Part shown: positions 1 through 64,000 of the stretch, piece by piece
Position numbering within the stretch: position 1 is the first letter of the stretch
How the letters are laid out: every line of letters begins with the position of its first letter
Source: an uncultured delta proteobacterium
Lineage (GTDB): Bacteria > Desulfobacterota > RBG-13-43-22
Length of the DNA stretch: 64,000 nucleotides
Direction of reading: 5' to 3'
Assembly (NCBI GenBank): GCA_963790475.1
Contig: CAWBOS010000012.1
Coordinates: 512,001-576,000 of the forward strand
The notes under the pieces: generated by a model
Databases searched by the model: none
What the model saw: only the letters and a program-made list of their open reading frames with translations
Told to the model about the DNA's origin: nothing
Position numbers and translations under genes: made by a program

Positions 1-1
1 C

Positions 2-3000
2 AGACAAGAGCTGACCCCGGCCCGAAGGTTTTCTTTTATCGTCGGCCTGAATGAAAACAGCCATACCGCCCAAACCAGCCTGGTCAAGTTTTTGGAAGAT
101 GATTGCCCTCATCCAACCTTGAATGCCCTGGAAGAGGCCTTTAGCATAGAGAAGGTCACCAAAGAATTTTTCGAGAAATATCGTTCCCTGTTTCTTGAAT
201 TGAAAGAAGCCCTGGAAAATATCGTTTCCCGCCATGAAGTGGTCAAGAAAGATTTTGACTCGAAAGGCGTAGATATAACCAACTTTGCCAAAAAGACCCT
301 GGGTCAGATCGTCTTCCTCTATTTTCTCCAGAAAAAAGGCTGGTTTGGAGTGGCCCGGGACAACCCCTGGGGCACCGGTCCTAAAAACTTCCTGCGCCTG
401 CTTTTTGACGGGAGAAAATACGGTAATTTTTTCAACGACATTCTGGAACCTCTTTTTTATGAAGCCCTGGCCCGGGAACGTGACCAGGATTATTACAGCC
501 GTTTTGACTGCAAGATTCCCTTCCTGAACGGCGGGCTTTTTGACCCGCTCAATGATTATGACTGGGTCCATGCCGATATTATGCTTCCGGATGAACTCTT
601 TTCCAACGATTGTAAAACCAAAGAAGGAGACACCGGCACCGGCATATTAGATGTCTTCGATCGATACAACTTTACGGTCAAGGAAGACGAACCCCTGGAA
701 CGGGAGGTGGCGGTTGATCCGGAGATGCTCGGCAAAGTCTTTGAAAATCTTTTAGAGGTCAAAGACCGCAGATCAAAAGGCACCTACTACACCCCCCGCG
801 AGATCGTCCACTATATGTGTCAGGAGAGCCTGATCAACTATCTGGCCTCGGAACTGATCGGGTCCTATAGCGATATCTTCCTCCGAAAAGAGGATATTGA
901 AACCTTTATCCGTTTTGGAGAACTGACCAATGAAAACGACGCCCGGGTGGAAGAAAAAGGAAAGGAAACAAAAAGGTATTCTTACCGTTTGCCTGAGTCC
1001 ATCCGCACCAGGGCCGCCTTGATAGATAAAAAACTGGCTGAGATTAAGGTTTGTGATCCGGCTGTAGGTTCCGGGGCTTTTCTGGTGGGGATGATGAACG
1101 AGATCGTTAAGGCCCGCCAAATCCTCACTACCTATCTTGGCGAGAGTAAGAAACGCACTCCTTATCATTTTAAACGCCATGCCATCCAGAACTCCCTTTT
1201 CGGGGTGGATATCGATCCCGGGGCCGTGGAGATTGCTAAGTTACGTTTGTGGCTGTCTTTAATCGTAGATGAGGAAGACATTAAACAGATTCGTCCCCTG
1301 CCGAAACTGGATTATAAAATCATGCAGGGAAATAGTCTTCTTGAAGAGTATGAAGGCATCAAACTGTTTAATGAAAAACTGATTATGGATAAACCTTCCG
1401 ACGATTCCGAGCAGATCAAGGCCGAATTAAAAAGAAAACAAACGGACTTGCAAAAAGAATATTTTCAGCTTGATGCCCCCAGCAAGCTGACCAAAGTCAA
1501 AAAACAACAGCTTAAGGTAGAGCTGGAGGATATCGCCAGCAGATTAAAAAAATTGGAAAAACAAGAGGGAAGAAAGGAAGAAGATATTCCTCTTTTTGCT
1601 TCCGAGGCTAAAAAGATTGCCGAAGAACTGAAATATCTTCACAAAGAATTATTCGAAGCCTCGCAAAAATCCAGAAAGGAAGAGATCAAAAATCAGATTG
1701 AGGCCATGGAATGGGAGTTGATCGAAGCCACCCTGAAAGAGCAGGGCAAGACCTCTTCTCTGAAAGACCTCGAACAATACAAGAAAAATAACACTCGCCC
1801 TTTTTTCCTCTGGAAACTCCATTTTGCCGAAGTCTTCCAGGAAAAGGCCGGATTTGATGTGGTCATTGCCAATCCCCCTTATATCCGCCATGAAGGAATA
1901 AAATCCATCAAACCCCAACTGGCTAAGGCCTTTGGAGAATTTTATTGCGGCACCGCCGATATTTATACCTATTTTTATAAATGCGGGGTTGACCTGTTAA
2001 GGACTGACGGCCATCTCTGTTTTTTCTCCCCCAATAAATTCATGCGGGCTGGTTACGGCAAGAATATCCGAACCTTCCTGACCACAAAAGTTACTCCAAA
2101 AACGATCATTGACTTTGGTGACCTACCGATCTTTGATGCCACGACTTATCCAGCTATCCTGCTCGTGGGAAAAAAACGGGCTGGAAGTGAAAAGGCTTTC
2201 GCCGCCACCTTCACAGAACCTTCCCAACTTGAACGAGTTGAGGAAACGCTGGACCAAATCGGTTTTCCAATCTCTATTTCCTCCCTAAAAGAGAATGGAT
2301 GGAATCTGGAATCCCAGGAAGTGCAGGCCTTGATGGAAAAACTGCGAGGAGTCGGGGTCTCCCTTGGAAAATATGTGAAAGGGCGTTTCTATTATGGTAT
2401 TAAGACTGGCCTTAACGAAGCCTTTGTGATTGACGACATCACTCGGAGGAGATTAATTGCCGGAGACCCAAAGAGTACGGAACTGATCAAGCCCTGGCTC
2501 CGGGGACGAGACATCCGGAAATGGAAAACCGAGTGGGCAGGGTTGTATGTTATTTTTACCCGTCATGGAATCGAAATTGAAAAATACCCGGCTATTAAGG
2601 AATATTTGCTCCAGTTTAAAAAAGACCTGCAACCAAAAAGATCAGATAACCAAAAAAGTGGACGTAAGCCAGGGCCATATAGGTGGTTTGAGATTCAGGA
2701 CAATATTGCTTATTACAAAGAATTTGATCGACCTAAAATCATCTACCCGGATATTACCCAAAGTCCAAAATTCGCTTGGGACAAAAGTAAGGCATTCCTC
2801 GGCAACACAGTTTATTTTATTCCAACGGATGAGGTTTGGCTCATTGGCCTTCTAAATTCAAATCTTATCTGGTGGTATTATCAAAACATAAGTTCCACTA
2901 TCCGTGGCGGGTTCGTCCGGTTCTTTGCGCAGTATATGGAAACTCTTCCAATTCCGTCGGTGACAAATAGTGAAAAAGCCCCGATAATCAAGCTCGTCCA

Positions 3001-3127
3001 GATCATCCTGGCCGATCCCGACAGCCCCTCTGTCCCCCAACTCGAAACCGAAATTAACCACCTCGTCTATGGCCTTTATTCCCTCACTCGGGAGGAAATC
3101 GAGATTATCGAAGGTAACGGAAGATAA
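2..3127 (+). CDS. Type IIG restriction-modification enzyme / N6-adenine DNA methyltransferase (Eco57I/TaqI-C type), 5' end outside the window
   Basis: Motif I DPAVGSGAF, motif IV NPPY, LNGGLF and EMLGKVFENLL segments, TaqI-like C-terminal target-recognition region. The frame is open from base 2 (RQELTPARRFSFIVG...), so the TTG at 92 is not the true start. Confidence 0.9.
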   Translation, partial: RQELTPARRFSFIVGLNENSHTAQTSLVKFLEDDCPHPTLNALEEAFSIEKVTKEFFEKYRSLFLELKEALENIVSRHEVVKKDFDSKGVDITNFAKKTLGQIVFLYFLQKKGWFGVARDNPWGTGPKNFLRLLFDGRKYGNFFNDILEPLFYEALARERDQDYYSRFDCKIPFLNGGLFDPLNDYDWVHADIMLPDELFSNDCKTKEGDTGTGILDVFDRYNFTVKEDEPLEREVAVDPEMLGKVFENLLEVKDRRSKGTYYTPREIVHYMCQESLINYLASELIGSYSDIFLRKEDIETFIRFGELTNENDARVEEKGKETKRYSYRLPESIRTRAALIDKKLAEIKVCDPAVGSGAFLVGMMNEIVKARQILTTYLGESKKRTPYHFKRHAIQNSLFGVDIDPGAVEIAKLRLWLSLIVDEEDIKQIRPLPKLDYKIMQGNSLLEEYEGIKLFNEKLIMDKPSDDSEQIKAELKRKQTDLQKEYFQLDAPSKLTKVKKQQLKVELEDIASRLKKLEKQEGRKEEDIPLFASEAKKIAEELKYLHKELFEASQKSRKEEIKNQIEAMEWELIEATLKEQGKTSSLKDLEQYKKNNTRPFFLWKLHFAEVFQEKAGFDVVIANPPYIRHEGIKSIKPQLAKAFGEFYCGTADIYTYFYKCGVDLLRTDGHLCFFSPNKFMRAGYGKNIRTFLTTKVTPKTIIDFGDLPIFDATTYPAILLVGKKRAGSEKAFAATFTEPSQLERVEETLDQIGFPISISSLKENGWNLESQEVQALMEKLRGVGVSLGKYVKGRFYYGIKTGLNEAFVIDDITRRRLIAGDPKSTELIKPWLRGRDIRKWKTEWAGLYVIFTRHGIEIEKYPAIKEYLLQFKKDLQPKRSDNQKSGRKPGPYRWFEIQDNIAYYKEFDRPKIIYPDITQSPKFAWDKSKAFLGNTVYFIPTDEVWLIGLLNSNLIWWYYQNISSTIRGGFVRFFAQYMETLPIPSVTNSEKAPIIKLVQIILADPDSPSVPQLETEINHLVYGLYSLTREEIEIIEGNGR

Positions 3128-3158
3128 AAAACTTTCTGGGGAAGGAATGTGCTGGTAG

Positions 3159-3368
3159 TTATTTCTGAAGATTCTTGAAGGTTCTTCTAAGAATAGCTAA
3201 GGCGTTCATTCTGGCGGCAGTTTTGAAATAATGATGGCCTTCGGAACCTCTAATGTTTGATTCCCACTTAGCAGGTTTTCGGCAATAAACCAAGATGTCA
3301 TCACCTTGAATGGCATCCCCCGGTTCCCTATAAATTTTACTTGCATATTTAGAAATATCTTCAACCAA
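3159..3368 (-). CDS. Small hypothetical protein (about 69 aa), coupled to the upstream gene
   Basis: TTG start overlaps the TGA of the upstream ORF (TTGGTTGA); part of ORF 3159..3422. Confidence 0.45.
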   Translation of the reverse strand: MVEDISKYASKIYREPGDAIQGDDILVYCRKPAKWESNIRGSEGHHYFKTAARMNALAILRRTFKNLQK

Positions 3369-3660
3369 TTTTGCCCTCTTCAAGAAGCTCATTACAAGCT
3401 TGAACGACCATTTTGGGGTCAATTTTCAACTCTTCTATCAGCGTTTCATAGCCGATTTCTTTTCCATCATTTTTAAGAAAATATTGCGCTATTTCCTCTT
3501 TCACTTGGGGATATGAAATATCTCTTAATTCTATATAAGTGGCCGGGGATTTTTCTGATTCAAGCTCGGCAATCCTCTGTTCCAGCCGGGTAACTCTTTG
3601 TTTTAATAGTTCGAGATCTTCCCAGTAATCTGTCGTGGCTGGTTTTGCGTTCAGTTCCAT
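3361..3660 (-). CDS. Hypothetical protein with N-terminal coiled coil and C-terminal winged-HTH-like segment
   Basis: LKQRVTRLEQRIAELE coiled coil, then EIGYETLIEELKIDPKMVVQACNELLEEGKIG; TTGACA-17-CATATT promoter upstream at about 3736-3764 (- strand). Start at 3660 or 3714. Confidence 0.6.
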   Translation of the reverse strand: MELNAKPATTDYWEDLELLKQRVTRLEQRIAELESEKSPATYIELRDISYPQVKEEIAQYFLKNDGKEIGYETLIEELKIDPKMVVQACNELLEEGKIG

Positions 3661-3782
3661 TATTTCACTCTTTGGGTTTCTGGATGGATGTAGGAATAAG
3701 GCCGAAAGTCCCATTGATTGGAAAATTTTTCATTTAATATGCTGAAAATTATTAGAATTGTCAAGAAAAATGATTTATCTGA

Positions 3783-4307
3783 TTGCCTGATTACGACCTC
3801 TCTGACCCGGCCCGGGTTGTCGTCATCATTCGCGGGAAGGTGATAAACGAACAGTATACCCGGCTGCTGATGGAGAGAACAGACCTTGACCTCTGGGCTG
3901 TGATCCTGTTAGACAAAGTGCAAAAAGGAATCCGAATCGAGCACGAGGCCCATCAACGGTTAAAAAAACTCGGTCTGGTGGAAGGAAGATATCCGAATCT
4001 TTATATCAGCGCTAAGCTGGCAGCAGTTACTCAACAAAAAGCCAAACATATTTTACATCAAGGCCTTGGCCGGCAATATTATAAGGATTTGATACTAAAA
4101 TTGATTGATCAATATCAAGTTGTTTCGAGAGAAGACGTCAATCAGTTATTAGTAGATAAGCTGCCAGAAGGACTCTCGACCCCGCAAAAAGATAGTATGG
4201 TCCATAATCTCTTAACCGATTTGAGGGGCAAGGGAATTATAGAAAATACCGGGAGTAAACGTGCCCCTAAATGGAGCAGAAAAGGTGTTAGTTGGAAAGG
4301 AAAATAA
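3783..4307 (+). pseudogene. C-terminal fragment of an AlbA_2/HATPase_c_4 (RecG-C-like) regulator with terminal HTH
   Basis: PDYDLS...LLDKVQK...LVEGRYPNLYISA...VHNLLTDLRGKGIIENTGS resembles the C-terminal part of this family; begins abruptly with no RBS. Confidence 0.6.
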
Positions 4308-4493
4308 AGAATAAAATTGGACTTATTTAAACAATAAAATCGCCGGTCGTGTTTATAACTAATTAAAATTAATTAAAATAATTATTGTTTAAACAAAAAT
4401 AGAAAATATTTGCGAGCAGAAGAAGCCTACAACCGAATCGCTTCATTGGATATTTTTCTTGACCAGAAATCTCGAGATGAACACGTCCTGCCG

Positions 4494-5108
4494 CTATTGG
4501 ATGGTTTGCGGCAGTTTAAGGAGAGGGCCGAGCTGTGATTGGCCTACCATTGCGGCAAGCTGAATGGCCTTCTGCCCATTTTTAGCAATCTGTTGTTTTA
4601 TCGGTCGGGGCGTATAGAAGCATCCAATGCTCCCTGTCTCCGGGGTAAATCCCCAGAGACCTATGCGCAATTTACGAAAGAGGTCAATTCGTTGTTCCGC
4701 CAATTTTATTTTTTGGCTTGGTAGGACGAGGATTGAAGCATTGGAGACATATTTATAGCGATGGGCCTGCATTAGGCCTTTGCGCCAGTTTGATAGCTTG
4801 AATTCGAAAGCCCGCACAGTTGGAGTAAGCTTTTCCAGTTCAAAAAAGGAGGAAACCTTTTCATTCTGGCCGTTGGATCAACTGAGGACAAGTAAGTCAG
4901 GGATACCATTGCCAAATACTGGTACCTCGCGAATGAAAAGGGTTCTGCACTTATTGGTACCGTAGTGAATTTTTGTAAACCTATCCCGATAGGCCAAAGC
5001 AAATTGTTCTGCAAACTCAGCTTCCGCGGTTTTCCTGGGATCTATTGGAGAAAAATTTTTTTGTGGATTATGAGAAGGGTGCTCAAAGATACCCAGATTA
5101 TCGACCAT
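4494..5108 (-). pseudogene. PD-(D/E)XK nuclease-like protein interrupted by one in-frame TGA (4878-4880)
   Basis: ORFs 4878..5108 and 4494..4817 share a frame and are joined by an open linker; the combined motif is REV...IPDL...AFEFKL..W..GL.QA.RY. Confidence 0.65.
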
Positions 5109-5624
5109 TTGACATTCGCCTCCTCAATTGGTGACAAGGGAATTAACTATACCATTGGCAACTGAAATCTCTTAGGAGGAATCGAGGTTAAGATTTTGAA
5201 CCTTCAATGAGGCGGCAGACTAAAGCAAATTCCCGGGGCGGTCCTTTGATCTCGAAAAAATCAGGATGGATTTCAATTTATAACTTTGCCAATCACCATT
5301 CCGAAGCCTCAAGGGTTCCCAGTTCGACGTTGAGTAAGCCTCCCAGTTCTGTCGTCTGCGTCTGAATACCGGTCAGGAAGAAGGTTGGTCAAGATTCATC
5401 ACTCCGGCAGAGGGACTATTTTTTTCGTCCTACCCTAAAAAATAATTGAATTCATTTGAATTTGTCTTTATTATTATGCGGAAATACCGTTCGGCGTTAA
5501 AAGTGTTCGGCGTTCAACTGAACGTAAGTGCATAATATCTCATCCTCGAAGTAGGGAATCAATTTTTAATACGGATTGATTGAAGAATATCAGTAGATCA
5601 ATCGTCCGAAAGAAGGAGAATTCA

Positions 5625-7292
5625 ATGCGAAGTGATGTCATGAAAAAAGGAATTGAAAAAAGTCCCCACCGGTCGTTGTTTAAGGCCATGGGTTATACCG
5701 ATGAAGAAATCGCCCGCCCCCTGATCGGGATCGTCAACTCAGCCAATGAAATTATCCCCGGCCATATCCATTTGAACCAGATCGCTCAGGCCGTAAAGGC
5801 CGGGGTCCGCATGAGCGGCGGAACCCCTATGGAGTTTTGCACTATCGGGGTTTGCGACGGGATTGCCATGAATCATGAAGGGATGAAATATTCACTGGCC
5901 AGCCGGGAACTGATCGCCGATTCGGTGGAGGTTATGGCCCGGGCCCATCCCTTTGATGCCCTGGTCATGATCCCCAACTGCGATAAGATCGTTCCCGGCA
6001 TGCTCATGGCCATGCTGCGCTTGAATATCCCGGCCATCATGGTCAGCGGCGGCCCCATGCTCACCGGCCGGTGGCGGAAGAAAGATGTCCACCTGATCAC
6101 GGTCTTTGAAGGGGTCGGGGAGGTCAAATCGGGAACGATGAAGGCCCGGGATCTTTTGGAACTGGAAGATGTCGCCTGTCCGGGATGCGGTTCCTGCGCC
6201 GGGATGTTTACAGCCAACTCGATGAATTGCCTGACCGAAGCCATCGGTCTGGGACTTCCCGGAAACGGAACCATCCCGGCCGTCTCGGCGGCTCGGATTC
6301 GTTTGGCCAAGCAGGCCGGCATGAAGGTCATGGAACTGTTGAAAAAAAATATCCGGCCCCGGGCCATTGCCACCATGGCCGCTTTCCGCAACGCCATTGC
6401 CGTGGATATGGCCCTGGGCTGTTCGACCAATACGGTACTCCACGTGCCGGCCATAGCCCATGAAGCTCGGTTGGAACTGCCCCTGGATCTGTTTAACAAA
6501 ATCAGCAGGCGGACGCCCCATTTATGCAGTCTGATCCCCGGAGGTCCCAACAGTTTGCAGGAATTGGATGAAGCCGGAGGGATTCCGGCGGTCATGGCCG
6601 AGTTGATCAATATCAAGGCTATCGATCTGAAGGTCATGACGGTAACCGGTTCCCTGTTGGAAAAAAATCTAAAAGGGATAAAAGTCCTGGATCGGGAAGT
6701 CATCAGACCCTTTACCAACCCCTATCATGCTGAAGGCGGAATCGCCATCCTTTATGGGAATCTGGCCCCGGAAGGGGCGGTGGTCAAACAATCGGCCGTG
6801 GCCCCGGAGATGATGACCCACAGCGGCCCGGCCCGGGTTTTTAATTCCGAGCAGGAGGCCCAAAAGGCCATTCTCGGCAAAAAAATCAAAAAGGGAGACG
6901 TGGTGGTTATCCGCTACGAAGGCCCCAAGGGCGGACCGGGTATGCAGGAAATGCTCTCTCCTACCTCGGCCATAATCGGCATGGGATTAGGCAAGGATGT
7001 GGCCTTGATCACCGACGGGAGGTTTAGCGGCGGATCTCAAGGGGCGGCCATCGGGCATGTCTCTCCGGAAGCAGCGGCCGGGGGACCTATCGGCCTGATC
7101 AAAGAAGGCGACCGGATTGAAATCGATATTCCGAAAAAGAAGTTGACCCTCCTGGTTTCCAAAGAAGAGCTGAGCAAAAGACGAAAGGGTTGGAAGCCGC
7201 TTCCACCCAAGATCCAGTCCGGATACGCCTATCGTTATTCCCAGATGGTTACCTCCGGGAGCACCGGAGCGATTTTGAAGGATAGGCTTTAA
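5625..7292 (+). CDS. ilvD: Dihydroxy-acid dehydratase
   Basis: [38 protein letters not shown] and TDGRFSG motifs; RBS AAGGAGA before ATG 5625. Confidence 0.97.
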
Positions 7293-7426
7293 AGGTAATA
7301 AACTTTCTCAAATCAGTGAGGGAATCAAGGGAAGAAAAGAAACGGGGACATGAAGAAGGGGAAGCGCGGGGATCCAGGAAAAAAAGCAGGAGGGATTCCG
7401 CAATCAGAAATTGAAGGAGGTGTTTC

Positions 7427-8439
7427 ATGTTTGAGGCCCGCTTGTACCAAAAAAAGGAAGACCAGAAGGTCTGGTGCTATTTATGCAGTCATCGTTGTTT
7501 GATCAAAGACGGCAAACGAGGGATCTGCGGGGTTCGGGAGAATCAAGGCGGGACCCTCTACTCCTTAGTCTATGGAAAGCCCATTGCCGCTCATGTGGAT
7601 CCCATTGAAAAAAAACCTCTCTTTCATTTCTTACCCGGTTCCACCTCTTTTTCCATAGCCACCGCCGGATGTAATTTCCGCTGCCTCTTTTGCCAGAACG
7701 CCGATATTTCTCAAGCCGGGAAAATGAAAAGTATTCCCGGGCAAGAGACGGCCCCGGAAGAAATCGTCTCTGCTGCCCTTACAGCGCCCAGTGCCGGTCC
7801 ATTTCCTATACCTATACGGAACCGACCATCTTTTTTGAATATGCCCAGGACATCTCCCTCCTGGCTGAGCCCCAGGGGTTAAAAAATGTCTTCGTTACCA
7901 ATGGCTATATGACCCAGGAGATGCTTGATTCCATCCATCCTCATCTTCACGCTGCCAATGTCGACTTGAAGGCCTTTCGCGATAATTTTTATAAGACCCA
8001 ATGCGGGGCCAAATTGACCCCGGTTTTAGACACGCTGAAAAAAATGAAAAAATTGGGGATCTGGGTTGAGGTAACCACCCTGATCATTCCCACGCTTAAC
8101 GATTCCAAAGAAGAATTAAGCGAATTGGCCAGGTTCATTGCCGATGATCTGGGAGCGGAGACCCCCTGGCATATCAGTCGATTTCATCCCACCTACGAGC
8201 TTACCCACTTACCATCAACACCGGTCAAAACATTGCGGCAAGCCTGGGAAACCGGTAAGGAAGCGGGTTTGCGTTATGTCTACACGGGTAATGTTCCCGG
8301 AGACGCCGGAGAAAAAACCACCTGCCATCATTGCGGACAACTGCTCATTGATCGTTTCGGATTTTCCATTTTGAAAAATTTTCTGCAGCAAGGGAAATGT
8401 CCTCGCTGCCAGACTCCGATGGATGGTTTCGGTTTATAA
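7427..8439 (+). CDS. amrS: AmmeMemoRadiSam system radical SAM enzyme, split by a frameshift near 7780-7790
   Basis: CYLCSHRC..CGVR, VDPIEKKPLFHF and GCNFRCLFCQN in ORF 7427..7882; SYTYTEP, VTNGY, NVDLKAF and HISRFHP in overlapping ORF 7690..8439. Confidence 0.9.
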
Positions 8440-8524
8440 AAAAAAAGAAGAGCGAGAATCGCAGGAAGAAAAGAATGGGGATTAAAAAAAAATTAATTTT
8501 TTTTAAAATAAATGTATTTTTTTC

Positions 8525-8577
8525 TTGACATACTATATATAGTAGAATAAAATTTTCCAAAATACTATATATAGGAA
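8525..8577 (+). promoter_or_regulatory. sigma70 promoter overlapped by tandem NrdR-box-like operators
   Basis: TTGACA (8525)-17-TAAAAT (8548); ATACTATATATAGTAG (8530-8545) and ATACTATATATAGGAA (8562-8577), 32 bp apart. Confidence 0.7.
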
Positions 8578-8590
8578 AGGAGGAACTATC

Positions 8591-8794
8591 ATGGCAGCAA
8601 CCAAAAAAGCAAAGGCTCCTGCAAAAAAGACTGTGAAAGCCGCCCCCAAGAAGGCCGCTAAAACAGCCAAGAGCCCAAGCAAAAAGGCAACAGCCAAGAA
8701 GGCCCCGGCTAAAAAAGCCCCGGCCAAAAAGGCTGCTGCCCCAAGCCCCGGCAAAAAGGCCCCGGCCAAAAAAGCCCCGGCCAAAAAGAAATAA
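8591..8794 (+). CDS. Histone H1-like Lys/Ala/Pro-rich nucleoid protein
   Basis: 67 aa with repeated KKAPA/KKAAA pentamers; strong RBS AAAGGAGGA. Confidence 0.85.
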   Translation: MAATKKAKAPAKKTVKAAPKKAAKTAKSPSKKATAKKAPAKKAPAKKAAAPSPGKKAPAKKAPAKKK

Positions 8795-8847
8795 CCTTCT
8801 GGTTGTTGTGCTGTTGGGTAGTTAAATTTTTTCTTAACCTCTTTAAG

Positions 8848-8901
8848 GGAAGGATGGAATTTCTTCCTATAGAAGGAATTCCGATGTACCTTCCTTTTTT
8901 T
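8848..8901 (+). terminator. Probable intrinsic terminator between convergent genes
   Basis: GGAAGG..GGAATTTCTTC-CTATA-GAAGGAATTCC..CCTTCC hairpin followed by a T-tract. Confidence 0.55.
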
Positions 8902-10996
8902 ATTTTGTAGAGGGGCTTTTTTCGATTCGACAGGGAAAAGCACGCAGATTGGGGGTTCCCATCGCCGGATCGAAGGGTTCCCCGGCCGTCAGGATATTCA
9001 AATTGGACCTGTCCCAGTCAAAAAGGGACTCCACCTTTTCCTCAGGAAACCACCAGCCATAATCCAAGAAAACAACCCGCGGGTCCAAACTTTCGGACAG
9101 GTGAACTTTTTGTTCTATCCGCCCCTTAGGGGTTATAATGCGGGCCCAATCTCCTTCGGTCAGACCAATAATCTTAGCCGCCGCCGGATGGATTTCCAGA
9201 ATAGGGTCCGGATGCTTTTTCCTAAGCGCCGAAATCTGCCGATAGGATGAATGAAAAAAATGGAAATTTTTTCTACTGGTAGCCAGCAACGGATATTCCA
9301 AAGAAACGAGGGGAAGTTGCGAAAAAGCCGGCAGCGGATCAAATCCCCAGCGTTTAAGCCGTTCTGAAAAAAGCTCCACTTTCTTGGACGGCGTCTTGAA
9401 TCCATTGACTTCATATTTTTTATAATCCGATTTCCCTTTGAGGATCCCCAGTTTCTTAAACCGGGAATAATTCATTCCTGCCGGGGCCAATACCTCATCC
9501 AGGGCCTCATGATAGTCCTCCCAAAAATGATCTCCATGCCCCAAGGCCTTGCCCAACTCGCTCAGGATCTTTATGTCCGGCCAGCTTTCTCCCGGAGGAT
9601 CGACAATCTTCGTACGGGATGAAATCCAGCCCTGGGCCAAACCATAATGTCCGATGTCATCGAACTCAAAACCGGTGGCCGCCGGCAGGACGATATCGGC
9701 CAGGGCGGCCGTAGGGGTCATGAATATTTCCGAAACCACCAGAAGGTCGAGCCGCATCAAAGCCTCGTAGGTTCGCCGGGCATCGCAGTTGGTGATCAAG
9801 GGATTGGTGGACTGGGCCACCATGGCCCGGACCGGGTAAGGCTGTTGGGTCAGGATGGCCTGAACGACTGTAGGTTGGGGCACGATCATAAAATTGGGGA
9901 TCAGATTGAAGGCCCGGCTCAGCATCTTTTGGGCCTTGTCCGGCAACAGATCCGCTTTGACAAAATCAGCCAGCCGGGCCACCGGCGGCATGGAAGGCAG
10001 GATATTGCCACCCGGTATATCCAGGTTGCCGGTTATGGCCATCAAGCAAATCAATGCCCGGCAGGTCTGCAGGCTGTTGACCGTATGCTCGATGGCATTG
10101 CCCCATTGGATGACGGCCGGTTTAGAGGTGGCGTAAGTCCAGGCCGTCAGGGTGATCTCCTCCGGGGTCAGCCAGGTGAGTTCGGCCACCCGTTCCGGCG
10201 TAAAGGTCTCCACCTGTTCTTTCAATTCCTGAAAACCCACGGTCCATTGATCCACGAACTCGCGGTCAAACAATCCTTCCCGGATGATAATATGGATCAA
10301 ACCCAGGGCCAGGGCGATGTCGCTTCCAGGTTTTAGTTGCAGATGACTTTGGGCAATGGAAGCCAGATGGGTCTTCCGGGGATCAACGACGATCAGGTCG
10401 GCCCCTTTTTTTATGGACTCCGTCAGGCGTAGAGCAATAATCCCTTCTTCATTACTCTTAAGAAGATTGCTGCCCCAATTCAGAATAAGACAGGTTGGGA
10501 CTTCATAATCCGGGACCGGGAAAAAACCGCAGGTGACCTGCCCGGCGATTTCCCGGGGCATGTGACAGACATGCTGCGGGCCGCAGACATTGGGAGACCC
10601 GAAGACATTGGCCAGACGGATCAGGACAAAATGCTCCAATCCTTTAGGAGCCCCTTGGGCAAAGACCACGGCCTGAGGTCCTTGTTCCCGACGGATGCGG
10701 TTCAGATTTTCAGCGATAAAATGAAGGGCCTCAGTCCAGGATATCGGTTTCCATTGGCCTCCACCACGGGCCCGCTGTCGGAGCAACGGCCGGGTCAGAC
10801 GATCGGGGTGGACCGTTCGCTCGAAAGAAGCCAAACCCTTGGGACAGATATACCCATGGCTGACAGAACATTGGGGATCCCCTTTGATCGTTTTGATCCG
10901 GCCCTCCTGGACTTCGATCAAGAGACCGCACCCCCCAGGATCCATTCGTGAGCAGTGGGTCTTGAAGATTTGGGTTTTGGTGTTTTCGCGGGGCAT
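8900..10996 (-). CDS. Molybdopterin (Mo/W-bis-PGD) oxidoreductase catalytic subunit, acetylene-hydratase-like family
   Basis: ICPKG...HPDRLTRPL, ISWTEAL, GSPN...QHVCH (Cys ligand), VVDPR, MTPTAALADIVLP, TPSKKVEL and a C-terminal molydopterin-binding domain; start MPRENT at 10996 with RBS AAAGGA; no Tat signal. Confidence 0.88.
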   Translation of the reverse strand: MPRENTKTQIFKTHCSRMDPGGCGLLIEVQEGRIKTIKGDPQCSVSHGYICPKGLASFERTVHPDRLTRPLLRQRARGGGQWKPISWTEALHFIAENLNRIRREQGPQAVVFAQGAPKGLEHFVLIRLANVFGSPNVCGPQHVCHMPREIAGQVTCGFFPVPDYEVPTCLILNWGSNLLKSNEEGIIALRLTESIKKGADLIVVDPRKTHLASIAQSHLQLKPGSDIALALGLIHIIIREGLFDREFVDQWTVGFQELKEQVETFTPERVAELTWLTPEEITLTAWTYATSKPAVIQWGNAIEHTVNSLQTCRALICLMAITGNLDIPGGNILPSMPPVARLADFVKADLLPDKAQKMLSRAFNLIPNFMIVPQPTVVQAILTQQPYPVRAMVAQSTNPLITNCDARRTYEALMRLDLLVVSEIFMTPTAALADIVLPAATGFEFDDIGHYGLAQGWISSRTKIVDPPGESWPDIKILSELGKALGHGDHFWEDYHEALDEVLAPAGMNYSRFKKLGILKGKSDYKKYEVNGFKTPSKKVELFSERLKRWGFDPLPAFSQLPLVSLEYPLLATSRKNFHFFHSSYRQISALRKKHPDPILEIHPAAAKIIGLTEGDWARIITPKGRIEQKVHLSESLDPRVVFLDYGWWFPEEKVESLFDWDRSNLNILTAGEPFDPAMGTPNLRAFPCRIEKSPSTK

Positions 10997-11111
10997 AGGT
11001 TTTCCTTTATCGGTGAATTGAATCCTACCTATTAGAACGTTTTCACAAAAAGGAGTCAAGCCGTTTTTAGACGCTGTTCCAACCCAACAACCGGACATTA
11101 AATAGTTATCC

Positions 11112-11141
11112 TTGACAATGAGAGTTTCATTGTAATAGCGT
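11112..11141 (+). promoter_or_regulatory. Putative sigma70 promoter with overlapping palindromic operator upstream of oadGB
   Basis: TTGACA at 11112; inverted repeat ACAATGA-N5-TCATTGT at 11115-11133; weak -10 TAGCGT. Confidence 0.45.
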
Positions 11142-11271
11142 TCGAAGTTAAGGTTCACAAAAACAGCCGACCCTTATTTGATCATAAATGAACTTTCACT
11201 ATCGAAAATAACCCTAAACTTTTCCCGTTCTACAGGATCGGGATCGAGGGAGCAGGAATAAGGAGGACTGC

Positions 11272-11403
11272 ATGGACAATTGGACTTTTGGACTCAGTAT
11301 GCTTATTGTCGGTATGGGCGGAACCTTGTTGACCTTAACAATTATGAGCGCGCTGATGGGTGTTTTAAAAAAACTTTTTCCAATCAAAAAAGGGGAAGAA
11401 TAG
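11272..11403 (+). CDS. oadG: Na+-translocating decarboxylase gamma subunit (OadG family), 43 aa, below the ORF-track cutoff
   Basis: MDNWTFGLSMLIVGMGGTLLTLTIMSALMGVLKKLFPIKKGEE; RBS AGGAGG; single TM helix with the GMG motif, directly before oadB. Confidence 0.85.
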   Translation: MDNWTFGLSMLIVGMGGTLLTLTIMSALMGVLKKLFPIKKGEE

Positions 11404-11420
11404 GAAAGGAGAAACAAATC

Positions 11421-12560
11421 ATGCTCGAAGCTATCATCAGTGGATTATCCGGACTCATCGCCGGGTTTGCTCATTTCCAGCTATCCAACCTGGTCATGAT
11501 CGTCATCGGTTGTCTTCTCCTTTATTTGGGAATAAAAAAGGATTTTGAACCCCTGCTTCTGCTTCCCATAGGATTTGGGGCCATCATGGTCAACATCCCC
11601 CTGGCCGATTTGATGGGGAAGGATGGATTTCTGCGCATTATCTATGATGCCGGCGTCATCACCGAATTATTTCCTTTACTTATTTTTGTCGGCATCGGGG
11701 CCATGACCGATTTCGGCCCTGTCCTGGAAAATCCTTATACTTTTCTCTTGGGGGCGGCAGGACAATGCGGTATATTTTTGACCTTGCTCCTGGCCCTGGC
11801 CCTGGGTTTTGGTAAATTGGATGCGGTTACCATCGGCATTATTGGGGCCTGTGACGGGCCAACGGTCATTTATGTCGCTTCCCGGTATGCCCCTCATCTG
11901 CTGGGGGCGGTCTCGGTAGCCGCTTATTCCTATATGTCTCTGGTCCCTGTGCTCCAGCCGCCGATCATGAAAATGCTGACCACGAAAAAAGAACGCCAAA
12001 TCGTCATGAAGACTCATAAAAAGACCGTATCCAAAACCACCCGGATACTCTTTCCCATTGTCATCACCATTTTGGGCGGATTGATCGCCCCCAAAGGCCT
12101 TCCCCTGTTAGCCACAATTATGCTCGGGAACCTGATGAGGGAATCAGGAGCGGTGGCCCGGCTGACCAATGCTTCACAAAATGAAATTGCCAACGTGGTC
12201 ACCTTGCTCCTGGGGATTTCCATCGGGGCTACCATGAGCGGTCCGGAATTCGTTAAATCGCAGACCCTGATTATTCTGGCCCTGGGGTTATTGGCCATTT
12301 GTCTGGACACGGTTTGCGGGGTCCTCTTCGGGAAGGTTTTAAGAGTGTTGAGCGGCGGGAAAGTGAATCCCTTGATCGGAGCGGCAGGCATTTCGGCTTT
12401 TCCCATGTCGGCTCGGGTGGTCCAGAAAGAAGGTTTCAGGTATAATAAAAAGAATTACCTGCTCATGCACGCCATGGGGGCCAATGCCGGAGGTCAGATC
12501 GGGTCGGTCATGGCCGCAGCGGTCATGCTTTCGGTGTTGAAGGGCATGGGGATAATTTAA
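11421..12560 (+). CDS. oadB: Na+-translocating carboxybiotin decarboxylase beta subunit
   Basis: FEPLLLLPIGFG, GAMTDFGP, GIIGACDGPT, AAYSYMSLVP and HAMGANAGGQIGS motifs; RBS AAAGGAG before ATG 11421. Confidence 0.95.
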   Translation: MLEAIISGLSGLIAGFAHFQLSNLVMIVIGCLLLYLGIKKDFEPLLLLPIGFGAIMVNIPLADLMGKDGFLRIIYDAGVITELFPLLIFVGIGAMTDFGPVLENPYTFLLGAAGQCGIFLTLLLALALGFGKLDAVTIGIIGACDGPTVIYVASRYAPHLLGAVSVAAYSYMSLVPVLQPPIMKMLTTKKERQIVMKTHKKTVSKTTRILFPIVITILGGLIAPKGLPLLATIMLGNLMRESGAVARLTNASQNEIANVVTLLLGISIGATMSGPEFVKSQTLIILALGLLAICLDTVCGVLFGKVLRVLSGGKVNPLIGAAGISAFPMSARVVQKEGFRYNKKNYLLMHAMGANAGGQIGSVMAAAVMLSVLKGMGII

Positions 12561-12667
12561 GGCAAAGAGCAAAGAGCTTAGAGCTTAAAAATCCATTTTA
12601 ATTTTTTCTCTATTCCCCTTGCCCCATGCTCTCTGCTCTATACCCTACGCGTTTTTCAGGAAAGGCT

Positions 12668-12802
12668 ATGCCCATCCTCTCTATTTTCTGGATTTTGTTT
12701 AGAGAGAATCGACCCCAAAGAATCGGCCATTGTACCCAGAGTGCATCCTGATCTGCCCGCGAGAGGCCATCCAGATCCGCCGGGATCTTCCCATTATGGT
12801 TT
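12668..12802 (+). pseudogene. Collapsed remnant copy of the DUF362 gene at 15956..17071
   Basis: Joined segments match gene positions about 15956-16010, 16562-16576 and 16640-16705 (e.g. gagtgcatcctgatctgcccgcgagaggccatccagatccgc vs gagtgcatcctgctctgcccgcaagaagccatccggatccgc). Confidence 0.8.
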
Positions 12803-12834
12803 GTATGGCAAATGTCTAATTACGGGTCTCCTCT

Positions 12835-15666
12835 TTAAATTCTCGCCGCGGCATAGGCCAACTTAGCGGACTTCCATCTCAGATAAATTTTGGTGATTTC
12901 GGCAGCGATCGAGGCCATGAAAATAAAGGGAGTCATGAACAGCCAATCCCCGAAACTTAGGGGAACAGTATCAAAGAAAGGCTGAAGGAACGGGACATAA
13001 ACCGAAATGATCACCAGCAGGAACGAACCTCCCACAGCCCAAAGCATCCATTTGTTAGAGAAGACCCCGATGGAAAAGATCCCATAGTGTTCCGAGCGGG
13101 CCGTAAAAGCTCGAAAGAGTTCTGAAAGACATAAGGCAACAAAGGCCATGGTTTGGGCCCGTTCCACTTGTTGCGGATACATTTGCAGCGCCCAATAGTA
13201 ACAGCCAAGTACGGCCGAGGTCATGACCACGGCCTGCACCAGAGTGCCGATCTGCATCTCCCAGTTAATCACCGGCTCTTTGGTTGGACGAGGTGGTCGT
13301 TTCATGATGTCCGGATCTCCTTTTTCCATACCCAGAGCCAAGGCGGGCGCTCCATCGGTGACTAAGTTCAGCATCAACAGTTGTACAGGCCTCAGCGGCA
13401 TCGGCACCCCGCCCAGCATGGCTAAAAAGATAATGAGAATTTCTCCGATATTACAGGAAATCAGGTAGTAGACGAACTTGCGAATATTAGAATAAATAAT
13501 CCGTCCTTCTTCAATGGCCGAAACAATGCTGGCGAAATTATCGTCCGTGAGCACCATATCGGCCGTCTCCTTGGAGACGTCCGTACCCGTGATACCCATG
13601 GCCACACCAATGTTCGCCCGCTTCATAGCGGGGGCATCGTTCACCCCGTCTCCGGTCATGGCCACGACATGTCCCCTGGCCCTGAAGGCATCCACAATCT
13701 TGGTCTTGTGCTGAGGCGAAACCCGACAACAGACATCAACCCTGTCGATTTCCGCTACGAGTTCCTCCTCGCTCATCTTTTCCAACTCTGAACCGGAAAG
13801 TACTTTCCCGCCGGGGGTTAACAGGCCGATCTCTTTGGCGATAGCCTCCGCCGTATCCTTGTAATCGCCGGTGACCATGACGCTCTTCAGACCGGCCCCC
13901 TGGGCAACCTTTACCGCATCCTTTACCTCCGGCCGAGCTGGATCGATCATACCCAGGAGACCGATAAAGGTCAGCCCTCTTTCCATTTCTTCAGAGGTGC
14001 ATTGACTCGGAATGGAATCCAGGGGACGATAAGCCATACCCAGGACCCGCAAGGCCTGTTGGGCCATGTCCTGGTTTACAGCCAGCACATCTTTCCGCTT
14101 CTCTGCTGATATGGGAATGGCTTTCCCGTCTTTTATAATCGAGTCACATAAATCCAGGATGATGTCCGGGGCCCCTTTAACAAAGGTACAAACCTCAGGG
14201 AAATCGAAGCCTATAGGAGTCGGCTGATTCCCGGCCAGTTGGTTCTGATGAATTGTGGTCATCCTTTTTCGTTCCGAGTCAAAAGGGATTTCCTGCACCC
14301 GGGGCAAGACCTTTTCAACTTCCCCGCGCCAAAGCCCTGCTTTGGCAGCGGCTACTACTAAGGCTCCCTCCGTCGGATCGCCCACCATCTGCCAAGCCGG
14401 CTCCCCTTCTTCTGCGTTACTTTCTTCTAATTTGGCATCGTTGCATAGCAAACTCCCATGAAGCAACAAAGAAACACTCGGATCTTCAGTCGGTTCGAAT
14501 ACCCGGCTGTCTACGGAATACTGCCCGCTGGGATTGTATCCTTCCCCCGTTACCTTAAATCTTGTTCCACCGGCCCAGCCTTGAACAACGGTCATCTCAT
14601 TCTGGGTCAAGGTGCCGGTCTTATCCGAACAGATGACCGTGGCGCACCCCAGGGTCTCCACTGCCGGCAACTTACGAATTAAGACATGCCGGCGGATCAT
14701 CCGTTGCATGCCCAGAGCCAGGCAAATGGTCACTACTGCCGGTAATCCCTCTGGGACCGCGGCAATAGCCAGACTGACTGCAGTCATGAAAAGCTCGATG
14801 ATGTCCTTCTTTTCTGTCGTAAGATAGGCCAGGAAACCTTGGCTAAAAATCGTCCCGAAATGGGTATCCCTTATGAGACCATAAAAGAAAATGACCCCGC
14901 AAATGGCCAGGCAGGCAATCCCCAACATCTTGGCCAATTGATCCAGCTTTATCTGGAGGGGAGTAGACTCTTCCTCATAGGATTGCAGCATCTCAGCGAT
15001 CATACCGATCTGGGTGTGCATGCCTGTGCCTGTCACCAAGCCTTTCCCTCTGCCGTAGGTTACCAGTGTGGACATGAAAGCAGAGTTCCGCCGGTCTCCG
15101 ATGGGAATATCCTTGTCCAGAACCACAGCGGCGTGTTTATCCACAGGAACTGACTCTCCGGTCAGGGAAGCCTCTTCGATTTTAAGATTTACACTTTCTA
15201 CAAGGCGTATGTCTGCCGGAACATAATTCCCGGCTTCTATGAGGACGATGTCGCCGGGAACGAGGCCCGGGGATAGTATGGTCACTTGATGCCCGTCACG
15301 TATGACTTGAGCCGAGGGAGCGGCCATCTTTTTTAAAGCAGCCAGGGCCTGCTCGGCCTTGGATTCCTGGACGACGCCTACGATGGCGTTCAGAACCACG
15401 ATGACCATGATGGCAGTCGCGTCAATGATTTCGCCAAGAAGCAAGGAAACTATGGCAGCAATGATGAGGATGATTACCAGGAAATTATTAAACTGGTCCA
15501 GGAGCATACTCAGAAAGCCGGGACGCGGCCGCTCCTTCAGTTCATTATGGCCATACTTATTCAGCCTGGCCTGGGCCTCATCTTGGGTCAATCCTCTTTC
15601 CAGATGGGTTTCCAATTGACTGATAATATGTTCAACCGGCAGGTGATGACATTCAAGATATTCCAT
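12835..15666 (-). CDS. P-type (P2A, Ca2+-transporting-like) cation ATPase
   Basis: LTGES, PEGL, DKTGTLT, KGAP, MVTGD and TGDGVNDAP motifs; TTGACC-18-TATAAT upstream (15720-15749, - strand). Confidence 0.95.
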
Positions 15667-15955
15667 AGTAACCCTCTACCAAATTTTGATTGGATACGAT
15701 TTTTAGGTAAACGGAACGGATTATAGAATTAGAAAGGAAGGCCGGTCAAGGAGAAAACATGAAAAAGAATGGGGGAAATGATCTCAACCTCAAATCAAGG
15801 GAAAGAATTTGTCGGAAACACTCTCCTGTCTGATAATATTACTTTGACCTAATGCGGTTTAATAGATAAAGGTCGTCAGAATTAGAAAAAGATGGTAAAA
15901 TAAAAATAGAGTGGAAAAATTCACCTGATTGCCCTTTCAAGACCAAAGGGGTATT

Positions 15956-17071
15956 ATGCCTCATCCCGTTTATTTTCTGGATTTGAAGACTTCATTTAAA
16001 GAGAACCGGTTGCAACGGATCGGCCGGTTACTGGACCGGGTCCCTTTTTCCAAACCCCTGGTCAAGAAAAATCTGGTAGCGGTCAAGCTCCATTTCGGGG
16101 AAAAGGGGAACACGGCCTATGTAAAACCGATTTATGTCCGTCCCATAACCGACAAGATCCGGGACTGGGGGGGGAAGCCTTTTCTGACCGATGCCAATAC
16201 CCTTTATGTGGGAACCCGCAGCGACAGTGTTTCTCATCTCCAGACCGCTCTGGAAAACGGTTTTTCTTTCACCACCGTGGGGGCTCCGTTGGTAATCGCC
16301 GACGGTATCAAAGGCCAATCAGCCGTCCGGGTCTCCATCCATCAAAAACATTTTGCGGCGGTTTCTATTGCCTCCGATATCGTCGAGGCCGATGCCCTTG
16401 TCAGTGTGGCCCATTTCAAAGGCCATGAATTGTCCGGGTTTGGGGGAACGATCAAGAATCTGGGCATGGGTTGTGCGTCCCGGGAAGGCAAGCTGAGCCA
16501 GCATTCCAATACGTCCCCTAAGATCACCCGCAAGAAATGCCTCGGTTGCGGCGAATGCATCAGCCATTGTGCCCAGCAGGCCATTGCCCTTCAAGAAAAA
16601 AAGGCCATGGTCAACCCGGAAAAATGTATCGGCTGCGGCGAGTGCATCCTGCTCTGCCCGCAAGAAGCCATCCGGATCCGCTGGAATCCCTCCATAACGG
16701 TTTTTCAGGAGCAATTGGTCGAATCCACCTTGGGGGTTCTGAAGGGCAAGGAGGGCCGGGCCGTTTTTTTGAATTTTCTGACCGATATCTCTCCGGCCTG
16801 TGATTGTTACGATCATAGTGATCGGCCGATTGTCCGGGATATCGGTATCCTGGCCTCCACTGATCCGGTGGCCATCGATCAGGCCTCGGTGGACCTGGTC
16901 AACAACGAGCCGGGCAATAAGGATTCGGCCTTAACCAAAAATTATAAATCCGGGGAAGATAAATTCCGTGGGGTTTACCCCAAGATCGACTGGGAAGTTC
17001 AGCTTCGATACGCCGAAGAAATCGGATTGGGAACCCGGAAATATGAATTGGTCATCCTGGGGGAAAAATAA
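15956..17071 (+). CDS. DUF362 family Fe-S protein with 2x[4Fe-4S] ferredoxin domain
   Basis: VKLHFGEKGN, HFKGHELSGFGGTIKNLGMGC, two CxxCxxCxxxC motifs, CDC and DPVAIDQAS. Confidence 0.9.
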   Translation: MPHPVYFLDLKTSFKENRLQRIGRLLDRVPFSKPLVKKNLVAVKLHFGEKGNTAYVKPIYVRPITDKIRDWGGKPFLTDANTLYVGTRSDSVSHLQTALENGFSFTTVGAPLVIADGIKGQSAVRVSIHQKHFAAVSIASDIVEADALVSVAHFKGHELSGFGGTIKNLGMGCASREGKLSQHSNTSPKITRKKCLGCGECISHCAQQAIALQEKKAMVNPEKCIGCGECILLCPQEAIRIRWNPSITVFQEQLVESTLGVLKGKEGRAVFLNFLTDISPACDCYDHSDRPIVRDIGILASTDPVAIDQASVDLVNNEPGNKDSALTKNYKSGEDKFRGVYPKIDWEVQLRYAEEIGLGTRKYELVILGEK

Positions 17072-17227
17072 GGCGGAACTGCCTTACGGAAAAACACACC
17101 ATTAGGAATTCAAATATAACCTTCCTGGTATCCCGTTACTCCTGCCGGCCCCTTCGGGCAAGAAGGTTTACTAAAGCCCAAACATCTCCTGTTGAATGAA
17201 TCCAAGAACTGTGGTAGCCTCTAATTT

Positions 17228-18076
17228 ATGGAAACTGTAACGATTGAAGGGGTGACCCTCTATCTGAGTCATCCGGACACCTTACCCCTGGATTGGGTCG
17301 GGCAACCCGATCTGATAGACCAAGTCCTGGCCGCCTGGCTGGTGGTAGAGGAAAAAGACCTGCCATTGCATCCCCGGCTGATCGGCAAACCCGGTGTGGG
17401 CAAAACGACACTGGCTTATGCCGCAGCCCGGCGATTAGGGCGGGAAATCTATTTTTATCAGGCCACCATGGATACCCGGCCGGAAGACCTGATCATCACC
17501 CCGGTGATCGCCGAACAGGGAAAGATCCATTATATGGCCAGTTCCCTGGTGACGGCCATGATCCGTGGTGGGGTTCTGATTCTGGATGAGGGCAACCGGA
17601 TGAGCGAAAAGAGTTGGGCCTCCCTGGCCCCTTTATTGGACAACCGCCGCTATGTGGAGTCCGTGATCACCGGCGTCAAGATTCCGGCCCATCCGGAGTT
17701 TCGTTTTTGTGCCACCATGAACGACGATGCCAGCACCTTTGAGCTCCCGGAATATATTCACTCCCGCCTTCAGCCTCAGATTTTTATCGATTTTCCAGAA
17801 CCGGAAGAAGAAAAGCTGATCCTGAAACGGAACCTGCCCTTTGCCCCGGAGGATATCCTTAATTATGTGGTCCATTTTCTTCAAAGGGCCCATCAGGCCC
17901 ATGAACGCTATACGGTTAGGGACGGTATCAACATTGCCCGCTATGCCCTGAAGTCATTGGAAGGCCGTCAGTCCTTGAAGAAGGTCCCTCTGGGAGAACG
18001 AAAATCCCTGGTCTTACGCCTTTCCATTGAAATGATATTGGGGGAAAAGGCCTTGGATTATTGGCCTCACGGATAG
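17228..18076 (+). CDS. MoxR/CbbQ-type AAA+ ATPase
   Basis: Walker A GKPGVGKT, Walker B LILDEGNR, sensor ATMN. Confidence 0.85.
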   Translation: METVTIEGVTLYLSHPDTLPLDWVGQPDLIDQVLAAWLVVEEKDLPLHPRLIGKPGVGKTTLAYAAARRLGREIYFYQATMDTRPEDLIITPVIAEQGKIHYMASSLVTAMIRGGVLILDEGNRMSEKSWASLAPLLDNRRYVESVITGVKIPAHPEFRFCATMNDDASTFELPEYIHSRLQPQIFIDFPEPEEEKLILKRNLPFAPEDILNYVVHFLQRAHQAHERYTVRDGINIARYALKSLEGRQSLKKVPLGERKSLVLRLSIEMILGEKALDYWPHG

Positions 18077-18106
18077 GAAAATCGGGAAAAGGGGCTGCCA
18101 TAGTTC

Positions 18107-19198
18107 ATGAAGGATCTCTATCAAATCATCGAACAGGAACTGGCTCATGGTCACGAAGTAATCCTGGCCACTATAGTGGCTCAAAGAGGTTCGGCCCCCC
18201 GTGCCCCAGGGACCCGGTTTCTGATCCGGTCCGACGGGTCTTTTGAAGGAACGATCGGAGGCGGAAAGGTGGAGGCCGATGTCCTGGCCAGTGCGCCAAA
18301 GGTTTTTGCGGAAAAGAAAAACAAGATCATCCTCTTCCGCTTAACCGGAGAGGAAGCGGCCGAGACCAAAATGATTTGCGGAGGGGAACTGGAGATCCAA
18401 CTGGAACTTATTTCCGGATCGATTCCCGCTCACCTGGAATTCTATAAAAAAATAGCTGATCTTTTGCGGAAGGGTACACCTGCCCTCATAGCCACATTGT
18501 TGGAGGAAGTTCAATCCGCCGATTTTGGGGATTCAAAATTTCTTTATGTGCCGGAAGAAGACCAACCACTGGCAAGCATACCCTGGATTGACCCGGTCAG
18601 GAAAGATCTTCCTGGGATACTTCTCAAAGGACAGCCTGTTTTGTTGACCGCCGTCGCCCAGGGAAAAGAAAAAAATATTTTTCTGGAACCCTTGATCGCT
18701 CCTCCCCGCTTATTAATTTTTGGGGCCGGTCATGTCTCTTCGGCCCTTTGCCCCTTGGCCAAAACGGTTGGATTCCAGGTGACGGTCTTCGATGACCGAC
18801 CGGAATTTGCCGGTCCCGGCCGTTTTCCGGAAGCGGATGATATCGTGGTTCGCCCCTTTGACCGGGTATTGGACAATGTTACTGTAGGCTCCAATACCTT
18901 CGTGGTCATCATAACCCGCGGCCACCTGCACGACCATCTGGTATTGAGGCAGATCCTGAAAACACATCCCCGCTATATCGGTATGATCGGCAGTCGAAAC
19001 AAGCGGGAGGTTATTTTCAATGCCTTGCGGAAGGAAAAATTTTCAGAGGAACTGATTCAATTCGTCCACACCCCGATCGGACTAAACATCCAGGCCGAGA
19101 CACCCGAAGAGATCGCCGTATCCATCGTAGCCGAGCTCATCCAGGTCCGCAACCAGAACCAAACCCTAAAGAAAAAAATCTCGACTCTGCCCCAATAA
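18107..19198 (+). CDS. XdhC/CoxI family molybdenum-enzyme maturation factor
   Basis: GSAPR, GTIGGGKVE, MICGG, FGAGHV, TRGH..D, YIGMIGSR and PIGL.I.AETPEEIAVSI motifs. Confidence 0.92.
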   Translation: MKDLYQIIEQELAHGHEVILATIVAQRGSAPRAPGTRFLIRSDGSFEGTIGGGKVEADVLASAPKVFAEKKNKIILFRLTGEEAAETKMICGGELEIQLELISGSIPAHLEFYKKIADLLRKGTPALIATLLEEVQSADFGDSKFLYVPEEDQPLASIPWIDPVRKDLPGILLKGQPVLLTAVAQGKEKNIFLEPLIAPPRLLIFGAGHVSSALCPLAKTVGFQVTVFDDRPEFAGPGRFPEADDIVVRPFDRVLDNVTVGSNTFVVIITRGHLHDHLVLRQILKTHPRYIGMIGSRNKREVIFNALRKEKFSEELIQFVHTPIGLNIQAETPEEIAVSIVAELIQVRNQNQTLKKKISTLPQ

Positions 19199-19480
19199 TT
19201 TCCTTCCCGGTTTACAGCGTATATTAATAAAAACCTTTCCCCGGCCCCTCCTTTATAATATTTTTTCGGAGTAGCACAGGCTCCAGATTCCTGAGAGTCG
19301 CTCGATTTAATTGTGAAGTCTTCCGAACTATGGTACTTTCAAAACTTGAAAGGGAATTCTTATCATTTAAAAAAAGCCCAAAGGGATTTGGCTGACCAAT
19401 TATCAACCGGATCAAACCCATCTGGCATGGTCCCCCCCTTGTCTGTGGCAAAAAACAATCGATTTATCATTGGGTAATCG

Positions 19481-19996
19481 ATGGACATTCAACCGAAGAT
19501 AGAATATCTGGAGGTGGTGGACGAAGACAACCAGGTTATCGGGATTGCCGACCGTCAGGAAATCCATGAAAAAGGCTTACGCCATCGTTCGGTCCACATC
19601 TTTATTTTCAATACCCGGGGAAACCTGTATCTCCAGAAACGATCTCCCTCCAAAGACCAGTACCCTGAACACTGGGACACCTCTGCCGCCGGGCACACCG
19701 ATCCCGGAGAATCGCAAAAAGAGGCGGCCCGAAGGGAACTGCAGGAAGAATTGGGTTTGGATGTGCCATTAATGGAGGTGCTTCAATACCCGGCCTGTCT
19801 GGAAACCGGTTGGGAATTCGTGACCCTCTTCACGGCCCGAACCGATGCCCCCATTCATCTCAATCTGGAAGAAGCCACGACCGGAGACTATTTCTCCCCT
19901 GATCAACTGAGCCAATTACTGGCCGACCCCCTGCAAAAAATCGCTCCCGGTTTTCCGGTTTTGTATGCCCTCTATCAAAGCAAATTTGCCGAATAA
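19481..19996 (+). CDS. NUDIX hydrolase (YfcD/IPP-isomerase-like)
   Basis: HRSVHIFIFN, LQKRS..KD..P..WD..AAGH and Nudix box GES..EAARRELQEELG. Confidence 0.88.
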   Translation: MDIQPKIEYLEVVDEDNQVIGIADRQEIHEKGLRHRSVHIFIFNTRGNLYLQKRSPSKDQYPEHWDTSAAGHTDPGESQKEAARRELQEELGLDVPLMEVLQYPACLETGWEFVTLFTARTDAPIHLNLEEATTGDYFSPDQLSQLLADPLQKIAPGFPVLYALYQSKFAE

Positions 19997-20116
19997 AACC
20001 CGATCATCCAACAAGAATGACTTGAATATTAAATAGTCTTGTTATGTTAATCGGATCATCCGACATATCCCCTATTCCCGGGAAGGGCTTTTCATTGATG
20101 GCCAACCGGCATTTCT

Positions 20117-20329
20117 TCAAAAAACTGTGAAAGTTGATGTTGCCCTAAAAAAAAAGACAGTATAGTTAGAGGACACTTCATATATTTTTTGAATTAATCT
20201 TGTCCAGTTCCAGTTGGGTTTGGCGTTCTCATATGGCTCCAAGAAACAGGGAATGAGATCATACATATTTTCTTTTTGACGAAGCCCCTGAGAAACGCTA
20301 CTATAATAACTGTAATTAAATCTTATCAA
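20117..20329 (-). pseudogene. Relic of an IS91-family (Y2) transposase C-terminus
   Basis: YYSSVSQGLRQKE...WTRLIQKIYEV resembles the conserved YYSN.SRG.R...WARLIQKIYEVDPL segment. Confidence 0.6.
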
Positions 20330-20342
20330 AAGGGATGAAGAG

Positions 20343-21071
20343 ATGCGTTCACTATTTGTCCTTATCGGATTCGTCCTGGCGGTCCTTTCAGGCTTAGCCG
20401 CTGTTCTATCAGGATTCGGAAGCCGATGGGACTGGTGGCATTTTGCAACGGGCTTTCTAATTCTGAGATGGGCCGCTTACGGAGGCATCGCTGCCGCCTT
20501 GATTTCGGCTGTGGGAGCGGTGGTCACCCGGCCGGGGCGGATGCGTCGAGGCTTTATCCTTTCGGTATGCGGTCTCATCATCGGGATCTTGGTCTCTGGT
20601 ATTCCTTTAAGCTGGTGGCAAACCGTCAAGAAAGTGCCGCCGATTCATGATATTACCACCGACACGGAGAATCCGCCCGGCTTTGTCTCGATCCTTCCCC
20701 TTCGGAAGAAGGCCCCAAATCCGGCTGAATACGGCGGGTCGGAAGTAGCGGCCCAGCAGCGTAGAGCCTATCCCGACCTTGTCCCGGCCATCCTTCCCCT
20801 TCCATCCAACCAGGCATTCGAACGCGCCTACAGGAAGGCACGGGAGATGGGATGGAAGATTGTCGATCAAAACCAGGCAGAGGGACGAATCGAGGCAACG
20901 GACACCACCCGGTGGTTCGGCTTCAAGGATGATATCGTGATCCGAGTCAGGCCGGAGGCCACAGGAAGCCGCGTCGACGTTCGTTCAGTTTCGCGCGTGG
21001 GGAAAAGCGACGTGGGCACGAATGCCAGAAGGATCCGAAAATACCTGAAAGCGCTGACGGAAAAAGGATGA
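20343..21071 (+). CDS. DUF1499 domain membrane protein
   Basis: Three N-terminal TM helices; PPIHDITTD, WFGFKDDIVIRV and RSVSRVGKSDVGTNARRI motifs. Confidence 0.9.
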   Translation: MRSLFVLIGFVLAVLSGLAAVLSGFGSRWDWWHFATGFLILRWAAYGGIAAALISAVGAVVTRPGRMRRGFILSVCGLIIGILVSGIPLSWWQTVKKVPPIHDITTDTENPPGFVSILPLRKKAPNPAEYGGSEVAAQQRRAYPDLVPAILPLPSNQAFERAYRKAREMGWKIVDQNQAEGRIEATDTTRWFGFKDDIVIRVRPEATGSRVDVRSVSRVGKSDVGTNARRIRKYLKALTEKG

Positions 21072-21243
21072 CTTGATCCTCTCAGTCTGCATAACTTTTT
21101 AATCCATCAAATTAACCCAAATTCGTCTCACAGCCGATGGGCAACTGTCTTCTCAGGGTGATTGGTGTAGGAGAGGGGGGATTCGAGAAAAGTACCATCC
21201 CTATTTTTATTCAACTATTCTGATTTATTTATAAGGTGAGAAA

Positions 21244-21576
21244 ATGAACTGGAAAGATTGGCTTGACCTCAACATTGACCTTTCCAAGATAAAGAACCAC
21301 GAGGACTATCGAGAATTGTGGCAACGGTTGGGGAAAATTGAGATTAAAATGACAGAAAAGCATGAAGAGTGCAAACATAATGTGGGAGACATCTTCATTT
21401 ATGAGAATCCCTACAAGAGACCGAAAGATGTTTGCGAAGCCTTGCTCCATGTATTTGATTTGTATGTCTGGCGGGTGGCCTTGGGGTTTCCTTCCTGGAA
21501 TAGTGAAAACAGAAAGGTGTTTAAGCTTCACTGTCCCGATCCTAAGGGAACGGTATGGGAGATGAGAAAAATATAA
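21244..21576 (+). CDS. Small Cys-motif protein, TIGR04076-like
   Basis: C.H.VGD.F...C...CPDP pattern. Confidence 0.55.
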   Translation: MNWKDWLDLNIDLSKIKNHEDYRELWQRLGKIEIKMTEKHEECKHNVGDIFIYENPYKRPKDVCEALLHVFDLYVWRVALGFPSWNSENRKVFKLHCPDPKGTVWEMRKI

Positions 21577-21634
21577 AATCCAGAATTCAGGATTCAGCAA
21601 TCAGTAATCAGAAAAAGGATACGAGGATAAAGAT

Positions 21635-22804
21635 TTGAGCGACATCCGCATTGATGAAAAAGAGCTCTTAAAGGTTGTGCAGAATTTCATACGCATTGAA
21701 TCAGTGAATCCCGATCTGTCCGGGGTAGGGAACGGGGAAGGGCTCATTGCCGAACACATTGGGAAATATCTGACCGAGACGGGTATTGAGGTTCATTTTC
21801 AGGAAATAAAACCAAACCGGGTCAACGTAATCGGAGTTCTGAAAGGGAGCGGTGAAGGCAAGGCCCTTATGCTGAATGGGCACACCGACACGGTCGGCAT
21901 AGCCCGGATGGATATTGAACCTTTAAATCCGGTATTCCGGGAGGGAAAGGTCTATGGCCGGGGCAGTTTTGATATGAAAGGCGGCCTGGCCGCCATGATC
22001 ATCGCTGTCAAAACCATCATCGATGCCGGCTTAAAACCCAAGGGGGATGTTATCCTGGCCTTTGTGGCCGATGAGGAATACCTGAGTCTGGGGACGGAGG
22101 TTTTGGTCAAGGAATACCCTGCCGACGCCGCCATCCTATGCGAGCCGACCAACCTAAAAGTTTGTATCGCCCATAAAGGCTTTGCCTGGATCAAGGTTGA
22201 GATCTTCGGCAAGGCCGCCCACGGCAGCCGACCGGACAGAGGGATCGATGCCATTGTCAAGGCCGGAAAGTTTTTGGCCCGGATAGAGGAACTGGGAAAG
22301 GGTGCCCTGATTCAAAAAAAGCACCCCATGCTGGGGTCGCCTTCTATCCATGCCTCGCTGATCAAAGGAGGTACCGAACTCAGCACTTACCCTGATTATT
22401 GTCTGATCGAATTGGAAAGAAGGTTCATTCCCGGGGAATCCGTTAAAACGATTGAAGCAGAAATGCAGACCCTGATCGATGACCTGGCATCAAAAGATGA
22501 ACAATTCAAGGCCAAATGTGAGGTATCTTTTTCCAGGCCCCCCCTTGAAGTGGCCAGGGATCATGAAATCGTCGGCGCCTTGACCAGGGCCTATGCCAAC
22601 ACTGTAAAAAATGACCCGGAATTCATTGGCGTGGGCGGATGGATGGATTCGGCCATCCTGGCCGAGGCCGGTATTCCTTCGGTGATTATTGGTCCGGCCG
22701 GGGAGGGGTTTCATGCCGCGACCGAATATGTGGATTTCGCCTCGGTCGTAACCCTGACCAAAATTCTGGTCGATACGATCATAGATTATTGTGGAGTCCT
22801 TTAA
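21635..22804 (+). CDS. ArgE/DapE (peptidase M20) family deacylase
   Basis: LNGHTDTV, GRGSFDMKGG, ADEE, CEPT, GKAAHGS and H...EYV motifs. Confidence 0.92.
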   Translation: MSDIRIDEKELLKVVQNFIRIESVNPDLSGVGNGEGLIAEHIGKYLTETGIEVHFQEIKPNRVNVIGVLKGSGEGKALMLNGHTDTVGIARMDIEPLNPVFREGKVYGRGSFDMKGGLAAMIIAVKTIIDAGLKPKGDVILAFVADEEYLSLGTEVLVKEYPADAAILCEPTNLKVCIAHKGFAWIKVEIFGKAAHGSRPDRGIDAIVKAGKFLARIEELGKGALIQKKHPMLGSPSIHASLIKGGTELSTYPDYCLIELERRFIPGESVKTIEAEMQTLIDDLASKDEQFKAKCEVSFSRPPLEVARDHEIVGALTRAYANTVKNDPEFIGVGGWMDSAILAEAGIPSVIIGPAGEGFHAATEYVDFASVVTLTKILVDTIIDYCGVL

Positions 22805-22811
22805 CTTTTTA

Positions 22812-22958
22812 TTAGACAGGATTAACAGGATTTATTTCATTCAGCCTTTCCGGAAGAAAGGCTGAAAAAGTCTTTTCGCCGATGGCGAGAGATCAATTCT
22901 TCTCTTTCTTCTGGAAAGGGAGAAATTGATCTTCTCTATCCGTGTAAATCCTGTCTAA
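22812..22958. repeat. Nested palindromic intergenic element
   Basis: Outer arms TTAGACAGGATTAACAGGAT / ATCCGTGTAAATCCTGTCTAA enclose TCAGCCTTTC-CGGAA-GAAAGGCTGA and a second TTTC..GAAAG hairpin. Confidence 0.75.
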
Positions 22959-22984
22959 GAAAAGTGTTATGAAAAGAAATCAAT

Positions 22985-23150
22985 GAACAAACATTACCTC
23001 AGAACTTAAAAGTTTTGCCGGAAATCTCGGCGCCGATTTTTAATCGGAGTGGCCGATCTGGGAACGTTTCGAAAAGGATTACCCCTTTTTCCAGAAACCT
23101 GATAGAATCTTATTCTTATGTCCTACTATTGGGGTTCGTTTAAAGGATGC
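22985..23150 (+). pseudogene. Frameshifted N-terminal relic resembling QueG-like (epoxyqueuosine reductase-like) Fe-S proteins
   Basis: Fragments ITSELKSFAGNLGAD / IGVADL...F..G.P / IGVRL occur across frames. Confidence 0.35.
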
Positions 23151-23213
23151 GGGAGGGGGCTTGACCGAGACGGATTTGGAATGGATATAATTTTATCTGC
23201 CTGGAGGTATCTT

Positions 23214-23417
23214 ATGAAATACAAAGTAAATCTTAAAAAGACGGAAGAAGGTTATTCTGTATGGGTTCCAGGGTTGCCCGGTTGTTGGTCTCAAGGGAAA
23301 ACGGAAAAGGAAGCCTTGGACAATATAAAAGACGCCATTCAGGGTTACTTACAAACAGTTGAAGCATTAACCAAAAACAAAGAGACTCGCTTCGTTGAAG
23401 TGGAAAGTTATGCCTAA
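23214..23417 (+). CDS. hicB: HicB family antitoxin (short, no DNA-binding domain)
   Basis: EEGYSVWVPGLPGCWSQGKTEKEALDNIKDAI; RBS GGAGG. Confidence 0.92.
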   Translation: MKYKVNLKKTEEGYSVWVPGLPGCWSQGKTEKEALDNIKDAIQGYLQTVEALTKNKETRFVEVESYA

Positions 23418-23622
23418 ACTTTCAGGAATTAATCATCAACGAGCAATTAAAGTCTTCAAAAAAGCGGGTTTTTGGATTGCAAGAAAAGGAAAACATATAA
23501 CTATGACGAATGGGGAACGAATCATTACCATCCCAAAAGCAAATCCCGTAGATGCCTTTACAATGGCAGGGATTGTCAGGGATTCCGGGCTTAGCCTTGA
23601 ACAATTTAATGAGTTGTTATAA
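23410..23622 (+). CDS. hicA: HicA family toxin (mRNA interferase)
   Basis: MPKL...KAGF..ARKGKH...IITIP...IVRDSGLSLEQF; overlaps hicB by 8 bp. Confidence 0.9.
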   Translation: MPKLSGINHQRAIKVFKKAGFWIARKGKHITMTNGERIITIPKANPVDAFTMAGIVRDSGLSLEQFNELL

Positions 23623-23636
23623 GGAACGGTAAACCA

Positions 23637-25370
23637 ATGACTATTCGCCTGGCCCTGGCTCAAATCAATACCACCGTTGGAGATTTATCAGGTAACCGCG
23701 ACAAGATCATGGAAGGTCTGGAAAAGGCCCGTGAAATGGAGGCCGATCTGGTGGCCTTTCCGGAGTTGGCCGTCACCGGATATCCCCCGGAAGACCTATT
23801 GCTTAAACCGGACTTTGTGGAATCGGCCCAAGAAATTTTAATCAATTTGGCTCCAGCCACCAAAGGCTTGTTGGCTGTAATCGGTGGCCTGTGGGTGGAA
23901 AATGATCTCTACAATGGAGCGGCCATATTTTCCGACAGGCAATTAATCACCGTCTATGCCAAACATTTTCTGCCCAACTATGGGGTCTTTGATGAAAACC
24001 GTTATTTTCAGATGGGCCAAAAAAATCCGGTCTTTCGTTTCCAAGATGGTCTCTTGGGAGTTAGCATTTGTGAAGATATCTGGTATCCCACCGGTCCGCC
24101 CCATTTTCAGGCCGGCATCGGCGGGGCCCAATTACTTATCAATATTTCCTCTTCTCCCTATTATCTGGGAAAGGGACGGGACCGGGAGCGCATGCTGGCC
24201 ACCCGGGCTGCGGATGATCTCTCCTTTCTGGCTTACTGCAACCTGGTAGGGGGCCAGGATGAATTGATTTTTGACGGCCAGAGTATGGTCTTTGATCCTC
24301 AAGGGGAAGTGATCGCCCGGGCCGGTCAGTTCGTCGAGGATTTCCTGATCGTAGACCTGGACCTGAAGGAAGCCTTTCGCTGGCGTCTCTTTGATCCCCG
24401 CAGGCGGAAACAAGCCGAGGAAACCGGGTCTGATATTCAACTCATTGAGATCCCTAAAATCCCAATCCCCAAAAAATCAACTCTGGTTTCTCCTAAAAAG
24501 ACAGCCCCTCTTTCTCACGAGGCCGAGGCCTATCAGGCCCTGGTACTTGGAACCAGAGATTATTGCCGTAAAAATGGTTTCAGCGCGGTGGTAGTCGGTC
24601 TTTCTGGTGGTATCGACAGCTCTCTGACAGCGGTTGTTGCCGCTGACGCCCTGAGTCCGGACCAGGTTTACGGTATTGCCATGCCCACCCGCTATTCCTC
24701 TTCCCACAGTCTGGAAGATGCCGAAGAACTTGCCCGGAATCTGGGAATCCATTTTTTAAACATCCCCATCGAACCGGTCTTTCAAGCCTATTTGGAAATT
24801 CTGAAACCCCATTTTAAGAATCTTCCCGAAGACCTGACCGAAGAAAACCTTCAACCCAGGATCCGGGGGACTCTACTCATGGGGTTGTCCAATAAATTTG
24901 GCTGGCTGGTTTTGACCACAGGAAATAAAAGTGAAACCGGTGTGGGCTACTCCACCCTTTATGGAGACACCGCCGGGGGCTTTGCCGTGCTCAAGGACGT
25001 CCCCAAAACCTTAGTTTATGCCTTAAGCCTTTATCGAAACCAAATCCAAGAAAAAGAAGTGATCCCCAAAAGGGTTTTAGACAAGCCCCCCTCGGCTGAA
25101 CTCCGACCCGATCAAAAAGACTCGGATTCACTGCCGCCTTATGAATTACTTGATCCGATCTTGGAGGCTTATGTGGAAGAAAGCTGCTCCTTGGATGAAA
25201 TTGTCCAAAGGGGTTTTGAACCAGAGATGGCCAAAAAGGTGATCCGGATGGTAGATCGAAATGAATATAAGCGGCGTCAAAGTCCTCCGGGAATTAAAAT
25301 CACCTCCAGGGCCTTCGGCAAGGATTGGCGCCTGCCGATTACGAATCGGTATACCGGCAAGACCTCCTGA
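23637..25370 (+). CDS. nadE: Glutamine-dependent NAD+ synthetase
   Basis: Nitrilase domain (FPEL, K..LPNYGVFDE.RYF, ICEDIW) plus synthetase domain (GLSGGIDS, TGNKSE, KPPSAEL). Confidence 0.97.
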   Translation: MTIRLALAQINTTVGDLSGNRDKIMEGLEKAREMEADLVAFPELAVTGYPPEDLLLKPDFVESAQEILINLAPATKGLLAVIGGLWVENDLYNGAAIFSDRQLITVYAKHFLPNYGVFDENRYFQMGQKNPVFRFQDGLLGVSICEDIWYPTGPPHFQAGIGGAQLLINISSSPYYLGKGRDRERMLATRAADDLSFLAYCNLVGGQDELIFDGQSMVFDPQGEVIARAGQFVEDFLIVDLDLKEAFRWRLFDPRRRKQAEETGSDIQLIEIPKIPIPKKSTLVSPKKTAPLSHEAEAYQALVLGTRDYCRKNGFSAVVVGLSGGIDSSLTAVVAADALSPDQVYGIAMPTRYSSSHSLEDAEELARNLGIHFLNIPIEPVFQAYLEILKPHFKNLPEDLTEENLQPRIRGTLLMGLSNKFGWLVLTTGNKSETGVGYSTLYGDTAGGFAVLKDVPKTLVYALSLYRNQIQEKEVIPKRVLDKPPSAELRPDQKDSDSLPPYELLDPILEAYVEESCSLDEIVQRGFEPEMAKKVIRMVDRNEYKRRQSPPGIKITSRAFGKDWRLPITNRYTGKTS

Positions 25371-25490
25371 ACTGATCTGAATAGATGCTCAGACCTTTTT
25401 CTCAATTTCAAGTAATGAAGGATTGACCAGGATTTGAAGATTTCGGTCGGTTCCTCATCTGTAAATCCCATTTTCCTCGGAGGCCCCGCC

Positions 25491-26852
25491 ATGAGCACGC
25501 AGCGCCACCGCAAGCTCGATCCGGTTGAGCTTCGGATCGAAAAGGCTCTCCAACCCAACCGCTTCATCGCGTACACCGCTTGTTCCGAGTTTATCGAGGG
25601 GATCGAGGCGGTTCAGACTGAGATCGCAAGACTCGTTGAAGGCGAACCGGCGCGCGCCGCATTCCTCTACGAGACCTTCCTCGCGGGCTGCTATGAGAAG
25701 GCCGAGGAAATCGACGATTCGGGCGGCAGCTTCGGGCAATTCGTCGAAGCCCTCTTCCTCGGCTGGATCAAGGCCCGCCAGGCCGCGGTAGTGGATCCGA
25801 ACGAGACGGCCTCGCGCCTGCTCGCCTGGATGGACGAGGACCCCTATGGCTTCTGCTACCGAATCGAAACAAACGTCGCCAAAGGACTCCACAAGGCGGG
25901 CCTTGCGGCCTTCGAGCGGCAGGTCCGGGCGCGATTCGACGTCGTGGCCCTCACCGCACCCTCGCCGGACGGGTCTCCCCGGCAGAATTCGGAGTATGTT
26001 CGCCGCCGCTGGGGCGAAGTGCTGCGCACACTCTACCTTGCCCAACGAAACATCGAGGCCTACGTCGCCCTCGCCGAGGAAACAGCCGTCACGGCGGAAG
26101 ACTGCCACGCCGTCGCTACGCTTCTTGCCAGCCGCCGGAAATTGGCAGACGCCCTGGCCTGGGTGGATCGGGGGGTCGAGCTCAATAACAAGGCGCCCCA
26201 TGAGTCCATGGCTGGCTACCAACTCGCGAAACTCAAGCGGGTGCTGCTCAAAAAGCTGGGCCGCGGCCAGGAGGCGCTCGAGGCTGCCTGGGCGCAGTAC
26301 CGGAAGCACCCGAGCCTGTTTTCCTACGAGGAGCTGATTGAATTCGTGCCCAAGCCCGACAGGGACTTCTGGCACGAAAAGGCTCTGGAAGCAGTGAGGG
26401 AGGGGGATCTGAGTTCAGCCATCGAGCTTCTTTTGGGGATCAAGGAGCCCGAACGCCTCGTCGAACGGCTGCGCGACGCCAGCGACGACGCCTTGGAGGA
26501 CCTCAGCCACTACACCACCGAACCGGCCGCGGAGAAGCTCGAGAAGTCGCATCCGGACGTAGCGGCAAGGCTCTGGCGTGCCCAGGGGATGCGAATCCTC
26601 AACGGGAAGAAGAGCAAGTACTACGACGCCGCGCTCGCAGACTTCGAGAAGGCACGGCGGTGCTTCGAGAAGGCGGGACTGACCACCGAATGGGAACTGA
26701 CCGTAGCGAAAGTGAACGTCCAACACCACCGAAAGACGGGATTCATGCCCGGTTTCGAGGAGATCGTCCGGGGCTCAGGACCGAGCACCCAGCCCTCGTT
26801 CATAGAACGTGCGAAGGCACGCTGGGGCGGCAGGCAGACTAAGGACGGGTAG
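25491..26852 (+). CDS. High-GC helical-repeat hypothetical protein (possibly DUF6880-like)
   Basis: Long ORF with RBS GGAGG; IDDSGGSFG and KSKYYDAA motifs; visibly higher GC and different codon usage than its neighbours. Confidence 0.7.
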   Translation: MSTQRHRKLDPVELRIEKALQPNRFIAYTACSEFIEGIEAVQTEIARLVEGEPARAAFLYETFLAGCYEKAEEIDDSGGSFGQFVEALFLGWIKARQAAVVDPNETASRLLAWMDEDPYGFCYRIETNVAKGLHKAGLAAFERQVRARFDVVALTAPSPDGSPRQNSEYVRRRWGEVLRTLYLAQRNIEAYVALAEETAVTAEDCHAVATLLASRRKLADALAWVDRGVELNNKAPHESMAGYQLAKLKRVLLKKLGRGQEALEAAWAQYRKHPSLFSYEELIEFVPKPDRDFWHEKALEAVREGDLSSAIELLLGIKEPERLVERLRDASDDALEDLSHYTTEPAAEKLEKSHPDVAARLWRAQGMRILNGKKSKYYDAALADFEKARRCFEKAGLTTEWELTVAKVNVQHHRKTGFMPGFEEIVRGSGPSTQPSFIERAKARWGGRQTKDG

Positions 26853-27127
26853 ACGTTCCGCATCCCGGCTGAAGCAGGGAGGAAAACCAATGAACCGACC
26901 AGGAACGGGTGACAAGGATCTGGAGAAGCACATCAGGGAGGTCACTTTCGACAAAAGGGGACGCGCAAAAGGGGACGTTCGTGCAGAACGCGCTTTGCTA
27001 TTAACCGGCAGCAACGGGGGCATGGAGTGAAATCATCATCTCTTTTTAATATGTTTTCCAAACAGTATTCCTCTTTATCAATAGACTATCCTATCCATGC
27101 CCATGTCGAGAGCCTGTTTTCACGCGA

Positions 27128-27187
27128 GCCGAACGATGAGCTAAGAGGCGCCGCGTAGCGGCGTCCTACTTGAGCGATTCGTTATGT
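27128..27187 (-). mobile_element. Integron attC recombination site (solitary)
   Basis: Minus strand ACATAAC-GAATC-GCTCAAGT-AGGACGCCGC-TAC-GCGGCGCCT-CTTAGC-TCATC-GTTCGGC: R''/L''/L'/R' boxes with an extrahelical base in L'', 60 bp. Confidence 0.8.
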
Positions 27188-27239
27188 TCTTACATAGGTC
27201 TATATTGGCCATAGGCGTAAATTTATTTGGGGCTGCGAC

Positions 27240-27395
27240 TTACAGCCGTGTTTACTTGCCAGAGCAGCCAGATGCGCGTCCGTTACCAGGTTGGCGACGG
27301 CCTGGCCTTCGATCAACATTTTCCGAAAAATGATCCAGTGCCGGGCGGTGGGATGGATGAGGCGTGCGCAGGGTTGATCCAGCCAGCCTGCGATA
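27240..27395 (-). pseudogene. Internal fragment of a VapC/PIN toxin
   Basis: WLDQPCARLIHPTARHW...GQAVANLVTDAHLAALA..HGC; lacks the N-terminal PIN Asp and the final STDxDF motif. Confidence 0.7.
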
Positions 27396-27465
27396 TCTTT
27401 CTTGACACTATTGTCTTTTTTCAATATCTTTTATCCATTAGAAAAACTAAGGAAGGGATCCTCCG

Positions 27466-29418
27466 ATGAAAACACCATTATGGGAACCATCCCCGGAAAT
27501 GATCGAAAAAACAAATATGACCCGGTTTATCAAGTTTGTGAACCGCAAATATGGAATGACCATCAAGGACTATCCCGAGCTCTATGCCTGGTCCATTGAT
27601 AAAATCCCGGACTTCTGGGCGGCCATGTGGGAGTTTGGTGCCATCAAGACTTCGCACCCATTCGACCGGGTGATCGATGACTTAAATAAAATGCCCGGGG
27701 CCCGATGGTTTGAAGGGGCCAGACTCAATTACGCTGAAAACTTGCTCCGTTATCGGGATGACCAAACAGCTTTGATCTTTAAAGGGGAAGCCCTGGAAGC
27801 GAAAAAGATCACCTATAAAGAATTGTATTCTCGGGTTGCTGCCTTAGCCAAGTCTCTTAAAGAGTTAGGGGTCATTCCGGGAGATCGGGTAGTCGGTTTC
27901 ATGCCTAATATGATGGAGACCATCATCGCTATGCTGGCCGCCACTTCATTGGGTGCGGTCTGGTCTTCCTGCTCGCCTGATTTCGGGATAAAAGGAGTCC
28001 TGGACCGTTTTGGGCAGATCAAACCTAAGGTCCTTTTTACGGCCGATGGGTACACCTACAATGGAAAGACCTTTGATTCCATCGGTCGCATTTCCGATAT
28101 TGTCAAGGACCTTCCTTCCATTCAAAAGGTCGTTGTCGTTCCTTATACCCAGGAAAAACCGGACCTCGGTCCCATTGCCAGGTCCATCCATTACCAGGAA
28201 TTTATTGCTCCGGAGACCGACCCGACCATTGACTTTGTTCAGGTTCCGGCCGACCATCCCCTGTACATTATGTATTCTTCGGGGACCACAGGGCTTCCTA
28301 AATGTATGATCCAGAGTGTAGCCGGCATACTGGTAAACCAGCTCAAAGAATTGATGCTCCATACCGATCTTAAACGGGAAGACACCATCTTTTATTTCAC
28401 TACCTGCGGTTGGATGATGTGGAACTGGCTGACCAGTTCCCTGGCCTGCGGGGCCACCTTGGTCTTGTTCGACGGGTCCCCCTTTTACCCCGATCCCGGA
28501 GTTTTGTGGAAACTGGCTCAGGATGAACGGATCACCGTCTTCGGAACCAGTGCCCGCTATATCACCTCCCTGGAGAAAGAGCAGATTCGGCCGGGCAGGG
28601 ATAATGATCTGACCCCCTTGCGTGCGGTCCTCTCCACCGGATCCCCTCTTCCTGTGGAGGGATTCCACTATATCTACCGAGAGGTAAAAAAGGACGTTCA
28701 ATTGTCGTCCATCTCCGGGGGCACAGACTTGAACGGCTGTTTTGCTCTCGGAAATCCTTTGCTTCCGGTATATGAAGGAGAGCTCCAATGCCGCGGCCTG
28801 GGATTGAAAGTGGAGGCCTTTAATGGACAGGGGAGGCCGGTGGTCGAGGAATTGGGGGAACTGGTCTGCACCGCTCCCTTCCCTTCCATGCCCCTTTATT
28901 TTTGGGATGACCCGGATAATGAGAAATATTTGAACGCTTATTTCAAACCCTTCCCTGGGGTCTGGTGCCATGGTGATTTCATAAAAATCACTGAAAACGG
29001 CGGGGTGGTCATTTACGGCCGCTCCGACGCCACGCTCAATCCGGGGGGGGTGCGTATCGGCACAGCCGACATCTACCGCCAGGTAGAGACCCTGCCGGAG
29101 ATTGCCGATAGCATCGTTGTCGGACAGGATTGGGACAAAGATGTACGGATCATCCTTTTTGTCAAAATGGCCGAGGGGGTGCAGTTGGACGACACCTTGA
29201 TGAATAAGATTAAAAAGACTATCCGGGAGAACACCACCCCCCGCCATGTACCGGCCAAGATCATCCGGGTGGCCGATATCCCTTATACCATTAATATGAA
29301 GAAGGTGGAGTTGGCAGTCCGCAATGTGATTCACGGGAAACCGGTATTGAACAAAGATGCCCTGGCCAACCCCGAAGCCTTGGATCTGTATAAGGATTTA
29401 CCTGAACTCCAAAAATGA
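27466..29418 (+). CDS. Acetoacetate--CoA ligase
   Basis: [42 protein letters not shown] and [16 protein letters not shown] motifs. Confidence 0.95.
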
Positions 29419-29457
29419 GATGGAACCTTTAACCGAACTGCTTAACTTTTAAAAAGA

Positions 29458-29592
29458 TTGAAGGTCTCGTGAAAAGGCATCAAGACTGTCACCCCGGCGA
29501 AAGCCGGGGTCCAGTTATAGTAATTGTTCCTGGATTCCGGCTTTCGCCGGAATGACCAAGAAATTGCCTTCTGCTTTTTGCTAATTCATCAG
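29458..29592. repeat. REP/RPE-like palindromic miniature element
   Basis: GTCACCCCGGCGAAAGCCGGGGTCCAG (29488-29514) and inverted CTGGATTCCGGCTTTCGCCGGAATGAC (29530-29556), inside imperfect outer arms TGAAGGTCTCGTGAAAAG / CTTTTTGCTAATTCATCA. Confidence 0.8.
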
Positions 29593-29614
29593 GATTGTCA
29601 GTCAGAAAATTATT

Positions 29615-30172
29615 ATGAAAACTTTTATCCCCTCTCGTGAAATCTGTCTGTCCCTGATGGAACAGCACGGTATGCTCCCGAATATCAAAGATCACAGCCT
29701 GCTAGTAGCCCGGATAGCCCTTTGCCTCGGAAAAAATTTGATGGCTCAATTCCCGGAATTGAATTTGGACCTGATAGAAGCCGGGGCTTTGCTTCATGAC
29801 ATTGCCAAAACAGAAACCATCAAGACCAGGGGCAATCATGCCCAGATCGGCGAAGAAATGGTCAGGGCCATGGGTTTTGATCCGGTGGCCCGGATCGTGG
29901 CCCAACATGTGCGCCTGGAGGATGCCTATTTCCAAAATGGTGGGGTGGATGAAGTAGTTCTGGTCCATTATGCCGACAAACGCGTCCGGCACGATGAGGT
30001 GGTCGATTTAGAGGATCGTTTTGAGTATCTGGTGGAGACCTACGGGCGTTCCCCAGAGGCAGTGGGGCGAATCGAAGCCCTTTATCAAGACACCTTGAAA
30101 GTGGAAAAAATGATTTTTCTGCACCTGTCCTTTCCACCCCAGGCTCTCAGAGATTATCTTGAAATGAGTTGA
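29615..30172 (+). CDS. HD-domain (HDIG-type) phosphohydrolase
   Basis: HS..VA, LLHDIAK, H...G, QHV and YADKRV motifs. Confidence 0.88.
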   Translation: MKTFIPSREICLSLMEQHGMLPNIKDHSLLVARIALCLGKNLMAQFPELNLDLIEAGALLHDIAKTETIKTRGNHAQIGEEMVRAMGFDPVARIVAQHVRLEDAYFQNGGVDEVVLVHYADKRVRHDEVVDLEDRFEYLVETYGRSPEAVGRIEALYQDTLKVEKMIFLHLSFPPQALRDYLEMS

Positions 30173-30208
30173 TCCAAAAAAAACCAAACGTAAAACAAAG
30201 GAAACCCG

Positions 30209-30955
30209 ATGTCTGAGCAAAATTTTCCGAAAGGCATAGAGGACCTTTCCCAACCCGAACTGGTCCAGTGGCTCATGGAAGGATTTCGGCGCACCCTAAT
30301 CCATTACGGCTGCTGGTTTCGGGAAGTGGAATATCAGCTTGGGATACAGAAGGCCACCGAGGTCGAAGGGGAAGCCGGTGATTTGGCCTGGCCCATCATC
30401 CTCAAACGTATGGCTGCTCTTTTCGGATTCGAGATCCAAGATGGTGCCCCGGTGGCACTGACGCGGCTTAGTAAAGAGAATTTAATCGAGGCCATCGACA
30501 CTGCGGCCGTCAACTGGCTGGCCGATGATGGGGTCTGGTTTCAAACCGTAGAAAAACACTACGGCATGGACACCGCCAAACGCTGCAATGACACCGCCTG
30601 GTCCCGTTTTTCTCCTTACGAAGCCTTTAGGATAAAGAAATTATTGGGCCTGCCTGAATCTCCGGGATTGGAAGGGCTTAAAATCGCCCTCGGTTTCCGC
30701 ATGTATGCCCGCATCAACCGGCAATCCATTGAAGACATCGATTCAACGCAATTTATCTTCCGCATGAATGACTGCCGGGTCCAGGCCGCCAGGAAACGCA
30801 AAGGATTGCCTGATTATCCATGCAAATCCGTAGGCCTGGTTGAATATCCTTTTTTTGCCTCGGCCATCGATAAACGGATAACCACCGAATGTCTTGGCTG
30901 TCCGCCGGATTACCATCCGGAGATCTGGTATTGCGCCTGGAAGTTTAAAATATAA
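30209..30955 (+). CDS. DUF6125-like protein with internal duplication
   Basis: Repeated G.WF..VE...G...A motif; C-terminal CRVQ.AR.RKGL..YPC...C..CPP..H.....C.W.F. Confidence 0.7.
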   Translation: MSEQNFPKGIEDLSQPELVQWLMEGFRRTLIHYGCWFREVEYQLGIQKATEVEGEAGDLAWPIILKRMAALFGFEIQDGAPVALTRLSKENLIEAIDTAAVNWLADDGVWFQTVEKHYGMDTAKRCNDTAWSRFSPYEAFRIKKLLGLPESPGLEGLKIALGFRMYARINRQSIEDIDSTQFIFRMNDCRVQAARKRKGLPDYPCKSVGLVEYPFFASAIDKRITTECLGCPPDYHPEIWYCAWKFKI

Positions 30956-31083
30956 AAAATATGCCGTTCGTCAGAAATCGTTCTGCGTTATGGGCAAATA
31001 CTTACTGTTTCTTGTTGCCCACCGAAGGCGGGAATGAAATGTAGTACAAATCACCAAGAAATACTCGCGGGAAAGGATTGTTT

Positions 31084-31719
31084 ATGGAGACCACGAATCG
31101 CGATTTGATGCAACAGGCCAGGGAAGCCCTGAAGGGACGTTGGGGATTGGCTGTTGGAGGAACGGTAATCATTCTGATCCTGAGTGCCCTGATCAAAGTG
31201 ATCCCCATAGTAGGCTGGATCGGGAGTCTGATCATCGGGGGTCCTTTGGGGTTAGGAGCGGCCGCCTTTTTTCTCTCCCTTTCCCGGAGACAAGATGCTC
31301 AACTCTCTCAATTATTTGAGGGTTTCCAGGATTTTACTCGGGCCCTGGTTACTTATTTTTTAATGATTTTATTTATTATTCTCTGGACCATCCTGCTGGT
31401 TATTCCCGGTATTGTTGCCGCCTTTTCCTATTCCCAAACTTTTTTCATCCTGGCCGAAAATCCAAAAATGGAAAGCATGGATGTTCTCCGAAAAAGCAAG
31501 GCCATGATGAAAGGGAACCGTTGGAAGTTGTTTTTCCTGCTCTGGAGATTCTTCGGCTGGTTTCTATTGGGAATCCTTAGTCTGGGGATTGGTTTCCTGT
31601 GGATCATACCCTATCTGATAACTACATCGGCAAGGTTTTATGATGACCTGAAGGCGGGCGATAGGCCGCCAACTATGGAAGGGGTTGTTACCCCAACCGA
31701 GTCAGCCATAAACGGTTAA
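31084..31719 (+). CDS. DUF975 family membrane protein
   Basis: AREALKGRW, LWTILLVIPGIV.A.SYSQ, SK.MMKGN.W.LF and W..PY...A.FY motifs. Confidence 0.9.
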   Translation: METTNRDLMQQAREALKGRWGLAVGGTVIILILSALIKVIPIVGWIGSLIIGGPLGLGAAAFFLSLSRRQDAQLSQLFEGFQDFTRALVTYFLMILFIILWTILLVIPGIVAAFSYSQTFFILAENPKMESMDVLRKSKAMMKGNRWKLFFLLWRFFGWFLLGILSLGIGFLWIIPYLITTSARFYDDLKAGDRPPTMEGVVTPTESAING

Positions 31720-31729
31720 CAAAACACCT

Positions 31730-32905
31730 ATGCCTGTACATGCCAGCCAGGTCAGCGTCTGTCGTTGTCCGGATTATCAACCAACCAATTTGACCAGGGC
31801 GGTGGAAAAATGTTTATCCGCTCTGGAACCACTCCCTTTGGCCAAAGGTGCCCGGGTCCTGCTTAAACCTAATTGTCTTTCGGCCAATCATGGTCCTGAC
31901 CAGCCGGTCAACACCCGGGTTGAGATGATTGAAGCGGTTGGACGCTATCTCCGCCATCATCACCAGGTCAAACTGGTTATCGCCGATTCCGGCGGAATGG
32001 GGTCTTACGGCAGGGCCAAACAGGTTTATGCCTTAATGGGACTGGACCGGGCGGCGGTACGGTTGGATGCAGAATTAATCAATCTAGAGGAACTCGGACT
32101 CATCGAACTCCATAACCCGAGCGGCAAGATCTTACCCAAATTCAAGGCCACGGCCTTATTGGATCAAATTGACGTCATCATCAATCTACCCAAACTGAAA
32201 ACACACCTCCTCACCGGCTTGACGGGGTCCATTAAAAATTTCCTGGGTCTTTTACCGGGTTCCCTTAAAAGGGCTGTTCATGTAATCGCCCCCAGCGGTC
32301 GGACTATGGCCCAGGCCCTGGTGGATATTTGGGGCGGTATAAAAAATAAAGTCCCTCAGACTTTAAATCTGATAGACGGGATAAGCGCTATGGAAGGGGC
32401 CGGCCCTACCCACGGCCAAGCCAGGCCTACTGGTTGGCTCCTGGCTTCAACCGATCCGGTGGCCTTGGATGTTATTGCGGCAACCATTATGGGGTTTAAC
32501 CCGGCCGGAATACCCACCATAGTAGAAGCTGAAGGAGCCGGATTGGGTATTGCCGATCCGAATCTTATCAAACTTCAGGGGGCACTCTGGCCTGAACTGC
32601 CGGTTCCCGGGTTTAAGCATCCTTTCACCAGGACCAGGGAATGGGCTGAAAGAGTCATTCCTTCCTGGTTGATCGGAAAGGCCTTTGATTGGCTTTATGA
32701 AGCCAAACCCAGAGTAAGAATAGAACATTGCCGACGTTGCGGCTTATGCGCTCAGGCCTGCCCATCCCAGGCCCTGCAACTATCCGAACAGGGTCTGCAT
32801 CTTGATCAAAAGCTGTGCATAGAATGTTACTGTTGTTTGGAACATTGCCCTTCCGAAGGCCTTTGGGTTCCCCGGGGGTTGCGGGAAAGGATACGGAGCA
32901 GATAA
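31730..32905 (+). CDS. DUF362 protein with C-terminal 2x[4Fe-4S] domain
   Basis: VLLKPN, NLPKLKTH, KN..G, MEGAGP, DPVALD, CRRCGLCAQACP and CIECYCCLEHCP. Confidence 0.9.
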   Translation: MPVHASQVSVCRCPDYQPTNLTRAVEKCLSALEPLPLAKGARVLLKPNCLSANHGPDQPVNTRVEMIEAVGRYLRHHHQVKLVIADSGGMGSYGRAKQVYALMGLDRAAVRLDAELINLEELGLIELHNPSGKILPKFKATALLDQIDVIINLPKLKTHLLTGLTGSIKNFLGLLPGSLKRAVHVIAPSGRTMAQALVDIWGGIKNKVPQTLNLIDGISAMEGAGPTHGQARPTGWLLASTDPVALDVIAATIMGFNPAGIPTIVEAEGAGLGIADPNLIKLQGALWPELPVPGFKHPFTRTREWAERVIPSWLIGKAFDWLYEAKPRVRIEHCRRCGLCAQACPSQALQLSEQGLHLDQKLCIECYCCLEHCPSEGLWVPRGLRERIRSR

Positions 32906-33029
32906 TTGCAGACCCGAATAGTGCGGGTTGAGGGTTGAAAGGGGGGAAGACTTCTTTCTACCCTATATTCACTTCTTGGGTCTATAAAAATTCCATCAGG
33001 TATTCTCTATCAGTCTCCGGTATTGGTTC

Positions 33030-33166
33030 TTTACACCGTGTAAAAAAAATTGGCAGTTTTGTTTTTTCACTCTCCGGCAAATATTCATTTTCTTCCCATA
33101 AATTCAATAAGTTTAAAAATCACCAAAGGATTTCTACTCGTTCTATCATTTGGCATGATAGTTGCG
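33030..33166 (+). promoter_or_regulatory. sigma54 promoter with upstream activator-like motif
   Basis: TGGCAT-GATAG-TTGCG at 33151-33166; TTTACACCGTGTAAAAAAAATTGGCA at 33030-33055. Confidence 0.7.
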
Positions 33167-33208
33167 AAAAGTATAAGTAAGGGTTGATTACCTTCCAGAG
33201 GGTTTTCC

Positions 33209-35044
33209 TTGTCCTACAGAAAAATCCATATTCCGGCGAGGGGAAATTGGGGTCGGCAAGAAATAGTCCCACGACAAATGAGGAGAAACAAAAAGGGTGA
33301 GCATTATCGCCGGCTCTACCGAAAATTTGTCTTCCTGACCCTGATCAGCTCTCTCGTTCCTCTGCTTCTGGTGGGGTGGGGCATTTATATCTATTATTCC
33401 AATTTTTCAAGCGCCCGGGTTACGGACTATTTTCAGAGTCAGGTTGAGGATCACAGAAAAATTATCGAGTTATTTTTAAAGGAAAGAACTGCTGATCTCC
33501 AGCTGGTCGCCTTGACCCATTCCCTGGAAGAGCTGCAAAAACCCGGGATACTTATGAGCGTCCTAAATGCCATCAACCAGGAGGGCCAATTCTTTACCGA
33601 TTTGGGATTGATTAGTGCGCAAGGCAGACATTTAGCCTATATCGGTCCCTATAATTTAATGGACAAAGACTATTCCCAAACTTTTTGGTTTAAGGAACTG
33701 ATGGAGAAAAAAGTCTTCATCAGCGATATGTTTATGGGGTTCCGCAATAACCCACACTTTATTGTTGCCTTTTTAAGGGTCGAGGGAGATCACCGCTGGA
33801 TATTGCGAGCCAGTGTCGATACGGAATACCTTCGCTCTTTGGTTGAAAATGTTAAAATAGGCCGCACCGGCGAGGCTTTTCTTCTAAACCGGGACGGTAT
33901 TTTTCAAACCAGCCCGCGTTCCAATGGGACGATCATGGGCAAGGCCCCTTTATCCGTGGGACAATTTAAAGAAAATAGCGGGACTCGAATCCTGAGTCCT
34001 GTTAAAGGAATTGGACAACCCGCTGCCCGTCAAATCGTCGCCTTTGCCTGGCTTAAGGATCCGCAATGGCTGCTGATTGTTAAACAGAATTATTCCGAGG
34101 CCTTCAGAAGCGTCAATCATGCCAATCTGGCCACCCTGATCTTCCTGCACCTGAGTCTCCTGGGTATCGTCATTATCACGGTTATCATCACCCGAACCAT
34201 GATGAAAATCATCAGAAAACGGGATGATCAGGCCGATCAATTGAACAGACAGTTGATGCAGGCCGGAAAACTGGCCTCTTTGGGGGAACTTTCGGCCGGA
34301 GTTGCCCACGAGATCAATAATCCATTAGCGATCATTCTAACCGAGAACCAGGTTATCCGGGATTTCATCGAGGAAAAGGAAGGATTGGATGAGGAATTCA
34401 AAAAAGAACTGGAAGAATCATTGTCCCAGATCGACACCCAGGTTCAGCGCTGTAATCTCATCACCCATAATCTTTTGCGGTTCTCCCGCCGCACCGCGTC
34501 CCGGATCGAGATGGTCAACCTTAATGCCTTCTTGGGGGAAGTCGTTCAATTGATGGAAGGCAAGGCCAAGGGAATGGGGGTCCATTTCAATATCAACTTG
34601 GAAAAGGACTTGAACCCCATTCGTTCTGATCCTTCCCAGCTTCAACAGGTGCTATTGAACCTGATTACCAATGCCATTGACGCCCATGAAGGGAAGCCCT
34701 ATGGGACTATCAGTATCAGCACTCATTCCAATCTTGAAAAACAGGGAGTGGAGATCCTCGTTGCCGATACCGGATCGGGAATCCCTCCGGAAAATCTGGA
34801 GAGAATATTCGATCCTTTTTTTACCACAAAACCGGTCGGGAAGGGAACCGGCCTGGGGCTTTCTATTTCTTACAGCATCATTAAACAGTTGGGAGGCGAC
34901 ATTTCGGTGAAAAGCGAAACCGGTAAGGGGTCCCAATTCACCCTCTTCCTTCCATTTAATCGGACAGAAGATTCCCGCGACACAGGAAAAGAAAACCTTG
35001 ACCAGACGTCACCCCAAATTTCCAGGGAGGACAGAAGGAAATGA
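33209..35044 (+). CDS. Membrane sensor histidine kinase (Cache-type periplasmic domain, NtrB-like)
   Basis: Two TM helices; H-box [12 protein letters not shown]-box [23 protein letters not shown] and GTGLGL. Start may be ATG 33278. Confidence 0.95.
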
Positions 35045-35464
35045 GAAGAGCCAAAATCCTATTAGTTGATGATGAAGTGGCCTTTGCCAACAATATTTCC
35101 AAATTGATATCCAAACGGGGTTATGACATCATCACGGTTTATAATGGAGAAAGCGCCGTTCAGGCCGTTGATGAACAGGATTTCGACGTCATTGTCCTGG
35201 ATTTAAAGATGCCCGGGATGGACGGCATGGCCGCTTTGAAGCTGATCAAGGGGAAGAAAGCCCGGGGTAGAAGTGATTATCCTTACCGGTCATGGCTCTT
35301 TCGAATCAGGCATTGACGGGATGCAGCTGGGGGCTTTTGATTTTATTATGAAACCGGTTCGTTTCGATGATCTCTATGAAAAGATTCGGCAGGCCTATCA
35401 AAGGAAATTAATTATTGAAGAAAGTGGAACCGGTTCTAATACCGATGGGCGGGGACGGGATTGA
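35041..35464 (+). CDS. Single-domain response regulator, split by a +1 frameshift at about 35257
   Basis: LLVDDE...VLDLKMPGMDG, then (K)PGVEVIILTGHG...FIMKP in the next frame; one extra A in GAAGAAAGCCC. Confidence 0.85.
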
Positions 35465-35877
35465 ATATGACTGAACCTATACGGGTTTGCCTGATCGATG
35501 ACGAACGAATCTTTGTTGAGTCTTTGACCAAGGTCCTCAAAAAAAGAGGTATGGAGGTGCGGGCGGCTTTCGATGGCCTTTCGGCCCTTAAACTGCTTTC
35601 CGTCGAAGAACCGGATGTGATTGTGCTGGACCTCCGGATGCCCGGGATGGATGGTCTGGCCGTCTTACAGGAAATACGAACCAAAGATTCCCAGACCCCG
35701 GTGATCCTGCTGACCGGTCACTTGGATATCGATCGCGTAGTCCAGGTCATGGATAAGGGAGTGGCCTTAGTGCTCTTGAAACCCTGTCCTATCGAAACCC
35801 TGGTTTCCGCCATAGAGAATGCCAGTGAATCTAAGGCCATTTCCAAAGAGGTCAACGCCAATCTCCCTAAAAGATGA
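35461..35877 (+). CDS. Single-domain response regulator
   Basis: LIDDE, VLDLRMPGMDG, LLTGH and LKP motifs. Confidence 0.92.
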   Translation: MNMTEPIRVCLIDDERIFVESLTKVLKKRGMEVRAAFDGLSALKLLSVEEPDVIVLDLRMPGMDGLAVLQEIRTKDSQTPVILLTGHLDIDRVVQVMDKGVALVLLKPCPIETLVSAIENASESKAISKEVNANLPKR

Positions 35878-35920
35878 TTAGGACCGGTGACCGATGTCCT
35901 GTTTTTCCCCTTGTTCTATC

Positions 35921-38602
35921 TCACTCTTGAACCGTCTCCCGGTGAGCCTTTTGCCCGAAATCATAATCCCCTCGAAGAAACGCATCCTTAAATTGTTCGA
36001 CTGAATCCTCGCTCATCATGGATACATCCATTTGACGGAAGAATTGAAAGAGGCTGCCGATCATCTTCAAGTGCTCGATCATCTCCTCCCGGGTGGCCTT
36101 TCCCAGACGGGCGGTGACCACATCGTGAGCCAGTTCCACATGGAACCCATGCGTGCGAAGGATGGAGGCAATAGCCCTGGAACGGCGCGTCCTTCGAATC
36201 AAGTCGGCTGCCCCCCCTCGGAAGGTCAAACTGATGTAATTCTTGTTCGGTGTGCTGCTGCAATAGGTGTCCACCACACTGAAATGATACCCCACCCTGG
36301 CGGTGTAGTTCAGGTAGTTGTCAGAAATAATGGCATAGCAGGGGTCTTGGAAAGATTGTTCCCCCTCCGGGCTGTTCACGGCATGTCTCATCATGATGGA
36401 AAAGAAGCCCTTGTAATCCATAGGTTTCGGGCCAAAACGGGGGATCTTTTCATTCAGCATCCCCTCCAGTAAGGCGGTTAAAGGGATGGAAGAGATTTGG
36501 GAACGTTTAATCTTTCCTTGTTTTGGGACCCCCTCAACCCCGCCTCCCAGATCGATCAGATAAAGGTCAATCGGCAGGAAAACATCCAAGTGATAACTGG
36601 AAGCCCGGAGATCTCCTAATTGTTCTCCCAAAATGAACATCTCTTCGTAGGATTTTTCATGGATAAACCTGGCCAGATCATGAAGGGTGCGGCATTGATC
36701 GCCTTTGAAGTTCTTGGACAAGGGGTCCGTCAGATTTAGGGGTTGAATGAGTTCAATACCTTTTTTCAGAATCTGAAGTTCCGGAGTAGAAGGTTTCTCT
36801 TCCATAGAACCCGAGTGCCGGACGGACGGTGTCCCTCTCCATTTTGGTACGGGGACTTCGCCTTGGTAGACCAGACCATTGCCGGCATCAACGGTGATGA
36901 CCGTTCCTGGTGGGATTTTCTGAGTGGCGATTTTGGTGTTTAACAAAGTAGGTACCCCAAATTCCCTCGACAAAGAAGCCATATGGCCGGTCGTACTTCC
37001 AAAATCGGTAACAATGGCCCGGACCTTGGACATAAGGCGGACGAATCGTGGGGAAGACCGTTTGGCGATCAACACTCCACCGTCCGGGAATAAATTGGGG
37101 TCGTCATCCTCCGCCATATGGATGGCCGGTCCTGTGCCTGCTCCCGGACAGGCCACATCCCCCCCGCTTACAAGCAGGGTATATCCAGGTAACGGCCGGC
37201 TGGTCTCCCCTCTCCGCTCAAGCAGGCGTAAAGGGCGGGATTGAAGGAGGATAAGTTTCCTGTCGCGGTCCATGGCCCATTCGATATCCTGTGGGCTTCC
37301 AAAATGATCCTCTAAAAGGAGAGCCCATTGACCCAGCCGGATCGCCTCTTCATCGGACAGGCAATCCTGCTCGGCTTCATCCGGACTCACCGAATCTTCT
37401 TTGAGCTCCGACGGTGAAGAAAGGATAAGACGGAATTTTTGCTGTGAGGGAAACCGAACAATTTGGCTTTGATTTAAATCTCTGGGGACGGAGATCACTT
37501 CGGGAGAAGTCCGGCCCTCGACCAAAGGGACGCCCAAACCACGAATGGCTTGGATCAGGATTTGATCGGAATCAGGTTGGTTGGGGTCCTTGGAAAAAGA
37601 AACCCCGCTGACCAGGGCATCCACCATGGTTATAAAAGCAACTGCCATCTCAGCTGTTTGTCCGGGGATCCCGTGCAGACGGCGATAATGAATGGCCTCA
37701 GAGGAATACAGGCTGGCGGCTACTTTGAGATAGGCCTCCACCAGACCGTCCCGCTTGATATTCAAAAGGGTCAGAAATTGTCCGGCAAAGGAAAATCCGC
37801 TATCTTCACCCAGGGCGCTGGATCGAACGGCCAAAGAGACCTCTTTTCCAATTTCCCGGGTCAGGCGATCATAGGCTCCGAGTATGGCCTCATTCAGGGA
37901 GGAAGGCACGTAAATCTTCAGAAACTGTTCTTGGATGGAGTGACTGATTTCCTCCACATCCTGGGTGGCCAGGATTTCCAGATCCTTATCCTGGAGCCAG
38001 GATTTGAGGCCTCCCTTTTCCAGGAGAAGCCGAAACCCCTCGGTGGTAACCACAAACCCCTCCGGTGTCGGCAGGTCCAGGACGTTCCGGATCTCCCCGA
38101 GATTGGCCGCCTTTCCACCAACCAGGTCGGTTTGGTTTCTATCCACGGCCGATAAATCCCTTACCCAGACCAGGGGAATTCCGTTTCCAGAACCCTCGAT
38201 GAGTTTAGTTAAAGAGAATACAATCTCTTCAAATTTATCCTGCAAAACAGGATATCGGCCGCCCGAAATCACCATAATGGCTTCGATCATGGTATGGATA
38301 TCGGCAATAGCTCTTAGAACCCGGCGCCTGAGGTACGTCCGATCCAGAAAAACCTGTTCCAGGTATTTCTGCTCTATGTCGGCCATGGTTTCGAGAAAGC
38401 TGTTATTCGCAGAAAGAAGCTTGCGGAATTCGGCATGATTAAGTTTCAACAGAGCCACTTGGGACGTGTGATCCGCTCCTTTCCCGCGGCTAAGACCGAT
38501 TACCTCCAGAAAAAGAACAAAACCTTGCCAGGTTTTTTGAAACCCGAGTATGAATCGGGAAGGATTACGATTGGATTGACTATTCGAAGGGATTTCTACC
38601 AT
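35921..38602 (-). CDS. PEP-synthase-like protein (PPDK_N ATP-grasp + phospho-His swivel domain, atypical C-terminus)
   Basis: VGGKAANLGE, AVRSSALGED..SFAGQF, PQDIEWA, LQSRPL and TTGHMASLSREFGVP; the C-terminus is not the PEP/pyruvate TIM barrel. Confidence 0.88.
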   Translation of the reverse strand: MVEIPSNSQSNRNPSRFILGFQKTWQGFVLFLEVIGLSRGKGADHTSQVALLKLNHAEFRKLLSANNSFLETMADIEQKYLEQVFLDRTYLRRRVLRAIADIHTMIEAIMVISGGRYPVLQDKFEEIVFSLTKLIEGSGNGIPLVWVRDLSAVDRNQTDLVGGKAANLGEIRNVLDLPTPEGFVVTTEGFRLLLEKGGLKSWLQDKDLEILATQDVEEISHSIQEQFLKIYVPSSLNEAILGAYDRLTREIGKEVSLAVRSSALGEDSGFSFAGQFLTLLNIKRDGLVEAYLKVAASLYSSEAIHYRRLHGIPGQTAEMAVAFITMVDALVSGVSFSKDPNQPDSDQILIQAIRGLGVPLVEGRTSPEVISVPRDLNQSQIVRFPSQQKFRLILSSPSELKEDSVSPDEAEQDCLSDEEAIRLGQWALLLEDHFGSPQDIEWAMDRDRKLILLQSRPLRLLERRGETSRPLPGYTLLVSGGDVACPGAGTGPAIHMAEDDDPNLFPDGGVLIAKRSSPRFVRLMSKVRAIVTDFGSTTGHMASLSREFGVPTLLNTKIATQKIPPGTVITVDAGNGLVYQGEVPVPKWRGTPSVRHSGSMEEKPSTPELQILKKGIELIQPLNLTDPLSKNFKGDQCRTLHDLARFIHEKSYEEMFILGEQLGDLRASSYHLDVFLPIDLYLIDLGGGVEGVPKQGKIKRSQISSIPLTALLEGMLNEKIPRFGPKPMDYKGFFSIMMRHAVNSPEGEQSFQDPCYAIISDNYLNYTARVGYHFSVVDTYCSSTPNKNYISLTFRGGAADLIRRTRRSRAIASILRTHGFHVELAHDVVTARLGKATREEMIEHLKMIGSLFQFFRQMDVSMMSEDSVEQFKDAFLRGDYDFGQKAHRETVQE

Positions 38603-38692
38603 GCGTTTAGTATATCAAAGAAGATATAAAGGGGCCAGGGTGATTTAGCATTCCTGATGGACTGGGAAAAGGTTGACAAGAATCCTTAACGA

Positions 38693-39067
38693 TTATTCCT
38701 TCTTCTTCCCTGCGGCCTCTTCAATCAGATTCACCAGTTTCAAGATGGGAAAGGGTTTGAACAAATAAGCGAAAGCCCCTTCTTTCAGGCCCGTTTCCTC
38801 ATCGGAAAGGGAAAGATGCCCGGTAAGCAAGATGACCTGGGTGTCGATTGCTAAACGTTTGATCTCGGCCAAAACTTGCATGCCGTCCATTCCCGGCATC
38901 TTGACATCCAGGATGACGACATGGAATGGCTCTTTGGCAATGCGTACTACGGCGGTCATTCCGTCAGAAGCCGTTTCCACCTCAAACCCCCGGCGGCGCA
39001 GCACCTTACCTAAACTGGCGGTGAAATCCACTTCATCGTCGACCAACAGAACCTTTTTCCCTTTCAT
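38693..39067 (-). CDS. Single-domain response regulator
   Basis: LLVDDE, ILDVKMPGMDG, LLTGH and LFKP motifs. Confidence 0.93.
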   Translation of the reverse strand: MKGKKVLLVDDEVDFTASLGKVLRRRGFEVETASDGMTAVVRIAKEPFHVVILDVKMPGMDGMQVLAEIKRLAIDTQVILLTGHLSLSDEETGLKEGAFAYLFKPFPILKLVNLIEEAAGKKKE

Positions 39068-39747
39068 CCGGACCCCTTTCTAACCTGGAGAAATTGGACC
39101 AGGTTGCGGGCGCTTTTTTTTCTAAGGGCATAGATGGCAATCGGGTCTTTAGATGGATCCAATCCAGGGACATTAATTTCTATCCAGCGGGTGGGGAGAA
39201 TCAGGCCATGGACCATCCCGGCCGCCCCCAATCCTATCAGAAAAGGGCCGGAGAAGGAGAGCCAAGGGGCGAAGAGGAGAGCAAAGACCCCCATGGCTGC
39301 TCCCACACCGGTCTCCCCCCACCTGATCTGATGTCGAGGAGTGAGAGAAAAGTTTTTCATTAAGGGAATTTCCCGGATGACCGTCTGGTCCTTTTCATCC
39401 GCCGTGGGAGGACGGTTGGGCATCAGGCTTGATTGAACACAGAACAGCCGGCGATCGGTGGCAAAGAGGCTGACGGCCTCCTGTTCCGGTTCTCTCAAGA
39501 CAGTGTGGGTCAACCGGGTATGAGCCCGGACCACATGATGTTCTCTCTGAATAGCCTCTTCCTTTTGAAACCTGGTCTTAAGGAGCGCACGATACAGATC
39601 CAGCGTGCGCTCGATCAGCTCTTTCTGAAAGACCTTTTCCGTCAGGTCACCCCGCTGACGTTTAGGATAGAGCTGCCGGATCCGGGTCCTCAAGGCCTCG
39701 GCTTCAGTCGTCATAAGGATAGGACCCCGGAGAAGTTTTGGGGGCAT
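39064..39747 (-). CDS. Hypothetical membrane protein (PH-like segment plus TM hairpin)
   Basis: SLFATDRRLF PH-like strand and two hydrophobic helices; operon-coupled. Start may be 39714. Confidence 0.65.
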   Translation of the reverse strand: MPPKLLRGPILMTTEAEALRTRIRQLYPKRQRGDLTEKVFQKELIERTLDLYRALLKTRFQKEEAIQREHHVVRAHTRLTHTVLREPEQEAVSLFATDRRLFCVQSSLMPNRPPTADEKDQTVIREIPLMKNFSLTPRHQIRWGETGVGAAMGVFALLFAPWLSFSGPFLIGLGAAGMVHGLILPTRWIEINVPGLDPSKDPIAIYALRKKSARNLVQFLQVRKGSG

Positions 39748-39904
39748 GAAGGCTGGGCATCAAAGTGATGACTACCGCCACGAACAGGACAAAGATCACA
39801 ACAAAGGCATCCCAGGGATCCCATTCTACGATGGTTGAATTATAGAGCGACCAGAGCAGGTACCCGTAAAGGAGCAAATTAATGATAATCTGAACTAATT
39901 TCAT
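39704..39904 (-). CDS. Small 2-TM membrane protein
   Basis: RBS GGAGG; two hydrophobic stretches separated by EWDPWD. Confidence 0.7.
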   Translation of the reverse strand: MKLVQIIINLLLYGYLLWSLYNSTIVEWDPWDAFVVIFVLFVAVVITLMPSLHAPKTSPGSYPYDD

Positions 39905-39916
39905 TTAGTTACCTCC

Positions 39917-40024
39917 CTATATGTTACCGCGGAGCCAGACTTCGTATACAACGGCTGCCGCGCCCAAGGATATTGCCAGGAGCAGGATCCAATAACCAAT
40001 CATGGAATCGATAAACCATCTCAT
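39917..40024 (-). CDS. 35-aa single-TM peptide, absent from the ORF track
   Basis: MRWFIDSMIGYWILLLAISLGAAAVVYEVWLRGNI; RBS AAGGAG; ATGA overlap with the upstream gene; stop abuts the next RBS. Confidence 0.7.
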   Translation of the reverse strand: MRWFIDSMIGYWILLLAISLGAAAVVYEVWLRGNI

Positions 40025-40221
40025 ATTTTATTCTCCTTTGTTTTTGATAAACAAGCTTTATTGTGAGGTTCGGAAAGGATTAAATCGAACTTCATCGATT
40101 TCAGAAAGCCTATAGCCGTCTCCAATGAAATCGTTGAATGTAAAAATAATCCTTCCTGAATGAACAGGTAGTGAACCTGATAATCGGAATCGATGTGCAG
40201 AATATTTACCGGGATTCTCAT
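40021..40221 (-). CDS. Small degenerate receiver-like protein
   Basis: NILHIDSD...AIGFLKSMKFDLILSEP resembles a REC N-terminal half with E at the phospho-Asp position; RBS GGAGG. Confidence 0.55.
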   Translation of the reverse strand: MRIPVNILHIDSDYQVHYLFIQEGLFLHSTISLETAIGFLKSMKFDLILSEPHNKACLSKTKENKI

Positions 40222-40244
40222 GGCTTCTTGACCTCCCCTCATCA

Positions 40245-41312
40245 TTACTTGGCCACTACCAAGGAAGGGATCCAGTCCGGGACCTTTTTACCATTCCTAT
40301 AACGCACGGAAAAATAAACCAGAGAAATGATAAAAAGACAGAGGAAGATCATCTCTCCCAGGGTAAAGACCACTGCCAGAAAGGATAGGATCTGGTGTTT
40401 TCCACCGGCCAACATGTAAAAAAGCCTTAGGAAAGCCCCACCGGTGGCCAGGATCAACGAATAACTGAGGATATAGCGGATGGCCGGTCCGCGCACATAG
40501 GATGTGGCGATGCTCCCGAATTGGGCCCCGAACATGGCCCCGACGATCATGAAGAGCACGGCTACCATATCCACATTACCCATCATCGAATGTCTCAAGG
40601 CCCCATATCCTCCGGAGAACACTATTTCCAAAAGATCGGTTCCCACGGCAATATGGGTTGAAGCGCCGACGATATAGACCAGGGCCGGCACCCGGATAAA
40701 GCCACCTCCGACACCCAAAAACCCCGCTAAAACGCCGGTAACCAGCCCGACAACGACAATGACCCACATGGAGACCACGATCTTGGCCACACGGCAGCGG
40801 ACGATAGGGAAAAGGGGGATTCTTTGAAAAAAGGCCGGGCCTTTGCTGACCGTAACTTCGCGGCCCACATGCAAGCCTTCCTTGGACATAACATCGATCT
40901 TTTTTTGAGACTGACGGGTCTCCAGCTGGGTGTAAATAAAGAGCCCCAACATAATGACCACCGAGGCCGTCAAAAGAATAATTTCCGAAAAACCCATGGC
41001 TTTAGTATAAGTAAGTAGCCGGACCCCCTGTTCCACGCCGAGCATGGTCCCGCCGATCATGGCCAAACCCAGGACCCAGTCGATGTTGCCCAGTTGTCGG
41101 TGCCTGATGGTGGACACCACCCCCTTTCCGGCAATATGGGTCATATCGATTCCCGAAGCCATGTAGCCGGGAAAGCCAAAGACGATCAGGGCCGGGGTGA
41201 CCATGTAGCCGCCACCGACTCCGATAAACCCCCCCACAATTCCCACCGTGAATCCGGTCAGGACCAATAAGAAGATGGGGGCCTGCATTCCTGCAATTGC
41301 AAACTCAAACAT
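40245..41312 (-). CDS. TauE/SafE (TSUP) family transporter
   Basis: Duplicated GGFIGVGGG / AGFLGVGGGF motifs, H..LGN.D and AVGTDL; multi-TM. Confidence 0.92.
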   Translation of the reverse strand: MFEFAIAGMQAPIFLLVLTGFTVGIVGGFIGVGGGYMVTPALIVFGFPGYMASGIDMTHIAGKGVVSTIRHRQLGNIDWVLGLAMIGGTMLGVEQGVRLLTYTKAMGFSEIILLTASVVIMLGLFIYTQLETRQSQKKIDVMSKEGLHVGREVTVSKGPAFFQRIPLFPIVRCRVAKIVVSMWVIVVVGLVTGVLAGFLGVGGGFIRVPALVYIVGASTHIAVGTDLLEIVFSGGYGALRHSMMGNVDMVAVLFMIVGAMFGAQFGSIATSYVRGPAIRYILSYSLILATGGAFLRLFYMLAGGKHQILSFLAVVFTLGEMIFLCLFIISLVYFSVRYRNGKKVPDWIPSLVVAK

Positions 41313-41323
41313 AATTTCCTCCT

Positions 41324-41887
41324 TTAGTGAATGGCTCCAGAATGGTCTATTTTTTCCAGTTTAAATCCCCACATATCGGTGAATCCCTCGGCCGTGAGCC
41401 CCAGACTCAATCCAATCACCAGGATCATGACCACATTCCAGACGGCGCCCCAGGGATTGGTTTTGATCCCTTTGTGTTTGAACGAATCCTTATATTTAAA
41501 ACCCGAATTGGTTTCTCTTATTTTCACCGGCATCGTCACCTTGATGATTTTATCCTCCAAGGTGGCCCGCTCCTTTTTCTTTAATTGTTCAGGGGTTATG
41601 ATGCCATTGGCATTAACCGGCAGCCGGTCCCCTTTTTTTACCGGTACGGCCTGCAGGCCCTCAATCTTTTCAAAGGGCCCGATCTGCACCAGGGCCGGCT
41701 TTTCTTTGGTGGCGTTTTTGAGGGTATCGGCATTAACCGCGTATCCATCCGTAGCCGCCTTGTAATAGTACCAGGCCACCATCTGCCCGGTATTATAGGT
41801 GTGGAAGGCGTAATAGTATAATCCCGCCGCCACAAGCAACCAGAATACAAACTTAATGGTCCCACGTCCTTTCGATGCTTCAGCCAT
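41324..41887 (-). CDS. TSUP-associated membrane protein, DVU0150-like C-terminus with a large extracytoplasmic loop
   Basis: N- and C-terminal TM helices; C-terminus G..LG...E...D..G.KL.K..H; RBS AGGAGG; directly upstream of the TSUP gene. Confidence 0.65.
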   Translation of the reverse strand: MAEASKGRGTIKFVFWLLVAAGLYYYAFHTYNTGQMVAWYYYKAATDGYAVNADTLKNATKEKPALVQIGPFEKIEGLQAVPVKKGDRLPVNANGIITPEQLKKKERATLEDKIIKVTMPVKIRETNSGFKYKDSFKHKGIKTNPWGAVWNVVMILVIGLSLGLTAEGFTDMWGFKLEKIDHSGAIH

Positions 41888-42073
41888 ATAATTTCCTCCT
41901 TCGACTTAAGCTGACTTTTGTTTTTCCAATGTGACCCGTCTTAATACTTTTTGTTCTTTTGGCATTACGATACGCGAAATTCTTTTTCGCTGAACGCCGG
42001 ACAGTATTTTCGTATTAAGAAGCCTTATCCCTTCTTTCACACCTCCTCCCTTGAGTTTGTTAGAAAAATATTT

Positions 42074-42233
42074 TGCAAGGTCTGTACCAAGCTGGGCAGA
42101 TGATCTGAATCTAATTAACAACCTGAAAACATAATATTTTCGCTTCCAGGGTCCTTTCCCTAAGGCCAGCGATGAAGGCATTTTTTTTTCGCTGGATTAT
42201 GTTCCTTTTTACACATTGTAAAAAAACCTGGCG
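42074..42233 (-). promoter_or_regulatory. sigma54 promoter of the TSUP operon plus shared upstream motif
   Basis: Minus strand TGGTAC-AGACC-TTGCA (42089-42074); TTTACACATTGTAAAAAAACCTGGCG at 42208-42233. Confidence 0.7.
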
Positions 42234-42391
42234 CGTAAGGTGGGACTTACACCCGGACTTGGAGAGCGAGTCTCGCTAAACGGAGGCAGGCTTTTATTAA
42301 AAACCTGATATTAAATTATTACGACAGATCGGATGGCTCTACCAAAAGGTAAAGAATATAGCCGGTTATTTGATCCCTTTTCTATGACTAG

Positions 42392-44050
42392 GAGTCTGTC
42401 GGACTTAAATGTTTTATAGTCAAAATTTTATTTAAGAAGAGAAAAATCTCTTGGTTAAATCTAAGTTTTATGGTAGAATATAAAACTAATTCAATAAGTT
42501 AAATTAACATTTTTTATAATTTTATGACCACACCAAGAGAGCCACATGAACCCTCCACGATTTAAGTGTTGTGACCGTGACACCCTATACCTTTTGCCTC
42601 CCTCTATCCACGATTGGCTTCCGGAAAATCATCTGGCCCGTTTTATTGTGGAGGTAGTAATCAAACTTGATTTAAGGCCTATTGAAAATGCGTACAATGG
42701 CCGGGGTTCCGATGCCTATTCTCCTGCTATGATGCTGGCCTTGCTTTTTTACGGTTATGCGACCGGGGTTTTCTCCAGCCGCAAACTGGAATTGGCCACC
42801 TATGAGTCGGTAGCTTTTCGTTATATTACCGCCAACCAGCATCCGGATCATGACACCATTGCTGGTTTCCGGAAACGTTTTTTGGAGGAATTAAAGCCGC
42901 TATTCACCCAAATCCTGATGATTGCCCAAACTATGGGTATAGTCAAGTTGGGCCAGGTGGCTTTAGACGGAACCAAAATCAAAGCCAATGCCTCCAAACA
43001 TAAGGCCTTGAGTTGGGATCATGCCTGTAAACTGGAACAACAGATCCGGGCCGAGGTCGATGCGCTCTTACGTCAGGCCGAAGCAGCGGAACGAGAAGAG
43101 ATTCCTGACGGGATGAACATCCCGGAGGAATTGGGTCGAAGAGAAAAACGCCTTCAGACTATTGACCTGGCCAAGCAAGAGATCGAACGTCGCGCTGCGG
43201 AGCGTTATGCCAAAGAACAAGAAATCTACGACCAGAAGAGGGCCGCCCGTAAAGCCAAAGAGCAAGAAAGTGGTAAAAAACCCAAGGGACGTAAACCTGA
43301 ACCACCCGAGCCCGGTCCTAAAAAAAACGACCAAATGAATCTAACCGATGAAGACTCCCGGATTATGCCTGCTGCCGGAGGAACCTTTGAACAAGCTTAC
43401 AACGCTCAAGCCGGCGTGGATCTGAATACCATGCTCATCGTAGAAAATCATGTCACTCAACAACCCAATGACAAGCAAGAAATTGAAAATACCTTGGGAA
43501 ATCTGACTTCCTTACCAAACCAGTTAGGCACGGTTGACACATTAGTAGCCGACTCAGGCTATTTTAGCGAAACCAATCTGAATAAGTGTGAAGCCGAGCA
43601 GATCACCCCCTATATTGCTGTAAATCGTGAAGAACACAATATTCCCTTAGAAGAACGTTTTGCCCGGCCTGAACCTTTACCGGAAGATGCTGATGTGCTG
43701 ACCCGAATGAAGCATCGGCTAAAAACACCCGAGGGCAAAAAGATATACGCCCAGCGGAAAAGCACGGTCGAACCGGTATTTGGCATCATCAAGGCCATCA
43801 TGGGCTTTCGACAATTTTTCCTTCGAGGGTTAACAGCGGTCAGTGGTGAATGGAACTTAGTCTGCATGGCCTACAATTTAAAAAGAATGCATATCTTAGC
43901 CCATTAATAATAATGACCGAGCAATTGCAAGGAAAAATTGTCGAAAAAAGCTTGATATCTTTATTGTTGAACTAAAAACCCCTTTGATCCTCTAAGAAAA
44001 AATCCGATCCCTTTTGTATAATAATTATGAGTTTCAAGACCGACAAACTC
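42392..44050 (+). mobile_element. IS1182-family insertion sequence, copy 1 (1659 bp)
   Basis: Imperfect TIRs GAGTCTGTCGGACTT / AAGACCGACAAACTC; CTAG on both flanks (42388-42391, 44051-44054). Confidence 0.92.
42546..43907 (+). CDS. IS1182 family DDE transposase
   Basis: WLPENHLARF, YGYATGVFSSRKLE, PDHDTI, DGTKIKANAS, ADSGY and RKSTVEPVFG motifs. Confidence 0.95.
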   Translation: MNPPRFKCCDRDTLYLLPPSIHDWLPENHLARFIVEVVIKLDLRPIENAYNGRGSDAYSPAMMLALLFYGYATGVFSSRKLELATYESVAFRYITANQHPDHDTIAGFRKRFLEELKPLFTQILMIAQTMGIVKLGQVALDGTKIKANASKHKALSWDHACKLEQQIRAEVDALLRQAEAAEREEIPDGMNIPEELGRREKRLQTIDLAKQEIERRAAERYAKEQEIYDQKRAARKAKEQESGKKPKGRKPEPPEPGPKKNDQMNLTDEDSRIMPAAGGTFEQAYNAQAGVDLNTMLIVENHVTQQPNDKQEIENTLGNLTSLPNQLGTVDTLVADSGYFSETNLNKCEAEQITPYIAVNREEHNIPLEERFARPEPLPEDADVLTRMKHRLKTPEGKKIYAQRKSTVEPVFGIIKAIMGFRQFFLRGLTAVSGEWNLVCMAYNLKRMHILAH

Positions 44051-44343
44051 CTAGTGGTCCCGAAAGTCAGTGCGACATCGATTTATGAGGAGAAGGTCTG
44101 ACAACAAAAAAAAGAAAGTTCACCTGGCACAAATTTTGAACAAAATGACCTTAGCGATGTTTTGGGAAAGGGGGTGTGTATTCTTTAAAAGGTAAATACA
44201 AACTTTTACGTCGTCCTTCCGGAGAATGGGAGCCGGAGAACTCGCCTTTAGCATAAGAGCACGGGAGAGGAGAAAAATAATTCGCACCAAAAATAGAATC
44301 ATTGCAAAAAAAATAGAAATGAAAAAACACAAGGAGGTTTTTC

Positions 44344-45754
44344 ATGATGCCGAATAAAAAATGGCTGACCATGCTGGTTGCTTTTGGTTTTCTCTTCGGA
44401 ACTCCATTATGGTCTCAAGCTAAAACAGTCAATGAAAAAATCCTGGATATTCTGTTAGAAGAGCAAGATTGTTACTCCTGAAAAATACCAGGAGCTCAAA
44501 AAACAGGTCGAGGCGGAAGGGGCTGAGGTGGCCAAAGTAAAGGCCGCGGCCGAGAAGAAGACCGAAGGGGCCAAGATTGACTTTAATAGAGGCATAACCA
44601 TTAAGACCGCTGATGAGGAGAACCAGATTCGTCTTTCCGGCCGCTTCCATGGCGACTACAGAAAGTATGTGGTGGAGCATCCCAGTACGGATTCTTTTTA
44701 CATCCGCCGGGCCAGGCTGGCCGCTATAGGGACCTTTCGTAAAAATTATGAATTCGTAGTGGAATCGGAATTCGGCCAGGGCGCCGCTAAATTGAATGAC
44801 GGCTATTTCAACATCAATTATGTCCCCTATGCCCAGTTTATGTTCGGCCAGTACAAGGTCCCTTTCTTACTGGATGAACTCCGATCGGATAACTGGATTG
44901 ATTTTGTGGAACGGTCTTTAACCGACAACTTTGCCCCTTCCCGTGATATCGGCGTGATGCTCCATGGGAATATCGGCAAGGACCTTTTGTACTATCAACT
45001 AGGTCTTTTTAATGGCCGTCAAGTCAACGCCAGTTCCGATGTCGACGATGAAAAGGATTGGGCCGGAAGAGTTACGGTGGCCCCTTTCTCCCGCCTGGAT
45101 ATTCCCGTCCTGAAGGATTTTCATATTGGCGGGGCCTTTACCGTCGGGGCGGAACGTACCACCAAACCCAGTACGGACTGGTGGAAGAGTTCTTTTAAGA
45201 CCGCCGGCGGGTCGGGTACTACCTTTTTCCAATTTCTGGATACGATTACCGAGGATGGAACTCGAAGCCGATGGGAAGTTGAGCTGGCCTGGATGTTCGG
45301 TCCCGTATCCCTTAAATCCGAATACGCCGTCCTTCAGTTAAATAACCTGAATAATGGCAAAACGACGGGAAGCTTTAGCGGTAATTCGGGATATGTCACT
45401 TTAGGCTGGTTCCTGACCGGTGAGCATGAGCCCTGGAAAAACGGGCTGCCTCAGGCCATCACCCCTAAGAACCCCTTTGTCTTTGGCAAAGGAGGAACCG
45501 GTGCTTTTCAACTCCTGGGACGTTATGAATGGTTGGAGATGGATAGGGGACTCCTGACTCAGGGTTTCGCTGATGCCAACCAATTTACCAACAAGGCTTA
45601 TGGTTATACCTTCGGTCTGAATTGGTATCCCAATGACGTGGTTAGGTTCATGCTTAATTATTATCGTACCAGCTTTGATCAATCCATCCTGGTCAGCGGG
45701 AAAAGGCTTAATTACGAGGATGCCTTCATGCTTCGCTTCCAGATCGTCTGGTAA
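44344..45754 (+). CDS. OprO/OprP-type anion-selective porin, +1 frameshift at about 44459
   Basis: RBS AAGGAGG and signal peptide MMPNKKWLTM... from 44344; the frame changes at TTAGAAGAGCAAG; F.IRRARL, GQYKVPF, F.ERS, GLNWY and a terminal W; sigma54-like TGGCAC-N5-TTGAA at 44125-44140. Confidence 0.85.
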
Positions 45755-46230
45755 TTTTTTTCAGGGGGGAAAAGGCCTTACCTGGCTCAAAATAAGCTAA
45801 GACCTGATGGCCTCTAAAGAGTACCTCAAGAGACCACCCCTGAGAAAACAAGAGTCCGGAATTGTTTGAATAAGAAAAGGGAGTGCCTTCCCCGTCAAGC
45901 CAACGACGTCACTGCCGGGGAAGTGTGTCCCGTCTTCAGCCGGGGATAAGGGAGGGAACTCCAAAAATTAAACGCTTACCTGGCATAGAAGAATCTCAGA
46001 ACATTGGTGCCGGGATTCTTCTATCCCTTCCAATCAAGGGGAAATGGGGGGATTTTTGTGATACCTCTTCATCGATTCTGGTTCACGGTTATTAGTGAAT
46101 TTCCCATAAGGGAATCTACCAGGAAAGCCGGTAAGCCAAGTTTTCAGATTTAGTCGATCAGGCTACAGGAAAACCGGTCCGGGGGCCTTCTGATAGAAGC
46201 AAAACATCCTCCTTAAAGAGCGCCGTTGCA

Positions 46231-46332
46231 CTATTTCCCTTTTTTCTTTTCCTGCTTAGCCTTCTTTTTTTCCTTGGCGGTTTTGGCTGGTTTCTTTTTT
46301 GTTTCTTTTTTGCTGTCCATTGATTTTGCCAT
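46231..46332 (-). CDS. 33-aa highly basic small protein
   Basis: MAKSMDSKKETKKKPAKTAKEKKKAKQEKKKGK; RBS AGGAGG 6 nt upstream. Confidence 0.75.
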   Translation of the reverse strand: MAKSMDSKKETKKKPAKTAKEKKKAKQEKKKGK

Positions 46333-46425
46333 AACTATCCTCCTGATGATAGGATTACCGGTAACTTTTTTTATATCTAAAGTATCACAGCCTTGCTTAC
46401 AGGTCAATCCAAGAAATAAAAATAG

Positions 46426-46965
46426 TTACCGATTCTGATACAAATGAAAGGCACAAATCACTAACGAATGCGAAATGATTCCCTCCCTGATTAACTTCTT
46501 GATTTCCCCATGGGGGACCTGAAGGACCTCAAATTCTTCACTCTCTTCGGGGGCCATCTCTGCGACCTTTTTTATATCCCGGGCCAAAAAACTATGACAG
46601 CGATTATTTAAAAAGGCCGGATTGGGATGAACAAATCCCAGGTATTCCCACTCATTCGATTGATACCCGGTTTCTTCAAGAAGTTCTTTTTGTCCCGCCT
46701 CCAAGGGGGTGAAGCCGGAGTCTACAATTCCTCCGGGTATTTCCAGCGTTACCTCTTCAATGCCAAAGCGGAATTGCCTGATTAATAGAACTTCTTCATT
46801 TTCGGTCAGGGGGATAACATTGACCCAATCGTTACTCTCCAGGATATAAAAAGAGGCTTCCTGATTATTGCGTGGTAATCGATAGCGATCTTCCCGGATA
46901 GTAAAAATACGATATGACCCGATAGTTTCGGAATGGGTGCGTTTCCATCTTTCGGCCAGATTCAT
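46426..46965 (-). CDS. NUDIX hydrolase (ADP-ribose pyrophosphatase-like)
   Basis: DWVNVI, RQFRFG, EIPGG...ELLEETGY and PNPA motifs. Confidence 0.9.
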   Translation of the reverse strand: MNLAERWKRTHSETIGSYRIFTIREDRYRLPRNNQEASFYILESNDWVNVIPLTENEEVLLIRQFRFGIEEVTLEIPGGIVDSGFTPLEAGQKELLEETGYQSNEWEYLGFVHPNPAFLNNRCHSFLARDIKKVAEMAPEESEEFEVLQVPHGEIKKLIREGIISHSLVICAFHLYQNR

Positions 46966-47007
46966 GGGTATATTCTCCTTTGCCGGGTTTCCTTTTTTTG
47001 CCCCTAG

Positions 47008-48666
47008 GAGTCTGTCGGACTTAAATGTTTTATAGTCAAAATTTTATTTAAGAAGAGAAAAATCTCTTGGTTAAATCTAAGTTTTATGGTAGAATATAAA
47101 ACTAATTCAATAAGTTAAATTAACATTTTTTATAATTTTATGACCACACCAAGAGAGCCACATGAACCCTCCACGATTTAAGTGTTGTGACCGTGACACC
47201 CTATACCTTTTGCCTCCCTCTATCCACGATTGGCTTCCGGAAAATCATCTGGCCCGTTTTATTGTGGAGGTAGTAATCAAACTTGATTTAAGGCCTATTG
47301 AAAATGCGTACAATGGCCGGGGTTCCGATGCCTATTCTCCTGCTATGATGCTGGCCTTGCTTTTTTACGGTTATGCGACCGGGGTTTTCTCCAGCCGCAA
47401 ACTGGAATTGGCCACCTATGAGTCGGTAGCTTTTCGTTATATTACCGCCAACCAGCATCCGGATCATGACACCATTGCTGGTTTCCGGAAACGTTTTTTG
47501 GAGGAATTAAAGCCGCTATTCACCCAAATCCTGATGATTGCCCAAACTATGGGTATAGTCAAGTTGGGCCAGGTGGCTTTAGACGGAACCAAAATCAAAG
47601 CCAATGCCTCCAAACATAAGGCCTTGAGTTGGGATCATGCCTGTAAACTGGAACAACAGATCCGGGCCGAGGTCGATGCGCTCTTACGTCAGGCCGAAGC
47701 AGCGGAACGAGAAGAGATTCCTGACGGGATGAACATCCCGGAGGAATTGGGTCGAAGAGAAAAACGCCTTCAGACTATTGACCTGGCCAAGCAAGAGATC
47801 GAACGTCGCGCTGCGGAGCGTTATGCCAAAGAACAAGAAATCTACGACCAGAAGAGGGCCGCCCGTAAAGCCAAAGAGCAAGAAAGTGGTAAAAAACCCA
47901 AGGGACGTAAACCTGAACCACCCGAGCCCGGTCCTAAAAAAAACGACCAAATGAATCTAACCGATGAAGACTCCCGGATTATGCCTGCTGCCGGAGGAAC
48001 CTTTGAACAAGCTTACAACGCTCAAGCCGGCGTGGATCTGAATACCATGCTCATCGTAGAAAATCATGTCACTCAACAACCCAATGACAAGCAAGAAATT
48101 GAAAATACCTTGGGAAATCTGACTTCCTTACCAAACCAGTTAGGCACGGTTGACACATTAGTAGCCGACTCAGGCTATTTTAGCGAAACCAATCTGAATA
48201 AGTGTGAAGCCGAGCAGATCACCCCCTATATTGCTGTAAATCGTGAAGAACACAATATTCCCTTAGAAGAACGTTTTGCCCGGCCTGAACCTTTACCGGA
48301 AGATGCTGATGTGCTGACCCGAATGAAGCATCGGCTAAAAACACCCGAGGGCAAAAAGATATACGCCCAGCGGAAAAGCACGGTCGAACCGGTATTTGGC
48401 ATCATCAAGGCCATCATGGGCTTTCGACAATTTTTCCTTCGAGGGTTAACAGCGGTCAGTGGTGAATGGAACTTAGTCTGCATGGCCTACAATTTAAAAA
48501 GAATGCATATCTTAGCCCATTAATAATAATGACCGAGCAATTGCAAGGAAAAATTGTCGAAAAAAGCTTGATATCTTTATTGTTGAACTAAAAACCCCTT
48601 TGATCCTCTAAGAAAAAATCCGATCCCTTTTGTATAATAATTATGAGTTTCAAGACCGACAAACTC
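47008..48666 (+). mobile_element. IS1182-family insertion sequence, copy 2 (1659 bp)
   Basis: Same ends and length as copy 1, offset 4616 bp; CTAG flanks at 47004-47007 and 48667-48670. Confidence 0.92.
47162..48523 (+). CDS. IS1182 family DDE transposase
   Basis: Protein identical to 42546..43907. Confidence 0.95.
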   Translation: MNPPRFKCCDRDTLYLLPPSIHDWLPENHLARFIVEVVIKLDLRPIENAYNGRGSDAYSPAMMLALLFYGYATGVFSSRKLELATYESVAFRYITANQHPDHDTIAGFRKRFLEELKPLFTQILMIAQTMGIVKLGQVALDGTKIKANASKHKALSWDHACKLEQQIRAEVDALLRQAEAAEREEIPDGMNIPEELGRREKRLQTIDLAKQEIERRAAERYAKEQEIYDQKRAARKAKEQESGKKPKGRKPEPPEPGPKKNDQMNLTDEDSRIMPAAGGTFEQAYNAQAGVDLNTMLIVENHVTQQPNDKQEIENTLGNLTSLPNQLGTVDTLVADSGYFSETNLNKCEAEQITPYIAVNREEHNIPLEERFARPEPLPEDADVLTRMKHRLKTPEGKKIYAQRKSTVEPVFGIIKAIMGFRQFFLRGLTAVSGEWNLVCMAYNLKRMHILAH

Positions 48667-48822
48667 CTAGCAATAATCTTTCTTAGGCCTTCTTATTTGT
48701 TTTTGTCAAGGGTGTTGTTCAAATTCAATAACGTTAAATTTACAATTTGGGTTATTGCCTTTAGACCAGGTGTCGGTTATGATAATATTAAAGATAAAAA
48801 CCGAAACTGGGAAAAAATTTGA

Positions 48823-50118
<1,296 letters not shown>

Positions 50119-50140
50119 CCTTTCAATCTGAAAAAAATAC

Positions 50141-50168
50141 AAGGAGGCCCTGAATGCAGGACCTCCTT
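50141..50168. terminator. Hairpin after eno, possible terminator
   Basis: AAGGAGG-CCCTG-AATG-CAGG-ACCTCCTT. Confidence 0.4.
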
Positions 50169-50414
50169 GAAGGGAGGAGAAGGGGGGACCTTGTTGCCAC
50201 ATTCTAGGTCTACCCATCATACCGCGATGAAAACCCCAGGTGAAGACAACGTCGACATTTTTGGCGATCTTAAGCAAATCCTTTTGGTTTCCGGGCTACG
50301 AATTATTTGGGAAATTAGTTACTTATTTGGTTAGTTATTGAAATGAATGAATGGAGAAATAATGCCCCTGGGATTCGGCAATGATAGATACTCGTAAAAC
50401 AAAGATCGAAGACC

Positions 50415-51857
50415 TTATTGATTTAAGAAAGTAAGGTCAGGCTGAGGATTTTTTCTCATATCCATAAGATTGGCCAGATTGTCGTTTATTTTTACTTCCG
50501 GCACGTCAAGCATAAGGCTTATAAAGTTATCCACACAATCCGGGCAAAGCTGGGTGCCGCGCACCTCTTCAATAATGCCCATGGCATCTTTCTGACTCAT
50601 CCCCTTCCGATAGGGGCGATCGCTGATCAGGGCATGGTAAGTATCGGCAACAGCTGTCATCCTGGCCCAAAGCAGTATCTTTTCTCCTTTAAGTCCGTTG
50701 GGATAGCCTTTGCCATCAAACCTCTCGTGATGATGCAGGATAACGGGAAGAAGAGGTTTCATGCTCGGAATTGATCCCAGAATGGAAGCCCCAATTATAG
50801 GGTGTTCCTTGATGATGGCGAACTCCTTGGCGTCGAGACGGCCGGGTTTTAATAGAATGGAGTCAGGCACGCCGATTTTTCCCAGATCATGAAGTCTTCC
50901 GGCAATACCCAGAGACTCGATCTCCTCGTGGTCGGCATTCCTGTGGGCCGCCATCCTGGCTACAAGCCCGGCTACGGCTTCGGAATGTCCTCTGGTATAT
51001 TGATCGCGGGCTTCCAGCGCCGCGATGAGGCTGGTTATGCTGGCCAGCATCATCTTTCGCTCCGAGTCAAGGCGCTCTCTTTCTTTGAGTAAAATGAGGA
51101 AGTGGTCTGAAAGCAGTTTTTCAACCGTAATGAGAACCTGCTCCAGATTGAAGGGCTTGATCAGATAACTGGCTGCTCCCCATTGGAGCATACGGCGCAT
51201 GATGGCTCGATCGAAATTGGCACTCATCATGACAAAGGGAATGGCGGCCAGGGCAGGATCGGCATGGATCTTTTTGCATAACTCGACCCCATTCATCTCC
51301 GGCATATCGATATCGCTTAAGATCAGGTCGGGCCGGAGATCTTGAACGCGCGTCAGGGCCTGTTTCCCGTTCTCTGCCGTTATCACTTGAAAGCCTTCTT
51401 CTGCCAGGGCCTGGGAGAGGAGTTGACGGATCTTTAATGAGTCATCCACAACCAGAACCAGACGACCGCGATGAAATTTAGATTTTTCGAGTACCCTTTC
51501 AATGGTCTCGTTAAGTTGGGTCTGGGCCTCAGACTTTGAAACGTAGGCGGCTGCGCCCACCCTGAAGCCTTGCTCAATATCCCGGTCCGATTCCAGGGAA
51601 CTGAGTATTATTACTGGGATACCCCTTGTATCGGGATTGCCCTTAAGCTTCTCGCAAAGGCCGAACCCATCCAAACGAGGCATTTCAACATCGGTGATAA
51701 TCAAGTCAAAATTGCCGGAAAGCGACTCCTCCAATCCTTTAACCCCGTCTTCTGCTTGACTGACTACAGCACCGAACTTTTCAAGCTGCCTGGACAATGC
51801 CTTCCGAATAATCAAACTGTCATCGACGATGAGTATGTTCGGTTGATTCATGCCCAT
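50415..51857 (-). CDS. Response regulator with two REC domains and an HD-GYP (c-di-GMP phosphodiesterase) domain
   Basis: Two VDDS/D..MP receivers; HSEAV, LHDLGKIG, HHERFDGKGYP and RPYRK. Confidence 0.93.
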   Translation of the reverse strand: MGMNQPNILIVDDSLIIRKALSRQLEKFGAVVSQAEDGVKGLEESLSGNFDLIITDVEMPRLDGFGLCEKLKGNPDTRGIPVIILSSLESDRDIEQGFRVGAAAYVSKSEAQTQLNETIERVLEKSKFHRGRLVLVVDDSLKIRQLLSQALAEEGFQVITAENGKQALTRVQDLRPDLILSDIDMPEMNGVELCKKIHADPALAAIPFVMMSANFDRAIMRRMLQWGAASYLIKPFNLEQVLITVEKLLSDHFLILLKERERLDSERKMMLASITSLIAALEARDQYTRGHSEAVAGLVARMAAHRNADHEEIESLGIAGRLHDLGKIGVPDSILLKPGRLDAKEFAIIKEHPIIGASILGSIPSMKPLLPVILHHHERFDGKGYPNGLKGEKILLWARMTAVADTYHALISDRPYRKGMSQKDAMGIIEEVRGTQLCPDCVDNFISLMLDVPEVKINDNLANLMDMRKNPQPDLTFLNQ

Positions 51858-52030
51858 AGATCCTCTGGTTTTGTGCGAACCAACACACCGGCACCTGGGT
51901 TTCATGGAATATCATCGGCAGATTGAGAGGTAAACTTTAATAGCCCTTAGCAAAGTCTCAACAAAACTCCCGGCACCCGCAACCCAAAGAGATTGGCGCA
52001 GGATTCCTCTTTGATCCTGTTCGTTGAGAA

Positions 52031-53668
52031 CTATGAGGCGGGGTTCGCTACTGGACCTATTTTTCCTGTCAGGCATGCAGAACCGTGGGATACTTTAGAG
52101 TTCCATACCACCTCAAACAGGATTATTTCCCCCGTCATAGGGTGGTTCCAACGCCCAAGCTCCTTTAAGTTGAGATGAAGCTGAACTTGAGAAAAATCAA
52201 TTTTATCAGCAGGCCACTGCCTCTCCGTCCATACAAAGTATTTAATTCGATTTTCTATCAAATGACGCATAAACTGATCATAATTCTCTTCATTAAACTC
52301 CCAGCAATTTTCTTTAACCGGCAGAGGACAAAAATCACCTTTATAGGACAAGTTAGCATAAAATGAGATCCACTGATGTATATTTACAGGGGTTGAAATA
52401 TAGGCTGCGCCAAGGCCGGATTTATGTTTAGCAATAGATTCACCGATCTCTTTAAAGATTATCTTGTCGAAATCCCTTGGATGTAAGTTTTTAGGTAAAG
52501 TTGATATGATAATTAATAATGCCAGAACAGAGAATGCCACGATCCTTCTTATTTCAAACCTCCTGACTAAATAAAGGAGTATAAATTCTATTCCATATCC
52601 CATAATTAATAAGGAAGGTATGATCAGGATGTACATATGACGATATTCTATCCACCACGTGCTGAGTGTCTGAATATATAGTATTAATATAGAACATAGT
52701 GATAAAACCACAAAATAACGAACTTGGATGTTGTGCTTTATGTGGTGCCATAATCCAGTAAAGCCTAGGGCATATACAAAGGCAAACAAATACAATAGGG
52801 TCTCAAGGAACCGGTTCAACAGCGTTCCTACAGCAACAAGCCAGGCATTGGTCCTGGCCGCCGAAATAAAAAATCCCAACATTTGCTGTCTATGTGAAAA
52901 TGCTTCAGTCTTAAGGGTATCGCGGAGCTGCTTATACTGAACATAAAAAAATACAAGTCTATCAATAAGTTCTTTAAAACGCAGATGTGCCGTTATGGTC
53001 CTATTGCCGGTGATAAAAATGTATAAAACGACTAGAATCATGACAAAAATAACAGGCATAGCAAAATAGATAAATTTTTTGACGCGCTCCTTCTGTTTAA
53101 CAAAAAGGAGGTACAGAAGGGAAACAACAATGAAGAGGAAAACTTCCATCCGGGCCCAGGTAGCCATCAAAAACGACAAACTACTGAAGAGCATCTGATA
53201 GGAAATGTTTTTTTCGGATGCTCTTACATAAAAGTAAAATCCCAGTATCAAAAAGAACCAGCATACAGGTTCGCGGATTATATCGACACTTGAACCTACG
53301 AAGAGCGGAAGCATTCCAAATATCAACGTGCAGAGCGCACTTATTTGGGAATCAAAGAAACGCTTCAGCAGGAAATAAAGTGGAATCAGTGTGGCGGTCC
53401 CGAAAAGGAGCGATACCAGTTTTGCTGCGAAAATCCAATCCTGAACTATCCCGTATATACCGGCAATCATAACAGGGTAATTTGCGACAAAGGAATAACC
53501 ACAGAACAAGGCCTCTTTTTGCCCATAATAGATGGCTTTTGCCTGGTGTATGTAGAGGGTTCCGTCCGGATTGACAACATAGGTGTTAGCCCAGGCTATC
53601 AACCGTATAGCGAGACCGAGTAGAACAATAAAGTAGAGGTAGTGTGAATTGGACTTGGACATCGTCAT
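52031..53668 (-). CDS. ArnT/PMT-like (GT39/GT83) membrane glycosyltransferase, AT-rich
   Basis: LAIRL...NPDG..Y, YP, SLLFG and RE motifs; more than 10 TM helices. Confidence 0.75.
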   Translation of the reverse strand: MTMSKSNSHYLYFIVLLGLAIRLIAWANTYVVNPDGTLYIHQAKAIYYGQKEALFCGYSFVANYPVMIAGIYGIVQDWIFAAKLVSLLFGTATLIPLYFLLKRFFDSQISALCTLIFGMLPLFVGSSVDIIREPVCWFFLILGFYFYVRASEKNISYQMLFSSLSFLMATWARMEVFLFIVVSLLYLLFVKQKERVKKFIYFAMPVIFVMILVVLYIFITGNRTITAHLRFKELIDRLVFFYVQYKQLRDTLKTEAFSHRQQMLGFFISAARTNAWLVAVGTLLNRFLETLLYLFAFVYALGFTGLWHHIKHNIQVRYFVVLSLCSILILYIQTLSTWWIEYRHMYILIIPSLLIMGYGIEFILLYLVRRFEIRRIVAFSVLALLIIISTLPKNLHPRDFDKIIFKEIGESIAKHKSGLGAAYISTPVNIHQWISFYANLSYKGDFCPLPVKENCWEFNEENYDQFMRHLIENRIKYFVWTERQWPADKIDFSQVQLHLNLKELGRWNHPMTGEIILFEVVWNSKVSHGSACLTGKIGPVANPAS

Positions 53669-53695
53669 ATTAGAACCCCATCTAATCCTTGAAAC

Positions 53696-54634
53696 TCACT
53701 CGGAGGGCATCCCGGATCGAATAGCGGGGCATCCCCGAAGGTGCCACATTAAAATCTTCAGATACACAACCAACTTCTGTCTCAGTCTTGGCCTGCAAAA
53801 GGCCGAGAAAAGAACCCCGATACCAGTCAGGAGCGTATTCACCAGCAGCCTGAGAATAACCGCGACAACCATCAAAGGATAGCTTTTCGGGAACCACTTC
53901 TTGAGATACTGATAACGAGACCGATAAAAGAGCAATCTGCTCAGCGCTTCATGTCCTACGCTTTGGCCCTGGGCGTGATAAATCTGAGCCCCCGGGATAA
54001 AGAAAACCTTCCAGCCTGCTCCTCGCATTCGACGGGCCCAATCCGTTTCTTCGAAAAAGAAAAAGAAACGTTCGTCGAGAAGACCCACGGCGTCCATGGC
54101 TTTTTTTCGAACCATCATGCAGGCGCCAATGCAGGATTCCACCTCAATCGGTGATTCATATTGGCGAATTTTACTGGGGTAGGCCTTCGGGAAGAGTATC
54201 CTGAGCAACGTCTCGTTGGTGAGCAGCAACAAAGGCGATGGTAAATTGGCAATCGAATTCTGCCTGGTCCCATCGAGGTTTAGCAACTGGCCGCAGACTA
54301 TACCTGCTTCCGAAGTATTCTCCATAAATAGGAATAGCTCCTGCACAGCGCCTTCCGTCACCACAACATCCGTATTGATCAACAGGGCATATCGTCCCTT
54401 GATCTGTCTGAGTGCCCGGTTATTGGCGGCTGCGAATCCGAGATTACGGGAGTTCCGAATCACTTGGATCTCTGGGAACCGGTCTTCGGCCGCTGTTACA
54501 CTGCCATCTGTGGAAGCATTGTCCACCAGCCATATTTCAAAACGGAGGGCGCGGATGGTTTCGTATACCGAGGTCAGGCATTTCAGCAGGAGCTCTCTGG
54601 TATTCCAATTGACAATCACAACGGAAAGGTCCAT
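53696..54634 (-). CDS. GT2 family glycosyltransferase (WbbL-like)
   Basis: SVVIVNWN, VDNASTDGS, NLGFAAANN, LINTD, GACMM and DERFFFFFEETDW. Confidence 0.92.
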   Translation of the reverse strand: MDLSVVIVNWNTRELLLKCLTSVYETIRALRFEIWLVDNASTDGSVTAAEDRFPEIQVIRNSRNLGFAAANNRALRQIKGRYALLINTDVVVTEGAVQELFLFMENTSEAGIVCGQLLNLDGTRQNSIANLPSPLLLLTNETLLRILFPKAYPSKIRQYESPIEVESCIGACMMVRKKAMDAVGLLDERFFFFFEETDWARRMRGAGWKVFFIPGAQIYHAQGQSVGHEALSRLLFYRSRYQYLKKWFPKSYPLMVVAVILRLLVNTLLTGIGVLFSAFCRPRLRQKLVVYLKILMWHLRGCPAIRSGMPSE

Positions 54635-55132
54635 GCCACTCTCTGTAAATTGCAATTCTCTCTTTTTTGTCTTTTTTCTTGCCAAATTGTGAATGGGAAA
54701 AAGCTTCCTGTACCTTTTTGAATAAGTTGAGACTATGTGTTTTTCCCGCCTTGGCTTACCCCGGTATCCCTGTTACCTCATCCAGGATTCGAAAGATCTC
54801 CTGATCGTTCCGCTCAACGGTTATTCACATGACAGTCATACTTGAATTCTACTCCGGGAACCTCATTGGGGCCAGAAGGCCAGGATTAGATTAGAGGCCA
54901 AAGCGACCCCCAATTTTGCGGGTTCCTGCGAAAGTAAATGAGAAAGGACCTACACGAGAATTCGTTCGGTTAATATCCTCCTTTGAGTCGTTGTCAATTA
55001 ACAACAAAGTGCTTATCCTCAGGCGGCCGTCCGGTGTCTGTTTGGCAACAGAAACATTGATGATATGCCCGGGTCATTGGAAGATTGTCCGGAACAGGGA
55101 TACCGAAGAATATTCGAATCATCGGTCATCGG

Positions 55133-55380
55133 CTAATCCCACAAGCTCTTGATAAGAAGCTGCTTTTTCATGGGAAGAGTATAGAGAAAGGGAAAGATGG
55201 GGTCAAGAAGAAAAGTAGGGACAATGACAAGGGATGTAAGGCGTTTTCTATAGACAGTTGAGAATATACAAGATTGGAATTTGCAGATACAAGGCGAGAA
55301 CAGAAAAGGATGGCTAACTCTCCAATTTTTGACAGATTTTTCCTTTTGAATCCTTATCTTTTCTTGCCTCAAAGGGTTGA
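55133..55380 (-). repeat. Promoter-plus-gene-stub element, copy A
   Basis: TTGACC (55206)-17-TATACT-6nt-ATG (55171) MKKQLLIKSLWD*; homologous to 59740-60012. Confidence 0.75.
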
Positions 55381-55754
55381 TGGATCTCAGAAAATTCTGA
55401 AATCCTGATTAACGAAAGGAAGCTGAGAGCCGGAGTAATCCATCTGCAGTTCAAGGATGGTTTGGGTAAGGGATCTGTGAGGCGTTTGCCATAAACCCAA
55501 AATGTAAAAAAATAAGGAACCTACGACAGAGGGAAATATTTCTCAGGATTTTAAAGATACTGAAAATAAAATGCCTATGAGAGACGGGTTAAAGGACTTT
55601 TTGACAAAGCCATTACATTTTTAATTTGATAAAGGAATCAACCTGCATCACAGAAGAGGCATCGCCTGCTTGGCTGAGCTGAACCACTGCCTTGCCCTTG
55701 GGACAAGCAATCATTTATAAAGGTTCTTGACGAACAGCCTTTTTTACTCTTTTT

Positions 55755-56792
55755 TCAAAAAGATTGTTTAAGTCCCTTCTCGACCGCATGGAAAACGAGC
55801 TCCGGTGTAATCTCATACATGCACTTGCGATCCGCGCACTCTTTCTTAAAGCATGGGCTACAGGGCACGCCCGTCCGTACCACTATATGGCCCGGGCCAT
55901 AAGGACCAGTCCGGTCTGGAGCCGTAGGGCCGAACAAAGCCACCACTGGTGTTCCCATCGCCGCGGCCAGATGCATAGGCCCTGTATCCGTGGATATGAC
56001 CAGAGCACACCGTTTGAAAAGCGCAGCCAACTCAAGAAGATCCAAGCGACCGCAAAAGTTTACCGGCGAAGGAGACACTTGAGCGGTGATCTCTTCTACG
56101 GAAGCCAGATCCTGCTCACCTCCGGTAAAAACCACCCCTACCCCCAGTTCCTTTGCCAGACGATCGGCCAATTCGCTAAACGATTGAGACTTCCAAAGTT
56201 TGGTCGGCCAGAGAGCCATAGGGTGCACTGCCACCACTCTCCTGCCGTTCAATCCCACCTCCTTAAACAGTTGATCCACACGTTCCACATGGGTTGGGGT
56301 CACCGGCACCGGGAAATGGAGTTGCCCATCATAGTTCCCAAGGTATCGTACTAATTCCAAGTAACGGTCTACCGCGTGCAGAGTGAAGTCTTCCGGCCCT
56401 ATTTTTTCATTCAAAGGCAGATAAGCCAGTTCCTTGGTGGAACCGAATCCAACTTTTCGGGGACTTCGGGCTACAGCCACCCAAAAAGCGCTTTTAAAGA
56501 GATTCTGTAAATCCAGTATGAGATCATAACGTTCGGCCCTCACCATACCGAAAAAATCCCAGAATTCTCTCAGGGCTGAGATTTTCCCTTCTTTTAGGCC
56601 GCGTATCCAGCTTTTTCGGCGACAGATCAAGACCCGGTCCAGCAATGGATGATCCTGAAGCAACCCTGCTGCCGCTTCCTCAACCAGCCAGTGTATACTG
56701 CTATTGGGATACAACCTCTTAAGAGCCGAAAGTACAGGCAGCGAATGAACCACATCACCTATGGCACTCAATTTAATGATCAGTATGCGCAT
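55755..56792 (-). CDS. GT9 LPS heptosyltransferase (WaaC-like)
   Basis: ILIIKLSAIGDVVH, DLQ..KSA, DTGPMHLAAA and LFGPT. Confidence 0.88.
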   Translation of the reverse strand: MRILIIKLSAIGDVVHSLPVLSALKRLYPNSSIHWLVEEAAAGLLQDHPLLDRVLICRRKSWIRGLKEGKISALREFWDFFGMVRAERYDLILDLQNLFKSAFWVAVARSPRKVGFGSTKELAYLPLNEKIGPEDFTLHAVDRYLELVRYLGNYDGQLHFPVPVTPTHVERVDQLFKEVGLNGRRVVAVHPMALWPTKLWKSQSFSELADRLAKELGVGVVFTGGEQDLASVEEITAQVSPSPVNFCGRLDLLELAALFKRCALVISTDTGPMHLAAAMGTPVVALFGPTAPDRTGPYGPGHIVVRTGVPCSPCFKKECADRKCMYEITPELVFHAVEKGLKQSF

Positions 56793-56936
56793 TTCACTGG
56801 CCACATTTAAATCCTTCAAGTGATTCGGTTGGCTTCCACTTTATAAGACTGGCCGCCTTCGGCGAGGCGAGAAATTATTAGTAGGCGAGCTACAGGTTTT
56901 ATATAACCCACTTGTTGGTTATGCGTACCGTCTGGA

Positions 56937-57998
56937 TCAGGGAACACCGCTCTCTTCATGACCATAGGTCTCTAACATCTGGCAGGCGGCTTCAAATACC
57001 TCCTCAACGGTTATGCCTTCCATACACCTATGATCAATAGGGCAGCGAACCTTTAAACAGGGAGCGCAGGTTGTTTGGTGAAAGATCATAGTGGCCTTAG
57101 AATTCCGGGGGCCGGTGCTGATCTGGTCGGTCGGCCCGAAAATTGCCAGTTGGGGCTTAGAAAGGGCGGCCGCCATGTGCATGAGGCCGGAGTCGTTGCT
57201 GATGAACAGGGTGGCCTGCTTAATCCAGGCAGCGGCCTCCAGGAGGCTGGTTGCCCCGCACAAGTTCACTGCCGCATCCTTACTTACTGACTGAACGATA
57301 GCGTCACCGACAACCTTCTCTTTGACGCTCCCCAGAATGACCAAGCCTGCTCCAAAATGCCGGACGATCTCTGCCGCCAATAAACTATACCGTTTTCCGG
57401 GCCACATTTTGGCGGAACCATACGTGGCCCCTGGGGCGAGAACAATCAAAGGCTTACTCTGGTATCCCAATTCCTTAAGGCGCAAATTTATCTGTGCTGT
57501 ATATTCATCCGGCACGTGGAGAAACATATCCAGGTCAGGCGCTTCCAGACCTAGACCCTTCACCATGGCCAAATAATACCGGGTCTGATGCATTTTTTTA
57601 TATTCGGGACGCATGGCCACGGCATGGGTAAGTAACAGGCCACGCACATCGGTATCGTATCCGGCACGCCGAGAGATCCGTGCCCACCAGACCAGCAAAG
57701 CAGCCTCAAAGGCGTTTTGCAGCAGTATCGAAAGATCAAATTTTCGTTCCCTAAGTTCCTTTACAAGCGCTATCTTTCCCTGAATGCCCTTATGCCGTCC
57801 TTCGCGGAAATAGGGAATGACCTCGTCTATATGAGGGTTATGGGTAAAGATGTCCATGACCCAGGGCACTACCAGCATGGAAATGCGGGCTTCAGGGAAA
57901 TTGTGACGGATGGCTGCCACAGCAGGAGTGGTCATGAGTGCGTCGCCAACCCAGTTTGTGCCGCGAATCAGGATCGTCCTAATGCAGTTCGTATCCAT
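56937..57998 (-). CDS. waaF: LPS heptosyltransferase II
   Basis: NWVGDALMTTP, APGATYGSAKMWP and NDSGLMHMAAA. Confidence 0.9.
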   Translation of the reverse strand: MDTNCIRTILIRGTNWVGDALMTTPAVAAIRHNFPEARISMLVVPWVMDIFTHNPHIDEVIPYFREGRHKGIQGKIALVKELRERKFDLSILLQNAFEAALLVWWARISRRAGYDTDVRGLLLTHAVAMRPEYKKMHQTRYYLAMVKGLGLEAPDLDMFLHVPDEYTAQINLRLKELGYQSKPLIVLAPGATYGSAKMWPGKRYSLLAAEIVRHFGAGLVILGSVKEKVVGDAIVQSVSKDAAVNLCGATSLLEAAAWIKQATLFISNDSGLMHMAAALSKPQLAIFGPTDQISTGPRNSKATMIFHQTTCAPCLKVRCPIDHRCMEGITVEEVFEAACQMLETYGHEESGVP

Positions 57999-58225
57999 GG
58001 GTGCTTGAAGATTTTTGGTTACTGGTTTGGTTTTTGATTCCTGGTTATAAATGGTATAGTTCCCGTTTCCATCTCTGCTGGAACCACAGCCTTTGTTCAG
58101 GATAAGTCCGGACCATCTCTTCGGTCACCCAAACAAAGGTGAGTGGGTCGTCCTCGAGCAGACCAGAGTTGCCAGCGAACTGCGGGCCACCCTTCAATCG
58201 ATCGCCCATAGTCATCCAGACACCA

Positions 58226-59509
58226 TTAGTTCAGATACTTTTCCAGACAACGGAGATAATTTTGAAGAGCCCCACGGTTGGTTCGCCATACTTCGTAGGC
58301 TTTTTCACCAGTCCGTTCGGCAAGGGGGCGACTGTCCAGCAAGGATTTCCATGCCAGGTAGAGCTCATCTTGATTCGATACGATCATCCCTCCGCCCGCC
58401 TCCACAATCAGCTCGGCCATTTCTTGAAAGTCTTCCATATAAGGGCCAAATATTACCGGCTTCTTCTGCGCCGCAGGTTCCAAAAGATTGTGCCCCCCTT
58501 CCTGAACCATACTCCCGCCCACAAAGGCTAATTCTCCTACCGCATACAGACGACCCAGTTCTCCTATTCTGTCGGCTACGATAACCTGATCGGCTGGATC
58601 AACGGGATCCGAGAGCTTTCGGCACCTTAATCCCATTGCAACGGCTAAACTGTGGACCTTCTCAAACCGCTCCGGGTTTCGTGGCGCCGCTATCAGGGCT
58701 GCGTCAGGGAAATCCTGGAGCAACCGGGAATAAGCACCGAAAATGATCTCTTCCTCTCCTGTATGGGTACTGCCTGCCACCAGAACACGTTTGCTGGGGT
58801 TGCGCCATCCCAGTGAATAGAGTATCTTGTCCCGTTCCGGCTGTTCAACATAACGATGCTCCTGATCAAACTTAAGGTTTCCGCCCACAAATACCTTATC
58901 CTGCGGCGCCCCCATTTCCACCATTCTGTGCGCATACACGGGGGCCTGCATACCGATCGCCTGGAAGCAAAAAAGAACTCGCTTCATAAAAAAACGAAAG
59001 GGGCGATAACGCTTAAATGAGCCTAAGGACATTCGCCCGTTTACCAGAACCGCCGGGATGTTCTTTGTTTCAAGCGTCCTCAGAAAATTAGGCCATATAT
59101 CCGTCTCGATAAGCACAAAAAGACAGGGCCTGATTTCTCCCAGAGTTTTCCTCACAACGAAGAATAAATCCAGTGGAAAATAGAGCGTACAGGCTACCAT
59201 GCCCCCCAATTCCTTCAAGGCCATGCTCTGGCCCGTTTCTGTTGAGGTGCTGAAAATCAAAGGAATTTTTGGAAAACGCTCGGCCAGGGCCTTGACCAAA
59301 GATACCGCAGAAAGAGTCTCTCCCACCGATAAGGCGTGTATCCAGATGGGCCGTGAGTCTTCTTTCCCAGACCGGTAGTTTTTACCTGTCAGGCCCAACC
59401 GCTCTTTGAAAGAGCGACGATACTTTCCGCTCCATAGCATGCGTAACGCCAGAAGAGGAAGGACTAGGGAAAAAACCCCGACAAAGCAAATATTATAGAC
59501 AAGGTACAT
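58226..59509 (-). CDS. waaA: Kdo transferase
   Basis: WIHALSVGE, ETDIWPN, GNLKFD, AGSTH.GEE and FVGGS...GGHNLLEPA. Confidence 0.95.
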   Translation of the reverse strand: MYLVYNICFVGVFSLVLPLLALRMLWSGKYRRSFKERLGLTGKNYRSGKEDSRPIWIHALSVGETLSAVSLVKALAERFPKIPLIFSTSTETGQSMALKELGGMVACTLYFPLDLFFVVRKTLGEIRPCLFVLIETDIWPNFLRTLETKNIPAVLVNGRMSLGSFKRYRPFRFFMKRVLFCFQAIGMQAPVYAHRMVEMGAPQDKVFVGGNLKFDQEHRYVEQPERDKILYSLGWRNPSKRVLVAGSTHTGEEEIIFGAYSRLLQDFPDAALIAAPRNPERFEKVHSLAVAMGLRCRKLSDPVDPADQVIVADRIGELGRLYAVGELAFVGGSMVQEGGHNLLEPAAQKKPVIFGPYMEDFQEMAELIVEAGGGMIVSNQDELYLAWKSLLDSRPLAERTGEKAYEVWRTNRGALQNYLRCLEKYLN

Positions 59510-59739
59510 GTAATCTGCAGAAGTGTTTTATTTCTTTTTATGAAGACAGCAAAGGATGTTCATGCCGGAACAAAATAGGCTTACTGGTCCTGCTTGAACT
59601 GCCTCTGGCAATGTTTGTAATATTCACTCCGCTGCTAAAAGCTGGTCACACCTGACTTCCTTCACCTTTGTCCATCGGAAAATCAATAATTCGGGCAGCA
59701 TTTCGAACTGGGGGAGAGATGATGTGCAATCATTGACGC

Positions 59740-60012
59740 CTACAATAGCCCAGATTTCACCCGCTTTACTTTCCAGATTGATTTGGCGAAAAGCGGGTTT
59801 CTCATCGTAGTTAAATATTTGATATGAAGTTGTTCTTTCATGAAAAGAGTATAAGGTAAGGGAAAAACAGGGTCAAGAAGAAAAACAGAACCACCGGCAA
59901 AGGGTTAGAGCGTTTTCTATAGAAGATGAGACTATATATACAAAGAGAGCAGAATCCCCCTTTTTACAGATTTTTTCTTTTAAATCCTGATCTTCCCTTA
60001 CCACAGGGTTGG
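59740..60012 (-). repeat. Promoter-plus-gene-stub element, copy B (ABC-ATPase-like 5' relic)
   Basis: TTGACC (59876)-17-TATACT-6nt-ATG (59841) MKEQLHIK..., with shifted frame FNYDEKPAFRQINLESKAGEIWAIVGVN. Confidence 0.75.
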
Positions 60013-60072
60013 GTGATCCTAATAAACCCCGAGGCCCTATTTGCAGTTATGATGTGTATCCCTACGATAACA

Positions 60073-60983
60073 TCAAATTCCTCGAGCTTTATGATCTTTT
60101 TTGGAAAATAAATAATTTATTGTGTTTTTCCCTTGATAGCTTTTTAGAATAAAAAAAACAGAACAAAGGATGAAGAAGGTTAAAGGGACATCCGTTACCC
60201 CCAAATGGGAATCCCTCAAATGTAAATAGGCAAAGGCAAATAAAAAGGAAGAAGTAAGAGCTACTTTTTTATCAAAATAGATTTTTGCCAATTTATAGAT
60301 AACAAGGATTGACAGGGTGCCCAAAAAGGCTGAAAATGCCCAATCTAAAAGTAATATGTGGACAAATCTTGGTAGGCAATTCTGTAGTCCGGTATAGTTA
60401 CCTGTAGGCCTTTCATATTCTGGAAAAAAAGATATATTTTGAAAACAGCATAAAGAAGATACATATATAAGGTAGGATATCGAAAGAATTCTGGATTGAA
60501 ATCAACTTGGAAAAACTTAAGAGAAGTATTTACAATAACTTCTTCATCGGGACGGCTAAATGTCCCAGGCAGTCCAAAGGTTATTCCCCAGTATCGGACA
60601 ATCGCACCTAAAAACAATACTACCAACAACCGATAATCAAAATGGCGGATTTGTTTTTTCACGAAGCGGATTAACCCTGGTTTAAAGCTCCCGGAGGGAA
60701 GGATGGATTTTAGAGGATAATTTTTTAAACCTCGGTGTAGGAAATCCAAGACCCCAAGTGAAATACCTGCCAAAATCAACGAAAATGAGATCCGGATCGG
60801 GTCGGTTAGGGTAACAAAAGTAAATTTAAAACCCAAGAAAGTTGTCCTGATCGGAACTACCCCAAAAAACAAAATGATACTAACCCATAAATAACTGACC
60901 CCCAGAAAAAGAAGAACCAGGTATGCTTTATTCAACCGATTATGGGGTTTCATGCTCAAGGCTCCAAAGAAGTCGCCATTCAA
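60073..60983 (-). pseudogene. ArnT/PMT-like glycosyltransferase, frameshifted (about 60347) and 3'-truncated
   Basis: RYWGITFGLP...PDE, FFRYPTLYMY, then LGTLSIL...HLRDSH.GVTDVP; ends before the usual KY motif and C-terminal half. Confidence 0.75.
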
Positions 60984-61144
60984 TTCATTCGAGGACTTTT
61001 GGGCCCTCGGCAGTTAGAGATGGACCGGGTTTGGATTTCGGAAAAATCGCTCGATAACCAAGAGCCTTAGATATCCGGAGAATTCCCCTGGTCAGTCCTT
61101 TTCGGGAGGGTATGCCCCATTGGTTACCTCTCTGCAATGGAGGT

Positions 61145-61327
61145 TTACTCTTTACCGGTAACCAGCGGTTTGGCCTCTTCAATCAGCATGATCGGAATCT
61201 CATCCTTGATTTCATAGATCAGCCGGCACTTTTCACAGATCAGGCCGTCTTTGGCCTCGTTCAGATAGATATCCCCTTTGCACTTGGGACAAGCCAGGAT
61301 TTCCAAAAGTTCTTGACTGATAGCCAT
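61145..61327 (-). CDS. Trm112-like / YcaR (UPF0434) protein
   Basis: LLEILACPKCKG...LIC..C...Y.I...IPIML..EA. Confidence 0.92.
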   Translation of the reverse strand: MAISQELLEILACPKCKGDIYLNEAKDGLICEKCRLIYEIKDEIPIMLIEEAKPLVTGKE

Positions 61328-61499
61328 AGTCAATCCTCCTTCATAAACTCTTTTTGTTGATTAAAACCCAATTCTGTTCGCCAAAAATCAGGGCACGAAA
61401 AACCCAAATCGGAATCAGAGGAAAAACCGTGTCCCAATATCAACTACTAAAGATTAAAGCCGAATAATTGATAGGATAGAGACAGGTTTATCCTTCTCC

Positions 61500-62391
61500 T
61501 CAACTTTGTAGTCTCGGCCAAGGTTGATACGGCCGTGTCTTCCAGCGTTTATGGACCCAGAAATAATGGTCCGGGTACTGCCGGGCCATGGCCTCAATCA
61601 CCTGGTTATACTGGGCCGTATTCTCTTCAATTTCCTTGGTTCGATCCCCGAAAGACAACCAGGGCAGGGCCGGTTGGAATTCAACCAGATACCGTCCCCC
61701 CCCCTGATGGACGATGAAAGCCGGCACCACCGGGACCTGGGTTTTTCTAACCAGCAAGGCCAGGCCTTTATTGGTACAGGCCCTTTTATTGAAAAAAGGG
61801 CACAAAGACTCCGTCGTACCAATCGACATTTTGATCCATTAGAATCCCAATGTTGCCCCCTTGCCTTAAAACCTGAATCAACCGCCTCATAGATTTTTCT
61901 TTGGGGATACATTGATTGCCACTGACCCCCCTGAGGGTCTGGACCAATCTTTCGATCGGTTTGAATTTCATGGACGTGCTCACTAGATGGACGGGATAAA
62001 AAAAATAGCCAAAACTGATGGCCATAAGTTCCCAACAACCAAAGTGCCCGGTCAATAAAACCACGCCCTTGTTTTGGGCCTTGGCCTGCTCGACATGATG
62101 CATCCCTTTAAATTCAACATAGGCGGCCAGTTTTCTTTTATCAACCCGTATCAGATAACAGACCTCAAGAAAATGACGGCCCAGAAATTGAAAGCTTTTT
62201 TTGGCCAAGGACTTACGTTCTTCGACCCTCAGTTGATCTCCAAAGGCAATGGCCAGGTTATTGATTGCGACTTCTCTTCTTTCTTTTAATATTCGATATA
62301 GTACCCATCCCATAAAGTCCCCCAAACGGAGACCCAGGGACCGGGGGATCAAAGAGAGAAGGTAAACCAGACTATAAAGTATCAGGTACAT
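61500..62391 (-). CDS. Lipid A late acyltransferase (LpxL/HtrB family), +1 frameshift in a T6 run at 61792-61797
   Basis: HFGCWE, LMDQN...VFVPFF, then NKRACTNKG...PDHYFWVHKRWKT in the next frame. Confidence 0.88.
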
Positions 62392-62488
62392 AGGAACAAA
62401 ATCTCTCTTTTCTTTCTCACTTAGGCCCCCACTCCATTGGGAGACCTGATCAGAATCTTGTTCATCCCCCGAATGGATTTCTCGTGCC

Positions 62489-63610
62489 TCAGGCCTCCGG
62501 CCTTATGCCTGTTGCCTCTGGCCTGATTTTCAGATCCAGCAGTTCCCAGAAAGCTTCCCCCTGGACTTCGACTTCAATCCCCAGGACCAGAATTTGCAGA
62601 TCGGTGGGTTCCCATTTCCCCAGCTTCAAAGCATCTTTCTCGGTAGTTACCAACCAATCGTTCTTTAGGGACCGGCAGAGGGTTTCCAGGAACCTTTTAT
62701 CTTTCTCTCGGTAATAGTGATGATCCGGAAATTCAACCAGGTTGACCGGATCAGCCTGGATCTGTTTCAAACTGAAAATAAAAGATTCGGGGGAGGCCAG
62801 GCCGCAAAAGCCGACCACCTGTTTCCCGGCCAACACAGAAAGGGGAATCTCTTCTTTATGGGGATAACTCCAAAGGACCACGGGTTTATGTTCTGAAAAA
62901 AAAACCGGGATCGAAGGAATCCGGGCCCGAATCTCTCCAGCAACGGCCTCCCGTTGAGAAAGGTCCAGTCTTTCCGCATGAGTGATTAATATAATGTCGG
63001 CCCTTCGCATTTCTTCGATCGGTTCCCTTAAATACCCCAAGGGCAGGAGTCTTCCTGAACCAAAGGGTTGATGACCCGGCAAAAGTAAAATATTGATATC
63101 CCTTTTCAGGTTCAGGTGTTGAAAACCATCATCCAAAATAACCCAATCGGTTTGCCATGCTTGAAAACAAAGCATTCCCGAGCGATAGCGATCCTTGCCA
63201 ATCACCACAGGGATTCCCGGCAGTTTTTGGGACAACCAGCAAGGTTCTTCCCCACCTTCTTCGAGAGTCCCCCGTATGGACCCCGTATCGGAAATCACCG
63301 CCCCTTTTTTCACCTTTGTTCCCCCGTAACCACGACTTAACACTGCAGTTTTAATTCCTTTTTTTTGTAAATAGCGGGCCACAAGGGCGGTATGAGGGGT
63401 TTTCCCGGTCCCGCCGGCCGCCAGGTTGCCGATACTGATCACCCTCAAAGGCAAACTTCGGGTCGGCAGAAGATGCCGGCGATACAGCCAAATACGAAAT
63501 CGAACCCCGGCGCCATAGAGGCCGGAAGCTGCATAGAGAAAGGGATGCAGTAGTTGTCTCTTGAAAAAATGCTTTTTAACATTCGGAACTCGGGGTTCAG
63601 TGAAATCCAT
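62489..63610 (-). CDS. lpxK: Tetraacyldisaccharide 4'-kinase
   Basis: SIGNLAAGGTGKTP, LSRGYG, LDDGFQH, LLPLG.LREP, FPDHH and TTEKD. Confidence 0.95.
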   Translation of the reverse strand: MDFTEPRVPNVKKHFFKRQLLHPFLYAASGLYGAGVRFRIWLYRRHLLPTRSLPLRVISIGNLAAGGTGKTPHTALVARYLQKKGIKTAVLSRGYGGTKVKKGAVISDTGSIRGTLEEGGEEPCWLSQKLPGIPVVIGKDRYRSGMLCFQAWQTDWVILDDGFQHLNLKRDINILLLPGHQPFGSGRLLPLGYLREPIEEMRRADIILITHAERLDLSQREAVAGEIRARIPSIPVFFSEHKPVVLWSYPHKEEIPLSVLAGKQVVGFCGLASPESFIFSLKQIQADPVNLVEFPDHHYYREKDKRFLETLCRSLKNDWLVTTEKDALKLGKWEPTDLQILVLGIEVEVQGEAFWELLDLKIRPEATGIRPEA

Positions 63611-63932
63611 GGAGGTGATGGTTCAAAAATATTTTACCTTATTAACTGGTTCAAAATAATATACACTTTTTCAAAGCAAGTATGCCTGCTTTTTCTAAGC
63701 CATTGGCCGAAGGGAGCTGTCCTTTCCGGACTTGTCAACGGGGAAAATCCCGCTAGGCGGGATCGAGAATGCAACACGGACAAAGTATCAAGCCTACCTA
63801 AGTCCGAAGAAAAGGGCAGCCTGAAAGCCGCAGACGGATGAATAGACAATCCTACTAAGTCAATATTAATATGGGACAGTAAATAAGTTTCTTTCCGGAC
63901 TGGACCCGAAATCCGGTTTTAATGTCCGGACC

Positions 63933-64000
63933 TTATCGCCGTCCTTTTGTAATGGCCTGTTTCAACCAGTCCACAAAGTCCTTAACACCTTTCAACCACC
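63933..64000 (-). CDS. Probable 3' end of a gene entering from outside the window
   Basis: Open frame WLKGVKDFVDWLKQAITKGRR*, same strand as lpxK. Confidence 0.35.
   Translation of the reverse strand, partial: WLKGVKDFVDWLKQAITKGRR

Follow-up and report, generated by a model that had tools for sequence, protein, structure and literature searches.

In the 64,000-nucleotide stretch of DNA analysed here (the window), from an uncultured relative of sulfate reducers, a short gene for a lysine-, alanine- and proline-rich polycation is preceded by two 16-bp palindromic boxes that lie within its promoter and resemble the operators of NrdR, which the available text of recent literature (e.g. PMC12051234) presents as the repressor of ribonucleotide reductase (RNR) operons. 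From the sequence comparisons set out below, we consider it probable that the boxes work as an NrdR operator and that the gene is real and encodes a nucleic-acid-binding polycation. The operator is of the canonical NrdR type, and the new element is the gene that it would control.

Tandem boxes in the promoter of a 67-aa ORF

The initial annotation had placed two matches to the NrdR consensus acaCwAtATaTwGtgt at 8530-8545 (13/16) and 8562-8577 (12/16), one in the promoter spacer and the other just 5' of the ribosome-binding site (RBS). These coordinates and scores proved exact, and the positions agree with both a promoter scan and the sequence itself. The proposed distance of 32 bp is likewise confirmed by a 13-bp exact direct repeat (ATACTATATATAG), found by pattern search at 8530-8542 and 8562-8574. 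When up to two mismatches were allowed, this 13-mer had six matches in the window against 0.40 expected (the maximum in 100 shuffles was 2), four of the six being the two boxes counted on both strands because the boxes are palindromic.

All elements of the gene lie on the plus strand. The promoter scan identified a sigma-70 promoter made up of a TTGACA -35 hexamer (8525-8530), which is invariant in 17/17 orthologous copies, a 17-nt spacer and a TAAAAT -10 hexamer (8548-8553), for an 11/12 match. Predicted NrdR box 1 (ATACTATATATAGTAG, 8530-8545), which includes a perfect 14-bp palindrome (TACTATATATAGTA), starts at the last base of the -35 hexamer, and the rest of it fills the spacer between -35 and -10. 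It is followed by a 16-bp linker (8546-8561) that holds the -10 hexamer, with transcription predicted to start near 8560. Predicted NrdR box 2 (ATACTATATATAGGAA, 8562-8577) covers the expected start-site region, and its end at 8577 abuts the RBS AGGAGG (8578-8583), which stands 7 nt 5' of the ATG at 8591. The Lys/Ala/Pro-rich ORF of 67 aa occupies 8591-8794.

A conserved T-rich block (TGTATTTTTTTC, 8513-8524, plus strand) adjoins the -35 hexamer on its upstream side and is probably an UP-like element; its column conservation in 17 orthologous upstream regions is 0.88, versus 0.51 farther upstream. The word formed by the T-tract and TTGAC (TTTTTCTTGAC) is met 68 times across the genome, and the sequence behind it varies, a pattern that marks it as a general promoter feature lying outside the operator. 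The same observation led us to reject the idea that the box-containing promoters of this genome are duplicates of one another.

Downstream of the ORF, we tentatively assign a terminator-like hairpin (8845-8897; MFE -34.1 kcal/mol, z = -2.07) that with its T-rich run spans 8845-8906 on the plus strand, a hairpin absent from the output of a consensus terminator scan. Together the hairpin and T-rich run separate the 67-aa ORF from a convergent molybdopterin oxidoreductase gene, and with such a structure between convergent genes the 67-aa gene looks monocistronic. An Rfam search of 8300-9000 gave no RNA family above chance (best E 0.071, far under the gathering score). A 136-aa ORF on the minus strand (8533-8943) mirrors the low-complexity repeat of the coding strand and was set aside. 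Next to the 67-aa gene on its 5' side, a radical-SAM gene (7427-8439) is read in two overlapping frames (7427-7882 and 7690-8439), both of which match Radical_SAM; this split is a frameshift or an assembly error.

We compared the boxes with the published description of NrdR sites. In the available text of PMC13584703 and PMC12051234, a site consists of two 16-bp boxes separated by a linker of 15-16 bp, with key positions C4, A6, A8, T9, T11 and G13 in each box and at least 63% A/T from C4 to G13; PMC13584703 adds, in the same available text, that the linker is constrained by length and not by sequence. Both boxes in the window have all six key bases, and their C4-to-G13 stretch is 100% A/T. 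The 16-bp linker falls within the 15-16 bp range and puts the box centres three helical turns apart. These features support the view that the pair is an authentic NrdR operator, to which NrdR is predicted to bind. NrdR proteins are also reported to bind sites from other organisms (PMC13584703).

Conservation of the boxes and of the gene

The collection used for comparison holds 21 species genomes of the order, within Thermodesulfobacteriota, to which this genome belongs, all of them from one family; with relatives confined to one order and 21 species, the conservation described here is shallow in depth and the genomes are not independent of one another. The exact RBS-to-start word (GAAAGGAGG-N7-ATGGCAGC) was found in 17 copies in 16 of the 21 genomes, and the five genomes without it are 76-93% complete. 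The initial annotation had asked whether the boxes are conserved upstream of orthologues, and they are: the promoter and both boxes are kept in every one of these 17 gene copies (16/21 genomes). By column, conservation across the 17 copies reaches 1.00 in the -35 hexamer, 0.95 in the -10 hexamer, 0.92 in box 1 and 0.90 in box 2; it drops to 0.65 in the remainder of the linker and to 0.51 in the far upstream sequence. Low conservation of the linker is as expected if, as the available text of the NrdR literature has it, its length is constrained and its sequence is not.

In box 1, variation is found mostly at positions 5 and 12, which are the 'w' positions of the consensus, and in one genus this box is a perfect 16-bp palindrome (ATACCATATATGGTAT). 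In box 2, G13 is kept in 7/17 copies and lost in 10/17, while a G stands at position 14 in all 17. The available text of PMC13584703 reports that a C-G distance of 9 bp (the G moved by one base) in one of the boxes is tolerated in vitro. The position-14 G belongs to the conserved GAAAGGAGG, so that its conservation need not reflect NrdR, and the right half of box 2, which overlaps the RBS-constrained region, is the least conserved part of either box.

The coding sequence is under constraint as well. Across three ungapped blocks that cover 31 codons in 14-15 orthologues, synonymous variation was seen at 20 codons and non-synonymous variation at 1, and the length differences between orthologues are in-frame indels in the repeat region. 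Together with the strong RBS, the in-frame indels and the 20:1 ratio of synonymous to non-synonymous change indicate a real gene under purifying selection. A frameshift some 16-20 codons into the gene affects two copies (one in genome G008, the other being the second copy of G014), with promoter and boxes intact; these are assembly errors or recent pseudogenes. Among 20 genomes of the same phylum but of other families, none had a match to the protein, and in a scan of public genomes the gene appeared, among the matches listed, only in records of Thermodesulfobacteriota, Deltaproteobacteria or delta proteobacterium MAGs.

NrdR and its predicted sites in the genome

The initial annotation had made its proposal depend on the presence of nrdR, and one nrdR gene was found. 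Its product scores 188.7 bits against TIGR00244 (cut-off 124.65), has the Zn_ribbon_NrdR (PF22811) and ATP-cone (PF03477) domains, and is encoded in a glyA / deaminase / nrdR / ribD-like cluster. Asp15 and Arg17 are both present in the translated gene; a 2026 mutational study identifies them, in its available text, as the contacts to C4 and G13 (PMC13584703). nrdR was found in 20/21 family genomes, the remaining genome being 76% complete.

We then turned to the RNR genes. The promoter of the genome's own nrdD (class III RNR) contains TTGACATACCATATATTGTAT, in which TTGACA runs into box 1, and ATACAAGATAAAGGAT 31 bp on; this box-pair layout is present in 18/20 nrdD upstream regions of the family. 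No tandem boxes were found for the class II gene nrdJ (C10:920700-921316, split into two profile hits), and 1400 bases including its upstream region contained no Rfam riboswitch. Since nrdJ has no tandem boxes, NrdR appears to leave part of the RNR genes uncovered here.

The architecture seen at nrdD is widespread. In an exact-word scan of public species-representative genomes, with 80 loci inspected among the matches listed, TTGACATACYATATATDGT precedes nrdD-like, nrdJ-like and nrdR genes in several phyla, as expected of a common NrdR architecture. In Paenibacillus chitinolyticus, a 47-aa Ser/Lys-rich ORF lies behind a TTGACA-plus-box-like promoter with no canonical second box seen. In Gammaproteobacteria, about 2-6 bp separate TTGACATACCATATATGGTAT from a second, similar repeat that ends in GGTATGTGG (among the matches listed), and short ORFs that by eye look like toxin-antitoxin genes lie downstream. 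This gammaproteobacterial repeat appears from its sequence to be a different operator that mimics the NrdR box, and it means that AT-rich palindromes of this type are not exclusive to NrdR. A transcription factor other than NrdR might accordingly be imagined to read the palindrome in the present lineage, the more so as the similar palindromes before the toxin-antitoxin-like ORFs are paired with a different second repeat. We find this extremely improbable: all six key positions of the universal NrdR logo match, the linker has the NrdR-specific length of 15-16 bp, and the same motif marks nrdD in the family and the RNR and nrdR genes of the other phyla just described.

How specific the boxes are within the genome was assessed in two ways. 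First, the 6.34-Mb genome (estimated contamination of the assembly, 9.68%) contains 14 instances of the strict core C[AT]ATATAT[AT]G, and two of the 14 are these boxes. Second, a symmetrised matrix was derived from the family's nrdD boxes (20 unique sequences) and zero histone-like sites, which avoids circularity. By this nrdD-derived matrix box 1 scores 19.2 bits, making it the 4th best 16-mer genome-wide, and box 2 scores 16.4 bits. As a pair they reach 35.5 bits and rank 3 in 6.34 Mb, behind the site of an IS200/Y1-transposase-like gene and that of nrdD, a top-ranked pair that itself belonged to the matrix training set. The comparison with nrd promoters that the initial annotation had suggested thus comes out in its favour, with nrdD showing the same layout and the histone-like pair third in the genome. 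Over spacings of 16-70 bp, pairs in which each box has at least 8 bits and the sum is at least 25 turned up solely at 31 bp (five pairs) and at 32 bp (two pairs). A random sample of 3000 AT-rich windows of 253 nt from the genome gave best-pair scores with a 99th percentile of 6.9 bits, and eight windows reached at least 20; the maximum equals the nrdD site, showing that true sites fell within this sample.

Several of the other tandem-box sites precede genes that are conserved together with their boxes. The first is smc (1202 aa, SMC_N plus hinge), whose boxes lie upstream at C10:773872-773918, 31 bp apart, with 30.9 bits; they stand just upstream of a T-tract and a TTTACA -35 hexamer and are conserved in 21/21 family genomes. 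The second is a 61-aa Cys-rich ORF (L023 2421-2606) with a TTGACA-plus-box promoter and a second box 32 bp on (C12:413842-413889). It has no Pfam family, its boxes are present in all 16 genomes that have the gene, and it is probably a core member of the NrdR regulon. The third is a pilM-like gene heading a pilus-assembly-like operon, with boxes at C18:4719-4765 and C12:1446177-1446223 that lie upstream of -35 and recur in 10/11 close orthologues, all from one genus; in the C12 copy, stops interrupt the gene.

The second-best pair in the genome (C12:179805-179851, 37.3 bits) precedes the IS200/Y1-transposase-like gene at C12:179921 (L024 1422-2279). We rejected this gene as a regulon target, having found boxes in 0/15 other homologous loci of its multi-copy family; the site is a genome-specific one or a captured promoter. 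A weaker tandem pair (22.7 bits) was also observed beside a T-tract plus TTGAC promoter in two inverted repeat copies (C10:479012 and C10:823892).

With these sites in hand, we considered whether the boxes of the 67-aa gene are kept for reasons of promoter function. A bendable, A/T-rich sequence in the spacer and at the start of the transcript would then tune a very strong promoter, and its likeness to NrdR sites would be incidental. TATA-rich sequence is common in promoters, the boxes lie within elements that are already constrained (the spacer, the start site and the RBS flank), and the lower conservation of the right half of box 2 would fit such an origin. It would not account for C4 and G13, which flank the A/T core of box 1 in 17/17 copies, nor for a phasing of 31-32 bp that is unique among spacings of 16-70. 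The motif is moreover found at nrdD, and at smc and pilM it lies upstream of -35, where there is neither spacer nor start-site constraint, while other T-tract plus TTGAC promoters lead into unrelated sequence. We therefore hold an incidental resemblance to be very improbable and retain the NrdR operator as the reading of the two boxes.

The encoded polycation and the predicted role of NrdR

The initial annotation had called the gene product histone H1-like. Of its 67 residues, 25 are Lys, 23 Ala and 9 Pro; it has AKKAP-type repeats, a pI of 11.38 and a mass of 6.7 kDa, and the label holds for its composition (Lys/Ala/Pro repeats, pI above 11). It does not hold as a profile match: Pfam returned 0 families at E<=10, HC1 (PF07432) and HC2 (PF07382) included. 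In a sequence homologue search that scored 8000 candidates (36-118 residues), no hit reached E<=0.001, and the NCBIfam search gave the Rv3852 family only, at 17 bits against a cut-off of 100. These blank searches are probably due to low complexity and filtering and are no sign of a lone protein. In the Atlas, which uses a protein language model, its neighbours are short hypothetical proteins, with one cluster carrying HC2 on 17% of its members (a weak signal). The label is therefore compositional with one weak Atlas lead, and DNA binding is a prediction from these features. What the sequence suggests is a small, highly basic protein that is probably disordered and nucleic-acid-binding.

In their Lys/Ala/Pro low-complexity repeats and extreme basicity, chlamydial Hc1/Hc2, Pseudomonas AlgP and the tail of mycobacterial HupB are like the 67-aa protein. 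Hc1/Hc2, AlgP and HupB are DNA-compacting proteins. Compared with Hc2 and AlgP, the 67-aa protein is much shorter, lacks a folded domain and has no detectable membership of a sequence family. A polycation of this kind could bind other partners, and NrdR might control a protein that targets RNA, ribosomes, polyphosphate or membranes and not the nucleoid. The absence of a family assignment in Pfam and in the homologue search, with the NCBIfam Rv3852 hit far below threshold, leaves room for this. We nevertheless judge it unlikely, as two DNA-centred genes, smc and nrdD, belong to the co-regulated set, and the Atlas neighbour cluster is partly annotated HC2; in addition, the composition is one that we take to match the DNA-binding tails of H1, Hc2, AlgP and HupB. 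A role at the nucleoid is thus the reading that we carry forward.

The available text of PMC12051234 describes NrdR with dATP and ATP as a tetramer that binds two boxes, and NrdR with ATP alone as non-binding oligomers. On this basis, when dATP is plentiful a NrdR tetramer loaded with dATP and ATP would sit on both boxes of the 67-aa gene. With box 1 in the -35/-10 spacer and box 2 over the start site, bound NrdR should block RNA polymerase, and we expect that it would exclude the enzyme here as at nrdD. Once DNA synthesis outruns supply and the dATP signal drops, NrdR would leave and the near-consensus promoter would fire together with that of nrdD. nrdD, smc and the polycation gene might in this way be released together, so that packaging proteins would be made while DNA is made.

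The sign of the regulation could be the reverse, with NrdR binding as an activator or a weak modulator and expression rising with high dATP. There is a precedent in Pseudomonas aeruginosa, where according to the available text of PMC4409342 NrdR up-regulates topA, and the smc and pilM boxes, lying upstream of -35, are compatible with activation. At the 67-aa gene the boxes lie over the core promoter and start site exactly as at nrdD, which is the classic position of a repressor, and we think activation there distinctly improbable. Repression remains our preferred reading for this promoter.

The presence of the same operator at smc suggests that NrdR couples the production of chromosome-packaging proteins to dNTP demand. 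Extending this, the dATP/ATP sensor NrdR may in this order reach beyond RNR genes and act as a replication-coupled chromosome regulator of nrdD, an H1-like polycation and SMC, joined in one genus by a pilM-type operon, and so be a bacterial counterpart of the coupling of histones and RNR in S phase. We advance this broader view tentatively, since the comparisons of sequence on which it draws leave us with slightly more doubt than conviction. In the eukaryotic S phase, expression of histone genes and RNR genes is coupled. The likeness to the present proposal is that chromatin proteins and dNTP-producing enzymes are made together at replication; the machinery is entirely unlike, and in the bacterium one nucleotide-sensing repressor would itself bring about the coupling.

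The operator has close relatives among known systems. In the available text on them, the RNR operators of E. coli (nrdAB, nrdHIEF and nrdDG), Streptomyces coelicolor (nrdRJ and nrdAB) and Listeria (nrdDG) consist, as here, of two partially palindromic 16-bp boxes with a 15-16 bp linker and the key positions C4, A6, A8, T9, T11 and G13, and they overlap the RNA polymerase site; the nrdD promoter of this genome has this construction too. They differ in what is controlled, which here is a 67-aa polycation and not an RNR. By the available text of PMC4409342, the described targets of NrdR were all RNR genes until topA, and that of PMC5343134 describes small NrdR regulons, with a mean of 3.2 genes, devoted to deoxyribonucleotide biosynthesis. 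The closest precedent found, P. aeruginosa topA (DNA topoisomerase I), is as far as the available text goes like the present case a non-RNR target tied to DNA topology or structure, and it shows that an NrdR regulon can extend past dNTP synthesis. It differs in having a single box, in being activated and in encoding an enzyme, whereas the tandem pair here lies over the core promoter, which implies repression, and the targets are architectural.

Among the results listed by our literature search, no paper linked NrdR to histone-like, nucleoid, SMC or chromosome-segregation genes, and none reported NrdR regulation of Hc1/Hc2, AlgP or HupB; an earlier prediction may exist in RegPrecise or in Rodionov and Gelfand 2005. 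One candidate paper, PMC4989314, was unrelated in its available content. The search agrees in this with the initial annotation, which had not recognised such a link as described.

The conserved sites would provide a natural set of non-RNR operators for working out the binding rules of NrdR, and the 61-aa Cys-rich protein is likely to take part in the metabolism of DNA or its precursors. If our proposal is true, a dNTP sensor would also set the levels of nucleoid-structuring proteins, through the histone-like gene and smc, and this would offer bacteria a simple means of keeping chromosome packaging in step with replication.
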